This document shows, one piece after another, positions 1 through 64,000 of a stretch of 64,000 bases of DNA. Within the stretch, counting starts at the first letter, position 1. Each line of letters starts with the position of its first letter. Both the position numbers and the translations under genes were made by a program. Under the pieces are notes generated by a model that worked only from the letters and a program-made list of their open reading frames with translations, did no database searches and was not told the origin of the DNA. Source of the stretch: Mobula hypostoma (taxonomy: Eukaryota); the NCBI RefSeq assembly GCF_963921235.1, contig NC_086108.1, positions 69,318,001-69,382,000 of the forward strand, written 5' to 3'.

Positions 1-690
1 ATAAACTGTCAACATTTCAGGCCAAGAGTCTTCATCTGGATTGGAAAGCAAGTGGCCAGAAGCCAGATTAAGAGGGTGGAAGGAAAGGAAGGAATACAAG
101 GTGTCAGGTGAGGGGAAGGTGGGTGGGCAAGGGTTGGTAAAGTAAGAAGCTAAGAAGTGATAGGAGGACGATGTAGAGGACTGAAGAAGAAGGAATCTAA
201 CAGGAGAGGACAGAGGACAGTGGACAGTGGAATAAAGGAAAGAAGGAGGTATGCACAGCTGAGGGAAAGAGAAGAGGAATGAGAAAAGAAAGCAGGGGAG
301 GAGATGTAATTACCGAAAGCTAGAGAAAGGATGTTTATGCAATCAGGTTGGAGAATGCTCAAACAGAATATGAGTCGCTACTCTCCAATCACAAACAAGA
401 GAAAATCTGTTGATGCTGGAAATCCAAGCAACACACACAAAATGCTGGAGGAACTCAGCAGGCCAGGCAGCATCCACGGAAAAGAGTACAGTCGATATTT
501 CGGGGTGAGACCCTTCCGCAGGACTGGAGAAAAAGTAGATTTAAAAGATAGGAGGAAGGGAGAGAGAAACACAAGGTGACAGGTGAAACCTGAAGGTGGA
601 GGGATGAAGTAAGGAGCTGGGAAGTTGATTGGTGAAAGAGATACAGGTCTGGAGAAGGGGGAATCTGATAGAAGTGGATTCTCCAGCCCT
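1..690 (-). mobile_element. Two decayed Penelope-like element 3' fragments (second probably nested in first)
   Basis: Same pLTR sequence as 8237-9250 (acacacaaaatgctggaggaactcagcaggccaggcagcatc), degenerate hammerhead motifs at ~6-40 and ~490-525, and a remnant of the GIY-YIG C-terminal coding sequence at ~310-385. Confidence 0.7.
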
Positions 691-750
691 GTATTTGATT
701 AAAATCTTTAATCATAATATGACATTTTGGAGCACTTCACATACTATAAA

Positions 751-2864
751 CTTTGTGAACCCTGTAGAATGTTCTCTATTTCTGCATAAATATGACCTAA
801 AATGTGATCAGATCTTCACATAAGTCCTAAAACTATATAAGGAGAACCCAATTAAATACCTAACACAAAAAATGATCCAATATTACATGTGTTTGTTGGA
901 AAAGGTATGTGAACCTCTGGGATAATGCCTTCTACAAAAGCTATTTGGAGTCAGGTGTTCTAATCAATGAGTTGAGATTGAAGGTGTGATTGTAGAGCTG
1001 CCCTGACCTGCAAAAAAGACACACAAAGTCAGGCCACTGATAGAGCCTAGTCTTCTCAAGAAAGATCTGTTTATGTGCATCATACCTCATTCAAAACAAT
1101 TTTCAGAGAACCTTAGAAGAAGCATTGTAGAGATGCATCAAGCTGGAAAATGCTAAAAAGCATTTCTAAAGACCTGAGTGTTCATCAACTCACAGTAAGA
1201 TAAATTGTCTATAAATGGAGGAAATTCAGTACTGTTACTACTTTCCCTAGGAGGGGGCATCCTGCAAAGATCACACCAACAGCACAACGTGCAATGCTGA
1301 AGGAGGTGAAAGGGAACTCAAGAGTAACAGCAAAAGACTTGCAGAAATCTCTAGAGCTTGCTAAAGGCTCTGTTTATATGTCCACTATAAAAAAAAAACA
1401 CTGAACAAGAATGGTGTTCATGGAAGGACACCATGGAGGAAAGCACAGCTCTCCAAAAGAAAACATTGCTGTACATCTCAAATTTGAAAAATACCACCTG
1501 GATGTTCTACAATGTTTCTGGGACAATGTTCTGTGGACAGAAAGGACAAAAGTTGAACTTCTTGGCAGAAATAGAGCATTGAGTATAGGAGTTGGGATGT
1601 AATGTTGAAATTGTATAATGCATTGGTGAGGCCAAATTTGGAGTATTGTGTACAGTTCTGGTCACTAAATTATAGGAAAGATGTCAATAAAATTGAGAGA
1701 GTACAGAGGAGATTTACTAAAATGTTGCCTGGGTTTCATCTCCTAAGTTACAGAGAAAGGTTGAACAAGTTATGTCTTTATTCTTTGGAGCGTAGAAGGT
1801 TGAGGGGGGACTTGATAGAGGTATTTAAAATTATGAGGGGGATAGATAGAGTTGACGTGGATAGGCTTTTTCCATTGAGAGTGGGGGAGATTCAAACAAG
1901 AGGACATGAGTTGAGAGTTAAAGGGCAAAAGTTTAGGGGTAACATTAGGGGGAACTTCTTTAGTCAGAGGGTGGTAGCTGTGTGGAACGAGCTTTCAGCA
2001 GAAGTGGTTGAGGCAGGTTCGATGTTGTCATTTAAAGTTAAATTGGATAGCTATATGGACAGGAAAAGAATGGAGGGTTATGGGCTGAGTGCAGGTCGGT
2101 GGGACTAGGTGAGAGTAAGAGTTCGGCATGGAGTAGAAGGGCTGAGATAGCCTGTTTCCATGCTGTAATTGTTATATGGTTATAAATGCACACCACTATA
2201 TTTGGAGGAAAAGGGGCACCACCAAAACCTCATCCCAACAATGAAGCATAGTGGAAACAGTGTCATGGTTTGGGACTGCTTTGCTGCCTCAGGGCCTGGA
2301 CAGCTTGCAATTCAAAATTGTATCAAGACATTTTACAGGAGAATGTCACCTGAAGCTTAACAGAAGTTGAATGATGCAACAAGTCAATGATCTGAAAGAC
2401 CAGAGAAAATGAACAACAGAATGGTTTAAAAAGAAGAAAATTTGTGTTTTGGAATGGCCGAGTCGCAGTCCTGACCGTAATCCTACAGAAATGTTGTGGA
2501 AGGACCTAAAGCAAGCAGTTCATGCAAGAAAGCACCACAACATCCCAGAGTGGAAGCAATTTTGTAAGGAGGAATGGCCTAAAATTCCTGCAAGCCGATG
2601 TGCAGGGCTGATCAAAAGTTACCAGAAATATTTGGTTGAAGTTATTGCCGTGCAAGGGGGTTTCACCAGTTACTGAAAGCAAAGGTTCACATTCTTTTTT
2701 TCTCTCTCAATAAATAACAAGTATAATGTTGTTTATGTTATTTATTTAATTGAGCTCTCTTTCTCTAGTTTTAGGACTTAGTGAAGATCAGATCACATTT
2801 TAGGTCATATTTATGCAGAAATAGAGAAAATTCGATAGGGTTCACAAACCTTCTAGCACCACTG
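751..2864 (+). mobile_element. Tc1/mariner DNA transposon (defective), interrupted by a CR1 fragment
   Basis: Long inverted termini: 751-870 vs ~2730-2864, ending ...ctagcaccactg|TA. Transposase remnants include SVMVWDCFAASGPG and WPSRSPDRNPTEMLW, with stops and frameshifts. Outer ~14 bp of the left TIR is missing. Confidence 0.9.
1573..2183 (+). mobile_element. 5'-truncated CR1 LINE 3' end inserted in Tc1
   Basis: ORF 1602-2108 (LYNALVRPNLEYCVQFWS...LERRRLRGDLIEVFKIM...TRGH) is the CR1 ORF2 C-terminus, followed by 3' UTR and a short tail. AAAT flanks both sides (1569-1572, 2184-2187). Confidence 0.9.
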
Positions 2865-4830
2865 TATGTGTAACTTTAAACCATCAATTAATGTATTACT
2901 GTGCAGGCTGGTGGTGCGGTGAATTTGTGCATTGAACATTGCATGCATTTTTGACCGATCTCAATATCATTCACACCACTTCTTCTGAGTATTAAGTGTA
3001 AAGGGATTAATTAATCCTTCTATTCCATCATAGAGCATGAAAACCTGCTCTCAGGTCATACTGGAAAATAATACTACTCATAACTCTTTCTCCTAATCTG
3101 AGTAAAGATGATTCAGGAACAGTGATGTAATATGTTAGAATGTCTTTACACACTAGCAAGTGGGTAGTTATGAAGGGAGATAAATTCCTAATGTAGTTAA
3201 ATGAAAGTGAAATGGAGCTATTTCATTTGTTGAATAACTATTTCTTAACAAGATTTATTTGAGAAGCATCTATGGGTGGGGGGGGAGAAGAATTGTCAAT
3301 GTTTTGAGTCAAGATCCTCTAACAGTCCTGATAAAGGGCCTCAACCCGTTTACAATTTATCTCCTCCAAAAGATGCTGCTCAATCTGCTAAATTCCTCCA
3401 GCTGTTTAGCTTTTTTCGCTCCAGATTCCAGCATCTGCAATCACTTGTATCTCCTATCTTTAATTAGCTGATGCATAAACACCTTCAAACTAATCTGCTG
3501 AAAAGGTGACACTTTCTAAGGTGATTAAATACAAGTTCTAGAATTGCAATTGGTAGTGAAAAGATTGCGTAGATGGTTGCAACGGGAGAACACCTTTGTC
3601 ATTCATACTGATATTCTAAAGAAACTAAGAATAAATGCCAGACATCTAAAACATACTTCTTTTACCACAGTATTGTGATGTGGGGCAGTTTGGATACACA
3701 AATACTTCAGTATTGATTGACAGCTCAATTATGAAATTAGTTACAAGGAGAAAGCAGGAGAATGAGGTTGAGAGGGAAAATAGATGAACCAGGGATGAAA
3801 GGCAGAGCGGTCAGTTGGTCAAATGGCCTAATTCTGCTCCTATGCCTTGTAGTCTTGTGGTCTTAACAACCACGTTTGATGTACCAAGTAGCAAAATAGG
3901 CAACCTCGAACTTCCGCTAATCTCATTCCAAGGATTGGAGACAAGGGCCCCCTCTATTTATTACACAGTGGCGAAAATATCTGAGCATTTCAATTTGTCT
4001 GACGTATGGCTCCAATGTCAAGACTTTCTGTACGCCTTAAAGTGTATAGTTGTGGCTGAGGTTTCAATATAGTCCATTTAACATTTTGTCTGCAATCTGA
4101 AACATTAACTTTATATATCTTCCCACAGATCAGAATCAAAATTTAGATGAATCAGAATCACAGATTTAGATGATTTTTGTCTCTTGTGGCAGCTGCACAG
4201 CACAAAGACATAAAATTACTATAAATTACAAAACTAAATAAATGATGCAAAAAAAAAAGGAATAATGAGGCAGTGTTCATGGGTTCACGGATCATTCAGA
4301 AAACTGATGGCAAAAGAAGCTGTTTCTGAATCATTGAACGTGGGTCTTCAGGCTCCTGTACTTCCTCTCCAAAGACTGTAATGAGAAGAGAGCATGTCTC
4401 ATGTCTCATGTGGTGAAGCTACTTAGTCATAGATGCCACCTACTTGAGGCAATACGTCTTGAAGATGTCTTCAATTGTGTGTAAGTTTATACTGTGGAGC
4501 CCAAATGGAAGTTCTCAAGCTGAAACCTTGTCTGTCTATTTCCCTCTGGAGATGCTGACTAACCCACTGAGTTCCTCCAGTACCTTGTGTATCGCTCCAG
4601 ATTCTATCACCTGAAGTTTCTTGTGTCCCCATCATCAAAAGCTGTGTTTCTCTATGGAGCTGTCAAAAGTGATTCCTACTTGTAGATTACATTTAAAATA
4701 AACTTGAAGACTGGTTGGTGTTTGCATTGATGGTTACTATACCTTTCACCTTCATACAGTCTGACTATGGCTGCTCTGACAATCTCAACCTGTTTTATAA
4801 AAACAGAAAATTCTGCAGAAGCTGGAAATC

Positions 4831-6290
4831 TTTATTTATTGAGATACAGGGCGAAGTAGGCCCTTTGCCCTTCCAGTCACGTCGCCCCAAGTTAATGTTT
4901 GCCTAATCACGGGACAATTTACAATCACCAATTAACCTACTAACTGATAGGTGTTTGGAATGTGGGAGAAAACGGGAGCACTTGAAGGAAACCCACGCGG
5001 TCATGGGGAGAATGTACAAACTCCATACGGGCAGCGGCTGGAACTGAATGGGGATCGCCTGTACTGTAAAGCATTGAATTGAATGGGGATCGCCTGTACT
5101 GTAAAGCATTGAACTGAATGGAGATCGCCTGTACCGTAAAGCGTTGAACTGAATGGGGATTGCCTGTACTGTAAAGCATTGAACTGAATGGGGATCCCTG
5201 TACTGTACAGCGTTGAACTGAATGGGGATCGCCTGTACCGTACAGCGTTGAACTGAATGGGGATCGCCTGTACTGTAAAGCGTTGAATTGAATGGGGATC
5301 GCCTGTACTGTAGAGCGTTGAACTAAATGGGGATCGCCTGTACTGTAAAGCGTTGAACTGAATGGGGATCGCCTGTACCGTAGAGCGTTGAACTGAATGG
5401 GGATCGCCTGTACTGTACAGCGTTGAACTGAATGGGGATCGCCTGTACCGTAGAGCGTTGAACTGAATGGGGATCGCCTGTACTGTAAAGCATTGAACTG
5501 AATGGGGAGCGCCTGTACCGTACAGCATTGAACTGAATGGGGATCGCCTGTACTGTACAGCGTTGAACTGAATGGGGATCGCCTGTACCGTAGAGTGTTG
5601 AACTGAATGGGGATCGCCTGTACTGTAAAGCATTGAATTGAATGGGGATCGCCTGTACCGTAGAGCATTGAACTGAATGGGGATCGCCTGTACTGTACAG
5701 CGTTGAACTGAATGGGGATCGCCTGTACCGTAGAGTGTTGAACTGAATGGGGATCGCCTGTACTGTAAAGCATTGAATTGAATGGGGATCGCCTGTACCG
5801 TAGAGCGTTGAACTGAATGGGGATCGCCCGTACTGTACAGCGTTGAACTGAATGGGGATCGCCTGTACTGTACAGCGTTGAACTGAATGGGGATCGCCTG
5901 TACGTAAAGCGTTGAACTGAATGGGGATCGCCTGTACGTAAAGCGTTGAACTGAATGGGGATCCCCGTACTGTACAGCTTTGAACTGAATGGGGATCGCC
6001 TGTATCGTAGAGCGTTGAACTGAATGGGGATCGCCCGTACCGTAAAGCGTTGAACTGAATGGGGATCGCCCGTACTGTACAGCGTTGAACTGAATGGGGA
6101 TCGCCTGTACTGTACAGCGTTGAACTGAATGGGGATCGCCTGTACGTAAAGCGTTGAACTGAATGGGGATCCCCGTACTGTACAGCTTTGAACTGAATGG
6201 GGATCGCCTGTAGCGTAAAGCGTTGAACTGAATGGGGATCGCCTGTACCGTACAGCTTTGTGCTAACCACTATACTACTGTGCCGCCCCC
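4831..6290 (-). mobile_element. tRNA-derived SINE (V-SINE/HE1-like) with internal tandem expansion
   Basis: Minus strand starts ggggcggcacagtagtatagtggttagc (A-box-like). Central domain tgggtttcc...tgctccc...tcccacattccaaa. Ends ctgtatctcaataaataaa at 4831. Sits inside a Penelope pLTR remnant (4801-4830 and 6291-6470). Confidence 0.8.
5041..6259. repeat. 35-bp minisatellite, ~35 copies (gaactgaatggggatcgcctgtactgtaaagcgtt)
   Basis: Directly visible head-to-tail array with point variants and a few 33-bp units. It explains the repetitive ORFs at 4940-6345. Confidence 0.97.
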
Positions 6291-8299
6291 AGTTCTTGAA
6301 CAACACGGGCAAAATGCTGGAGGAACTTATCAATTCAGGTGGCATTTATGGAGGGAAATTAAAAGTTAAGATTCCTAGCTGACTTTTCTCAGGACTGGCC
6401 TGATGAAGGTTCACAGCCCAAAACATCAACTGTTTATTCCCCTCCTTAGATGTTGCCTGACTCAACCTGTTTCAGTATGCTATACTTAGGAGGTGACAAT
6501 AGCAAATTCATATCCTTCTTATTTAAAAGTGCATACAACAGAGATTTTCCAGCATTATGGGGTTTCTAATATGGCAGTAATTGATTTTCACTCATATTAC
6601 CTTGCAGACTGCACCTCAGATTGGAGAGATGCCAAAATTAGATGGGGTTTTAGTTTTTAAATGAGCTATCTTCACCTTGCACTAGTTAGTTGTACCCTAT
6701 ATCTTCTGATTGCTATGTCTCATCAATGGCTAACTGCTTGAGGATAATGGCTACCCCCTAAACATACAGCTTCTGAAATAACAGCTGAATTTTCTAATTT
6801 CCCATTATTATGCTTATGTTCCTGTCCCACCGCTTTTCTTTAAAATGCCTTGCTAATGATCAGTATTCATGTTCCTTATCAACTGATCTGACTGAACCTG
6901 TCTCCATATAAACTTTTGTCTTACTCCTCACTCCTCCTCCCAGCTCTGCTTGGAAAACTATGAACCCTCCACCCGATCCCCTAAGGGTTGCTGACCGAAG
7001 ACATCGATTAGTTTTTTCTCCCCCACAGATGCTGTTTGACAGACTGAGTTCTTCCAGCATTTCTGTTTTTGTTTTAGATTCCAGCACCTTCAGTGTTACT
7101 TGCTTTTCATAGATTGGACTCACATGGGTTCCCACAGTTACCACTTCTGATTTAGTTGAAATAAAGGAGAATTTGTTTAATCTGAAAATGAGACCAACCA
7201 GATGTAGGTGGTGGTGAGAGGGCATAGGCTGGCCTCCACACAAGGGAGTAGTGAAGAGCTCACAGTCAATTCCATTGCAGGATGGGAGGTTAAGGGGGGG
7301 GGGGTTTAAAAAAATTGGCACTGATAAATTGTAAACAGTCAAAATGGATGGATGCAGCAGTGGTTTTACTGATGAAGGTGGGAAGAGACACTACTAGAAG
7401 AGAAAAAAATCATATGAAAGAAGAAAGAAATACGCAGTGTGAGATTAGAACTAGTGGAAACAATGTGTCAACCTAGATAATGCAGTTTTAGATCTTGGAA
7501 AAGAGCCAGAAGCAAGCTCTGCAGGGTCAGAGGCTGTCAGCACTGGAGGGGAGATCTTTAGTGAAGATTACCTCAGATTGTCTGGGAGACATTGCCCAAA
7601 TGTTCAGTAGTCAGATCATGGTCCAGGCAGAGGTAGGAGGAGGTTTTACAGAGCTGACATTCACCAGGCATGATACAGAAATCGGCTGCCAGGGTTTAGT
7701 GATAATTTTAAGGTTAGTCCTAGATTTGATGGGCGGGGGAAGCTAGTGTGAACAACAGTGTGGGAAAAATTGAGACAATCCATACTGCATCGCCTGGTAA
7801 TGCATGGGAAAGAGTCATGTGAAGAGGTATGCAATGTTGATGAAATATTGTCATAACATCAATCCGTTATGGTAGTTGTAATTGGTGGAGGTTCAGCTCT
7901 CTCTTATTTTGTTTGTTGTGTGGTTGAAGTGAGCTTTGAACCAACCAACCTCCAACGGAGTTTGTGTCTAAAGAAGTCTCAAAAATATCTCCAGGTGTTT
8001 TCCTCTTCCTTGAACTTGCCTTTCATCACTCAACAATTTCCGCTATTCAGATACTGATACTGCTGCTCTGACCCTCACCTAACAAAACCCAGCCAGCATC
8101 GCTTATTTTGCATTCTCGTCTTACCCTGGGGCTTGGTCATTCTGACGCCCATGGCTTGCCTCTCGACTTGTTTTACTGTTTACTGCTCTCCTCAGCCCCG
8201 ACTCTGCAGCGTCATAAAAAAGTCTAATCCTTTCCAGCAACACACATCAAAGTTGCTGGTGAACGCAGCAGGCCAAGCAGCATCTATAGGAAGAGGCGC

Positions 8300-8335
8300 A
8301 GTCGACGTTTCAGGCCGAGACCCTTCGTCAGGACT
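8300..8335 (-). ncRNA. Minimal type I hammerhead ribozyme motif (inverted twin of 9113-9148)
   Basis: Exact reverse complement of the 9113-9148 motif. Confidence 0.72.
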
Positions 8336-9112
8336 AACTGAAGGAAGAGTGAGTAAGGGATTTGAAAGCTGGAGGGGGAGGGGGAGATGCAAAATGATAG
8401 GAGAAGACAGGAGGGGGAGGGATAGAGCCGAGAGCTGGACGGGTGATAGGCAAAAGGGGATACGAGAGGATCATGGGACAGGAGGTACGGGAAGAAAGAT
8501 GGGGGGGGGTGACCCAGAGGATGGGCAAGAGGTATATTCAGAGGGACAGAGGGAGAAAAAGGAGAGTGAGAGAAAGAATGTGTGCATAAAAATGAGTAAC
8601 AGATGGGGTACGAGGGGGAGGTGGGGCCTAGCGGAAGTTAGAGAAGTCAATGTTCATGCCATCAGGTTGGAGGCTACCCAGACGGAATATAAGGTGTTGT
8701 TCCTCCAACCTGAGTGTGGCTTCATCTTTACAGTAGAGGAGGCCGTGGATAGACATGTCAGAATGGGAATTAGCCTCCAACCTGATGGCATGAACATTGA
8801 CTTCTCTAACTTCCGCTAGGCCCCACCTCCCCCTCGTACCCCATCTGTTACTCATTTTTATGCACACATTCTTTCTCTCACTCTCCTTTTTCTCCCTCTG
8901 TCCCTCTGAATATACCTCTTGCCCATCCTCTGGGTCACCCCCCCCTTGTCTTTCTTCCCGGACCTCCTGTCCCATGATCCTCTCGTATCCCCTTTTGCCT
9001 ATCACCTGTCCAGCTCTTGGCTCTATCCCTCCCCCTCCTGTCTCCTCCTATCATTTTGCATCTCCCCCTCCCCCTCCAGCTTTCAAATCCCTTACTCACT
9101 CTTCCTTCAGTT

Positions 9113-9148
9113 AGTCCTGACGAAGGGTCTCGGCCTGAAACGTCGACT
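9113..9148 (+). ncRNA. Minimal type I hammerhead ribozyme motif in Penelope pLTR
   Basis: AGUC-CUGACGA-AGG(GUCUCGG)CCU-GAAA-C-GUC^GACU: stem I AGUC/GACU, conserved core, short stem II, palindromic ACGU in place of a stem III hairpin. Predicted cleavage after 9144. Confidence 0.72.
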
Positions 9149-9569
9149 GCGCCTCTTCCTATAGATGCTGCTTGGCCTGCTGCGTTTACCAGCAACTTTT
9201 ATGTGTGTTGCTTGAATTTCCAGCATCTGCAGAATTCCTGTTGTTTGATTTCTAATCCTTTCCATCCGAGATTAAAAGTTATCGATAAGAAACATTGTTT
9301 ATCTATTCATAGATGTTGCCTGATCCACTGATTATTTGCAAGATTTTAGCTGGCATCTCTGATATCCGCAAGTTTTCACTTTTTCCACAAAGAGAACTTC
9401 TTAAGTGCAGCCACTGTCGACAATGTGCAAATGAAACGGTAGGAGGATGAAGTGAGGTCGGCCCAGCACCGGAAGGTGTGGGAAGTGCGCTCAAAGACGA
9501 GACCACTGTGCTTTGGGTGAAGACCCAGATGTTGATGCATCCATTTCCACCCAGGTTGCGACTTCATTG

Positions 9570-10065
9570 CGAACGGTCGCAACAATCTCTGCTGATGTCA
9601 GCCTGCGTGCCTCGGGGGTGACGTAATACGCGCAAGTCGTCACGCCGACGGGCCCGTGTGCAGGCGCAGGGAAGGAGAAAACGCTAAAATAAAGGGGGTC
9701 GCCGGCTGTTGGGCGTAAGATTGACTCAGGGGTTTTGTGTCAGCTTACAACAGCGGTTGTTGCTTAATAAACGAGCCTATTGATGACAACCTGGTAGTCT
9801 CGGGTTCTCGTCTTTCCCCCGCCCTCGAGTTTCAGGGCAGCTTGTTATTTGTTTTCTATTGCAGCTGCACGGAGCCGAGCGGCCTTGTCTCCGGCAGAAG
9901 GAAACGCTCTGCATTTGTGGGGTGAAACATCGCGGCGACGTTGCCCAGAAAGAAGAGCTTGTTCGTTTCATTTGCTCTCCGTCCGGTTTTCCTTCCTCCT
10001 CGACACCCCCTCCCCTTCCCGGCCAAGCAGTAATGGTAAATGCAGTGTAATAATTAAGGAGAAAT
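9570..10065 (+). promoter_or_regulatory. CpG-rich promoter / 5' UTR of RNF11
   Basis: Local CpG enrichment in an otherwise CpG-depleted window. CRE-like TGACGTAA at 9619-9626 and CGTCA at 9638-9642. Lies directly upstream of exon 1. TSS cannot be determined from sequence. Confidence 0.75.
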
Positions 10066-10185
10066 ATGGGAAATTGTTTGAAATCTCCGACGTCTGATGA
10101 CATTTCTTTGCTTCACGAGTCTTCTGACCGGGCGAGTTACGGAGATGGCACCGAAATAGACCAAGAGCCGCCGCCGCCATATCAG
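10066..10185 (+). CDS. RNF11: RNF11 coding exon 1 (MGNCLKSPTSDDISLLHESSDRASYGDGTEIDQEPPPPYQ)
   Basis: ATG at 10066 in good Kozak context (aatATGg). Translation matches the RNF11 N-terminus, with the Gly2/Cys4 acylation motif and PPPPY (PY motif). Phase-0 donor CAG|GTTTGT at 10185/10186. Confidence 0.97.
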
Positions 10186-11559
10186 GTTTGTCTTTGTCTT
10201 TTTGGGGCAAGTTTCTTTGTCGTATGCCCTTTGTGCATCTGTATTCTCTGTCGCTGCCAGCGTTTAATTAAACACATCGTTTGATTTATTTTTGTTTAAT
10301 GACTTTCAACGCTATCTTTATTTTGCATTATTAATTAACCAAAAGGGGTTTGAAAAGATTTATAAATATGAACCTATCACTCGAAAATTTAAGTTGACAT
10401 TACATGTTTTAGAGTTCAAGTGCTGTTCAAGAATGAAGGTAACTTTGTATTATGATGCATTTTAAATATCAAACGTAATGTTATTTTTAGCAAATTAGAC
10501 AAAATTAAAAACTTTAACTGGGCCTATATTGTTCTCCATTTTATTATGGAACTTGGTGTAGTAATTAAATGCGCACCGCTCCGTAATATTCGTTTTACTA
10601 TTGGTGGATATCTTTTGGCGCAGTTAACAGTCGGGGGAAAACAGGGCAGCATTGTGAAGTTAGTGGTCTGTTGTGTCTGCAGTAGATAAGAGATCGTTGT
10701 GTTCCTCCTATTTCATTTGTATTGGCTCTGACTGAACTTTAATGCAGATCCAAAATCAAAGATGATCTTTATTCGCCTATTTACCTGTTTGAAAAAAAAT
10801 GTTATGTTATGGAGTGGTGGAGTGACAAATCTTGGTTCGGTGTTTGGACAGAAATAGTGAAGAAAAATGCTCATCACATAGAACTCTTATCAATTTGCAA
10901 AGCCCGAAGCATGCAAGAATGAGTTTCCTTCCTTATGCTTTTCTCTCCAAAACCTTTCCTAAAGGATGTAACAGCCATTATTCTTTGTGGAATCAAGCAG
11001 AGCTGCTCTTAGCATTCCTATAGTGATAGGACTATACTGTAGTGACATTTTCAATAGTAATCTTAATGAAGTAAACATCTAATGCCTTTTATAACCAAAT
11101 GAAAGAAAAGTCTTGGTTTCTTAACTTTAAAACAAGTGAAACATTTTTTTTGCAGAGCTGTAGGTCATCATTTTAAATCCTAGGCAATCAAGTACAGTAA
11201 GTAGTTAGTGACGTTTTGTTGAATGCCAGTTTGGATAGACTGAGAAAGAAAATAGTACTTTCAGTGAGCATTGTCCTTGAGGGAGGGAAACTTTGTTAAA
11301 AATTTCTTGTTTGTTTGCAGATATCTTACAAATGATTTTTATTTCACTGCATCCACAAATTGTCTGGGGGAGGGGAGCTATTTGTTTCAATTGATCTTGA
11401 TACAATTCAACATCCATTCCCTTAAATGGAGTTGATTTTGGGTATGTGCAAGTTGTTGCATTTTGGGAAGGCAGGTTAGGGTAGGACTTCCACTGTTAAC
11501 AGTAGGGACTTGAGAACTGTTGTAGAACAGAGTAACAGTGTTCCCCAGTGTCGGTAGTA

Positions 11560-12300
11560 CAAAATTAGTGGGCACAGATACAAAGTGCGAGGGGAGAAAA
11601 TTAAGAGACTTGAGACTGTTACTTTACACTGGAATGAGCTGCCAGAGGAAGTGGTTGAGGTGGGTACAGTTGCAACACTTAAAGGGGCATTTGAGTGGGT
11701 ATGTGGAGGGGAAGGGCTTGGAGGATTGTGGGCTGAATGTGCGCAAGTGGGACTAGAAGGGAGGATGCTGTGGTTGGGATGTTGCAGTTGGTGTGGTCAC
11801 TTTTGGAATATTGTGTTCATTTTTGATCACCCTGCTAGAAGAATGATGCATTTAAGCTGGAGAGAGTGAAGAGGATATATTTAGAACTCAAGATGTTGAG
11901 TAATGGGGAGATGTTGAGTAAGTTAGGACTTGACTGATAAGAGAATGGAGGGGTGATCGTACAGAGGTGTATAAAATCAAGAAGGTGAATGCATGCAGTC
12001 TTTGCTCAGAGTTGGGGAATAAAGCAGTAAAGGGCAAGCTCTTTGGGAGTAGGGAGTGATTTGATTAGAACAGAGAGGCAGTTTTTTTGCCCAGAGGGTG
12101 ATCTGCATATGGAATGAGCTGCTGGAGGAAGTGGTAAAGCAGCCACATTAACAACATTTGAAAGACAAAGGGAACATGGATAGGAAAGGTTTTGAGGGAT
12201 ATGGGACAATAAAGGCTAATGGCACAAGATCAGATGGGGAATCTTGGTTGGCATGGACCAGTTGAACTGAAGGACTTGTTTCTATACTGTTTAACTGTCT
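11560..12300 (+). mobile_element. Decayed CR1 3' fragments
   Basis: WNELPEEVVE-type coding remnants and CR1-like 3' UTRs, heavily degenerate. Confidence 0.65.
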
Positions 12301-13289
12301 TTGAATCCAGGTGTCCTGAGCATGTGGAGTGTAATTGCTAATGGTAGATAAGTGGTCTGCCTGGAATACAAAGAAATCCTTACCATTTTGGTCTGTGGGC
12401 CATTTAAATCCTACTTTCCATCTTTCATCCTTCCCTTTCTCTTCTAACCTCTCATCCCATTTTTATAAACAAAAATCCAAAGATAAACTATCCCTACTTG
12501 CCTTTCGAATTGTATATATGGTCTTTGAGGTTAATGAGATTGTACTTGCCTAATTCTTATTCATACGGATATAAGCAGGGAGACTCCAGCAAAGGTTTCT
12601 TTGTGTTTCAGTACTTTTACCTATAGTCCTCCAACGGAATGTTCTTGTCTCCCTTTCATTTGCTGTCTGAGTTGGCCCTTAGCAATGTTATCTGAGGACA
12701 CAATCAGTTTCCATAACAGAGTTAGCACTATACAATCTATCTTGCCTGAAAATCTGTTGGCTCTGAACTTTCAGATTGATGGTCCATTTGCTAGTGGAAA
12801 AGCAAATGTTTTCTCCAACTAATATTTTTGGGAAGTCATTGTCTTGGATCCTGCTACCAAACTGATTTACAATGTAGAGTTATATTTGACCCTTGGGTGT
12901 CCTTTTATCCATGTTATCAGTAAGCCATTCTATTTCTACCTTTTGTGACATTGCCAGACTTTTGCCCTGTTGTAGCTCAACTGCTGCTGAAACGGTTGCC
13001 TGTATTTGTTATTTCAATGCACTTGTAGCCAGTTATTTTTGTAAACTTAAGGCCATTCCAAAACTTTGCCTAATCAACACAGGTATCATTTGCTCTGCGT
13101 CTAAGGCTGCTAATCTACATTGGTTCCCAGCTAAGGAACTACCACAATTTTAAAATTTGTAGTGGTCTTCAAGTTTTCAAGTGTAGTGGTCTTCAAGTTT
13201 TCAAGGTCTTCAAGTGGTCTTCTAGTTCTCTCCAAGGCAATACCCTTTTTTGTTGTCTTATCCAGCTCTGGAACCCCTACTTTGTGATT

Positions 13290-14170
13290 TTTATAAATTA
13301 CTTGGATAAGGGTGGGTTAGTAAATTGGTAGATGACATGAATGTTAGTGACATAGATAAAGTGGAAGGTTGTAGTTTACAGTAGGATGTTAACAGGATAT
13401 AGAGCTGGGCTGAGAAGTGGCAGATGGGAGTTCGGTCTGGATAAGTGTGAAGTGATAAACTTGGAAGGTAAAACTTGAAGGCAGAGTACACGATTAATAG
13501 CAGAATTCTTATCTTTGTGTGGAGGAACAGAGGGATCCTTACGATGTCCACGTCCATAGATCCTTCAAAGTTGCATACATGTTGAGAGGGTGGTTAAGAA
13601 TATGGTGTGTTATGGTATATTGGCCTCATTAGTCAGGAGATTCAGTAGAACTGATTGGACCACACTTGGAATATTATGCTCAGTTATGATCACACGAAGG
13701 ATGTGGACACTTTAAAAAGGGTGCAGAAGAGATTTACCAGGATGTTTCCTGGATTAGAGAGCATGTTTTACGGGGAAAGGTAGAACAGTCTAGGGCTTTT
13801 CTCTTTGGATCAAAGGAGAATGAGAGGCCACTTGATAGACATGTATAAGAGGCAAAGATTGAGTGGACATCCAGTGGCTTTTTCCACACAGCAACAATGG
13901 TTAATGAGAGGACATAATTTTACGATGATTGGAGGAAAATATGGGGGCATGTCAGAGGTAGATTTTGCACACAGTGGTGGGTGCATGGAACATGCTGCTT
14001 GCGTTGGTGGTAGAAGCAGATACATTAGAGACATTTAAGGGATCCTTAGATAAGCACATAGATGAAAGAAAAATTGAGGGCTATGTGGAAGGGAAGGGTC
14101 AGATCTTGGAGTAGGTTAAAAGATCAGCACATATTGGGCTGAATGGTTTGTACTGTTCTCTACTATACTT
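13290..14170 (+). mobile_element. Decayed CR1 ORF2 3' fragment
   Basis: Remnants of the KFADD, WAEKWQM, RPHLEY and RGDLI motifs plus a CR1-type 3' end. Confidence 0.7.
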
Positions 14171-15534
14171 GTCTTTTAAACCTTCCAAGAAATGAGTTCC
14201 TCCAATTCTGGCTCTTCTGAATTATTTCATTGTTCACTAGCAGTTTTCAGTTTCTATCTTCTGAATTCCCTAAGTAGAGTTTTCCTCCTTTTAAGTTCTT
14301 TTGTACCTGCCAATAGTCCTTCTATCATTGTATCAGATTTGATGCTTCTCCGAAATGTCTTTGATCATGCTGAAAATTGCAATATGTGTGGAAAATCTAC
14401 TTGCCTGCACATTTTTCGTATGTATGATGTGATAAGATTGGTTTGTTGCTGGACCAGTATGGGAAATGCAGCCAAACATACACCACCACTAACCCTTTCG
14501 GTAGCCTGTAACCTTTTTCAAAAGTGTATTTTAATAAATAGCTTAATGGATGGCTTAAAGAAAATTGCATTGCAACTTTGTTTAAATGCTGAATGTTTGT
14601 ATTCAATGTTTATGAACATTTTTAATTTCAGGCAACAAAATATCAGTGTTTTACAAATACTCAACTTATTTTGACCAGATGTGAAATTGATTTCATGAAT
14701 ATTGCTTTTTATTTATCAATTAAAATGGAATTCTGATATGGCCTTTGGTATTAGATTGTGAATTCAAGCCCCATTATAGGTGATGCCTCAGTGCCGTAGA
14801 ATAGTACAGTGTTGAGCCTGGCTTCCAGGTAAGACCCCACTGTGAATTTCAGGTTGCATAGCCTCGTGATCCATTTGGGTCAGGTCCAGCCATATCGTGC
14901 TTGCAGAGAATAAGAGATGCTGACACAGAGGCAAAGAAAGGATGTCATCTTCTGTCTATGCAGTGATATAATGGTCTGTTCAGGACAGAAAAAAGTAGAT
15001 TTAATGTACTTGTTCTGACATTGGCTATTTTGCTTCACCAAATAGCATAGTATCAATTAGTGTAATTATGTTTACAGTTACTGTTATTTTGACTTAAATA
15101 GCCATCTTCATTTACTATTTGACCTTGCACCATTTTATTGGAGATAATGCGTCGTACTTTACAATAATTTTTAACAACATTCTTTATAATTGTTCAATTG
15201 CAGCAACAATATTGAAATGCTATGTCATAAAAGAAATGGATTAATATGATTTTACATATTTTAAGCACTTCACCATACCTTCAAATTATCTCTTTTAGTA
15301 TTATTGGTTCTGCTGATAGTGCAAAGGAGAGCTGGATGTAAAGAGCACTATGGAGTCTAGAAAGGGATCTAGATTAAGTAAAGAGGCAATATCTTTGGAG
15401 TACAAGGAGATCATGTGAAATTGTCCTTTTTAAAGGGGAAAAATAAAGATTATCTACATGGTGAGAAATTGCAGAAATCTCAGTTTATGCAAAATGTTAA
15501 GTGCAGGTGTAGCAAATCAAGAAAGTTAACAATA

Positions 15535-15962
15535 GGAAACGAGAGAAAATCTGCAGATGCTGGAAATCTGAGCAACACACACAATGCTGGAGGAATTAAG
15601 CAGGCCAGGCACATCTATGGAAAAAAGTATAGTTGACCTCTTGGCCTAAAACCACTCAGCAGGACTGAAGGAAGAAAAGCTGAGGAGTAGATTTGAAAGG
15701 TGGGGGGAGTGGAGAGAGAACCACCAAGTGATAGGTGAAACCAGGATGGGGAGGGATGAAGTAAAGAGCTGGGAAGTTGATTGGTGAAAGAGACAAAAGG
15801 CCATGGAAGAAAAAGGGGGAAGGAGCATTAGAGGGAGACGATGGGCAGGCAGGCGATGAGGTGAGAGAGGGAAAAGAGGATGGGAAATGGAGAAGAAGGG
15901 CGATGTTGGGGGGCATTACCAGAAGTTTGAGAAATCGATGTTCATGCCATCAGGTTGGAGGC
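15535..15962 (-). mobile_element. Penelope-like 3' fragment inside decayed CR1
   Basis: pLTR end (ctgcagatgctggaaatctgagcaacacac...) through to the catcaggttggaggc GIY-YIG C-terminal sequence shared with 8640-8676. Confidence 0.75.
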
Positions 15963-16059
15963 AATGTTTATCACAAGGGGAAAATTATGCATAACATACA
16001 GACATTGGTGAGACTTCACGTGGAGTTTTCTGTGCAATATTGGTCTCCTTGGGAAGGAT

Positions 16060-17340
16060 GATGATAAGACCATAAAGCATAGGATCAATGTGGCTGATTT
16101 ATTATCTCTCTCTTGCCTTAGCCTTTTACCCCGTAAACTTTGACAGCCTTACTAATCAAGACCCTATCAAACTCCACTTATAATTTCCTCAATGACTTGG
16201 CCCCCACAGCCATCTGTGGCAGTGAATTCCACAGGTTCACTACCCTCTAGCTAAAGAAATTTCTCCTCTTTTCTGTTCCTTCTATTCTGAAGCTGTGTCC
16301 TCTTGACCTGAACCTCCTCCCCCATATAGAAAAAACTTCTCCCCATCTACTCTGTCTAGGCCTTTCAATATTCTATAGATTTTAATCAGCCCCCCCACCC
16401 CTTCTAATCTCCAGCATGTACCTGTCTAGAGCAATCAAACACTACCCATGTTGGCCACAGTCATCATCCAAATCATTGAGATGTAACATGAAGAGTTCCC
16501 CAACACCATCTTCTGCAGAACACTAAAAGGCAGCCAACCAAAAAAAGACCATAACATTGGGTCAGAATTAGGCCATTCAGTACATCAAGTCTTTTCTACC
16601 CTTTGATCATGGTTGATCCATTTCCCTCTGAACCCCATTCTCTTGCCTTCTCATTGAAACCTTTCACACCCTGACTTGTCAAGAATTTGTCAACCTCGGC
16701 GTTAAATTCACTGGATGGCCTGGCCTCCATAGCTGCTTGTGTCAATGAATTCCACAGATTCACCACCCTGTGGCCAAAGAAATTTCTCCTCATCTCCATT
16801 CTAAATAGAAATCCCTTTATTCTGAGGTTGTTCCCTCTGGTCCTTGATTTTTCTCCCCCCCCCCCCCACCTTTATTCCTACTCCAATTTCCCCCAGGATC
16901 AATAAAGTATGACTATGACTCTTTGCCTCCTGTCAGTCAGCCAATTTATGCTAGTATCTTCCCTGTAATTACATGGGTTCTTATTTTGTTCAGCGGCCTC
17001 TTGTGCAGCACCTTGTCAAAGACCTTCTGAAAATCCAAGTAAAAAAACATCCACGGATTTGTCAGGCAAGGATTTCTGAAGGAAACCATGCTGACTTTGG
17101 CCTACTTATCACGTGCCTCCAAGTACTTCAAAACCTCATCTTTAATAACGAATTCTTGCATTTTACCAATCACTGAAGTCAGGTTAACTGGCCTATAATT
17201 TATTTTCTTTTTCCTCCTTCCCTTAAAGAATGTAGTGATATTTGCAGTTTTCCAATCCGGCACAACTAATCCAGAAACTAGTGATCATTGAAGGATCGCT
17301 TAATGCCTCCACAATCTCTTCAGCTACCCCGTTCAGAAAT
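16060..17340 (-). mobile_element. Cluster of decayed CR1 fragments
   Basis: ORF 16596-16799 (RRNFFGHRVVNLWNSL) and RT-region remnants on the minus strand. Confidence 0.7.
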
Positions 17341-17869
17341 GGAATGCAGTGGAAGCAGTCTTGAAGTCTGTTATGCTAATATTCATGGCATGGAACTATG
17401 GAAGGCTAATTGCAAGCAGATGATATTTGGATTGGCATCATGATTGCCACAGAAAATGTTCATGTGCAGTACTGTTTTATGAAATGTGTAAGAACCTGAG
17501 AGGTATTTTCAGGTCGGATGAGGAGAGGATATTTCCTCTTGAGGGGTATCTGAAATTGGCATTGCTGTTTAAAACAGGGGTTGCATGACCATGAGAAAAT
17601 TTGTAAGTTGCAAACACTAATTACAAGGATTCTTGCATATAAAAAAGACCATAAAATAGTAAGACCATGAGCGAGCTATATGCCCCTTCTAATCTGCTGC
17701 ACTGTTCATTAAGGTCATGATTGATCATATCTTGACCTTAACTCCATATTCCTGCCTTTTCCTGATTATGTTTCATTTTTTCAATGTTCAGTCTTGCTGT
17801 CTTCACTCCAGAGCCAACATCATTCCAAGCTCAGTCACAGAGTGACTGGGCATGGCTTGTGTACATACT

Positions 17870-18470
17870 TGGGGACTGAGGTTGAAGTCAATTATCGACT
17901 CATTCACTGAAGCTTCCAAGTACTTGTAAAATTGATCCCATAACAATCTACCCTGCAGCAAAATGCCTCAAATAATGAAGGTCCATGATTAAAAACCTGG
18001 AAAAAGTAATTTGCCAAGAGCCAGCTTCCAAAATATGACAAAAGGCAGACACTGCTTCTAGTGCACTGGCACATATCTTTGTTATCTAGACTGAAGTTTA
18101 TGAAGATGGGTATTGATTGCTTCATCCTGTACATTTAAGAGATCTAGACTATCTAGAGAGGCTCCTCAAAGCATGGACAGATGCCACTGTCCACGAATTT
18201 TCCGCAAATTCGTTCACATCTTTTGGCAGGATGAATCTATCTCTGACAATATCCTCGCCATCAAGTCTGCTCCAATAGGCAGACTACATCATTCACACGC
18301 CTGACACCAAATTCCAAAGCGGTCAATTAACTCCAAGTCATTTCATGCCAACAGAATACAGCGGAGTAGAAATATGTCAAGGATATTCTCAAAAAGTGTT
18401 GGGCTGGGGAAATTTAACAGCCTCATTGACTGCCACCAGTGGGAATTTCTGGATAAAGATTTTTTAAAAT
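17870..18470 (+). mobile_element. Highly decayed RTE-like LINE fragment
   Basis: Remnant resembling the RTE ORF C-terminus (RIFRKFVHIFWQD; ...HTPDTKFQ, cf. RMPDTRLPK). Confidence 0.4.
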
Positions 18471-19779
18471 AACATAGAATAAGGACATTGGTACATTGAA
18501 TTTCTCATCCTTAACACTGGTCACTTTTTTAATGTCTTTTCAATAGTTCATCAACTTAACCAATTTTTCTGCCGTTCACCTGCACTGGAGTAATTTGAAG
18601 TAACTAGTTGAGTTGCCAACTGATCCTTGGATATGGGAGGAAACGGGAACATCCAGAGAGCAGCCCAAACAGTCACTGAGGATTTGCTCAATGTGCACTG
18701 TTTTTGAAGGTTAGAATTTAACCAGGTTCACTGGAGATGTAAAACAGCAGAACTAATTGCTGTGCTGCCCTTTATAGAAAAGCAATCAACAGTGTACTGA
18801 GGACCTTGGGTCATCTCAGGAACACAGGAAGAATGGCACTGTGTTACATACTATATACACTCACTGGAGAATGATCCACTCTCTGCAGTAGGACTCTCTG
18901 CTTAGTTCCCTTGTCTCCATCTCTTGTTGGAAGTTTGGACTTTGATCATGCAGGCACATTAGTTGTCAAAACATTGTAAAATCTATTTATGCTTAGAGAA
19001 AATGCTAAAGTTCTAGTTGTATTTGAGATTGACTGTTCACTTTTCATATCATGTACCCTGGATCTATCCCAGTTTTTTTTTTAACTGGGATATTCCAAGA
19101 AGATAGTCATTTATCATGCTGGTTGACTATCTCTGCTGTCATACCTGTTTTAAATCAATGCACTGTTTCTTTGTGATATTAGGTAAGGTGAATAGCACCA
19201 GTAAATGATTTGACTGTAGAAATGAGTGCATGTTATTTAAACTTACAGAATACACAGAAATGGGCTCTTCAGCCCATCGTGCCAATATCATTTTTGTCTT
19301 TATTCTAATTGCATTTGCCCATTTAGGATATGGGCTTAATGCTGTCCATTCAAGTGCTTGTCTAAACCTCATGATTATTCCCAATTCCACCGCCACCTCT
19401 GGCAGTAAGTTCCATATACTCACTACTCTATATATTTAAAAACTTGCCCCTTGGATCTCCTGCAAAACTCCTTCCTCTCAGTTTAAAACCCATGCCCTCT
19501 TGTTATTGATACACAGACCGTGGGAAAAAGATTCTGACTTGTCTACGCCACTTGCTCTTTTATAGCCCAGCCTATACAATTCTTTGCATAACAAAAGCCC
19601 TTTAGTCTTCTAGATAATGTCCTCTCATGTATGCTCTCTAGTACAGCCACATCTTCCTATAGTGTAGCAACCAGGACCACATGCAGTAGTCCAAGTGTGG
19701 TTTAACCAGTGCATTTTTAGTTGCAACATTAATCGCACTTTCAATTAAAATGCCCTGACCTATGAAGCCTTATGCTATC

Positions 19780-19978
19780 AAAACACACAAAATGCTGGAG
19801 GAACTCAGCAGGCCAGGCAGCATCTGTGGGGGGAAAAGTACAGTCAACGTTTAGGGAAGGGTCTCGGCCCAAAACGTTGACTGTGCTTTTTTCTGTAGAT
19901 CCTATCTACTGAGTTTGTCTTGTATTTTGTGTGTGTGTTGCTTGGATTTCCAGCATCTTCAGATTTTCCCTTGTTTGT
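19780..19978. mobile_element. Miniature palindromic Penelope-pLTR insertion
   Basis: Truncated minus-strand pLTR joined to a plus-strand pLTR at the hammerhead region. 17-bp TSD tgaagccttatgctatc at 19763-19779 and 19979-19995. Confidence 0.85.
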
Positions 19979-21409
19979 TGAAGCCTTATGCTATCTTCAC
20001 CTAATCTGCACATCTAATCTTTTCCAGTGGACAATGTACTTGAACCCTTGGGTTCCTCCATGCCTCATCTTTCCTTAGAGCCGTAACTTTTACAATTGGA
20101 CTTCCCATAAGCATTATTACCTTGCATTTGTCAGGATTAAATTCCTCTGCTGCTTCATTTGATTTTCTGTATAATTCTGTATTCTGCTTTCACCTTGAAC
20201 AACCCTCCTTGATTTCTGCAACACTATGAACATTTTTTTTTCGAAAGAGTTGCTAATAATTCTAAATCAAAAATGTATCACAAACAGAGTCACAGCAAGC
20301 ATCCCTATGATATACCAATGATCACAGATTTCTAACCAAAGTAGTTTTTTGTTGTTGTGAACTTTGGCTGAAAATAAAGGCTTTTGAACTGTTTCTGTCA
20401 CTCTGATTGCATTCAAATTTCCATTCACACTCCCTAAATCAATATCATTTAAAATCCTTGTCTAATAAGTGTCAATTGCAAACTTGAAAATTTCAGTTGA
20501 TCTAGTTTGGAAAACTTTTCAGGAGGTTATTTTGTTACTAGTTTCAGTAAATACATGCTTTCAGACATCTGAAGGATCTATTTCTAAATTTTGTGGTTAT
20601 CCTACCAGTTTTAAACCTTTACACCACAGAAAATCTGGACATGGAATAGAGAAAGTGCATTGACGATTTTCCTTGCAAATCAGTTGTAAATGGCCAATTT
20701 TAGTTCACTATTTTAGTTGCCTGTTATTGATATGGCAGTTTGATTGTTGCCAAATAAAAAGTAGTAAGGAGGTGACTGAAGGTTTTTTTTTAAACAAGTA
20801 AGAAATTAGATCTTGCAAATTAACAGCTGCAAAGTGCTGATTGGAAATAATTTAAGAATGTTTAGTAGAATTAACAGAAATTGAACCGACTATTAAATAA
20901 AAAGTAGGGTTTGTAGTTGGGGATGGAAAAAATGTAAGGCAAAATTGGTAATGGAGGAAATGCATAGCAAAGAGAAATGGCCTTCCACCTGTGAAAACAA
21001 TACTGGATATGCTCATGCCAGGTTAATATTTTCATCAGAATGAGGGGAAAATTGGAAAGCAATTTTTTCAGTTGGTAAGAAAACAGAGGGTGGAGAAAAT
21101 ATAACTCTTAAGAAGGTTGACTGATTGACCCAGATGGCCTGTTTACTTGATGAAAGAGATGAAAAACCTGCTTACGGTAAATTTGTCCAAGAAATATAAA
21201 AGAAAATGAATGAGAACAGAGGGGAGAATGAGAAGGCAACACTGGAATGTATTGGAAATGCCAAGCCCTATTGGAACACTGAGCTGAATCCTCTGTGCTT
21301 GAGCCCATTACATTGTATCGCAGTTCCAACTTTTAACTACTTTCCCTTTCTGATGGGGTAGTCTGTAAGTCTGATGCACTTTAATCATTAGATCAGGTGA
21401 TAATAGACC

Positions 21410-22190
21410 CTAGACCCCGCTTAACCCTGGGATATATTCCTCGGTGGTGGAGGGTGTGCAGGGTGATTATAACATTACATAAATGAAGAGGTGCGCCTGA
21501 GATATGATATTATTTTATGTGTACATGGTAATTCATGGAGTAGCAAACACACAAATAGGCCTAACCTGTACACCATGGAGCAGCAACACATCACAGCAGC
21601 AGCAGAAGAATCCAGGCTGTGGGCCCCCCTCTAACTGTGGCTTCTTCAAATTGGCATCGAGATTCGATTGCCTTTTCTTAAGTTTCTTCATGAAGCAGTT
21701 CTCAGTAGCAGGAAATAATGTCAAAAACGCCTCTCTTTGCCTTTATTGCTTCATTCCCAGTCAGGATCATTATCAATGAACATTGCATATTTCAAAAAGG
21801 TGCTAACATCAACCTGATGCTCACCAGCTTCCAAACAGCGTATCACTTGCAGTTTCACATCCGGGCTAATGCTTTTCCTAGACATCTTGAAGTACTACAC
21901 ACTGGAAGCTGCAAGAAGTTTTCCAGACATGAGTTTGGGGGGTGGGGGGGAGGAATACAATGGCGAGGGAGCAAGAATGTTTACACATGCGAGGGAAGTA
22001 AAGTGTGAACTAATGCGTGATTGGCTGTGAGTGACTCAGCGTAAATAAAGTGCTCTCATTAGCTGATTGAATGTTTACTGTAATGGTGGCGACACTTGAA
22101 GTTTTAAGTGTTTGGAATTTGTCATTTAAAAAAATTTTAATAAAGAATTGAACCACTATTTTAACGAATCAGCACTGTGTGGGGTCTGAA
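21410..22190 (-). mobile_element. Internally deleted Tigger/pogo-like DNA transposon
   Basis: Minus strand from 21885 reads MSRKSISPDVKLQVIRCLEAGEHQVDV (CENP-B/Tigger HTH-like). It is fused directly to a C-terminal-like remnant, AMFIDNDPDWE*...KKRQSNLDA. Termini uncertain. Confidence 0.6.
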
Positions 22191-23499
22191 TGCATCTAAA
22201 ACTGATTAGTAATGTGTTCCTTTTCAAACATGCATTGAGTCATTGGCTTTTTTGAATGCTTTGGCAGTGTAGTCATAACTAATACAAACCATATGGTTAT
22301 CATGAGCATTTTTGAAAATGTGGGCATTGAAAATGGCTGAAAGTTGTCCAGAGGCTTGAATACATTTTCCTCTTTGTAATAGTCATATTATGGTTCATTT
22401 ATTACACAGATGAAACAAATTATGTTATCCTTTAAAGCTAGTGATATTAGTTGCGTCTTCGGTAGAGTGGATGATTGATAGAAATTATTCAAACTTGTTG
22501 GCTGAATAGCAAATAACACACTTTATGTAACCCTCAAATACTGCATTTTTCTACACTAAAAGAAAAGTTAACCATGTTTAGTGGGTGAATTTATTATAGC
22601 TAATGCCAGAACTTATTTGCTGCACTTTGTAAAGCTGCTTTCTGAGCCTTTTGTGAGCCCAAGCACCAATTCACTAGCTGATGCATTGTTGCAGGAGACG
22701 CACAGAAATACTATGCTGTTGTATTTTATCTAAATGGAAACCACCAATGAAATTAATTATCTCAGGTATTCCAGTTGAAGCAACTGTAAAGAAAATGTCA
22801 CTTTTCTTATAAGCCACAAATGGATACTTTGCTTGGGATGATTACATCTAATGGGTACCTGAATTGGTTTGTTGTCAAAACCACCACTTTGTTGGAGAGA
22901 CAATTACATGACAAAACCATGTTTTTAAACAGGTCGAAGGCTATTCTGGCTAGCTCATTTTAAGGGATTGAATACATTTTGACTTGGGTGTTAGAGTTGA
23001 TCTTTGTTTCCCTGGGATATGAGATTTTTTTGCTCCCCAGTAAGTTTTCCTCAACTTCATCCTTAGCTTCAAGGATTGGGCTAAAAGTGCCATTTATTGA
23101 ATTTTAGGGTGGGGCAGAAGTTCACAAGGCAGTCACCATTCTAGGGGTTGCGAAGATGCGGATTCCTGATGATACATATTCTTATGAAGATGCTTCTTCT
23201 GGTTTACACTTGCTATAAGTGATTTTTCTGCTGACATGTTTGTTTGCCATGTACAATGTAGGGTGTCTTGTGTATAATGTAGGATGGGTACACCATTTGT
23301 TTTAGCTATGGTAGTGGAACTAATCTAACATTGTTAAGACTATATGTGATGATCCCGATGTTGCAAAGCTCAAGCTTCATGTTGACTAGAAGTAGCCTAC
23401 ATGTGTTTCTCTTACTTGGCTTAGATGTGCTGCTGTGCTTCAGCTGTAACTTTTGTTTAGCGGTGGGTTCTGAGCTGACTACACACACGAACTTGTAGG

Positions 23500-26282
23500 G
23501 TAACTCTCTTCAAGAAGGGAGAAAGGCAAAAGAAAGGAGTCTGTAGGCCTGTAGGTCTGACCAGAGTGGTTGGGAAGATACTGGAGTCGATTGTAAGGAT
23601 GTGATATCGGGGTACTTGGTGACATATGATAAAATAGGCCATAGTCAGCATAGTTTCAACAACAGAAAATGTTGCCTGACAAATCTGTTTGAATTCTTTG
23701 AAGAAATAACAAGCAGGATAGATGAGGAAGATTTGGTTGATGATGTGTACTTGGATTTTCAGAAGGCCTTTGACAAGATGTCACACGTGAAGCTACATAA
23801 CAAGCAGTGGTATTGAGGAAAAGATTCTAGCATGGATAAAACAGTGACTGATTGGCTGGAGGCAAAGAGTGTGAATAAAGGGAGCCTTTTCTGGTTGGCT
23901 GCCAGTGACTAATGGTGTTCCAGAGGGGGTCTGTTTATTGGGACCAAATTTTTTGGTTTATTGAAATTCTCCCTCGATTCCCATCTTTTCTCATTGTTTT
24001 TTTAAACTATCTTTAATTGACTTATCTTTTAAAGAATGGGATAGATTGGGTATTAAACTATTAAAGGATTTGTTTGATAGAGGGAATCTCTCTTCTTTTG
24101 TGCAACTTTCAATGAAATTTAACCTTTCCAATTCCCACTTTTTCGATACTTACAGATTAGAGATTTTTTTAAAGATCTCAATTACATACATTTCCTACAA
24201 GTCCATATAAGAATATAATGGATACAATTTTTAATCTGAAACCCTTTGACAACGGTTCAATATCTTGCATTTACGGTCTGCTGTTGGGACTGAAAAAGGC
24301 CGCTTTAGATAAAATTAAAGGAGACTGGGAAAAGGATTTGCAGATCTGTAAGAGCTGGAAGATGATTTTAAAATTGATTAATTCATCATTATGTGCTCGT
24401 CATTCTTTATTACAATTCAAAGTGGTACATAGAGTTCATATGTCTAAAGACAAGCTCTCTTGTTCCTATGCAGATGTTTCCCCTTACTGTGGTAGATATA
24501 CTAATGGAGTGGCCACACTAATTCATGTCTTTTGAACATGTCCAAGCCTTGAAAAATTTTGGAAAGATGTATTTCAAACTTTTTCTGTACTTTTCAATGT
24601 TAGTTTTAAGCCCAATCCTTTGATTACCATGTTTGGTATTGTTGAGGATAGTGCAAATTTTTTACATCATGACAATGATTTAGATGATGGAATTAATGGC
24701 TTTGTTGAAAGGTTGGCAGACAATATGAAAATAGGTGGAGGGGCAGGTAGTTTTGAGGAAGTAGAGGGGCCACAGCAGGACTAGGACAGATTAGGAGAAT
24801 ATGCAAAGAAGTGGCAGATTGAATACAATTTTGGGAAGTATATGGTCATGTACTTTGGTAGAAGAAATGAAGGGGTTGACTGTTTTCCAATTGGAAAGAA
24901 AATACAAAAAAACTGAGGCGCAAAGTGAGTTGGGAGTCCTTGTGCAGGATTCCCTAAAGGTTAATTTGCAGGCTGAGTCTGTGATGAGGAAGGCAAATGC
25001 AATTTTAGCATTCATTTCAAAAGGACAAGAATACAAAAGCAAGGATGTAATTTGAGACTTTATAAAGCATTGGTGAGGTCTCAGTATTACGAGCAGTTTT
25101 GGGCCCCTTATCTGAGAAAGGATGTGCTGAAACCGGAGAAGGTTCAAACGAGAGTCATGAAAATGATTCCAGGATTGAATGGCTTGTCATATGAAGAACG
25201 TTCCATGGCTCCGGGCCTGTATTCACTAGAATTCTGAAGAATGAAGGGTGACCTCATTGAACCGTATCAAATGGTGAGAGACATTGATAAAGTGGATGTG
25301 GAGAGAATGTTTTCTATGGTGGGAGAGTCCAAGACCAGAGGACATAGCCTCAGAATAGAGGGGTGTCATTTTAGAAGTGTCATTTCTTTAACATGAGAGT
25401 GACAGCCAGAGCTGGGCTGAAAACTTCTGGTTAAGGTGGTGCCTGCGTACAATGCTCCTTTGGTTGACATCATGAAACCATATATTTCACTTTATGAAAC
25501 CATATATTTCACTTTATTTATGTCTTTTATGTTTGCTTTTTGTCTGGGATGTGATTCTGGAACCATTGGTGCCTGTGACTTGCTGTTCGGAGACTGTTTG
25601 GATGTTCCAGCACTGTGCAGTCTCTGAGAGGCAGTGTAGACCTCGTGGTAGCAGACTGCAAGCCAAGGTTTGACTTTATTTCACTGACTAAAACGATGAG
25701 AGAGATTGAAACATCGAGGCAGGGGAATGCAGGAACTCGGTGATTGTTTGGGTGTTCCAGTGCTCTGCAGTCCAAGAGGATTCTGGGAGACAGCAACAGC
25801 ATGCGGGAACCTCGTGGGGAGAAACCTGTGGTACGGGGCAGAAGCCATTGTTTGGCTCCCTATTTGCCAATTAAAGCAACGAGGAAGATTGAAGCATCGA
25901 GACAAATAGAGAGTGTGTGCGAGCTGACTGTGCCATGGAGAGGGCAAGGTCTGCCACTGGGCCTGGAGGGTGTTCCCAGGTTTTCTGCATTTTGGAATTG
26001 GACTTGGACTATAGACTTTTTTGTTTAGTTTTACAGGATTTTAAATTGTGTTTTTCACCCAATCCTTTTTTTTTGTGTGTGAGAGAAGAGATTTGGGGGT
26101 CAATGTGCCTGTTCATTTTCATTTTCTTTGTGCAGGACAAGGGACTTGATGGGGGCGGGGGTTGATCTGTCTTGATTCGTTAGGGCACAAAGGGATACTG
26201 GGAGAAGACAGGAGATTGAGGCTGAGCGGAAAATTGAATCAGCAATGATGAAATGGCCTAATTCCACTCCTATGTCTTATGG
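23500..26282 (+). mobile_element. CR1 ORF2 RT/3' fragment interrupted by an L1/Tx1 fragment and an unclassified insert
   Basis: CCLTNLFEFFEE...VYLDFQKAFDK at 23601-23816, resuming at ~24670-25395, with the CR1 3' end at ~26180-26282. Confidence 0.8.
23945..24655 (+). mobile_element. L1/Tx1-type LINE ORF2 C-terminal fragment
   Basis: CARHSLLQFKVVHRVHMSKDKL...SPYCGR...ATLIHVF*TCPSLEKFWK is typical of the L1/Tx1 C-terminal Cys/His region. Confidence 0.75.
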
Positions 26283-27189
26283 TAAGGTTGGGAAAGTTCT
26301 TCTTGCATTCTCTCCTTTACTGGCCATTCTTGTGTATTTTTTTAAATCTACCAATTCCTGCCTCTCCGCCGCTAAACTGTGAAGTCCTACCCATCCCCGA
26401 AGAGACTTCAGGGGAAAAGTCTTGACTATAAGTGGATTGAATCTGGTAGTTTTCATTTGGCAGCCAGATCTAGTACCTCTCTGCTGGAACAATAACCAAA
26501 GTTAATCTTTGTGTGCCTCTCTGAGTCCTTTTGACTGATGGAGATGCGCTCATGCCCTCTCCTAATTCTTTCAAGCCTGTAAATAAGGATTTTTTTTGAT
26601 ATAAGGGTGATGCAAAAGGTCATGACATAAAGTTCCAACTTGACTTCCAGTAGGAGTAGTAAGATAATAAATGGTTTGTTGGTGATCCCAGTGATATGAA
26701 ATAAACATTTCCTTGGACTGGTGAACCAAATAGATTTTGCATTATTACTAATTTGGTTACTTGTCCCCAGCTCATTGAGAATACGGACTGTCTCAATATT
26801 CATTCGCTGCTTGGGGTACCTTTATGAAAAGGAATATATGGCTTCATCATGAGCTTATTTATTGACAGATTATCAGTGATTTCCTCCCCCCCCCCCCAAC
26901 CCAGCTACACTTCTCCATCAACAAAGACAAACATTTGAGGATAGTAAATCTATTTTGACATTGACACATTTATTTTCTATTGACATCTGAGGAATAACTG
27001 CATTGTCATTGTGGCACTCAAGTGAAGGTTGGAGTGATAAGCTTTTTATGCTCTAGCCTCTGGAGGACTACTTGTGCCCACAAATAATACTGCAGCACAT
27101 TGTTAGCAAACTAAGGTTTAAAATTTTCACTTGGTTCTTTCATTGTTCCAGCTGGTCTTTTACCCAAAGAACACTCTGGGTCTGGATGT

Positions 27190-30100
27190 CCATAAGACAT
27201 AGGAGCGCAATTAGGCCATTCAGCCCATCAAGTCTGCTCCACTATTCCATCATGGCAGATCCCAGAACCCACTCAACCTTATACATATAGCTTCATACCA
27301 TATCTTTTGATGCCCTGACCAATCAGGAAACTATTAAATACTCACAGACTTGACCTCCACCGCAGCCTGTGGCAGAGCATTCCATAGATTCACCACTCTC
27401 TGGCTAAAAACAATTCCTCCTTGCCTCTGTTCTGAAAGGTCACCCCTCAATTTTGAGGGTGTGCCCTCAAGTTCTGGATCCCCCCCACCACAGGAAACAT
27501 TCTCTCCACCTCCACCTTATCTAGCCCTTCCAACAGTCAGTAGAATTCGATAAGATTCTCCCCCCCCCCCCCATTTTTCTAAATTCCTGTGAGTACAGGC
27601 CCAAAGTTGCCAAATGCACCTCGCGTTAACCCCTTTATTTCTGGAATCATCCTCGTGAACCTCCTCTGGACTTTCTCCAATGATAGCACGTCCTTTCTGA
27701 GATCTAGGGCCCAAAACCGTTGACAGTACTCCAAGTGCGGCCTGACTAGTGTCTTGTAACACCTCAGCATTATTTCCTTGCTTTTATATTCTATTCCCCT
27801 TGAAATAAGTGCCAACATTGCATTTGCCGCCTTTACCACACACTCAACCTGTAAATTAACCTCCTGGGAGTCTTGCACAAGAACTCCTAAGTCCCTCTGC
27901 ACCTCTGGTGTTTGAATTTTCTCCCTATTTAGGTAATAGTCTGTACTATTGTTCCTTTTAACAAAATGTATTATCATACATTTCCCAACACTGTATTCCA
28001 TCTGCCACTTTTTTGCCCATTCTTCCAATTTGTCTAAGTCCTGCTGCAATTGCATTGCTTCCTCAGCACTACCTACCTTTCCACCTATCTTCGTATCACC
28101 TGCAAACTTTGCCACCAAGCCGCCAATTCCATTATCTAAATCATTGTCAATGTGAAAAGTAGCAGTTCCAATACTGACCCCAGAGGAACACCACTAGTCA
28201 CTGGCAGCCAACCAGAAAAAGCCCATTTTATTCCCACTTGCTGCCTCTTGCCTGTCAACCATTCCTCTACCCATGCCGAGATTTTATCTTGCTAAGCAGG
28301 CTGATGTGTAGCACTTTATCAAATGCCTTCTGAAACTGAAAATCCAAGTAAGGACATCCACCGCCTCTCCTTTGTCCATCCTGCTTATACTTCCTTGAAA
28401 ACTTCTTAACAGATTTGTCGGGCAAGATTTTCCTTTACGGAAACCATGCTGACCGACTTATTTTATCATTGGTCTCCAAGTATCCCAAAACCTCATCCTT
28501 AATAATAGACTCCAACATTTTCCCAACCACTGAGGTTAGGCTAACCAGCCTATAGTTTCCTTTCTTTTGCCTTCCTCCCTTTTGAAAGACTGGAGTGACA
28601 TTTGCAATCTTCCAATCCTGTGGGACCATGCCAGAATCAAGTGATTCTTGAAAGATCATGATCTGTGCATTTGTTACCTCTTCAGACCTCTCTCAGGACT
28701 TCGGAATGTAGTCCATCTGGTCCAGGTGACTTATCCACCTTAAGACCTTTGAGTTTGCCTAGCACTTTATCCTTTGTAATAGCAATCACACTCATTCCTT
28801 TTCCCTGACACTCATGGATCACTGACACACTGCTAGTGTTTTCCACAGAGAAGACTGGTGCAAAGTACCCATTAAGTTCATCTGCCATTTCTGTGTCCCC
28901 CCATTACTACCTCACCAGCATTATTTTCCAGTGGTCCAGTATCAACTCTTTCAATTCCCTTTATGTAACTGAAAACTCTTTACATAACTGAAAAATTTTA
29001 GTATCCTACTTTATATTATTGTCTAGTTTGTCCTCGTGTTTCATCTTTTCACTTGCAGCTTTTTTAGTTGCCTTTTGTTGGATTTTAAAAGCTTCCCAAT
29101 TATCCTGCTACATTGTATACCCTTTCCTTCGCTTTTAAGCAGTCCTTAACTTCTCTTGTCAGCCTGCTCCTGCCATTTGAGAGCTACTATTTCTGTGGAA
29201 CATATCCATCCTGCACCTTGCAAACTGCTCCCAGAAATTTCAGCCACTTCTGCTGTGCTGTCATCCCCACTAGTATCCTCCTCCAATCCACCTGGTCAAG
29301 CTCCTCTCTCATGCCTCTGTAATTCCCTGTATTCCATTGTGGTACTGATACGTGTGACTAGTGCTTCTCCCTCTAAAATTGCAGTATGAATTCAATCATT
29401 TTATGATCACTGCCTCCTAAGGGTTCCTTTACATTAAGCTCCCTAATATGATCTGGGTTATTACACAACACCCAATCTAAGATGGCCTTTTCCTGAGTAG
29501 GCTCAAGCACAAGCTGCTCTAAAAAGCCATCTTGTAAGCATTCAAGAAATTTCCTCTCTTGTGATCCGACACCAATCTGATTTTTCCAATCCCCTTGCAG
29601 ATTGAAGTCCCCCATTACAATTGTGACATTATCTTTATTACATGCCTTTTCCAGTTCCCTTTGCAATCTCAACCCCATGTCTTGGCTACTGTTTAGAGGC
29701 CTGTTTATGATTCCCATAATCAGTTTTTACCCTTGTAGTTTCTTAATTCCACTCACAAAGATTCAACATTCTCTGACCCTATGTCACCTCTTTCAAAAGA
29801 TGTAATTCTATTACCAACAATCACACCACTGACTGTGCCATCCTGCCAGTCCTTTCGATACAAAGTATATCCTTTGATGTTAAGCTCCCAACTGTGGCCG
29901 TCTTTCAGCCATGACTCAGTGATGCTCACCATGTCATACTGACCAATCTGTAATTCTGTAATTGCGCCACGAGTTCATCCACCTTATTCTGAATGCTACG
30001 CATATTTAAATACATCACCTTCAGTCCTGCTTTCTTCGCCCTTTTGAATTTTACCTCTGTGGTAGAATTGAACTCATTGCTCTATCTGCATTTGTACCCA

Positions 30101-31200
30101 ATCATTGGCTTGACCTTCCTTACATTCATGTTACATCCATCATGTACTTGTAAACCTGCTGGCTCATCCTCAGCCCTATCATCCTGGTTCCCATCCCCCT
30201 GCCATATTAGTTTAAACCATTCCCAACAGCCCTAGTAAACCTGCCTGCAAGATTATTGATCTCCCTTGGATTCAAGTGCAACCCATCCCTTTTGTGCAGG
30301 TCACACCTGCCCCAGAAGAGGTCCCAGTTCTGCAGAAATCTGAATCCCTGTCCCCTGCTCTAATTCTTCAGTCTCACATTTATCTGTCACCTTATTATAT
30401 TCCTATCCTCACTGTTGCGTGGCACAGACAGCATTCCTGAGATTACTATCCTTGAGTTCTAGCTTCTCAGCTTCCTGTATTCTGTTTTCTGGACCACCTC
30501 CCTTTTTCTGCCCATGCTGTTGGTACCAATATATAGCACAACTTCTGGCTGCTCACCCACCCTTTTCAGAAGATTGTGGACGAGTTCAGAAACATTGCAA
30601 AGGCACCTAGCAGGCAAACTATTATCCGTGTTTCTTTTTTGCATCCACAGAATCGCCCATCTGTCCCCCTGACTATAGAGTCCCTTATCACTGCTGCCAT
30701 CCTCTTCAGTTCCCTACCTTTCTGAGCCACAGGACCAGACTCAGTGCTAGAGGCATAGCTGCTGTTGCTTCCCCCCCACCCCTGACAGTACTCAGAATGA
30801 AGTACCTATTGTTGAGGGGGGCAGCCTATCCTCTATCTGGCACTCTCCCTTCCCTCTTCTAACAGTCATCTGTTTATCGGTCTCCTGTAGCCTTGGGGTG
30901 GCTACCTCCTATGGCTGCTGTCTATCACCTCTTCCCTTTCCCTAATAAGCCGAAGTTCATCAAGCTGTAGCTCCAGTTCCTTAGTACAGTCTCTAAGGAC
31001 CTGCATCTTGATGCACCTGGTGCAGATCTGGCCACCGGGGAAGCTGGTAGTCTCTTGGAGTTCCCACATCTGACACCCAGAACAGAACACTGGCCCTGTA
31101 GACATACCGCCTATTCTCTCAATAGTTAAATAAGGAATGAACTTACCTACTTGCTACCGCCTGTTCTCGCCAAAGCCTTACCACTCTGACTCAGACCACT
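27190..31200 (-). mobile_element. Near full-length decayed CR1 LINE (ORF1 Zn-finger/leucine zipper/esterase plus ORF2 APE-RT)
   Basis: ORF1 CSGCQMWE...CTRC...LELQLDELRL (30902-31105) and GDSIVRG/HIGTN-type esterase remnants. APE (MGDFNL...GSDH), RT (KFAGDTKIGG) and CR1 3' end at ~27190. Confidence 0.88.
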
Positions 31201-32327
31201 CCAACGACCGGTTCCATGACGACCACTCTGTTAGACGGTACCCTTCTTTTATGGAGACTGGGTTTTTAAAGCTCTTTGCCAGACTTGTGCAGGAACACTT
31301 CTGCGCAGTACTCCAATCACTGCCTGAAAGATGAAGAAGACATGAACCTCATAAACTCTTCTTTCATTGATTGATGTGTTGCAATCTGAGAGGTTGGGCT
31401 GGGAGCTTGGAGTTGCAGTTATTCTGGAACAGTTTTGCAAAATGGCTGCCTCCTCTGATATAAATTTCAGCTAATCTTTTGGTTCAATATGCAAGCTCAA
31501 TCAAGAATTATCACTTGAAAAGCAAATCTGACTAACTTATTTTCAGCAGTCACATTGTACTCAATGTTTTATGCGATGAGCCTTTCTTCTCCCAACACTG
31601 AGCTTCCATTATTGCTGCTCTTTGTAAAATACAGTTTTGAGTCAAATAATCTGGGATATTCTTCTGGATAAACGAGAATTTAACGAGATTTTAAAATCAT
31701 CCTCTGACATAGCTTTATTTTGCATAAGGAATTGAAGTATCCATACCATCAAGTGTTTGTAAATGAATTCTGTTGATCTGAATCAATGTGATAGTGTTAA
31801 GGTAACTTTATTAATTTTATAATGTTTATTTGTGTTTTGAATTTTGGTTCCAGTGAAACACATTCACTTGTGGACAATGGATGTTCCTGTCAACATTGGC
31901 ATTTGATAACTATTCTGATTTGAATTTGGAAGCATTTTGAAATTCTCACCATCTTAGAAACAACAATCTGCACATTTGGGTGAGCGAGGTGCTCCTAGTC
32001 TGCAGTTAGGCGAAGGGTTCTAGCAATTTGATGTAATAGTCGTGAAGGATCAGCAATATATTTCTAAGTTGAGGTGGGGATGTTACAGTGTGCAGATGTT
32101 GTGATCTTGTGCTCCCAAGGTCCTTGGCCTCCTTGATTGTAACATTTGTGGGTTTGGGAGATGCTATTGAAGGACACTTGATGAGTTCACAATTTAAGAT
32201 TGTTTAATATCCTTTCCAGTACACAAGTGTAAAGAAGAATGAAATAATTGTTACTCTGGCACTTTTCTGTATATATGTCCTTGATGGTGGGTAGACTGGT
32301 GATGGGCAGTTTTGCCTACCCATTGTA

Positions 32328-32930
32328 GAACCTTGGTTCATTAAGTTGTCATACCTGGCGGTTGGGGGAGGGGTTGTGTCGTGGGGATATGGTCCCACTA
32401 TCTAGTAAATGCTCCCAGTGATGCGTGCTTCAAACAGCCTTTGACAACTAAGTCCAGCTCCTGGTCTTCATATGTGGCTTAGCTACTAAACCTGGCAGAA
32501 TAGTTACTGCAGACTGGAGAAGGGTCAAAGGTGAGTTACTGGCACCTTAAACCCAGTCGCTTCAGGCAGATGGGGCTGATCAACTGTAGCTGGCAGCTCA
32601 TCCAGGAGAAGGAAATCTCTGATCTCGAACCTCCACTGCCTTGCAGCTATGCCCACTCATGGGGCAGGTAGGCTTCAGAAGTAAACCCCAAGGGGTGGAA
32701 AGGGGAAGAAATACAAAGCTGGAGTCCATAAAGCAGTCCGATGTTGAGTTCAGTGCTGACTAGCAACTCCTGCAATGCCACTGGTGCCAAACTGTATCGG
32801 TTGCTGCTGTTCCTTTGGATTAATCAGCTGCGTGGTGAGGGGGAACCTGCTACATGGGCAACAGCTTGTTCTCCATATCACTTGCATATTATTACTCAGT
32901 TAGGATGCAATATACATGGCCGACCCTGAA
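32328..32930 (+). mobile_element. Unclassified ~600-bp interspersed repeat, copy 1 (possibly RTE-related)
   Basis: Collinear homology with 54437-55030 (tccagctcctgg..., cagtcgcttcaggca.atggggct, gagaaggaaa, ttgagttca.tgctgact). Confidence 0.6.
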
Positions 32931-33164
32931 CAGCAGAAGGCCTCAATGTAAAGCCTGCCTGTCTGTTGCAGTGCATTTTTTTTCAGCAATGCAGTGAAGA
33001 GGGGTGTGAGTTCTGAAGTCAATAGCCATCTTCCTTGTCTTGTTGACATCAAGGAAGTGGTTATTTGCCTGGCACCAGTCCTTGCACTTCCACCTCCTCT
33101 CTGTAGGCCGTCTTGTATTTTAGCAATAATGATGAGTAGTGATGGGTGGAGTCGAGTCTTTACC

Positions 33165-33512
33165 AAATGAGTGCAAGGCTCTCCTTCCCTCGGCTAGCCT
33201 ACAGGTCATCCTTGGTTAAGGTGTAGTCTTTCTTAGCCCCCGATCAGAGTTATGTGAAGCCATGGGAGGAGGTGGTGGATGGTCATCTGAGCAGCTGGTG
33301 CATATCAGGAGTTCTGGTTATATGACCACTGACCCCAGACACAATCTCAAGAGTACTGATTATAGCTGAGGTCACCCATCTTGTAAAGACACTGTACAGG
33401 AGAAGGCAAAGGCAAACCACTTCTGTTTATTTTTTTAAATGCCAAGAACAATCATGGTCCGGGAAAGACCATGATCACCCACATCATACAACATGGCACA
33501 TAATTAACAAAC
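33165..33512 (+). mobile_element. RTE/BovB-related short element
   Basis: Contains agaaggcaaaggcaaaccacttc, resembling the BovB/RTE-related 3' motif, followed by an A-rich end. Confidence 0.4.
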
Positions 33513-33959
33513 AATAAGCAGTGGTGGATGATATGCCAATTGATCCATTGCTTTGTCTCGGGTTGTTATTGAGCCACTTGGATGATGCACTAATCCACCT
33601 CATTGGAGCGTATCTTCACACTCCTGATTTGTGCTTTGTAGTTGGTGGAAAAGGCTCTTGGGATATGGAGATGAAATCCTAAATGCAAAATATCCATCCT
33701 CTAATCTGTTCTCATGGTCATGATGTTTGTTTATTTATATTTTTTTCTTTGTGCACTTGTTCTAGGCTCAAATGAGATTGAGGAGTGCAATATTGGTTGC
33801 CCAGTGATATTCTTTGCCTCCTGATCAAGTTGAATCAGTTTTTATGTAGTTTGTGAAATTGCCTTGCTCTCCTTTAAAAGAATGGCCATTTTACAGTCTT
33901 GGTGTTTGCAAAAGTACATTAATTGTTTCAATGTCTTTTATAAATCTTTCTGCCCTTAG

Positions 33960-34129
33960 GAACAGGTTCCAGTTCCTGTTTATCATCCTACTCCAAGTCA
34001 GACTCGGCTGGCCACTCAACTTACTGAAGAAGAACAGATCAGAATAGCGCAAAGAATAGGCCTCATTCAGCACCTGCCCAAAGGGGTCTATGACCCAGGA
34101 AGAGATGGATCAGAAAAGAAAATTAGAGA
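33960..34129 (+). CDS. RNF11: RNF11 coding exon 2 (EQVPVPVYHPTPSQTRLATQLTEEEQIRIAQRIGLIQHLPKGVYDPGRDGSEKKIR-E)
   Basis: Pyrimidine tract plus AG at 33958-33959, 170-nt exon, donor GA|GTAAGT at 34129/34130. Manual translation is recognisable RNF11. Not in the ORF track because it has no start codon. Confidence 0.97.
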
Positions 34130-35814
34130 GTAAGTTCAAATTATTTTCATAGTTTTATCTCTGGAAAAATTACCACTCAAGCATGCTGGAGATAAATGGG
34201 TTTTCTTCATCCATTGAGTTATTACTGCAATTACTCCTATACCAAAAGGCATAGATGGTTTTGTTTCTTTAATTCTCAGACAAAAATCAGGGCTATTGCA
34301 GGATCTCCATTTTTCATCTCTATTTTAGTGTACTATTTTTTAAAAAATACTGTTGAACCTGGTTTTGCCTGACACAACTACTACAAAACTTCAGAGCAGC
34401 CTGTTGAATGATGCTGTTCGAATTTTGGATCATCACTACCTCACCAGGTTGTATCTTTCTATATACCTATTCATTTTTTATATGTCTAGTTAATTCCCAT
34501 GTTTCTGATTAAATGCTGGTTTGCATATGTACTACTACTCACCTGTTTTCTGTTTGGGAGTTCTAACCTCCAAATTGTAATTCCTGACATAGTGGGCCCT
34601 GCTGTTTAGGTCAGCATTAGCATGGCCCACTAAGTCTTTTAAACTAATGAAGGTGCTTCCAGTTGTGTTTTTGACATGTATTTGCATCCAGCAGCAGTGA
34701 GGAACGAGCAAGTCAGGATAGTAGATGACTTCTTATGAATGGGATGCTAATTACACGGTCTTTCTGCTCTGTTCTGGATGGTGCCAAGTGTTACTGGAGC
34801 CATATTTCTTTAGAAAAGTGGAGTGTTCTCTTATGCACCTGCTTGTTTTTGTTACCATTTAATTTGTTGGTCCATCTTAGTATCTTTTCTTTGGTGATCC
34901 CCAGCATGTTGTTAATGGACAACTGAGCAACGGCAGTGTAACACACAAAATGCTGGAGGAACTGATCTGTTCCTATGAAGGGTCTCAGCACAAACATCAA
35001 CTGTTTATTCTTCTCCATTGATGTTGCTTGACCTGCTGTATTCCTCTAGTATCTTGTGTGTTAAGTCTGGATTTCCAGCATCAGCATCTGTTGTGTTCAT
35101 GCCATTGGATATTAAGGGTTGTAGTGTTAAACATCTTGTTGCAGGTGATCATTGCTGGCCACTGAATTGTTGAGCTGTGTGCAGGCCTGGGCTGCTTTGT
35201 TATTTAAGGAACTGCAGATGGAATTGGAACACTATTGTAAACTCTGCCATCGACCTTGTGATGGAGGAATGGGTATAAATGAGGCATTTGATTGTGAATG
35301 GACCCAGTCCGCTACACTGAGGAACCCCTGCAACAATATCCTGGTGCTGATATCACTGATCTTTTTTTAAAATACTGTGGTCATCATCTTTTGTGCATGA
35401 GGTGACTCTGCTTGGTTAGGTTTTCCCCTTGAAGACTGTTGGTGGTGCAAGTTTACCTTAATACCCTATCAGGTGGTACTAATTCTGGGACTTAAGCACT
35501 CTTTGTCCATAATTGACCAATGTTGTAGCCTTGGCTGGCACACAATGGCAATTTTGGAAGACAATTGGTAGCAAGTGCTGCTTGTTGCCACTGACAACAA
35601 AGACTTCCTAAGTTCTGCTTTTGATTGAGAATAGAAATACAGGAATGTGATAGGTTAGATTTTGGGGTCATAATGTACTGCAGTACATTTCCATGCTGCC
35701 TGTAGGTGTACAAGACACCATTGTATAGATGCATGGCAAGTTCTGGATCAGAGGCTATCTGTGAGTTGTTTTCTTGGGTGTGTGTTGGCTCTTGGCATCA
35801 TAATGGAGAAAGCT

Positions 35815-36552
35815 GGGATGTTGGCCTTTCTAAGGTGTGATGCTATTACAGCTCGGGGTGTTGGAGTTCATTTCCAATGTCATCTGTAACAAGTCTGAAA
35901 ATCCTCCCCATGGAGTGTGTGGGTTTCTCTGGGTGCTCTGGCTTCCTCCCGTAGTCCAAAGACCTGGTTAGTAGACTAATGGATAGTTGTAAATTATCCT
36001 GTGGTGAGGTTAGGGTTAAGTTGGGGGTGGCTAGGTAGAGTGGCTCAAAGGACCTGTTCAGTGCTGTATATCTAAATTAATAAAACTGTCAAACTTCATG
36101 CAACACAAGCAATCTGCACATTTTCTTTCATCTAATGTTTGTCAATTGTGGTCAAATTGGCAAAATTTTGTCAAATTGGGTGGCATAGTAGCGTAGCAGT
36201 TAGTGCATTGCTTGACAGCACTAGCTGTAAGATCAGGGTTTGATCCCCACCACTGTCTATAGGGTTAAAGTCAATCTTTTGGGCACCACAGTTGCATAGG
36301 GGTTAGCGTGGCACTATTATAACTCGGAGTGTCAACATTCAGAATTCAATTCCAGTGCACCTTTTAAGAAATTTGCACGTCGTCCTGTGAGCATGTGTTT
36401 CTTCTGATGCACTGGTTTCCTGCCACGTTTTAAAGACTTGCTGGTTAATTTGTAATTGTAAATTGTCTTGTCATTAGGCTAGGGTTAAGTAGATGGGTTG
36501 CTGGGTGGTGCGGCTCATTGTGCCAGGCACTTGCGCTATATTTCTAAATAAA
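35815..36552 (+). mobile_element. Three tandemly clustered tRNA-derived SINE copies/fragments in RNF11 intron 2
   Basis: Copies at ~35815-36085, ~36178-36260 (head only) and ~36281-36552. They share the head and central domain with the SINE at 4831-6290 and have taaataaa-type tails. Confidence 0.75.
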
Positions 36553-36624
36553 TGTGACAAAGCTTTTGGATGTATTTGCAGAGTATCCTTTTGGTCATGA
36601 TAAACCTTTTTTTTTGCTTTTCAG

Positions 36625-36796
36625 GTGTGTTATTTGTATGATGGACTTTGTTTATGGTGATCCAATTAGGTTTCTTCCATGCATGCATATTTATCACCTG
36701 GACTGTATAGATGACTGGCTGATGCGATCGTTCACGTGCCCATCTTGTATGGAACCAGTGGATGCAGCATTGCTTTCTTCCTATGAAACCAACTGA
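36625..36796 (+). CDS. RNF11: RNF11 coding exon 3, RING-H2 domain (CVICMMDFVYGDPIRFLPCMHIYHLDCIDDWLMRSFTCPSCMEPVDAALLSSYETN*)
   Basis: T-rich acceptor ...ttttcag at 36624. Phase-2 join gives GA|G=Glu. C3H2C3 RING, TGA ends at 36796. The three exons sum to 462 nt = 153 aa plus stop. Confidence 0.97.
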
Positions 36797-39700
36797 GAAG
36801 GCTTTGCATCTGTGATACCATGGAAGAAATAAATCCTGATCTCTACCACTGAGCCAAAGAGTCAGAGATTTGGAGAACCCTGATTGTATGCGATCATGTA
36901 CTAAGTACAACACTGACAATAACTCATGACTGCAGTTGTTAAAACATTTATATGCATATACCTAAATGCTGTTATTTAAAATCTACAAAGCCCTGACCAC
37001 ATGTTATGAATTTGAGTAAACATATTGAAGCAGTAAATGGCCATTAGTTTGGTCACACTAGGATAGAAATGATTTTGATGTGACGGTGATTAAAAAAAGT
37101 TTGTAAAACATGCTTGTTAAAGAAATGGTATCCTCTTTGAATTAAAGCTGTTTATAGTGGTTTTATATTGGATGCATAGAGTAGTGTTTTTGCACTGAAC
37201 AGTTGTCAGTGTCCCATGCAGCAGAATTCTCAGGAATAATGGGTGCTTACTTTCTCTTTTGGTATAAAGCTCTCTGGGGAACATTTTTTTTAATGGAAGA
37301 GCTCTTAAATTATACGTCTGCTTTTTTATTTGTACATATGCACATACAGCACATCTGTCTGTGCATATGAAGAGGTGCCTGCTTGTAGATTTTTGTGAAA
37401 TAGCTGGCATTTTGGTGCCTCTTTAGACCAGAAGAGCCTCTGCAAAGATTGGCCTAATGTGTTAATTAGTTTCCTTGACAAACTAATATTATTGCTGTAT
37501 TTCTTTTGATTATGTGTTCAACTACAATGAGAAATATAGGTCCAAATTATGAAGTATAGGCTTTTTTACTAACTTTAAGGATACTATTTCTGCAGTGCAG
37601 TGTGTTTAGTATTTTGTATGGGTTTGTTCCAACAGTAGTTCGATGGTATATTAACATTTTGGTCAAGGCTTTGTGTTTAGGAAAACTCTAGGTGCCAGTA
37701 TAATGATCCATTTGTGCAGAAAATTAAAACATTTACCATCTTATTTTAAAGGATCACTTGGCTTCAGTTCCAATATGTTTGTAGTACTGAATTTGGGCTG
37801 AAGAAGAATTTTGTAATACAGTAATAACTTCCTTCATCACCAAGCAATTATGCTGAATTTGGTCATTTTCCTAAAGGAAATAAGTTCTGTACAAAATCCC
37901 TAGAGCACATAATATACAACTATAATAGATGTCCTTAAAATTTTGATACAATAACTGAATTTTATTTTAATTTTACAGCTGAATGATTCATTGGTTTTCT
38001 AGACAACCAAAATTATAAGACCAATCAAAGTTCAAATTATGCACAGGTAGAATGATGGCATTTACAATGCATTGTTTATTTTGATTAGCATGTACAAAGT
38101 CATGATACAATTAAGTGATTTAATTGTTTGGCATGAGCTGCAAGAACAAGAAACCACAGCGCTTGAGAACATTAGTGAATGAATCTTAACATAATCAAAT
38201 TCCAATAGATCTGTGTGAGAAACAGAAAATACAGTGGACTATTTTAAGGGACATTCTCTGAAAATATATTTGCCAAGCACATTGAGGAAACAAGTCCAAA
38301 TGACTTGTTGTGATTGACTTTATGTAATTTGTCATTATCTTTTTTAAGTTTTCAAATATTTTTTCTTAAATCCTGCCTCAAGTTACTGTATAAAATTATG
38401 AAATTTTTAAATGATAAACTTTATAATTGGACCTGGAGTTTTCCCTTTAAAAAAAAATCACACTAATCTGTACACTGGCACAAAGTAGGAGTTTAAAGCT
38501 TTTTTGCACAGTTCTTTTCCATTACAAATGGAATTCATGGCCTTAGGTCTTTTGAAATGGTGTCTTGTTATAAGTGAGACTAGCATGGTGCTCAAAAAAT
38601 AATGATCTAATCATAGCAAATCATTGCAATGACTATGTTTGAGAATCAAGCAGTTCCAGTGGTGTGCAGAACTTCAAGTAAAGGCAGAGATGCATTTTCA
38701 AAATTTATCCATTAATATTTTGCATTAAAGTTTCTGGATTTTTGAGTACTACTATGTGACTTGCAGGAATTCCAAACTAATGGAAACTGCACAGATGAAT
38801 AGTGAGGGGAAATTAGTTTGTTCTAAGTATCTAAATGATATAGTTTGCAAAATCAAAGGCAAGATTATAAATCAGACATTTTCCCCTGTTTCATGAGGGA
38901 CAAATATTGCAATAGCTGTATAGTTGAGAGCCGTTGGTTTTAAATCAGTGAAAAGGAAGACCTGGATTTGTGCAATATTTTAATGGCGAAAACATAGTAT
39001 TTACAACTGTTTCTTTTATGACCATTCCACAAACTTTAACTGTACACCTTTACAGTAATGTTTAAATTTCAATTATTGTGCACATTGAGGTGCAGGAATA
39101 AGTGGGAGTAATCACGAGTGTTGTGTGTGAAGCTAACAATTTTTGAGTGTTCATTTTATTTATGTGACATTACAGATTTGGTTCAGCAATGGTGAGTTGA
39201 ATAGACTTTTAGTGGTGGTATGTTTCTAGGCACTTTCTGTTACCAGCATAAACAAAGATTTTGTTTTGATATAATTGTAAGACCTTTAGTGCTCCAAGTC
39301 TGTAATAATTGGCTTGCCTCCTTGAATAGCTCGGTGGCAGCATGATTTTATATTTCTTTCATTTATAAATAGTATGCTACTTTAAGGAAATTAATTGTGC
39401 AGTTCACTAGTGCTTTTGATGTTGAAATACCAAACAGGTTAAGTGTTATTGCCCACTATCCAAAACTCTTTTCTTTTTAATATTGCTGATATCTAAGTAA
39501 TACCATCCACACTAGATTTTCACATTTTTGTAACTCAACCTGAGATTTAATAGTTCCTTGGTGGAATCATTTTTAAGTGTTGAGCTATCTTGTATTCTTC
39601 TGCCTTTTCCCATGACCCCATTGTGATCAAACGGTAATAAGAATTTCAGACTGGTTTCCAAACCTACACCATAATTCTAAAATGGCTCTGAGAAGCACAT

Positions 39701-40340
39701 GATCATAGTTTTGATCATTTTGATCTGTAACAATCCTTACAACATTAAAAATAAAATGAATTAATCCCACTTTATTTTGACACATTACTATCTTAAATTT
39801 ATAGTTCAATAACTCAAGTCCAGACTTTTAAGTGTGAAGGAAAGCGAAACAATAAAGCCACTTTTTGTTGTTTGATGACATTGGGGAAATGGTTTTGGGA
39901 GGGGGCAAAAGAATTACATTTTTAGCCTTTCAATTGTTACCTTTTTTACTTTTTACAAAAAGTCAAGCGGATTATGGCTGCCTACTACTGTATAACTGTA
40001 TAGCCTTTAATTTTAATAAGTTTGCTTAAGACCTCTCTGAATCTTGATGGTGAAAAGACTGAAAATATTTACAAATATGTCAAGTTTTAAGCATTACATT
40101 TGGTGGAAAATTTAGAATTCTCTTAAACATGCAACAGTGAGTAAATATCCTGGCTATACGGTATAGGTATAAAATTTCTATGCACATTGTAGGCTATTTT
40201 ATTGCGTTATCTATTCAAATTTGCTGAAAAGTAGAAGGTTGTAATGTCTTCAAGTTGTATAACCAATGTTAAATTTTGCTCCAGTTTTATTTATTGGTAA
40301 TCAACTTGTCTTAATAAATATTATGCTTTTTCATTGTTTA
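36797..40340 (+). other. Putative long 3' UTR of RNF11 with candidate polyA signal
   Basis: AT-rich, TE-free stretch after the stop codon. AATAAA at 40313-40318 is followed by a T/GT-rich tract. Other AATAAA candidates lie near 39750 and 39851, so the end is uncertain. Confidence 0.5.
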
Positions 40341-42065
40341 GGTTTTTCTGGATGCTTTGAAATATTGGATTTATTACAGAACTGTTTGTGCTTTAAGTAC
40401 TTTTACCTAATTGTGTTTAGAGAGTAAAGAGCCTGATGATGCTGTGGTGTTGAAGGCAAGAGTAGTAGTAAAATACTGCACAATACATTCCATTTGCAGC
40501 TGTGGCTGCCATCACTGCTTTTGGGGGGGGGGGAGGGGTGAAGGGGGGAAAGAAACGCTTGTTCATCTTTTAATGTCTAATCGTGCATTATCATTTCAAA
40601 TAATTTATTCAAAAACATTGCACATTCCAAAAAGTAGATTCATGTATAATTTATGGGCTTGCTTAAGGCAGCAGGTATTAAAATCTGCAATAGTAAAAAG
40701 TAATTTTTGAATGGTGTTTTATTTTCATAAAGTGCCCCTTAGCTGCAATGTTAATTTTTTACAAGATGTTCCATTATTAAATATTTTGTGCACATCGAAT
40801 TGTTGGAGTACCATGTAGATAGACCTCAAGAATAACACTTGGAAATTTCCAGTTAAACCCTCAGTTGCCACTCAGTCTAATACTTGTAAGTATCCAGATT
40901 TAGATAAGATAGTTCAGGTTTTGAATAGACCCAGGCACTGAAGATATCTCAAAGGACCATTGTTTTGCTATCATGCGGGTTACAATTTCCAGTTCAGTGT
41001 AATCTCTGCTATTGGTAATTTAGAAGTCTAGAGATATAATTGACTGGAATCAATTATATAATTGCATGTAATATTCCCAAGATCAAGGTCTTATGACCAG
41101 ATCCCAGTTAATTGTTGTTCAGATATATCATTTATATAAAGTATTGTGTGTATAGGAAATAGTCAGTTATCAGAATGCACATTATAATATGCTGCTAATA
41201 TGAAGAGGTACTGGTAGACTAGGTTTTCCCAGGGAAAACTGCACAATTTAGTAGTAATTAAGATTCAGATTGCATAACTTTGACAGCATGCTACCATTAT
41301 ACTTCTGTACAGCGTGTTTTTTAATTTAGATTCTCTTTCGCTTAATGTTTCTCTCAATTTGGTAGCCTGTTCCAAACCTCTTTAAACTTTGACCTTGAAT
41401 CACAAACAGAATAAACTGTCAGTCAATATCGCATCTGTTCATGTGAAGTCTTTCACGCAGAATAGCTCCACCAATATGCAAGATTTCTGAAGTACAAATT
41501 AATCTACAGTATAACCTTAGGTGGCTAACAAACAGAAAACAAAGGGTTGGATCAAATGGGTCTATATCATTTAACTGTGACTAGTGATGTATCAGAGGGA
41601 TTGGTGCTTGAGCTCTACATCTGCAATCATAGTCAGTGGTTTGGGTAAGGTGGCCAAATGCAACATTCTCAAGTTTGCATTGCAGATTAAAATTATTAAT
41701 ACAGTTCTAAAGGGACTTTGTGTGATATATTTGTGTTCCTTTTAAAAAGATATAAGATTAATTGTACTGAGTTTTAAAAAGATTCACCAGGTTGGTTCCT
41801 GTGATGGTGGGTCTTTTGAATGAGGAGGGGTTGGGTAGGCTGATAGAAAAATGAAAGGCAGCTTCATGAAGTATAAAGCTTTACAGAGTAGGACAATTCC
41901 CCTGGCAAAGGAATCCAGAACTAGAGCTCTCAATCTCAAAATTAAGGGTTAAGATAGTGGGGATTGAGAGGGGGTAACTACTCAGTTTGCTATTCTCTGC
42001 ACTGGAGGACTGTGGAGACACTTTCTTTGATGGTGTTCAAAAAAGAGAATGAAGGAAAAGATGTA

Positions 42066-43596
42066 CATTGGTGCTAGAAAAACCCCGTAGAATTCCTTCT
42101 ATTTCTGCATAAATGACCTAAAATGTGATCAGACCTTCACACAAGTCCTAAAACTAGAGAACACAATTAAATAAGACAAAAATTATACTTGCTCATTTAT
42201 TTATTGAGGAAAAAATGATCCAATATTACATGTATTGGAATAAGTATGTGAACCTCTGCGGTAATACCTTCTCCAGAAGCTCTCTGAAGTCAGGTGTTCC
42301 AATTAATGAGATAAGATTGAGGTGTGAGTTGTAGAGGTGCTGTGCCCAATTATTTATTTTTATTTTTTAAAAAAGACACACAGGTATAAAGACAGGGCTT
42401 GCTGTTCTCAAGAAAGATCTGTTTGTGTGCACCATGCCTCGATCAAAACAAGTTTCAGAGAACCTTAGGAGAAGAATTGTAGAGATGCATGAAACTGGAA
42501 AGGGCTGCAAAAGCAGTTCTAAAGACCTGAGTTTTCATCAGTCCACAGTAAGAGAAATTGTCTACAAATGGAGGAGATTCAGTACTGTGGCTACTCTCCC
42601 TGGGAGTGGGCATCCTGCAAAGATCACAACAAGAGCACAACATGCAATGCTGAAGGAGGTGAAAAAGAATTTAAGAGCAACAGTAGAAATCTCTTGAACT
42701 TGCTGAAGTCTCTGTTCATTTGTCCACTATAAGAAAAACACTGAATAAGAATGTTGTTCATGGAGGGACACCATGGAGGAAACCACCGCTCTCCAAATGA
42801 AACATTGCTGCATATCTGAAGTTTGCAGAAGACCACCTAGATGTTCCATAGCGCTTCTGGGACAACGTTCTGTGGACAGATGGTACAAAATTTGGCAGAA
42901 ATGTGCATTGCTATATTTGGAGGGAAAAGGGCACTGCACACCACCACCAAAACCTCATCTCAACTGTGAAGCATGGTGGAAGGAGCATCATGGTTTGGGG
43001 CTGCTTTGCTGCGTCAAGGCCTGTGCAGCTTGCAGTCGTTGAGGGAACAATGAATTCAAAATTGTAATGACACTTTGCAGGAGAATATCAAGGCTTAATA
43101 GAAGTTGAACAATGCAACAAGACAAAGAACCGAAAGAGGAGTAAATCAACAACAAAATTGTTTAAAAAGAAGAGAATTTGTGTTTTGGAGTGACCAAGTC
43201 CTGACTGTAATCCTATGGAAATATGAAGGATGTGAAGCAAGCAGTTCATGCAAGGAAGCTCCCAAACATCCCACAGTTGAACCAGTTTTGTAAGGAGAAA
43301 TGGCCTAAGATTCCTCCAAGCTGATGTGCAGAACTGATCAGCAGTTAGTAGAAACATTTGGTTTAAGTTGTTGCTGTAAAAGGGGATCACACTGAAAGCA
43401 GAGGTTCACATACTTTTTCCAACAAATACTTATTGGATAATTTTTCTCAATGAACAAGTATAATTTTTTTGTGTTGGGTATTTAATTGGGTTCCTTTTAA
43501 TCTAATTTTAGGACGTATGAAGATCTGATCACATTTCAGGTCATATGCAGAAATAGAGAAAATTCTACAGGGTTTACAAACTTTCTTGCACCTCTG
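42066..43596 (+). mobile_element. Tc1/mariner DNA transposon, complete ends, defective transposase
   Basis: TA|cattggtgctagaaa...tttcttgcacctctg termini with long TIRs. MPRSKQVSENLRRRIVEMHETGKG... paired-like HTH from 42434. Frameshifted downstream. Same family as 751-2864. Confidence 0.92.
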
Positions 43597-44447
43597 CATG
43601 TGGCCACTTTGCAGTAGGCTACCTAATTTGAATCTTCTGAAAGAAAATCCAATATGGTTCAGCAAATATGACTCATCTTTAAAAATCTTGATCATTGTGG
43701 GATGTTGCAAACCTGAGCAATATAGCCCATTAAGAGAAAGACTACATGTGGCTGTGAATATCAGTTTTGTTTTATTTCTTGATTTATTTTTAACAGAATC
43801 TGTATTCATGGCAAGTCATTTGAATTACTATTGAGTATTGCTATTATCCTGATGAAGATTCTCCCACAATGTTGTTAGTTAGAGAAACTAGATTAAAACC
43901 CAGTGACAAAGAAGACTCAGTGATGCATTTTCAAATCAGGGTGATGTAAAACTTGGAGAACTTTGGCTATGGAAAGTTTTGGGAGATGTTGCAGCAGGAG
44001 CCTGGCTAGGTAAATTGAGTGATTTTGTACTGTAGATGGTACAGGCAGCAGCCTGAATGAATGGATGCTTAATGTAGTGATGCAAGGATTATCAATAAAG
44101 GTGGCTGTTTCATCTTGGATGCTGCTGACACTGAATGTGCAGTTGGAGCTACACTTCTCTTACCTGGATAGCAATCAGAATCAGCTTTGTCACTAACGTG
44201 TAAGATCTGTTTTGTGGACAGCAGCACCGTGCAATACATTTTTTAAAAAACTGTTGCAATAAGAAATAAACTAAATGTCAAAAGTGCTAAATAGTGAGGT
44301 AGTGTTCATGGCTTCATAGACTGCTCAGAAATCTTCATGGACATGAAGAAGCTGTTCCTAGATTGTTGAGTGTGCGTCTTCAGATTCCTGTACCACCTCC
44401 CTTATGGCAGTAATGAGAGGGTGTGTCCTGGATGGTGAAGGTCCCTA

Positions 44448-45132
44448 ACACCACACACACAATGCTGGTGGAACACAGCAGGCCAGACAGCATCTATAGG
44501 AAGAAACACAGTCGCCGTTTCAGACCGAGACCCTTCATCAGGACTAACTGAAAGAAGAGATAGTAAGAGATTTGAAAGTGAAATGATAGGAGAAGACAGG
44601 AGGGGGAGGGATAGAGCTAAGAGCTGGAAAGTTGATTGGTAAAAGGGATACAAGTCTGGAGAAGGGAGAGGATCAGGGGATGGGAGGCCTAGGGAGAAAG
44701 AAAGGGGGACGGTAGCACCAGAGGAAGATGCAGAACAGGCAAGGAGTTATTGTGAGAGGGACAGAGAGAAAAAAGGAAAAAATAATAAATAAATAAGGGT
44801 TGAGGTAAGAAGGAGAGGAAGGGCATTAACAGAAGTTAGAGAAGTCAATGTTCATGCCATCAGGTTGGAGGCTACCCAGATAGAATATAAGGTGTTCCTC
44901 CAAACTGAGTGTGGCTTCATCTTGACAGTAGAGAAGGCCGTGGATAGACATATCAGAATGGGAATGGGATGTGGAATTAAAATATGTGGCCACTGGGAGA
45001 TCTTGCTTTCTCTGGCAGACAGAGCGTAGGTGTTCAGCGAAACGGTCTCCCAGTCTGTGTCATTGTCTCACCAATATATAGTAGGCCGCACTGGGAGCAC
45101 CGGACACAGTATATCATTCCAGCTGACTCTCG
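44448..45132 (-). mobile_element. Penelope-like element 3' portion with GIY-YIG endonuclease motif
   Basis: Minus strand 45129-45061 translates ESAGMIYCVRCSQCGLLYIGETM (GIY...YIG). It continues to the same C-terminus and pLTR as 8237-8770. Hammerhead-like motif at 44510-44545. Confidence 0.88.
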
Positions 45133-45459
45133 TGCTTGTCCTTTTTATGGTTGGTGGAAAGGCTTTTTGGTATCGTACACCTCTGCCCTGTCATTGCAGC
45201 TATTATACAGTATTTGAGGCTCATCTAGTTTCTGGGAATGGTGTCTCCCAGGACTTTGGAAAATTTGCATGTGATACCATCCAAAATCAAGGATGGATGA
45301 TTAGACTCTGGAGTCCATCAGCGGCGTCAACAGAGCTTTACCGAGAGGGATTTCTCGCAGGTCGGTGGCAGTTATTTAAGAAGGGAGCTTCAAGAGTGCT
45401 AGTCCATTGTACATGGCCTATCAGCGGATATAACTGGCGCACCATTCGTGAGTTGAATA

Positions 45460-48390
45460 GCGGGGAAGGTTCAGGCATAAAAGGGAGACACTGCCTAGTG
45501 GAGCGGTCGTCGACAGAATGATCTGAGGTGGAGTGGGAGAGCTTTGGCTCATTTGGGCTTCAGCCATAACGGGTCGAATCGAGTTATGTTACCTGTGAGG
45601 AATAGAAACGGGAAATATGTCTGTGAGTCTGGTGTTCTGTACTCAGTGTCAGATGTGGGAGGTCCTCTGGAGACTCCCAGCCTCCTGGACGGCCACATTT
45701 GCACCAGGTGCGTCGAGCTGAAGCTCCTTAGGGACCGGGTTAGGGAACTGGAGATGCAGCTCAATGACCTTCGTCTGGTCAGAGAGAGTGAGGAGATGAT
45801 AGAGTGGAGCTATAGGCAAGTAGTCACACCGGGGCCTTGGGAGACGGATAAGTGGGTAACAGTCAGGAGAGGGAAGGGCAGGAGTCAGACACTAGAGAGT
45901 ACCCCTTAACAATAAGTACTCTTTGAGTACTGTTTGGGGGGGGTGTCGGGGGAACGGCCTACCTTGGGGAAACACAGAGTCTGGCCCTGTGGCTCAGAAG
46001 GGTAGCGAAAGGAAGAAGGCAGCAGTAATAGGGGACTCTATAGTTAGGGGGTCAGACAGGCGATTTTGTGGACGCAGAAAAGAAATACTGATGGTAGTTT
46101 GCCTCCCAGGTGCCAGGGTCCGGTGTGTTTCTGATCGAGTCCCTGATATCCTGACGTGAGAAGGAGAACAGCCAGAGGTCATGGTACATATTGGTACCAG
46201 CGATAGAGGCAGAAAAAGAGGGGCGGTCCTGAAAACAGACGACAGGGACTTAGGAAAGAAGCTGAGAAGCAGGGCCTCAAGGGTAGTAATCTTGTGATAA
46301 ATGTGTGGTTTAGGGACTGGAGTAGGGGGCAGGGATTCAGATTTCTGGATCAATGGGACCTCTTTTGGGCAGGCGTGACCTCTACAAAAAGGCGGGGTTG
46401 CACATGAATCCGAGGAGGGCCAATATCCTGGCAGGGAGGTTTGCAAAGGCTATTAGAGAGAGTTTAAACTAGAACTGCTCGGGGTTGGGAACCAAACTGA
46501 AGAGACGGAGGAAGGGCGGTTGGCTCACAAATAGAGGAAGCTTGGAGACAGTGCAAGAGGGAGGATAGGCATGTGATAGAGAAGGGATACTCTCAGACCG
46601 ATGGTTTGAGATGTGACTATTTTAATTCGAGGAGTATTATGAACAAAGCTGATGAGCTTATAGAGCATGGGTCAGTACTTGGAGCTATGGTGTTGTGGCC
46701 ATTATAGGGACTTGGATGGCTCGGGCAGGAATGGTTACTTCGAGTGCCAGGCTTTAGATGTTTCAGAAAGGACAGGGAGGGAGGCAAAAGAGGTGGGGGT
46801 GTGGCACTGCTGATCAGAGATAGTGTCACGGCTCCAGAAAAGGAGGTGGTCATGGAGGGATTGTCTATGAGTGTGGGTGGAGGTTAGAAAGAGGAAGGGG
46901 TCAATAAATCTTCTGGGTGTTTTTTATAGACCACCCAATAGTAACAGGGACATCGAGGAGCAGATAGAGAGACAGGTTCTGGAAAGGTGTAATAGTAACA
47001 GGGTTGTTGTGGGAGATTTTAATTTCCCAAAAATATTTTGGCGTCTCCCTAGAGCAAGGGTAGAGTTTGTTAGGTGTGTTCAGGAAGGTTTCCTGACACA
47101 ATATGTAGATAAGCCTAGAAGAGGTGAGGCTGTTCTTGATCTGGTACTGGGAAATGAACCTGGTCAGGTACCAGGTCTCTCAGTGGGAGAGCATTTTGGA
47201 GATAAGATCACAATTTTATCTCCTTTACCATAGCATTGGAGAGGGATAGGAACAGAGAAGTTAGGAAAACGTTTAATTGGAGTAAGGGAAAATGTGAGGC
47301 TATCAGGCAGGAACTTGGAAGCCTAAATTGGGAACAGATGTTCTCAGGGAAATGTATGGCAGAAATGTGGCAGATGTTCAGGGGATATTTGTGTGGTGTT
47401 CTGCATAGGTACATTACAATGAGACAGGGAAAGGATGGTAGGGTACAGGAACTGTGGTGTACGAAGGCTGTTTTAAAAAAAAATCTAGTCAATGAGAAAA
47501 GAAGAGCTTACAAAAGTTTCAAAAATAAGATTATAAGGCTAGCTGGAAGGAGCTTAAGAATGAAATTAGGAGAGCCAGAAGGGGCCATGAGAAGGCCTTG
47601 GTGGACAGGATTAAGGAAAACCCCAAGGCATTCTACAAGTATGTGACTAGCAAGAGGATAAGACCTGAGAGAACAGGACCAATCAAGTGTGACAGTGGTA
47701 AAGTGTGTATGGAACCGGAAGAGATGACTGAGGTACTTGATGAATATTTTGCTTCAGTATTCACTATGGAAAAGGATCTTGGCGATTATAGGGATGACTT
47801 ACAGCAGATTGAAAAGCTTGAGCATATAGACATTAAGAAAAAGGATGTGCTGGAGCTTTTGTAAAGCATCAAGTTGGATAAGTCTCTGGGACTGGACAAG
47901 ATGTACCCTAGGCAATTGTGGGAAGCAAGGGAAGAGATTGCTGATCCTCTGGCAATGATCTTTGCATTATCAGTGGGGACAGGAGGGGTTCCGGAGGATT
48001 GGAGGGTTGCAGATGTTCCCTTATTCAAGAAAGTGAGTAGAGATAGCCCAGGAAATTATAAACCAGTGAGTCTTACTTCAGTGGTTGGTAAGTTGATGGA
48101 AAAGATCCTGAGAGGCAGAATTTATGAACATTTGGAGAGGCATAATATGATTAGGAATAGTCAGCATAGCTTTGTGAAAGGCAGGTCGTGCCTTATGAAC
48201 CTGATTGAATTTTTTGAGGATGTGATGAAACACATTGATGAAGGTAGAGCACTAGATGTAGTGTATATGGATTTCAGCAAGGCATTTGAAAAGGTGCCCC
48301 ATGCAAGGCTTATTGGGAAAGTAAGGAGGCATGGAATCCTAGGGGACCTTGATTTGTGGATCCAGAATTGGTTTGTCCACAGAAGAGCTT
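45460..48390 (+). mobile_element. CR1 LINE 5' two-thirds (ORF1 plus APE and RT N-part), decayed
   Basis: HICTRCVELKLLRDRVRELEMQL, VIGDSIVRG (SGNH-like), GVFYRPPNS/VGDFNFP, NYKPVSLTSVVGK, YMDFSKAFEKVPH. Confidence 0.9.
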
Positions 48391-49560
48391 AATGACTGAG
48401 GGGTAGTAACTGTTCTTCAGCCTGGTGGTGTGAGTCCTAGGCACCTGTACTTTCTACCTGATGGCAGCAATGAGAAAAGAGCGTGGCCTGGCTGGTGAGG
48501 ATCTTTGATGCATGCTGCTGTTCCATGACAATGTTTCATGTAGATGTGCTCAATGGTTGCGAGGGTTTTAGCTGTGATGTTCTGAGCTGAATCCACCACC
48601 TTTCGTAGGATTTTCCACCTAGAGGCATTGGTGTCTGCATACCCGGCTGTAATGCAGCCAGTCAGCACACTTTCCACCATACATCTATGACGTTTGCCAA
48701 GGTTTTCGATGACATGCCAAATCTCTGCAGACTCCTGAGGCGCTGTTGTGCTTTCTTTGCAATTATTTTTATATGATGGGTCCAGGACAGGTCCTCTGAG
48801 ATAGTGACCCCCAGGAATTTAAAGTTACTGCCCCTCTCCACCTCTGATCCTCCGGTGATTACTGGCTCGTGGATTTCTGGTTTCCCTCTCCTGAAGTCTA
48901 TAATCAGTTCCATGGTCTTATTAACATTGGGTGAGAGGTGGTTGTCAATACACAACTTAGCCAAGTTTTCAGTCTCCCTTCTGTATGCTGATTCATCACC
49001 ACCCTTGATATGGCCCACAACAGTGGTGTCATCAATAGACTTGTATGTTATGTTGGAGCTGTACTTACCCACACAACCCTGTGGTTCTCCTTTGCTGTTG
49101 GAGATTGTGGAGGAGATGTTTTTTCTAATCTGAACTGACAGGTCTACAAGTGAGGAAATCCATGATCCAATTTCATGGGTGGACTGGGGTATTGAGACCC
49201 AGGTCTTAAGTTTACTGAGGGAATGATGGTATTAAATGCTGAGCTGTAATCGATAATAAGCATGCTGATGTATGCATGTTTGCTGTCCAGATGTTCCAAG
49301 GTTGAGCAAAGAGCCAGTGAGATGGCATCTGCTGTAGACCTGTTGCTTTGGTAGGCAAATTGGAGCAGATCCAAGTCGCCACTCGGACAGGAGCAGATAT
49401 ACTTCAACAGCCTCTCAATACACTTCTTCACTGTCAATGTAAGTGCCACTGGGCAATGCTCATTGAGGCAGTTTGCCTCAAAGGGAGTGTCATTGTATTC
49501 TGGCTCACTGTTCTGTACCTTGCAGAGGCCAAACACTAACTTTCTGACACGTCTTACCAC
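48391..49560 (-). mobile_element. Rex1/Babar-type LINE RT and C-terminal fragment
   Basis: LQFAYQSNRSTADAISLAL...IDYSSAFNTI, IDDTTVVGHIKGGDESAYRRE, HALFSLLPSGRKYR. Confidence 0.82.
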
Positions 49561-49799
49561 CCTTTGGGCCCTGACTCACCAATGAACACCAGGCCACTAT
49601 TTCTTCATCATTAGAAATACTACCACATTAGCAGACCTCCTCTCGTTAGCCTTCAATTTTATAGTGTCCCAGCCCCACTCTGTCTGCTTATGTTGCTTAA
49701 ACTTGGCTGTCCTTGTAAGCCCATTGTTTCTGCCTGCTTCAGCCTCACTAAAATCATTCCTTCTCAAGTACCAGTAGCAAACTTTGAGAGTTTCAGCTA

Positions 49800-52700
49800 G
49801 TTTTGCAGAGGGATGGGAACCAGTGCAGCAGGTCAGAAAGTGGAGTTAAGAGTTAGGTAGATGTCATAACTAGGAAGAACAGGCAGGAAGGAGCAAGATA
49901 ATGGATACAATGAGATGGTATGGCCTGAACTGTGTATATTTTAATGCTAGGAGTATTATGGGTGAGGGTGTTGAACTTAAAGCATAGATCTATACATAGA
50001 ATTATGATGTTAGAAATTAACACGTGAGCAGAATTTGACCATTTGTCCATTCGAGTCTGCTCTGCCATTCCATCATGGCTGTTTTATTATCCCTCTCAAT
50101 CCATTCTGCGGCCTTCTCCCTGTAATCTTTGACATCCTTACTAGTCAACAACCTAGCAACCTCTGCTTTAAATATACCCATAGATATGGCCTCCACAGTC
50201 ATCTGTGGCAATGAATTCCAGTGATTCACCATCCTCTGGCTGAAGAAATTCTTTTTCACCTCTGTTCTAAAGGGAGATCCTTCTATTCCGAAGCTGTGCC
50301 CTCTAGTCCTAGACTCCCCCACAGTAGGAAACATCCCCTCCACATCCACTTTCAATGTTCAATAGGTTTCAATGAGATTCCCCCCTCCCCCCACCACCAC
50401 CACCAAATTCTTCTAAGTACCAGTGAGTACAGGCCCAGAGCCGTCAAATGCTTCTCATATGTTAACCCTTTCATTCTCAATCCTCCTCTGGGCTCTCTTC
50501 AATGTCAGCATATCCTTTCTTAGATAAAGGACCCAATATTGCTCACAATACTCCAAATGCAGTCTGACCAATGCCTTACAAAGTCTTACCATTATATCCT
50601 TGCTTTTGTATTCTAGTCTTCTCAAAATGAATGCTAACCTTTCATTTGCCTTCCTTACCACCAACTCAGCCTGCAAATGTTAACCATTAGGGAATCTTGC
50701 ACAAGGACTCCCATGTCCCTTTGCACCTCTGAATTTTCTCACCATTTAGAAAATAGTTTACACATTTATTCCTTCCATCAAAGTGCACAACATACAGTTC
50801 CCTACATTATATTCCAGTTGCCACTTTGACTATTCTCCCAATCTAAGTCGTTCTGCAGACTCCCTGCTTCCTCAGCACTACCTGCCCCTCCACCTATCTT
50901 CATATCGTCTGCAAACTTGGCCACAAAGTCATCAATTCTGTCATCCAAATCATTCACATATAGCATGAAAAGAAGCAGCCCACCTCGGACTCCTACAGAA
51001 CACCACTAGTCATCAGCAGCCAGCTAGAAAGACTTGGATGAAAGAAGGAAGGAGTAGGTGCTTAATGTTCCAGGGCCTTGATGTTTTGGAAAAGATAGAA
51101 AAGGTGATAAAAGCGTGGGGGAAGAGGGTTGTGATATTAATTAGGGACAATATCACAGCTGTATTAAGAGGGAACACAACTGAGGGCTCAATCACTGAGT
51201 CTATATGAGTGGAACTCAAAAATAGGAAGCTGCAGTTATGATGGGTTTATTCCCACAGACCCCGTCCCCCCAATAGCCACTGGGACACCAATGAACAGAA
51301 ATGCAAGACTAGGGCCTCTTGGGTGTGATTTGTTAGGTGTATCCAGAAGGGTTTTTAAAACCAGCATATAGATAGTCCTATGAGAGGAGGGCCCATACTT
51401 GACCACGTGTTGGATGTTCAGCAGGAGAACAGTTCGGGAACAGTGACCCCAACTCAAGTTTTAAGCCATCTGTGGCTAAGTGTGGATCTTAGAGGGGTGA
51501 GATCCTTAATGAGTAGTTACCATGGGGACAGAGGGGATAGGAAGCTAAGTGTGGAGTGTGCTAATATGCTGAGCTATTTTGAGATAAAGGTGGAGGTACT
51601 GTTGGGTCTCTTAAAGAACATTAGTGGTTAAATTCCCAGGGAATGATGGGATTTATCCCAGGTTATTAAGAGAGGCAAGAGATTGCCCGGGCCTTGATCA
51701 TTATCTTCACGTCCTCTCTAGCTACAGATGAGCAGCTAATGTTGTTCCATTGTTCAAGAAGGGAAATGGGGATAAACCTGGCAATAATAAACTAATGAGT
51801 CTCACACCAGTGGTAGGGAAGTTACTGGAGAGGAATCTTAGGGATAGGATTTATAACCATTTGGAAAAACATGGCCAAATTAGGGACAGTCAGCATATGA
51901 GAGAAGTTAAGATTTACTGACTTGGAAAAACTCAATCAAGGCAATGACAAAGGTGATTGAATGTTACATGAATTTTAGTAATGCATTTGACAAGGTTCAT
52001 CATGGGAGACACACCCATAAGACATGGGTGCAGAAGATGGAGACACTACTTTCTCCCTTAGGGGGAGAGAGAACCTGTGGTATGTTGAAAACCAGGTGAA
52101 ACGCAAAGTCTTTGTGGTAACTGCAAGTCTGTGTCTTTGCTGTTGCTTTGCTCACACTTGAGTGCTTGGTGGTGGGCGCCGATGCTGGTGGGGGGCGGGG
52201 GGATCGTGCTTGCTGCCGCTTTCCTTTGAATTAGGCCATTTGGCGTGTTCAGTCGCTCCACGCTGACTAATGGCTGATCCTTTTTCCCACTCCATGGCAC
52301 CATTGATGCCTTGTCCAATCAAGAACAGATCAAGCTCTGCCTTAAATACACCCAATGACCTGGCCTCCACAGTCACCTGTGGTAATAAATTCCACAAATT
52401 CAATACCCTCTGCCTAGAGAAATCTGTCCGCATCTTTGTTTTAATGGATGCCTCTCTATCCTGAGGCTGTGCCCCCTTGTCCTAGACTCCTGCATCTTGG
52501 GAAACATCCTTTCCATATCTACTCTGTCTAGGCCTTTCAACATTTGTAAAGTTTCAATGAGATCCCTTCCTTATCCTTCTAAATTCCAGCGAGTACAGAC
52601 CCAGAGCTATAAAACGTTCCTTGTATGATAATCCTTTCATTTCCCGAATTATCCTTGTGAACCACCTCTGAACCCTCTCCAATGCCAGCACATTTTTTCT

Positions 52701-54310
52701 TAGATGTAGAGCCCAAAACTGTTCACAGTACTCGAGGTGAGACCTCATAACGTCCTCACATCCCTGCTCTTGCATTTTAGACCTCTTGAAATGAATGTTA
52801 ACATTGCATTGCCTTTCTCACCACTGACTCGACCTGCAAATTAACCTTTAGGGTGTTCTGCACAAGGACTCCCAAGTTCCTTTGCATCTCAGATTTTTGG
52901 ATTTTCTCCCCATTCAGAAAATAGTCTGCACATTTATTTCTTCTACCAAAGTGCATGACCATACATTTTCCAACATTGTATTTCATTTGCCACTCTCTTG
53001 TCCATTCTCCTAATCTGCCTAAGTCCTTCTGCAGCCTACCTGATTCATCAACACTACCCTGCCCCTCCACCAATCTTTGTATCATCTGCAAACTTGGCAA
53101 CAGAGCTGTCAATTCCATCATCTAAATCTTTGATATATAGCATAAAAAGAAATGGTCCCAACACCAGCCCCTGCGGAATACCACTAGTTATTGGCAGCCA
53201 ACCAGAAAAGGATCCTTTTATTCTCACTCACTGCCTCCTACCAATCAGCCAGTGCTCTAATCATGCTAATAACTTTCCTGTAATACCATGGGTTCTTAAC
53301 TTGGTAAGCAGCCTCATGTGTGGCACCTTATCAAAGGCCTTCTGAAATTCCAAATATACAACATCCACCGCATCCTCTTTATCTATCCTACGTGTAATCT
53401 CCTCAAAGAATTCCAACAGGTTCATCAGGGAAGATTTTCCCTTAAGGAAACCATGCTGACTTTGTCCCATCTTGTCCTGTTTCCCTAAGTACTCCATAAC
53501 CTCATCCTTAACAATTGATTCCAACATCTTCCCAACCACTGAGGTCAGGCTAACTGGTCTATAATTTCCTTTGGGCTGCCTTCCTCCTTTCTTAAAGAGT
53601 GGAGTGACATTTGTAATTTTCCAGTCCTCTGGCACCATGTCAGAGTCCAATGATTTTTGAAAGATCATTACTAATGCCTCCACAATCTCTACTGCAATGT
53701 CTTTCAGAACCCTAGGGTGCAGTTCATCTGGTCCAGGTGATAAGTCTTTCAGCTTTTTGAGCACATTTTCCCTTGTAATAGTAACTGCACTCACTTCTCT
53801 TCCACCAGTGTCTTCCACAGTGAAGACTGATGCAAAATACTCATTTAGTTCATCAGCCATCTCCTTGTCCCCCATTATTATTTCTTCGGCCTCATTTTCT
53901 AGCAGCCCTACATCCACTTTCATCTTTTTTTTTATTTCTTTTTACATACAGTACTTGAAAAAGCTTTTACTATCCACTTTGATAATGTTTGCTAGCTTGC
54001 TTTCATATATCATCTTTTCCGTCTTAATGATTCTTTTAGTTGATCTCTGTAGGGCTTTAAAGGCTTCCCAGTCCTGTCTTTCCACCACTTTTTGCTTTAT
54101 TGTATGCCTTCTCTTTTGCTTTTACATTAGCTTTGATTTCCCTTGTCAGCCATGGTTGTACTATTTTGCCACCCAGTACATTAAAATGTATGGGTCCATG
54201 GAGTATTGGCCATCTGGATTCAGAATTGGCTTGCTGATGGAAGACAAGGTAGTGGTTGATGGGACTTCTTCATGCTGGAAGTCAGACTAGTGGTGTTCTG
54301 CGGAGCCCCT
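49800..54310 (+). mobile_element. Old CR1 host copy with two antisense CR1 insertions (50018-51030, 52018-54175)
   Basis: Plus-strand APE/RT remnants are broken at ~50015 and 52017 and resume at 51030 and 54176. Minus-strand ORFs 50017-50676 and 52554-53923 are CR1 ORF2. Confidence 0.8.
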
Positions 54311-54436
54311 TACTTGAACCTCTGCTGTTTGTGAAATTTGCAAATTTCAATCTGGTGGGATGAAGTTGGAATGGCAGGCCAGACTCGTTGGGTCAAATGG
54401 CCTAATTCTTTTCCTAGGTCTTATTGTCTACTCAAA

Positions 54437-55030
54437 ATAGATCTTTGGTTGTCATAGCCGGGGTAAGGTGGGAGGGATGGTTGGAAAATGCGGTGCATAG
54501 TGGGGATAAGCTTCCACTGCCTATTAGAATACTACCAATGGCATGTATTTCAAATGGCCTATGGCAAACAAATCCAGCTCCTGGCCTTCACTTGTGGCAG
54601 AACTATTTCAGCTGCCAGGCAAAGAGGCGTCTTAAAATCAGTCGCTTCAGGCAAATGGGGCTCGTCAGCCATGGTTGGCAGCCCATCTGGGAGAAGGAAA
54701 ATTCTGAATTCAAACCTCCACTGGCTTGCAGCTATACCCCGTCATGGGGAAGGCTTCAGAGTAAGCCCCAAGGAAAAAAAATCTGGAGCTGGAGTCCCCA
54801 AGGCAGTCCTACATTGAGTTCAATGCTGACTGGCAACTCCTGTGGTGCTGCTGGGCCAAACTGTATTGGTCTCTGCTTTTCCTTTGGATTCATCAGCTGT
54901 ATGGAGGGTGGAAGCCTGCTACATTGACAACAGTTTTTGCTCTCCGTATTGTACTGTCCCGGCTTGCATCTTGGCTTGACTATCATTCAGACAGCTAGTA
55001 CGGTTGACCTCAACTAACGGAAGCCTCACT
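54437..55030 (+). mobile_element. Unclassified ~600-bp interspersed repeat, copy 2
   Basis: Homologous to 32328-32930. Confidence 0.6.
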
Positions 55031-56444
55031 CACTTATCCTGGTAATGAAACTGTTTTCTTTTCTCCCCATTCCATAACTAACCACCTACAACACTCAGAG
55101 TTCTATGCTCTGTGACCTCTAGCAGGAAGGTAAATGCTTGGGAAAACAGTGAAAGGCAAAACCAAAGTAGTAGGTGTGATGGGTTGGATAGTTTGAAGTG
55201 TGTATATTTTAATGGAAGGAGTATTATGGGTAAAAGGTGATGAACTTAGAGCATGGGTCAGTACGTGGAACTACGATGTTGTGGCCATCATGGAAACTTG
55301 GATGGGAGAGGGGCAGGAATGAGTGATTAATGTACCAGGTTTTTGAAATTTTAGAAAAGATGAAGAAGGTTAAAAAAAAAGTGGTGGGGAGGAGGGATAA
55401 TCAGGGAAGATATCACCGCTGCACTCAGGGAGGGTTCAGACAGTGAGTCCATTTCAGAATCAGAATTGGGTTTATTATCACTGGCTTGTGTCGTGAAATT
55501 GGTTAACTTAGCAGCAGCAGTTCAATGCAATACATAACCTAGAAGAAAAAAATAAAATAATAATAATAAATAAATTACAGAATAGAACTCAGGTATAGGA
55601 AGGGTGCAATCACACTGAAGGGATTTTTATTACAGATCCCACTATAGCCACCAGGACTTCAAGGAACAGATATGTAAACAGATTAAGGAAATGTGGATTT
55701 CAACTTCCTTAATGTAAACTGGGACCACTTTAGTGCAAGGAGTTTAGATGGACTAGAATTTGTTAAGCATATCCTGGAAAGTTTCTTAAATCAATATGTG
55801 GACCATCCAGTGAGAGGAGGGCCCTACTGGACCTGGTGTTGGGTAATGAACCTGGCCAGGTGACAAACCTTTCAGAAGGTGAACAGTTAGGGAACAGTGA
55901 TCACAACTCCTTAACTATCAGGATAGCTATATATAAGGATAGGTATGGTCCTTGCAGGAGAGTTTTAAATTGGAGAAGGGCAAATTACGAGGGCATTAGG
56001 CAGGAACTAAGAAGAGTTAATTGGGAATATCTTTTCTCCTGCAAGCCAATCTCAGACACGTGGAGGGTATTTAAAGATCAATTGCACGGAGTACAGGAAA
56101 GGTATGTTCTGGTTTGAAAGATGGATGGGGATGGAAAGATAAAGGAACCTTGGGTCTCCAGAGAGGTGATGAATTTAGGCAAGAAGGAAAAGTATGTAAA
56201 GCTTCAGATGTTTAGATCAAATGAAGCATATGGTGAGTATAAAGAAGCCAGAAAAGAACTAAAGAAAGGAATTAGAAAAGCCAGGATGGGCCATGAAACG
56301 TCATTGACAAGTAGAATCAAGGTGAATCAGAAGGCATACTATACATACATCAAGTGCGAGAGGATAACTAGAGAGAGGGTGGAACTACTGAAGGATAAAG
56401 GGTGCAATACTTGCTTGGATTCAGAGAACATGATTGGGGTACTT

Positions 56445-58152
56445 AAGGATGCATACAGCTCCTCTCCCCTCCCCCCCCCCCATTGGGAAGGTCAGATCAC
56501 AACCTGGTGCATCTAAAACCCCACATGAGTCATCTGTTATCGGCCCCCAACCAACACATATTCCACTCTCCCCTCCTACCCCTCCTCACAGTCCCCCACC
56601 CTGCTCTCATGACTATACCCCTTCCCCACACAAAACCACCACAGTGGACTTCACAGCTGAACAGGTGAAAAGATAGCTGAAACATCTCAACCCAAGCAAG
56701 GCTGCAGGACCGGATGGTGTCTGTACCAGGGTGCTCAAAGCCTGTGCCCTTCGGTTATGTGGAGTAATTCACCATGTCTTCAACCTGAGCCTGAGGCTCT
56801 GGAGGGTTCCTGTGCTGTGGAAGACGTCCTGCCTCGTCCCTGCGCCCCAGCGGCCTCTGAGTACAGACCGGTGGCATTGACCTCCCACATCATGAAGACC
56901 TGGGAGAGACTTGATCTGGAGCTGCTCTGGCCTATGGTCAGGCCACACTTAGATCCCCTCCAGTTCGCCTACCAGCCCCGACTAGGAGTTGAGGATGCCA
57001 TTGTCTACCTGCTGAACCGTGTCTACGCCCACCTGGACAAGCCAGCCAGCACTGTGAGGGTCATGTTTTTTGACTTCTCCAGTGCGTTCAACACCATCCA
57101 CCCTGCTCTGCTGGGGGAGAAGCTGACAGCAATGCAGGTGGATGCTTCCCTGGTATCATGGATTCTTGATTACCTGACTGGCAGACCACAGTACGTGTGC
57201 TTGCAACACTGTGTGTCCGACAGAGTGATCAGCAGCACTGGGACGCCACAGGGGACTGTCTTGTCTCCCTTTCTCATCACCATTTACACCTCGGACTTCA
57301 ACTACTGCACAGAGTCTTGTCATCTTCGGAAGTTTTTGGATAACTCTGCCATAGTTGGATGCATCAGCAAGGGAGATGAGGCTGAGTACAGGGCTACAGT
57401 AGGAAACTTTGTCACACGGTGTGAGCAGAATTATCTGCAGCTTAATGTGAAAAAGACTAAGGAGCTGGTGGTAGACCTGAGGACAGCTAAGGCACCAGTG
57501 ACCCCTGTTTCCATCCAAGGGGTCAGTGTGGACATGGTGGAGGATTACAAATACCTGAGGATACGAATTGACCATAAACTGGACTGGTCTACAAGAAGGG
57601 TCAGAGCTGTCTCTATTTCCTGAGGAGACTGAGGTCCTCTAATGTCTGTCGGACATTGCTGAGGATGTTCTACGAGTCTCTGGTGGCCAGTGTTATTGTG
57701 TTTGCTGTTGTGTGCTGGGGCAGCAGGCTGAGGGTAGCAGACACCAACAGAATCAACAAACTCATTCGTAAGGCCAGTGATGTTGTGGGGATGGAACTGG
57801 ACTCTCTGACTGTGGTGTCTGAAAAAAGGCTGCTGTCCAAGTTGCATGCCATCTTGGACAATGTCTCCCATCCACTACATAATGTATTGGGCGGGCACAG
57901 GAGTACATTCAGCCAGAGACTCATTCCACCGAGATGCAACACAGAGTGTCATAGGAAGTCATTCCTGCCTGTGGCCATTAAACTTCACAACTCCTCCCTT
58001 GGTGGGTCAGACACCCTGAGCCAAGAGGCTGGTCCTGGACTTATTTTCTGGCATAATTTACATATTACTATTTAATTATTTATGGTGCAACTGTAACGAA
58101 AACCAATTTCCCCTGGGATCAATAAAGTATGACTATGACGATGACTATGACT
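56445..58152 (+). mobile_element. Rex1/Babar LINE (internally deleted) inserted in CR1
   Basis: APE end GRSDHNLVHL, RT ORF 56757-57623 (LDPLQFAYQP...FFDFSSAFNTI...PQGTVLSPFL), AATAAA and (tatgac)n tail at ~58121-58152. Confidence 0.88.
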
Positions 58153-59205
58153 GATAAGTATCTTGCTTCAGTATTTTACCAAGGAAAAGGATATGGAGGA
58201 CCAGGAGATCAATGCTGAGCATATAAATATGTTGGCGTGTTCAGAGGTCAAGAGGAGGAAGTGTTAGACACCCTAATGAGTATTACACTGGATAAGGCCG
58301 CAGGGCCTGATGCGATTTACCTCAGATCATTAAAGAAGGCAAGAGATGAGATTGTTGGGGTCTTGACCAGTATCTTTGTGTCCTCTCTAGCCACAGGCAA
58401 GGTCCCAGGGGACTGGCAAGTGACTAATGTTTTACCTCTATTTAAGAAGGTAACAAGGGAAAATCCTGGGAACTATAGACTGGTGAGTCTCACGTCAGTT
58501 AGAGGGAAGTTGCTGGAGAAAATTTTTAGGGATAGGATAATGAGCATTTGGAAACCCATGGCTTAATTAGGGAGAGCCAGCATGGCTTTGTGCAAGGCAG
58601 GTTGTGCTTTACCAACTTGATTAAGTTTTTTGACAAAATGACTAGATTGATGAGGGTAGGACAGTGGATGTTGTTTACATGGATTTTAGTACAGCATTTG
58701 ATAAAGTCCCTCATGGGAAGCTAATCCAGAAAATTAAGATGTATGGGATCCGCAGCCAATTGGCTGTTTGGGTTCAGAATTGGCTTGCACGAAGAAGACA
58801 GAGGGTAGTGGTTGCAGGGACTCATTCAAACTGGAGGTTTGTAATGATTGGTGTTCTGCAGGGATCTGTGCTGGGGCCTCTGCTCTTTGTGATGTCTATA
58901 AATTACTTGGATGAAAGTGTGGATGGGTGGGTTGGTAAATTTGTAGATGATACTGAGATTGGTGGAGTTGTGGTTAGTGGAGAAGACTGGCAAAGAATAC
59001 AGAGCATTTTGATCAATTGCAGATATGGGCAGAGAAATGGCAAATGCAGTTTAACCCAGATAAATGTGAGGTGTTGCACCTTGGTAGGACAAATGCAAGG
59101 GGATAGTGCATAGTGATCATTAACTGTGTTGCCGAGCAGAGAGATCTTGGGATCCAAGTTCATCGCTACTTGAAAGTGGCTACACCGGTCAGTAAGGTGG
59201 TTAAG

Positions 59206-59300
59206 AGTCCTGACGAAGGGTCTCGGCCTGAAACGTTGACTTTACCTCTTCCTAGAGATGCTGCCTGGCCTGCTGCATTCACCAGCAACTTTGATGTGTG
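59206..59300 (+). mobile_element. 95-bp Penelope pLTR fragment beginning at a hammerhead motif (59206-59241)
   Basis: agtcCTGACGAagggtctcggcctGAAAcGTTgact followed by pLTR sequence near-identical to 9149-9208. It interrupts CR1 ORF2. Confidence 0.8.
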
Positions 59301-59716
59301 AGAGCCTATGAATGTTTGCTTTTATTAGTTGAGGCACTGAGTTCAGAAGTCAAGAGGTTATGTTGCAACTTTATAAAACTCTGGTTAAGCCACATCTGGA
59401 ATTTTGTGTAGAGGTCTGGTCGCCCCACATTCTGCTATCATAGGAGACTGGGTAAGCTTGGGTTGTTTACTGTGGAGCACTGGAGACTGAGGGGAGATCT
59501 GATAGAGGTTCATAAGATTATGAGAGGCATAGATAGAGTAGACAGGGAGTACCTGTTTCCCAGGGTTGAAATGTCTGGCATCAAAGGGCATGCATTGAAT
59601 GTGAGAAGGGGTAGGTTCAAGGGGGACGTGAGGGGTAAGGTTTTTACTTGGAAAGTCACGGACACCAGGAATGCACTGTCTGGTATGGTGGTAGAGGCAA
59701 ATACATTAGAGGCTTT

Positions 59717-59995
<279 letters not shown>

Positions 59996-62900
59996 GGGGC
60001 TTTTACATGATGTTTGAATCGGCACTTGGATGTAAGGAAGATGGAGGGATATGGATATTGTGTAGGTGGAAGGGATTAGTGTTTGGATGTTTTTGATTTG
60101 CTTTTTAGCTGTTTCAGCATACATTGGGCTGAATAGCCTGTTCCTGTGCTGTACTCTTCTATGTTCTGTGATTTTGCATCCTTCACACTCTGCCCCATCA
60201 TTGGCATCTGCGCTGGATTGTAACTCTGAATTACTTCCCTGTATTTCTCGACTTCTCTGTATTCAAACGCCAGAAACTTTCAAATTTTGCTTTGTTGAGA
60301 CTCCTTATAATATCCCCTTGCTGAGTTAATATTAAGATGTTGCTCATGGGAAACATTTCTAAACATTTAATATTTTAAAGAAGCTAAATAAATCCAGGTT
60401 ACTGTATTAGCAATTTACATGTAAACTGTAATTATGGTTAACTTAGTAAATATAAACAAGGACAAAGGTAAATTTAAATTTTTAATGTTTAACAATATGA
60501 AACAGTATTTCTTGTCCTGAATCCAGCAGAACACAATCAACTGTCAAAACTAATATTTCATTTACAAATTCTACAATTATTGATCCAATCCCATGCTGCA
60601 CTTTAAGAATTGACATTTCAGATTGTAGATTAACTTTTCCAATATTTATGTGCAATCAATGCATTGTATTATAATAAATATAATAAAGAGATACATGTTC
60701 AGTGCAGAATTTTTAAATCTGCCTCTTTTAAAAGCAAAGTGTTTGGTATCCTTCAATTTCCATTATTTCAGTTAGCAGTAAATGGATGGTTGTCTTTCTG
60801 TTGCCCTTTCAAAGATGCTGAATGCATGAACCATTTACATAAAGATACTTCTAAACAAACAAAGGCTTTGTTTGCCTTAAGTGTTGAAGAGAATAATGTG
60901 CAATATGGCTGCCAAATCAAACGGAAATCAAAAGCTCCTTGGGATTCTCAAATTTATATTTTATAGTGTAACACTTATCCTAGAGTTTCCTGAATTTGAA
61001 GCCAAGTCTCCAGCCAGGTGAAAAATCTTGCTGGAAATAGTTTTGTTCTCCTCAAGCATTTTATACTTCATATTCTTATAACAATTAAATTAAAGAAAGG
61101 TAATTTAAGTGGAGTATTGGGTTGAATGTCTTATAATGCAATGCTCTAATACTAAATTCAATCAGAGTTGGCTACCACTGCCTGGAAATGAAACTTTTGC
61201 ATTAGCTAGCAGCTAAATCAATTATAGAAGGATATTAAGTATTTTGTGGGGGGTGGGGTGAACTGATATTCTGAGAAAAATCTTGAGTATTTTCCATGTT
61301 TATCCATAAACTATTTGCCTCTTTCAAGAAATAATTATTACAGGTTGGAAAGTTTGCATTTCAAGATGGACATATGAAAGTTTTTCCATATTTCTCTGGA
61401 AGGGAGTCACTACAGTATGTTTATATCAATAGCAAGTCAGACAATGGTACTGGAAATGAGTTTGCATATAAATATTTTAAACTAGGAAATAGAGGGTTAA
61501 AGTAACATTCTGATAACCAACTTTTATTCCCAGAATGATGCAAAACAACCACAGATTGAGTTTTTTTTAAAACCTCCCATAGTTTGAAAGAAAGTAAGTC
61601 TGACTATAAAATACCTGATGAAACTGTTCAGTTTTTTCATCATTGCTATTGACCTCCTAATGCATATGGCAAGTTGTTGAATGTAGAAGCTTTTTTGAAC
61701 TTGGGCCCCACCATTTAATGGGAGTGTTGTTCCTAATGTGATTTGTCTGCTGGCGAAGGGAATAGCAAGCCTAGTCTTCCTGCAATAAATTCTTCATCTG
61801 ACATCATCGCATGTAAAACCTTCCATAAGCAACAAATTTAACAATAAAATCAAAAGTTGCCACTGTTCACACATGCGTCAATCACTTTCTTCACAATATT
61901 TTTCAAACACCTTCAACATGAACTGACACATCAGATAATTGATTTTAATAGATGCAAACCACTCACTAAAGACACCTTACTAGCTGAAACAGGATATAAG
62001 CACATTGGACACTGCAACTGATAATAAAAAGGTAATGAAAAGTGTGTTATTTGCTCTATTGAAATGCAAGCAGTTTACATCTTTATATTCTTGGGTATCT
62101 TTTGGAGGTCAATGAGTGCTATGTGGTAATGCATTTTAATAACTGAAATCTATTTGCATGTGAAATAATGTATTTACATTTTTACAAAGACACTTATTTA
62201 GAAATAACATTACCGTAAATTACTAAACCAGTAATTTACTCCCTGAACCAAAGTAAACCAGTTGTGTTTATAATTCCTGAGAACCCAGTTGAAGTTGTTC
62301 TCAATCACAAAAGAAGTTCACAAAGATTACCAGTAAATGCAAATGTACCATTCTTCAGAGCAAGGGGGAAAAAATCAATGTGGATTTCATAGGTGTTTTG
62401 CCAGGATAATTTAAGCATCTTTTATAAAGAAGGCAGTAATGATTTCTTCCCATTTTGTGTGTGTGATTTCAACTTGAGAAGAGCAGCTTGGATTCGAAAA
62501 TGTGTTCTTGACTCCATTGAGTAATTGTTGTAATCTTGCCTAAACAAATAAAAGTAATCTGCTGTAAATTCTCCAGATTATTTGAATAGTCTGAATGCAT
62601 TTAGCTAAATAACTACAATTACACGGTAGAACAAATACTGTGACGAAGAGAGACCTATATATTGCAATAACATCCTATGCTCAAGTCATAGCAATGTCTT
62701 TTGGCATGTAATATAGCTTATAATTTTAGTAATACAGAATCATTTCATTGTGAAGGTCTGCCCCTCCAAATGATACAACAAAGTGATCTGCAGATGTGAA
62801 CAATTCCATTGGCAGTCATGAAAACCTCTAATTATCTCAAAGTCTCTTCTGAAGAAAACAGTTTCTGCTCCTCAGTCTTCATTCACAACCAATTCCTTAC

Positions 62901-63329
62901 ACTCAAAGTTAATAGCTTTACCTTCTCCTGTATCCAGGACTCAATGACATTCCTTTTGTTTCTTAAAATATAGTACCTAACCATTATATGATCATCTTCC
63001 TCAGTCATATAATTTATTTGCTAATTACATTCAGGTATCTCCATCCAATCAAACAATAAGAAATACTGTATTTATTCTAAATTATTTTTTCACATTGTAT
63101 CAAAGTGCTGGTTGTTAGTTGGAATGGCTTTTACTGAAAGGTCAACATATCAGGAGTGAGAGTGGAAGCTTCTGAAATGTCTGTGAGAGGAGTGGCTCGC
63201 CACACAGTCTCTCTCTCACTCTCTCTCGCTCTGTGCCTTGTAAAAGAGCCATGAAAAATCCATCATCACGGACGTACACATGCAGGCACACGCAAAAAAA
63301 AAGAAAGAATAAGCAGGTAAACAGAGGCT

Positions 63330-64000
63330 GGAATGGCAAAAAGTGAAATCAAATCCATAGGAAGAGATGACATAGGATTGGAAGATGTAGAATCCTTATG
63401 GGTAGAGAATGCAAAGGTAAAAAGCCCCAAATGGGAGTTATTCAGGCCTCTGAACAGTAGCCAGGATGTGGGATACAAATTACAATGAGAGATAGAAAAA
63501 GCACGTGAAAAGGGCAATGTTACGATAGTCCTGAGGATTTCAAAATACTGGTTGATTGGGAAAATTAGGTTGGTTCTGGATTCCAAGACTGGGAATTTGT
63601 AGAATGCTTCTGAAATGGCTCTTCAGAATAGCTTTTACTTGAGCCCATTAGGGGAAGACAATTCTGGAATGGGTGTTGTGGATTGACCAAGATTTGATTA
63701 GGAAGCTTAAGGTAAAGGTACTCTTAGGAGGCAGTAATTATAATCTAATAGAATTCACCATGCAGTTTGACAGGGAGTAGCTGAAGTCAGATGTTTCAGT
63801 ATTACAATGGAGTAAAGGGAGTTACAGAGGCACGAGAGAAGAGATGACCGAAGTTGATTAGGAGGGGCCATTTCAGGGATGATGGCAGAACAGTAGTGGC
63901 TGGAGTTTCTGGGCGCAACTCAGATCCAAGTACATCCCGAAGTAGTATTCTAAAGGGAGGATGAGACAACTGTGGCTGACAAGGGAAGTCAAAGACAGCA
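63330..64000 (+). mobile_element. Decayed CR1 ORF2 APE region, runs off window end
   Basis: Reverse-complement homologue of 29100-29800 (aggcctctgaacagtagccaggatgtggg; ctcttaggaggcagt). Confidence 0.75.

Follow-up and report, generated by a model that had tools for sequence, protein, structure and literature searches.

Penelope-like elements (PLEs) are known for an unusual insertion structure. An inverted 5'-truncated copy beside the 5' end, together with a tail of 30-40 bp that is often found at one end only, is described as the norm for these elements (PMC8557442). In another account, an inverted pLTR, a 31-bp tail and target-site duplications (TSDs) of 8-10 bp are reported, and the head-to-head form is given as the most frequent arrangement (PMC3846280). 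Metazoan PLEs also carry dual minimal hammerheads, located on opposite strands about 100-700 bp apart, and single minimal hammerhead monomers showed no cleavage in vitro (PMC4209133). Biochemical information comes from an Anolis element. Its purified protein, of the Poseidon clade, cuts and extends both target strands and was modelled as a dimer; reverse transcription begins at two start sites whose interval corresponds to the genomic tail, and the starts are described as non-homologous. Its hammerhead cleaved only with the protein present, and insertion in vitro could proceed without this cleavage (PMC11167929).

A PLE insertion of this kind was found close to the RNF11 gene in the window, by which we mean the whole 64-kb stretch of Mobula hypostoma DNA that was analysed. 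The insert between the two TSD copies measures 1,014 bp; the copies and the insert comprise the following features.

8223..8236, plus strand: left TSD, 14 bp, with an exact copy at 9251-9264.
8237..8770, minus strand: main 5'-truncated copy, 534 nt, with the last 46 codons of the endonuclease region, the stop codon, the 3' UTR/pLTR and a hammerhead, without tail.
8237..8676, minus strand: left inverted-repeat arm, 440 nt, delimited by the arm alignment.
8631..8768, minus strand: 46-codon C-terminal fragment of the open reading frame (GIY-YIG endonuclease region), without a start and not a gene.
8677..8770, minus strand: spacer, 94 nt; in the older copy at 44453-44965 it runs on into the arm without a break.
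8771..9250, plus strand: second 5'-truncated copy, 480 nt, shorter than the first and in inverted orientation, meeting it head-to-head at 8770/8771.
9212..9250, plus strand: one-sided tail, 39 nt; many contigs of the family depart from the window sequence at 9239-9248.
9251..9264, plus strand: right TSD, 14 bp; the match of a relative's contig starts exactly at 9251.

We hold with good confidence that this is a dead-on-arrival PLE insertion in which two 5'-truncated end copies lie head-to-head within a 14-bp TSD, that it was likely acquired once the lineage had separated from a close relative, and that it is likely neutral. The 14-mer occurs at 8223-8236 and 9251-9264 with no third copy on either strand of the window, and a chance match has a probability of 4.5e-9 per position. 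The right arm (8771-9211, 441 nt), once reverse-complemented, aligns with the left arm (8237-8676) at 432 identical columns out of 441. The nine differing columns represent seven events, that is, a divergence of 1.6% (95% interval 0.6-3.2). All seven are confined to the outer 265 nt (post-hoc probability 0.03), and comparison by eye with other family copies placed derived states on both arms. Each arm also holds private sequence: the 94-nt spacer belongs to the element and is found in the left copy alone, at its inner end, while the 39-nt extension at 9212-9250 is an outer segment carried by the right arm only. The inner join at 8770/8771 is blunt and head-to-head, with neither palindrome nor microhomology. 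The perfect TSD and the near-perfect inverted arms had been noted in a preliminary description of this DNA and were recovered here; its estimate that the left end falls short by about 35 nt compares with the measured 39 nt.

Two further observations concern the internal sequence. The inner 175 bp of the arms (8502-8676 and 8771-8945) are perfectly matched, by chance or by arm-arm conversion. Close to where its reading frame ends, the element also contains a 12-bp inverted repeat (8663-8714, -29.7 kcal/mol). In the window, 5' junctions at 8771, 15962 and about 390 are located in or beside this repeat; although these are only three, they hint that reverse transcription may stop, or a transcript begin, at this point.

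The identity of the element was assessed through its coding remnant. The minus strand from 8768 to 8631 encodes a 46-aa peptide followed by a stop codon at 8630-8628; about 31 of its codons lie in the spacer and the last 15 in the arm, in keeping with the earlier remark that the spacer continues the endonuclease frame on the minus strand. The peptide is 96% identical to the C-terminus of P0121, a Mobula hypostoma protein of putative RT/GIY-YIG type. In a homologue search among longer proteins it matched 27 of 30 candidates, those with names being all from rays or skates, including proteins of Hypanus, Hemitrygon and Rhinoraja; the search restricted to proteins of the same length found none. 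Pfam returned no match for two short peptides, this one included. Seven relatives were also scanned, and a GIY-YIG match was obtained in five of them, one above the curated cut-off (P0140, 27.9 > 22.6 bits) and four below it, with no Pfam RT domain in any of the seven. The relatives carry a YIDD motif, which we take to be the RT motif. In P0121, P0122, P0126 and P0127 a Cys-x4-Cys-x2-Cys motif was found, presumably a Zn-finger-like linker between RT and endonuclease. Such a linker is a trait of Neptune and Nematis alike (PMC8557442).

The insert itself, being 5'-truncated, has no RT region, and its 534-nt piece (spacer plus left arm, minus strand) aligns along its length to the older copy at 44453-44965 with 75.5% identity. 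Judged from its sequence, the element is almost certainly an endonuclease-bearing (EN+) PLE in 5'-truncated form, and it may be of the Neptune/Nematis type given the Cys-rich linker of its relatives, a trait that both clades share. Since the named relatives of the peptide are proteins of rays and skates, some with GIY-YIG matches and a presumed RT motif, a ray-like host and an endonuclease-bearing PLE are both indicated. The Penelope assignment made earlier, with inverted pLTR, TSD and hammerheads, is right. A MITE or DNA transposon, which would have symmetric terminal inverted repeats and derive from a transposase element, was rejected: one end of the insert is 39 nt longer than the other, and its sequence comes from the 3' end of an RT/GIY-YIG element. 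As a separate observation, the 46-aa peptide also turned up as part of predicted isoforms encoded by ray genes that have nothing to do with the element (P0123, P0124, P0128 and P0136, annotated among ATP synthase c, VKORC1L1, neuromedin-U receptor and ABHD14A), which are exonised fragments or annotation artefacts.

The same family end was detected in 20 fragments of the 64-kb window, which were grouped into 14 loci (one of them weak). Head-to-head pairs account for five of the 14 loci: 6297-6461, the RNF11-proximal insertion at 8237-9250, 19780-19978, 34940-35100 and 59722-59994. A TSD was found for three of the five, with lengths of 14 bp, 17 bp and 11 bp (one mismatch), and the tail is one-sided wherever it could be read. 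The 19763-19995 insertion is older and short and belongs to a related subfamily; it shows a perfect 17-bp TSD (19763-19779 and 19979-19995), a tail on the right only and a junction within the hammerhead region. The one at 59708-60005, also short, has the 11-bp TSD with one mismatch. Its tail is on the left, and the AC run beside this tail has expanded into a long (CA)n stretch. The pairs at 6297-6461 and 34940-35100 are decayed and centred near the hammerhead, and no convincing TSD was found for either. An older and longer 5'-truncated copy of the same family is located at 44449-45130; it includes the GIY-YIG motif region and is frameshifted, and neither an inverted partner nor a TSD was found for it. 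Upstream of the insertion, a 35-bp tandem array of about 36 units occupies 4906-6345 and displays long open frames in several phases.

The insertion was compared with the canonical EN+ PLE unit, as drawn in the Fig. 2 legend of PMC8557442 and exemplified by Pen2a_Av and the scaffold 304 Pen2 derivative (PMC3846280). In agreement with that unit, it consists of a 5'-truncated copy and an inverted 5'-truncated neighbour placed head-to-head, with a tail of 30-40 nt at one end, a TSD and a pLTR hammerhead. In contrast, both copies are short here (534 and 480 nt), so that the insert is almost all palindrome. The 14-bp TSD also differs from the 8-10 bp of the rotifer EN+ examples, and the inner junction, unlike theirs, has no palindrome. 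The whole architecture, with an inverted truncated copy, a one-sided tail and opposite-strand hammerheads, is the published norm and recurs in the window. The structure noted in the preliminary description is real, but it was missed there that the one-sided tail and the opposite-strand hammerheads belong to the norm. A limited literature search found no Mobula-specific paper on these elements, and the ray family may already have been described.

Contigs from 4 of 24 listed runs were compared over the region 9190-10060, runs with a small share being excluded. DNA of organism A, which is of the same species, gave one 2435-nt contig that covers 9224-10060 with 0 differences. This contig passes the right junction by 27 letters, fewer than the 31 taken as the threshold for bridging, and it stops at the point of entry into a very high-copy repeat; the run is possibly the source of the assembly and in that case not independent. 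The depth of the flank is that of the single contig, unbroken at 9251, where a second (empty) allele would branch. As contigs can drop variants, the unbroken contig simply fails to support polymorphism. The DNA contig of organism B, a close relative, is 3581 nt long and matches 9251-10060 only, with 11 other letters and a 10-nt insertion, while its 1169 letters upstream of 9251 have no placement on the element. Assuming colinearity with the left flank, the contig would start at 7054, a position within the old repeat 6983-7107 and so a natural contig break. The start of the match at 9251 suggests that the insertion site is likely empty in organism B, as represented by one run from one individual, and that the insertion is likely lineage-specific, having taken place after the split from this relative.

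Over the adjacent 283-bp flank, organisms A and B differ at 6 of 283 positions (2.1%, interval 0.8-4.6), a value indistinguishable from the arm divergence (Fisher p 0.58). Given this resemblance, the insertion may date from about the time when both organisms separated, or the arms may originate from two slightly different templates. The earlier view of a recent insertion is retained in so far as the insert is likely absent from a close relative. The suggestion that it is possibly polymorphic was left unsupported, considering the single unbroken same-species contig at the junction and arm divergence at about the between-species level.

Concerning the birth of this structure, two-ended priming is the mechanism that we somewhat favour. 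The protein of the element would nick both target strands, 14 nt apart, and each nicked 3' end would prime reverse transcription on element RNA. One priming event at the outer start would copy the 39-nt tail, and the other, at the inner start, would omit it. Both cDNAs would stop early (480 and 534 nt) and then be joined end to end, and fill-in of the staggered nicks would produce the 14-bp TSD. Two independent primings directly account for the private sequence of each arm, 94 nt at the inner side of one and 39 nt at the outer side of the other. A related process is the twin priming of L1, in which both target strands prime cDNA and a 5' inversion is generated inside the TSD. The inversions of L1 have a poly(A) end and are made up of segments of a single RNA that do not overlap; in the ray insert, in contrast, both pieces are the same 3' end, and therefore a long inverted repeat is formed. 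The Anolis Poseidon element (PAc, PMC11167929) likewise presents two end classes separated by the tail and uses both target strands. It differs in clade, since the relatives of the ray element carry the Cys-rich RT-endonuclease linker of the Neptune/Nematis type, and in its AC-rich start site, whereas the inner end of the ray insertion is in a GU-rich run. A candidate priming microhomology at the left junction (4/5 between the TSD end and the element) was set aside, given that the copy at 19.8 kb has none and that the Anolis starts are non-homologous (PMC11167929).

A less probable origin is a fold-back, in which one cDNA would prime itself and copy its own arm, the endonuclease trimming one of the tails at integration. 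Self-priming has been proposed for head-to-head palindromes (PMC3846280), the tail has been ascribed to resolution by the endonuclease (PMC8557442), the arm divergence is compatible with purely post-insertion change, and the inner 175 nt are perfect. However, folding back would require a jump across a 94-nt loop with no homology to guide it, at an inner junction that has neither palindrome nor microhomology, and more recent experiments in vitro trace the tail to reverse transcription from two start sites (PMC11167929). It is extremely improbable that the structure is an assembly or read artefact, such as a mirrored chimeric read. Inverted PLE structures are known to trouble assemblies (PMC8557442), and the raw data covered the right junction, one of three; on the other hand, the seven arm-difference events with derived states on both arms, the private sequence of each arm and the perfect TSD argue against a mirrored read, the short-read contig holds the right junction with 0 differences, and older decayed copies nearby share the layout.

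As it had been pointed out earlier, each arm bears an identical hammerhead motif, one per strand. Both were compared with the minimal hammerheads of PMC4209133.

8299..8336, minus strand: left minimal type I hammerhead, core start at 8331, predicted cut after 8304.
9112..9149, plus strand: right minimal type I hammerhead, predicted cut after 9144.

The 38-nt motif is the same in both arms (9112-9149 on the plus strand, 8336-8299 on the minus strand). In the right copy, helix I is formed by 9112-9116 and 9145-9149 (5 bp), followed by the core at 9117-9123 and an extra A at 9124. Helix II pairs 9125-9128 with 9133-9136 (4 bp, two of them G-U), and GAAA (9137-9140) and a palindromic ACGU (9140-9143) complete the motif; beyond this palindrome helix III is absent. 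Searching Rfam gave 0 matches at the gathering score and no hammerhead among four weak matches; the MIR408 matches, below the gathering score, were rejected because they reflect the inverted repeat only. With respect to membership in the minimal hammerheads, the conserved core, the extra base after A9 and the palindromic 15.2-16.2 are present, and a G-U pair takes the place of G10.1-C11.1. This substitution is predicted to lower the activity while the resemblance to minimal hammerheads is kept. The motifs resemble those of metazoan PLEs (PMC4209133) in the type I core, the extra nucleotide between 9 and 10.1, the short helix I, the palindromic 15.2-16.2 and the opposite-strand pairing, and depart from them in the G-U instead of G-C at 10.1-11.1 and in a distance of about 790 bp, compared with about 100-700 bp.

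Folding calculations indicated that the motif alone disfavours the hammerhead fold (-7.0 vs -11.0 kcal/mol; z 0.40). In the ensemble of the full insert the pairing probability of helix I was 0, and the same bases paired with the other arm at > 0.998. The motif is of the minimal type that depends on dimerisation, and the two hammerheads cannot dimerise with each other because they are on opposite strands and a same-sense partner is needed. No promoter-ORF unit would survive in the insert, and the sense hammerhead would always be on the arm transcribed second, so that the 440-bp duplex would trap it in an inactive state. Both hammerheads are predicted to be inert passengers in through-transcripts. 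The preliminary description had expected a dsRNA hairpin to compete with ribozyme folding; according to the helix I probability of 0, the hairpin would win outright.

The insertion lies upstream of the following features of RNF11, which had been correctly named as the downstream neighbour.

10066..10185, plus strand: first coding exon of RNF11, with up to 95% match to named RNF11 proteins.
9400..10300, no strand: RNF11 CpG island (neighbour, outside the element), delimited by CpG o/e.

Exon 2 is near 33960 and exon 3 within 36584-36793, both in the window. The CpG o/e rises to 0.7-1.2 from about 9400-9500, compared with 0.25 for the window, which places the edge of the island roughly 150-300 bp from the TSD. 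Two runs were guessed to be RNA. In that of organism A the contigs over RNF11 extend from 9643 to 10060 and leave 9340-9639 uncovered; in that of organism B they extend from 9534 to 10060 and leave 9280-9519 uncovered. A scan for bacterial promoters, of no relevance to this host, gave nothing. Such contigs of presumed RNA cannot show starts, strand or absence, their RNA status is a guess and their stops differ between organisms; the gaps are evidence neither against divergent transcription nor for a shifted start. The RNF11 5' leader also contains a 10-nt indel between organisms A and B at 9777, observed in both the DNA and the RNA-guessed contigs of organism B.

Three ways in which the insert could act at this locus were considered. 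Self-cleavage of both hammerheads in locus transcripts, ending upstream read-through or divergent transcription, would draw on a core that is intact and identical in both arms. It appears highly improbable: helix III is limited to ACGU and monomers are inactive in vitro (PMC4209133), a same-sense partner is needed and each strand has one motif, the G-U at 10.1-11.1 and the alternative fold of the isolated motif (-7.0 vs -11.0 kcal/mol) add to this, and the motif is sequestered whenever the first arm is transcribed. An effect through dsRNA had also been put forward, and no positive support for an action on RNF11 was found. Upstream transcription, or divergent transcription from the island, would yield a 440-bp hairpin which, once diced or edited, would repress or modulate the promoter of RNF11 in this species. 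We regard this as very unlikely, even though the hairpin is calculated to be very stable (-979 and -958 kcal/mol), the island edge is 150-300 bp away, the insertion is likely species-specific and siRNAs matching inverted Penelope regions were described in Drosophila (PMC3681739). Against it, no positive sign was found, palindromes are so common (five of 14 loci in 64 kb) that proximity to a promoter is expected by chance and, as deduced from the coordinates, a divergent transcript must exceed 1.3 kb to pair both arms fully. The hairpin/siRNA idea is plausible in kind and, with the Drosophila precedent (PMC3681739), not new. There is correspondingly little expectation that transcription through both arms would produce siRNA/piRNA or edited dsRNA and shift the RNF11 start site or its methylation with respect to the probably insert-free relative. 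A cruciform or fragile site at the RNF11 promoter, acting at the DNA level, is hardly to be expected either. Long arms, 98% identical, do lie beside a transcribed promoter, but the 94-bp spacer argues against the cruciform that had been suggested: inverted Alus stall eukaryotic forks at a spacing of 12 bp and not of 52 bp, and longer spacers lower the risk (PMC7999016, a review).

The insertion is real, well preserved, likely lineage-specific and ordinary for the Penelope-like class. For it to acquire greater importance, small RNAs specific to the locus, or some influence on RNF11, would have to be demonstrated; if such a cis effect were true, the two rays would constitute a natural species pair for testing the PLE birth structure as a vertebrate cis-silencing signal. 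[quoted passage not shown] The locus also provides a base-precise record of PLE integration, with a 14-nt stagger, two end classes and a blunt inner join, which is useful for mechanistic work on the origin of inverted pLTRs.

Follow-up and report, generated by a model that had tools for sequence, protein, structure and literature searches.

The window, by which we mean the whole stretch of 64,000 nucleotides that was analysed, contains a gene for a RING-H2 E3 ligase with three coding exons, which we take to be RNF11 or RNF11-like, and an inverted insertion that carries the motif of interest and ends approximately 800 bases before the start codon of this gene. A CpG-rich stretch, likely a promoter, adjoins that end of the insertion near the start codon. 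The domain scan covered 150 of the 159 long frames of the window, and the coding exons of this one host gene were mapped. Elsewhere the window holds a tandem array of a 35-bp unit in more than 30 copies (5057-6263), two Tc1/Sleeping Beauty-like DNA transposons with inverted ends and matches to HTH_SB and DDE_3 (744-2870, a copy interrupted by a LINE piece, and 42064-43602), and, at 56118-57620 on the plus strand, the remains of a LINE reverse transcriptase (RT), with a frame ahead of them that gives a weak RusA-like hit (E 2e-4). The features on which the analysis turns are as follows.

8..43, minus strand: degenerate motif of an older subfamily (edit-distance search)
490..525, minus strand: degenerate motif within an older pLTR copy at 392-638 (edit-distance search and blastn)
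3325..3350, plus strand: degenerate motif, 5' half alone
6396..6431, plus strand: degenerate motif without the 5' strand of helix I
8223..8236, plus strand: left copy of a 14-bp target-site duplication
8237..8770, minus strand: left arm of the insertion, a 5'-truncated 3' end of the element (end of the endonuclease ORF, pLTR, and short tail)
8300..8335, minus strand: motif inside the left inverted arm, identical to that in the right arm
8771..9247, plus strand: right arm, with the last ORF codons (stop at 8817-8819), the pLTR with the motif, and a long tail
9100..9114, plus strand: pyrimidine tract and AG directly before helix I, 3' splice site-like and predicted to block the core
9113..9148, plus strand: minimal type I hammerhead motif of 36 bases, the core and helix layout being read from the sequence
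9113-9116/9145-9148, plus strand: helix I of this focal motif, 4 bp
9117-9123, plus strand: CUGACGA core strand of the focal motif
9124, plus strand: unpaired A after the core strand
9125-9128/9133-9136, plus strand: helix II, four pairs with a 4-nt loop
9137-9140, plus strand: GAAA of the focal motif
9140-9143, plus strand: palindrome ACGU, the loopless helix III
9144, plus strand: C17 of the focal motif in standard numbering
9149..9247, plus strand: tail downstream of the cut site
9251..9264, plus strand: right copy of the 14-bp target-site duplication, after 3 extra bases
10066-10185, 33960-34129, and 36625-36796, plus strand: the three coding exons of the RING-H2 E3 ligase gene
15631..15666, minus strand: degenerate motif, lying antisense in host gene intron 1
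19856..19882 (search match 19847-19882), plus strand: truncated motif that lacks CUGA, lying sense in host gene intron 1 and joined to an inverted arm
34967..35002, plus strand: degenerate motif with a broken core, sense in intron 2 of the host gene
44449..45129, minus strand: older, broken element copy with GIY-YIG remains, its motif at 44510-44545
59206..59300, plus strand: short copy starting at motif base 1, with a GUU triplet

The original prediction had named four copies of the motif, and all were found at the coordinates and on the strands given for them, with every letter in agreement. Those at 9113-9148 (+) and 8300-8335 (-) are identical in a letter-for-letter comparison; that at 59206-59241 (+) is one base off the 9113 motif, a change that makes the triplet GUU and leaves the core intact; and that at 44510-44545 (-) has three differences, at N7, at one helix II base, and in the triplet, which is GGC. 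The core C3 U4 G5 A6 N7 G8 A9 / G12 A13 A14 A15.1 / U16.1 H17, as defined in PMC3088659, is present in the 8300, 9113, and 59206 copies and is broken at U16.1 in the 44510 copy, which had been put forward as a negative control for cleavage and is unsuitable as a clean one because its helix II change adds a second defect. Helix I does bracket the core as described, with 4 bp closing both ends and 94% of helix I cells paired among 22 copies; the reduction of helix III to the loopless palindrome ACGU is plain at 9140-9143, and the expected cut 3' of 9144 agrees with the standard numbering. Seven further copies had been listed as degenerate, six of which were recovered at edit distances of 7 to 12, the seventh, at approximately 3325-3350, consisting of a 5' half that was missed at distance 12. 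Chance hits per shuffled window numbered 0 at distances of up to 9, 0.15 at up to 10, and 3.6 at up to 12, and the copy at distance 12 therefore rests on flank homology (blastn) and not on the motif match. Motifs had also been placed in the introns of host genes; three copies do lie between the RING-H2 coding exons, but all are degenerate, and the intact copies lie outside. A hammerhead descriptor gave 90 matches in 1.48 Mb of fetched DNA, partly selected as element bearing, and 0 in five shuffles. No Rfam hammerhead model matched the whole window at E 5 or the 101-base stretch 9080-9180 at E 10, and an Rfam match to MIR408 at 8591-8857 was rejected as the fold-back of the inverted insertion arms.

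Helix II does not open with an A-U pair, as had first been proposed. Among the traits given for minimal hammerhead ribozymes (min-HHRs) by Cervera and De la Pena (2014; PMC4209133) are a base left unpaired between positions 9 and 10.1 and, following it, the pair G10.1-C11.1, and in this register A9124 is the unpaired base and the next pair is G-C or G·U. The first pair of helix II is formed in 20 of 22 copies in the G register and in 12 of 22 in the A-U register, with energies of -2.3 against -1.1 (-3.9 against -0.4 for copies with C), and the A-U register was rejected for its higher energy and smaller number of paired copies. Of the 90 young-family copies, 73 have U and 17 have C at position 11.1, the 9113 copy being among the U (G·U) copies, and G10.1-C11.1 is kept in older copies and in other subfamilies; representatives of the latter (L209:2423-2458, L095:4715-4750, L158:6807-6842, and L228:1931-1966) have UCCR or UUCG in loop II and mostly C11.1. 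Copies with U11.1 lie nearer the full-length reference, which itself has U (median divergence, 3.3%; n = 30), than do those with C11.1 (7.7%; n = 11), and the youngest lineage has thus likely fixed G·U at 10.1-11.1. The folding model suggests that this replacement of G-C weakens helix II by 1.6 kcal/mol; since even U-U at 10.1-11.1 can support cleavage (PMC3088659), G·U leaves activity possible. A literature search for a G10.1/U11.1 hammerhead variant found nothing. The change from G-C to G·U in the youngest lineage constitutes a natural test of the level of activity that the element needs.

The two identical copies had been taken for independent members of a dispersed family; they are instead carried by opposite-strand arms of a single insertion. 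The sequences at 8232-8676 and 8771-9216 are inverted arms, 96 to 100% complementary, and the target-site duplication brackets both, so that we are dealing with one insertion whose arms stand head-to-head. The motifs in the two arms point apart, and a single transcript therefore holds one motif and its antisense; when 8300 and 9113 were folded in one transcript, all 36 bases paired with the other arm with a probability of 1.0. A cis dimer of the two was rejected on the grounds of opposite strands and predicted complete fold-back, and these copies are predicted to block each other instead of cutting as a pair.

Related loci that extend the ORF end in the 8771-9247 arm reveal a single ORF comprising RT plus, at its C terminus, a GIY-YIG domain. 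The motif lies 293 nt downstream of the stop of an ORF with RT, a CX4CxxC linker, and GIY-YIG; the RVT_1 match has an E value of 3.6e-5, under the curated cutoff, and the GIY-YIG (PF01541) matches have E values of 8e-5 and 6e-4, one of them scoring under the curated cutoff. A CX2-5CxxC linker between RT and the endonuclease (EN) and CCHH in EN, both read in the translations of L063 and L064, are features described in PMC8557442 and are common to Neptune and Nematis. The element is a young EN+ Penelope-like element, and we call it Neptune-like on the basis of its RT, Cys linker, and GIY-YIG, the linker occurring also in Nematis. The expectation that this genome would hold very many such motifs was amply borne out: a 31-base motif pattern had 26,971 + 27,029 = 54,000 matches in the 3.48-Gb genome, with 0 for the reversed control, and a 33-base tail pattern had 78,402. 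A search with an RT piece gave 88,085 first-look candidates, 150 of which were scored, and the 20 copies with the longest open frames among those listed were fetched for full anatomy. Three of these 20 (L062, L065, and L073) have a second same-strand motif 3,511 to 3,514 nt upstream and hence carry the motif in both pLTRs; one is a longer tandem, one is a partial tandem, three have an inverted upstream motif, and the rest are truncated. L066 is a head-to-tail tandem of two elements that are 99.5% identical and share the same internal inversion. The 3' ends of the family cluster approximately 65 to 70 and 100 bases past the motif.

An intact core is kept in 60 of 70 young copies that span the motif. 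Conservation was counted after the removal of subfamily-diagnostic sites, and non-CpG changes in 59 such copies amounted to 3/588 in the core, 15/1,588 in the motif, and 184/12,455 in the flanks; compared with the flanks, this gives a p value of 0.05 for the core and of 0.11, which is not significant, for the whole motif, and CpG sites decay within the motif as well. Subfamilies were defined by clustering 215 copies on their upstream flanks, clustering on the downstream flanks having merged them and proved uninformative. This yielded five real subfamilies (89, 12, 8, 6+3, and 3 copies), with 72 copies unclustered and 22 in fold-back clusters; clusters 40, 31, and 37 were not counted as subfamilies, being fold-back junctions of the main family. 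Diagnostic positions number 1 of 36 in the motif against 31 of 330 upstream. Between the five subfamilies the motif is 83 to 94% identical (81% with the decayed three-copy cluster), a conservation that is inflated by the picking of subfamily copies for their motif likeness, and the 30 bases upstream are 47 to 70% identical (random, 49%). In the well-preserved subfamilies, none of the eleven core bases and neither helix has been lost, and differences fall mainly at N7, loop II, 11.1, and H17. Independent support for a conserved motif island is provided by contigs of four runs from four studies, none on record as RNA, whose loose ends gather at the edges of the motif, before 9113 in three runs and after 9148-9149 in four. 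No RNA run is listed as carrying 8771-9247. A covariation check on 22 chosen copies of one genome found 0 two-sided changes in either helix, and the covariation score was no higher than that of shuffles, 274 of 500 of which reached it; the helices are nearly invariant, and the test consequently has little power.

The best fold of the 36-mer keeps helices I and II and pairs the core with the cleavage triplet, the core being predicted to be locked through GACG/CGUC pairing, and its energy is ordinary (z, -0.37). The pyrimidine tract and AG at helix I recur in all five subfamilies (for example, at 9100-9114 in the window and in L209, L228, L127, and L232). With 20 or 60 upstream bases, the predicted fold pairs the tract with the core, and the probability of helices I and II is 0, against approximately 0.7 in an RNA beginning at the motif. 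An intron of Drosophila virilis Penelope ends at helix I (PMC4209133); no spliced genomic copies were found among 30 junctions just after either AG of the present family (19 of 130 and 11 of 116 matches). A double-hammerhead dimer was assigned -9.5 kcal/mol (-14.7 with C11.1), whereas the lowest-energy dimer fold came to -28.3 kcal/mol, in energy models that omit tertiary contacts. Unfavourable dimer folding of this kind would agree with the low, dimer-only activity of the Schistosoma min-HHR (PMC4209133) and with the behavior of the Anolis Poseidon hammerhead, which cuts only with protein and is dispensable for insertion in vitro (PMC11167929). Of 70 young copies anchored on the tail, in loci of 7 to 10 kb, 46 have an intact core in register, and within 3.6 kb of these a same-strand intact partner was found for 3 and an opposite-strand partner for 18; cis dimers are thus likely limited to full-length and tandem elements.

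With 54,000 near-identical motifs and approximately 78,000 tail matches, 5' ends can be placed at single-base resolution, and their positions are informative on whether Penelope hammerheads cut in cells and on which RNA is copied. An alignment was obtained for 99 of the 100 tail matches that come first on one contig: 37 start within 15 bases of motif base 1, 5 start at +29 to +35, 41 start more than 100 bases upstream, and 3 start exactly at the cut site. Copies start mostly at the front edge of the motif, and uncut RNA is therefore likely the usual template for copying. Genome-wide patterns demanding that homology start at a set offset, +32 being the first base after the cut, gave 541 starts at +32, a number 2 to 6 times higher than those at six neighboring offsets (194 at +27, 90 at +30, 87 at +31, 201 at +33, 179 at +34, and 288 at +36). 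Junctions were inspected for the first 30 matches each at +31, +32, and +33 and the first 20 each at +34 and +36. The 30 cut-site junctions included 11 microhomology joints of 3 to 5 nt when classified by script and 14 after hand correction, and 4 or 5 were slips or small changes within a whole motif. Ends free of microhomology, scaled by script, came to 49 at +31, 270 (169 to 372) at +32, 141 at +33, 90 at +34, and 202 (132 to 254) at +36; the hand-moving of four +32 junctions lowers 270 to approximately 200, the other offsets having been hand corrected to a lesser degree. About half of the cut-site starts are accounted for by microhomology or artefact, and for this reason the peak, which is suggestive of cleavage, is not decisive and was not accepted as proof of cleavage in vivo. 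Microhomology joints are themselves compatible with a cut template, since a cDNA ending at the cut site would seek such joints. The cut site is also the center of a 6-bp palindrome, and its first bases occur again in helix I, in the core, and in helix II. Three loci (L246, L247, and L248) share one fold-back junction, in which an inverted arm to motif base 1 is followed by an extra A and by a direct arm from the cut site. In L334 and in +32 matches preceded by CCT, most of the motif is skipped between short end repeats, as if a hairpin had been bypassed; of the 100 matches at +32 that were listed first, 13 are such motif-skipping copies.

We conclude, with a probability of approximately 0.7, that the 36 bases are a min-HHR in the pLTR of a young and abundant Neptune-like Penelope element, likely a weak ribozyme that would cut only through an ACGU-paired dimer, probably helped by the element's protein, and that the copies in the window, which are truncated, are predicted not to cut. 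Core, helices, and pLTR position all agree with the initial identification of a minimal type I hammerhead of a Penelope-like element with a dimer-type helix III, and the initial reservation about its activity was likewise well placed. The motif appears to conform to the published min-HHR definition (PMC4209133) and so belongs to a class already known; it is in itself ordinary, and what it offers is the scale of the family. In a full-length or tandem transcript, two motifs would exchange helix I strands, their palindromes would pair, and the resulting double hammerhead would cut after C17 at low yield. Read-through RNA would hide the core in an upstream hairpin, and most reverse transcription would start in the tail of uncut RNA, giving copies that keep the whole motif and stop near its front edge.

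It is extremely improbable that the likeness to a hammerhead arose by chance within a high-copy repeat: the ordinary folding energy of the 36-mer, the lack of an Rfam hammerhead match, and the lack of covariation in the helices would all suit such an origin, but the published class is matched in the full core, in both helices, in the unpaired base and palindrome, and in the location within the pLTR, the descriptor finds nothing in shuffles, and the motif forms a conserved island across subfamilies. The motif could be a hammerhead by descent that no longer cuts here and has been retained for a structural or regulatory role in the pLTR, such as that of a promoter, splice acceptor, or protein-binding site. 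This we consider unlikely, given that eleven core bases and both helices are retained in the well-preserved subfamilies, with differences mainly at free positions, and that starts at the cut site are in raw excess; it would, nevertheless, accommodate the G·U at 10.1-11.1 in the youngest and most numerous copies, the predicted locking of the core, whether through GACG/CGUC pairing or through the tract upstream, the retention of an uncut motif in almost all copies, and the splice-acceptor-like tract at helix I of five subfamilies, and Naiad elements have spread without canonical hammerheads (PMC8557442).

A further, doubtful proposition is that the ribozyme cuts in living cells, with a small share of copies templated by the cut 3' fragment and with scattered copies cutting in trans. 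The excess of starts at the first postcut base over the six neighboring offsets, the sharp left edge at the scissile bond, and the three tail-anchored copies that begin there speak for it. Against this must be set the microhomology joints and slips among the cut-site junctions, after whose removal some 200 to 270 starts compare with approximately 200 at +36 and 140 at +33, the palindrome centered on the cut site, which favors fold-backs by itself, and the scarcity of same-strand intact partners within 3.6 kb (3 of 46 young intact copies, against 18 with antisense ones). We entertain only tentatively the combined proposal that approximately 1% of copies start at the scissile bond through reverse transcription of cut 3' RNA and that the pyrimidine tract serves as a switch, hiding the core in read-through RNA and freeing it in RNA that starts at the front edge, the whole amounting to a fossil record of germ line cutting. 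If true, this record would be evidence of Penelope hammerheads cutting in vivo, which is absent from the literature searched, and would accompany a G·U variant that has spread to tens of thousands of copies.

With the min-HHRs of metazoan Penelope-like pLTRs (PMC4209133), the motif that we interpret as a weak, dimer-dependent ribozyme shares the type I core and 4-bp helix I, a single base left unpaired after position 9 and before 10.1, and a palindromic 15.2-16.2 without loop 3; one motif per pLTR, mostly in solo copies from truncated elements, and opposite-strand pairs 100 to 700 bp apart are also common to both. Helix II, in contrast, has 4 bp here and 7 to 8 bp in the Schistosoma min-HHR, and the youngest lineage has G·U in place of the G-C trait. 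There are 54,000 near-identical matches here against approximately 4,000 in coelacanth and 9,000 in Xenopus, counted by a different method, and one low-diversity family dominates, unlike the situation in the genomes of that study. Min-HHRs were reported there in fish Neptune elements; cartilaginous fish, the group of the present host, are absent from its text and the two supplementary files searched, and a literature search for Penelope hammerheads in cartilaginous fish found nothing. The insertion at 8237-9247 resembles the inverted 5'-truncated Penelope-like insertions with a one-sided tail of 30 to 40 bp described by Craig et al. (2021; PMC8557442) in its head-to-head arms and target-site duplication, and its tail is approximately 35 bp longer on one side, so that there is no substantive difference.

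Non-LTR retrozymes, the hammerheads of which have been reported in one cartilaginous fish (bioRxiv 10.64898/2026.07.22.740005), likewise carry type I hammerheads related to those of Penelope-like pLTRs, but they are noncoding head-to-tail tandem units, whereas the present copies are fragments of a coding element that lie dispersed or inverted; identity with retrozymes was rejected because the copies are so arranged and are tied to ORF remains. In comparison with Poseidon of Anolis carolinensis (Frangieh et al., 2024; PMC11167929), the clade is Neptune-like by its Cys linker, and the first long-ORF ATG lies approximately 170 nt past the motif start, in contrast to its position inside helix II in the lizard element. 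Both systems share a pLTR hammerhead upstream of two reverse transcription starts, which give a short and a long tail, and uncut RNA as the main template, likely so in the present element.
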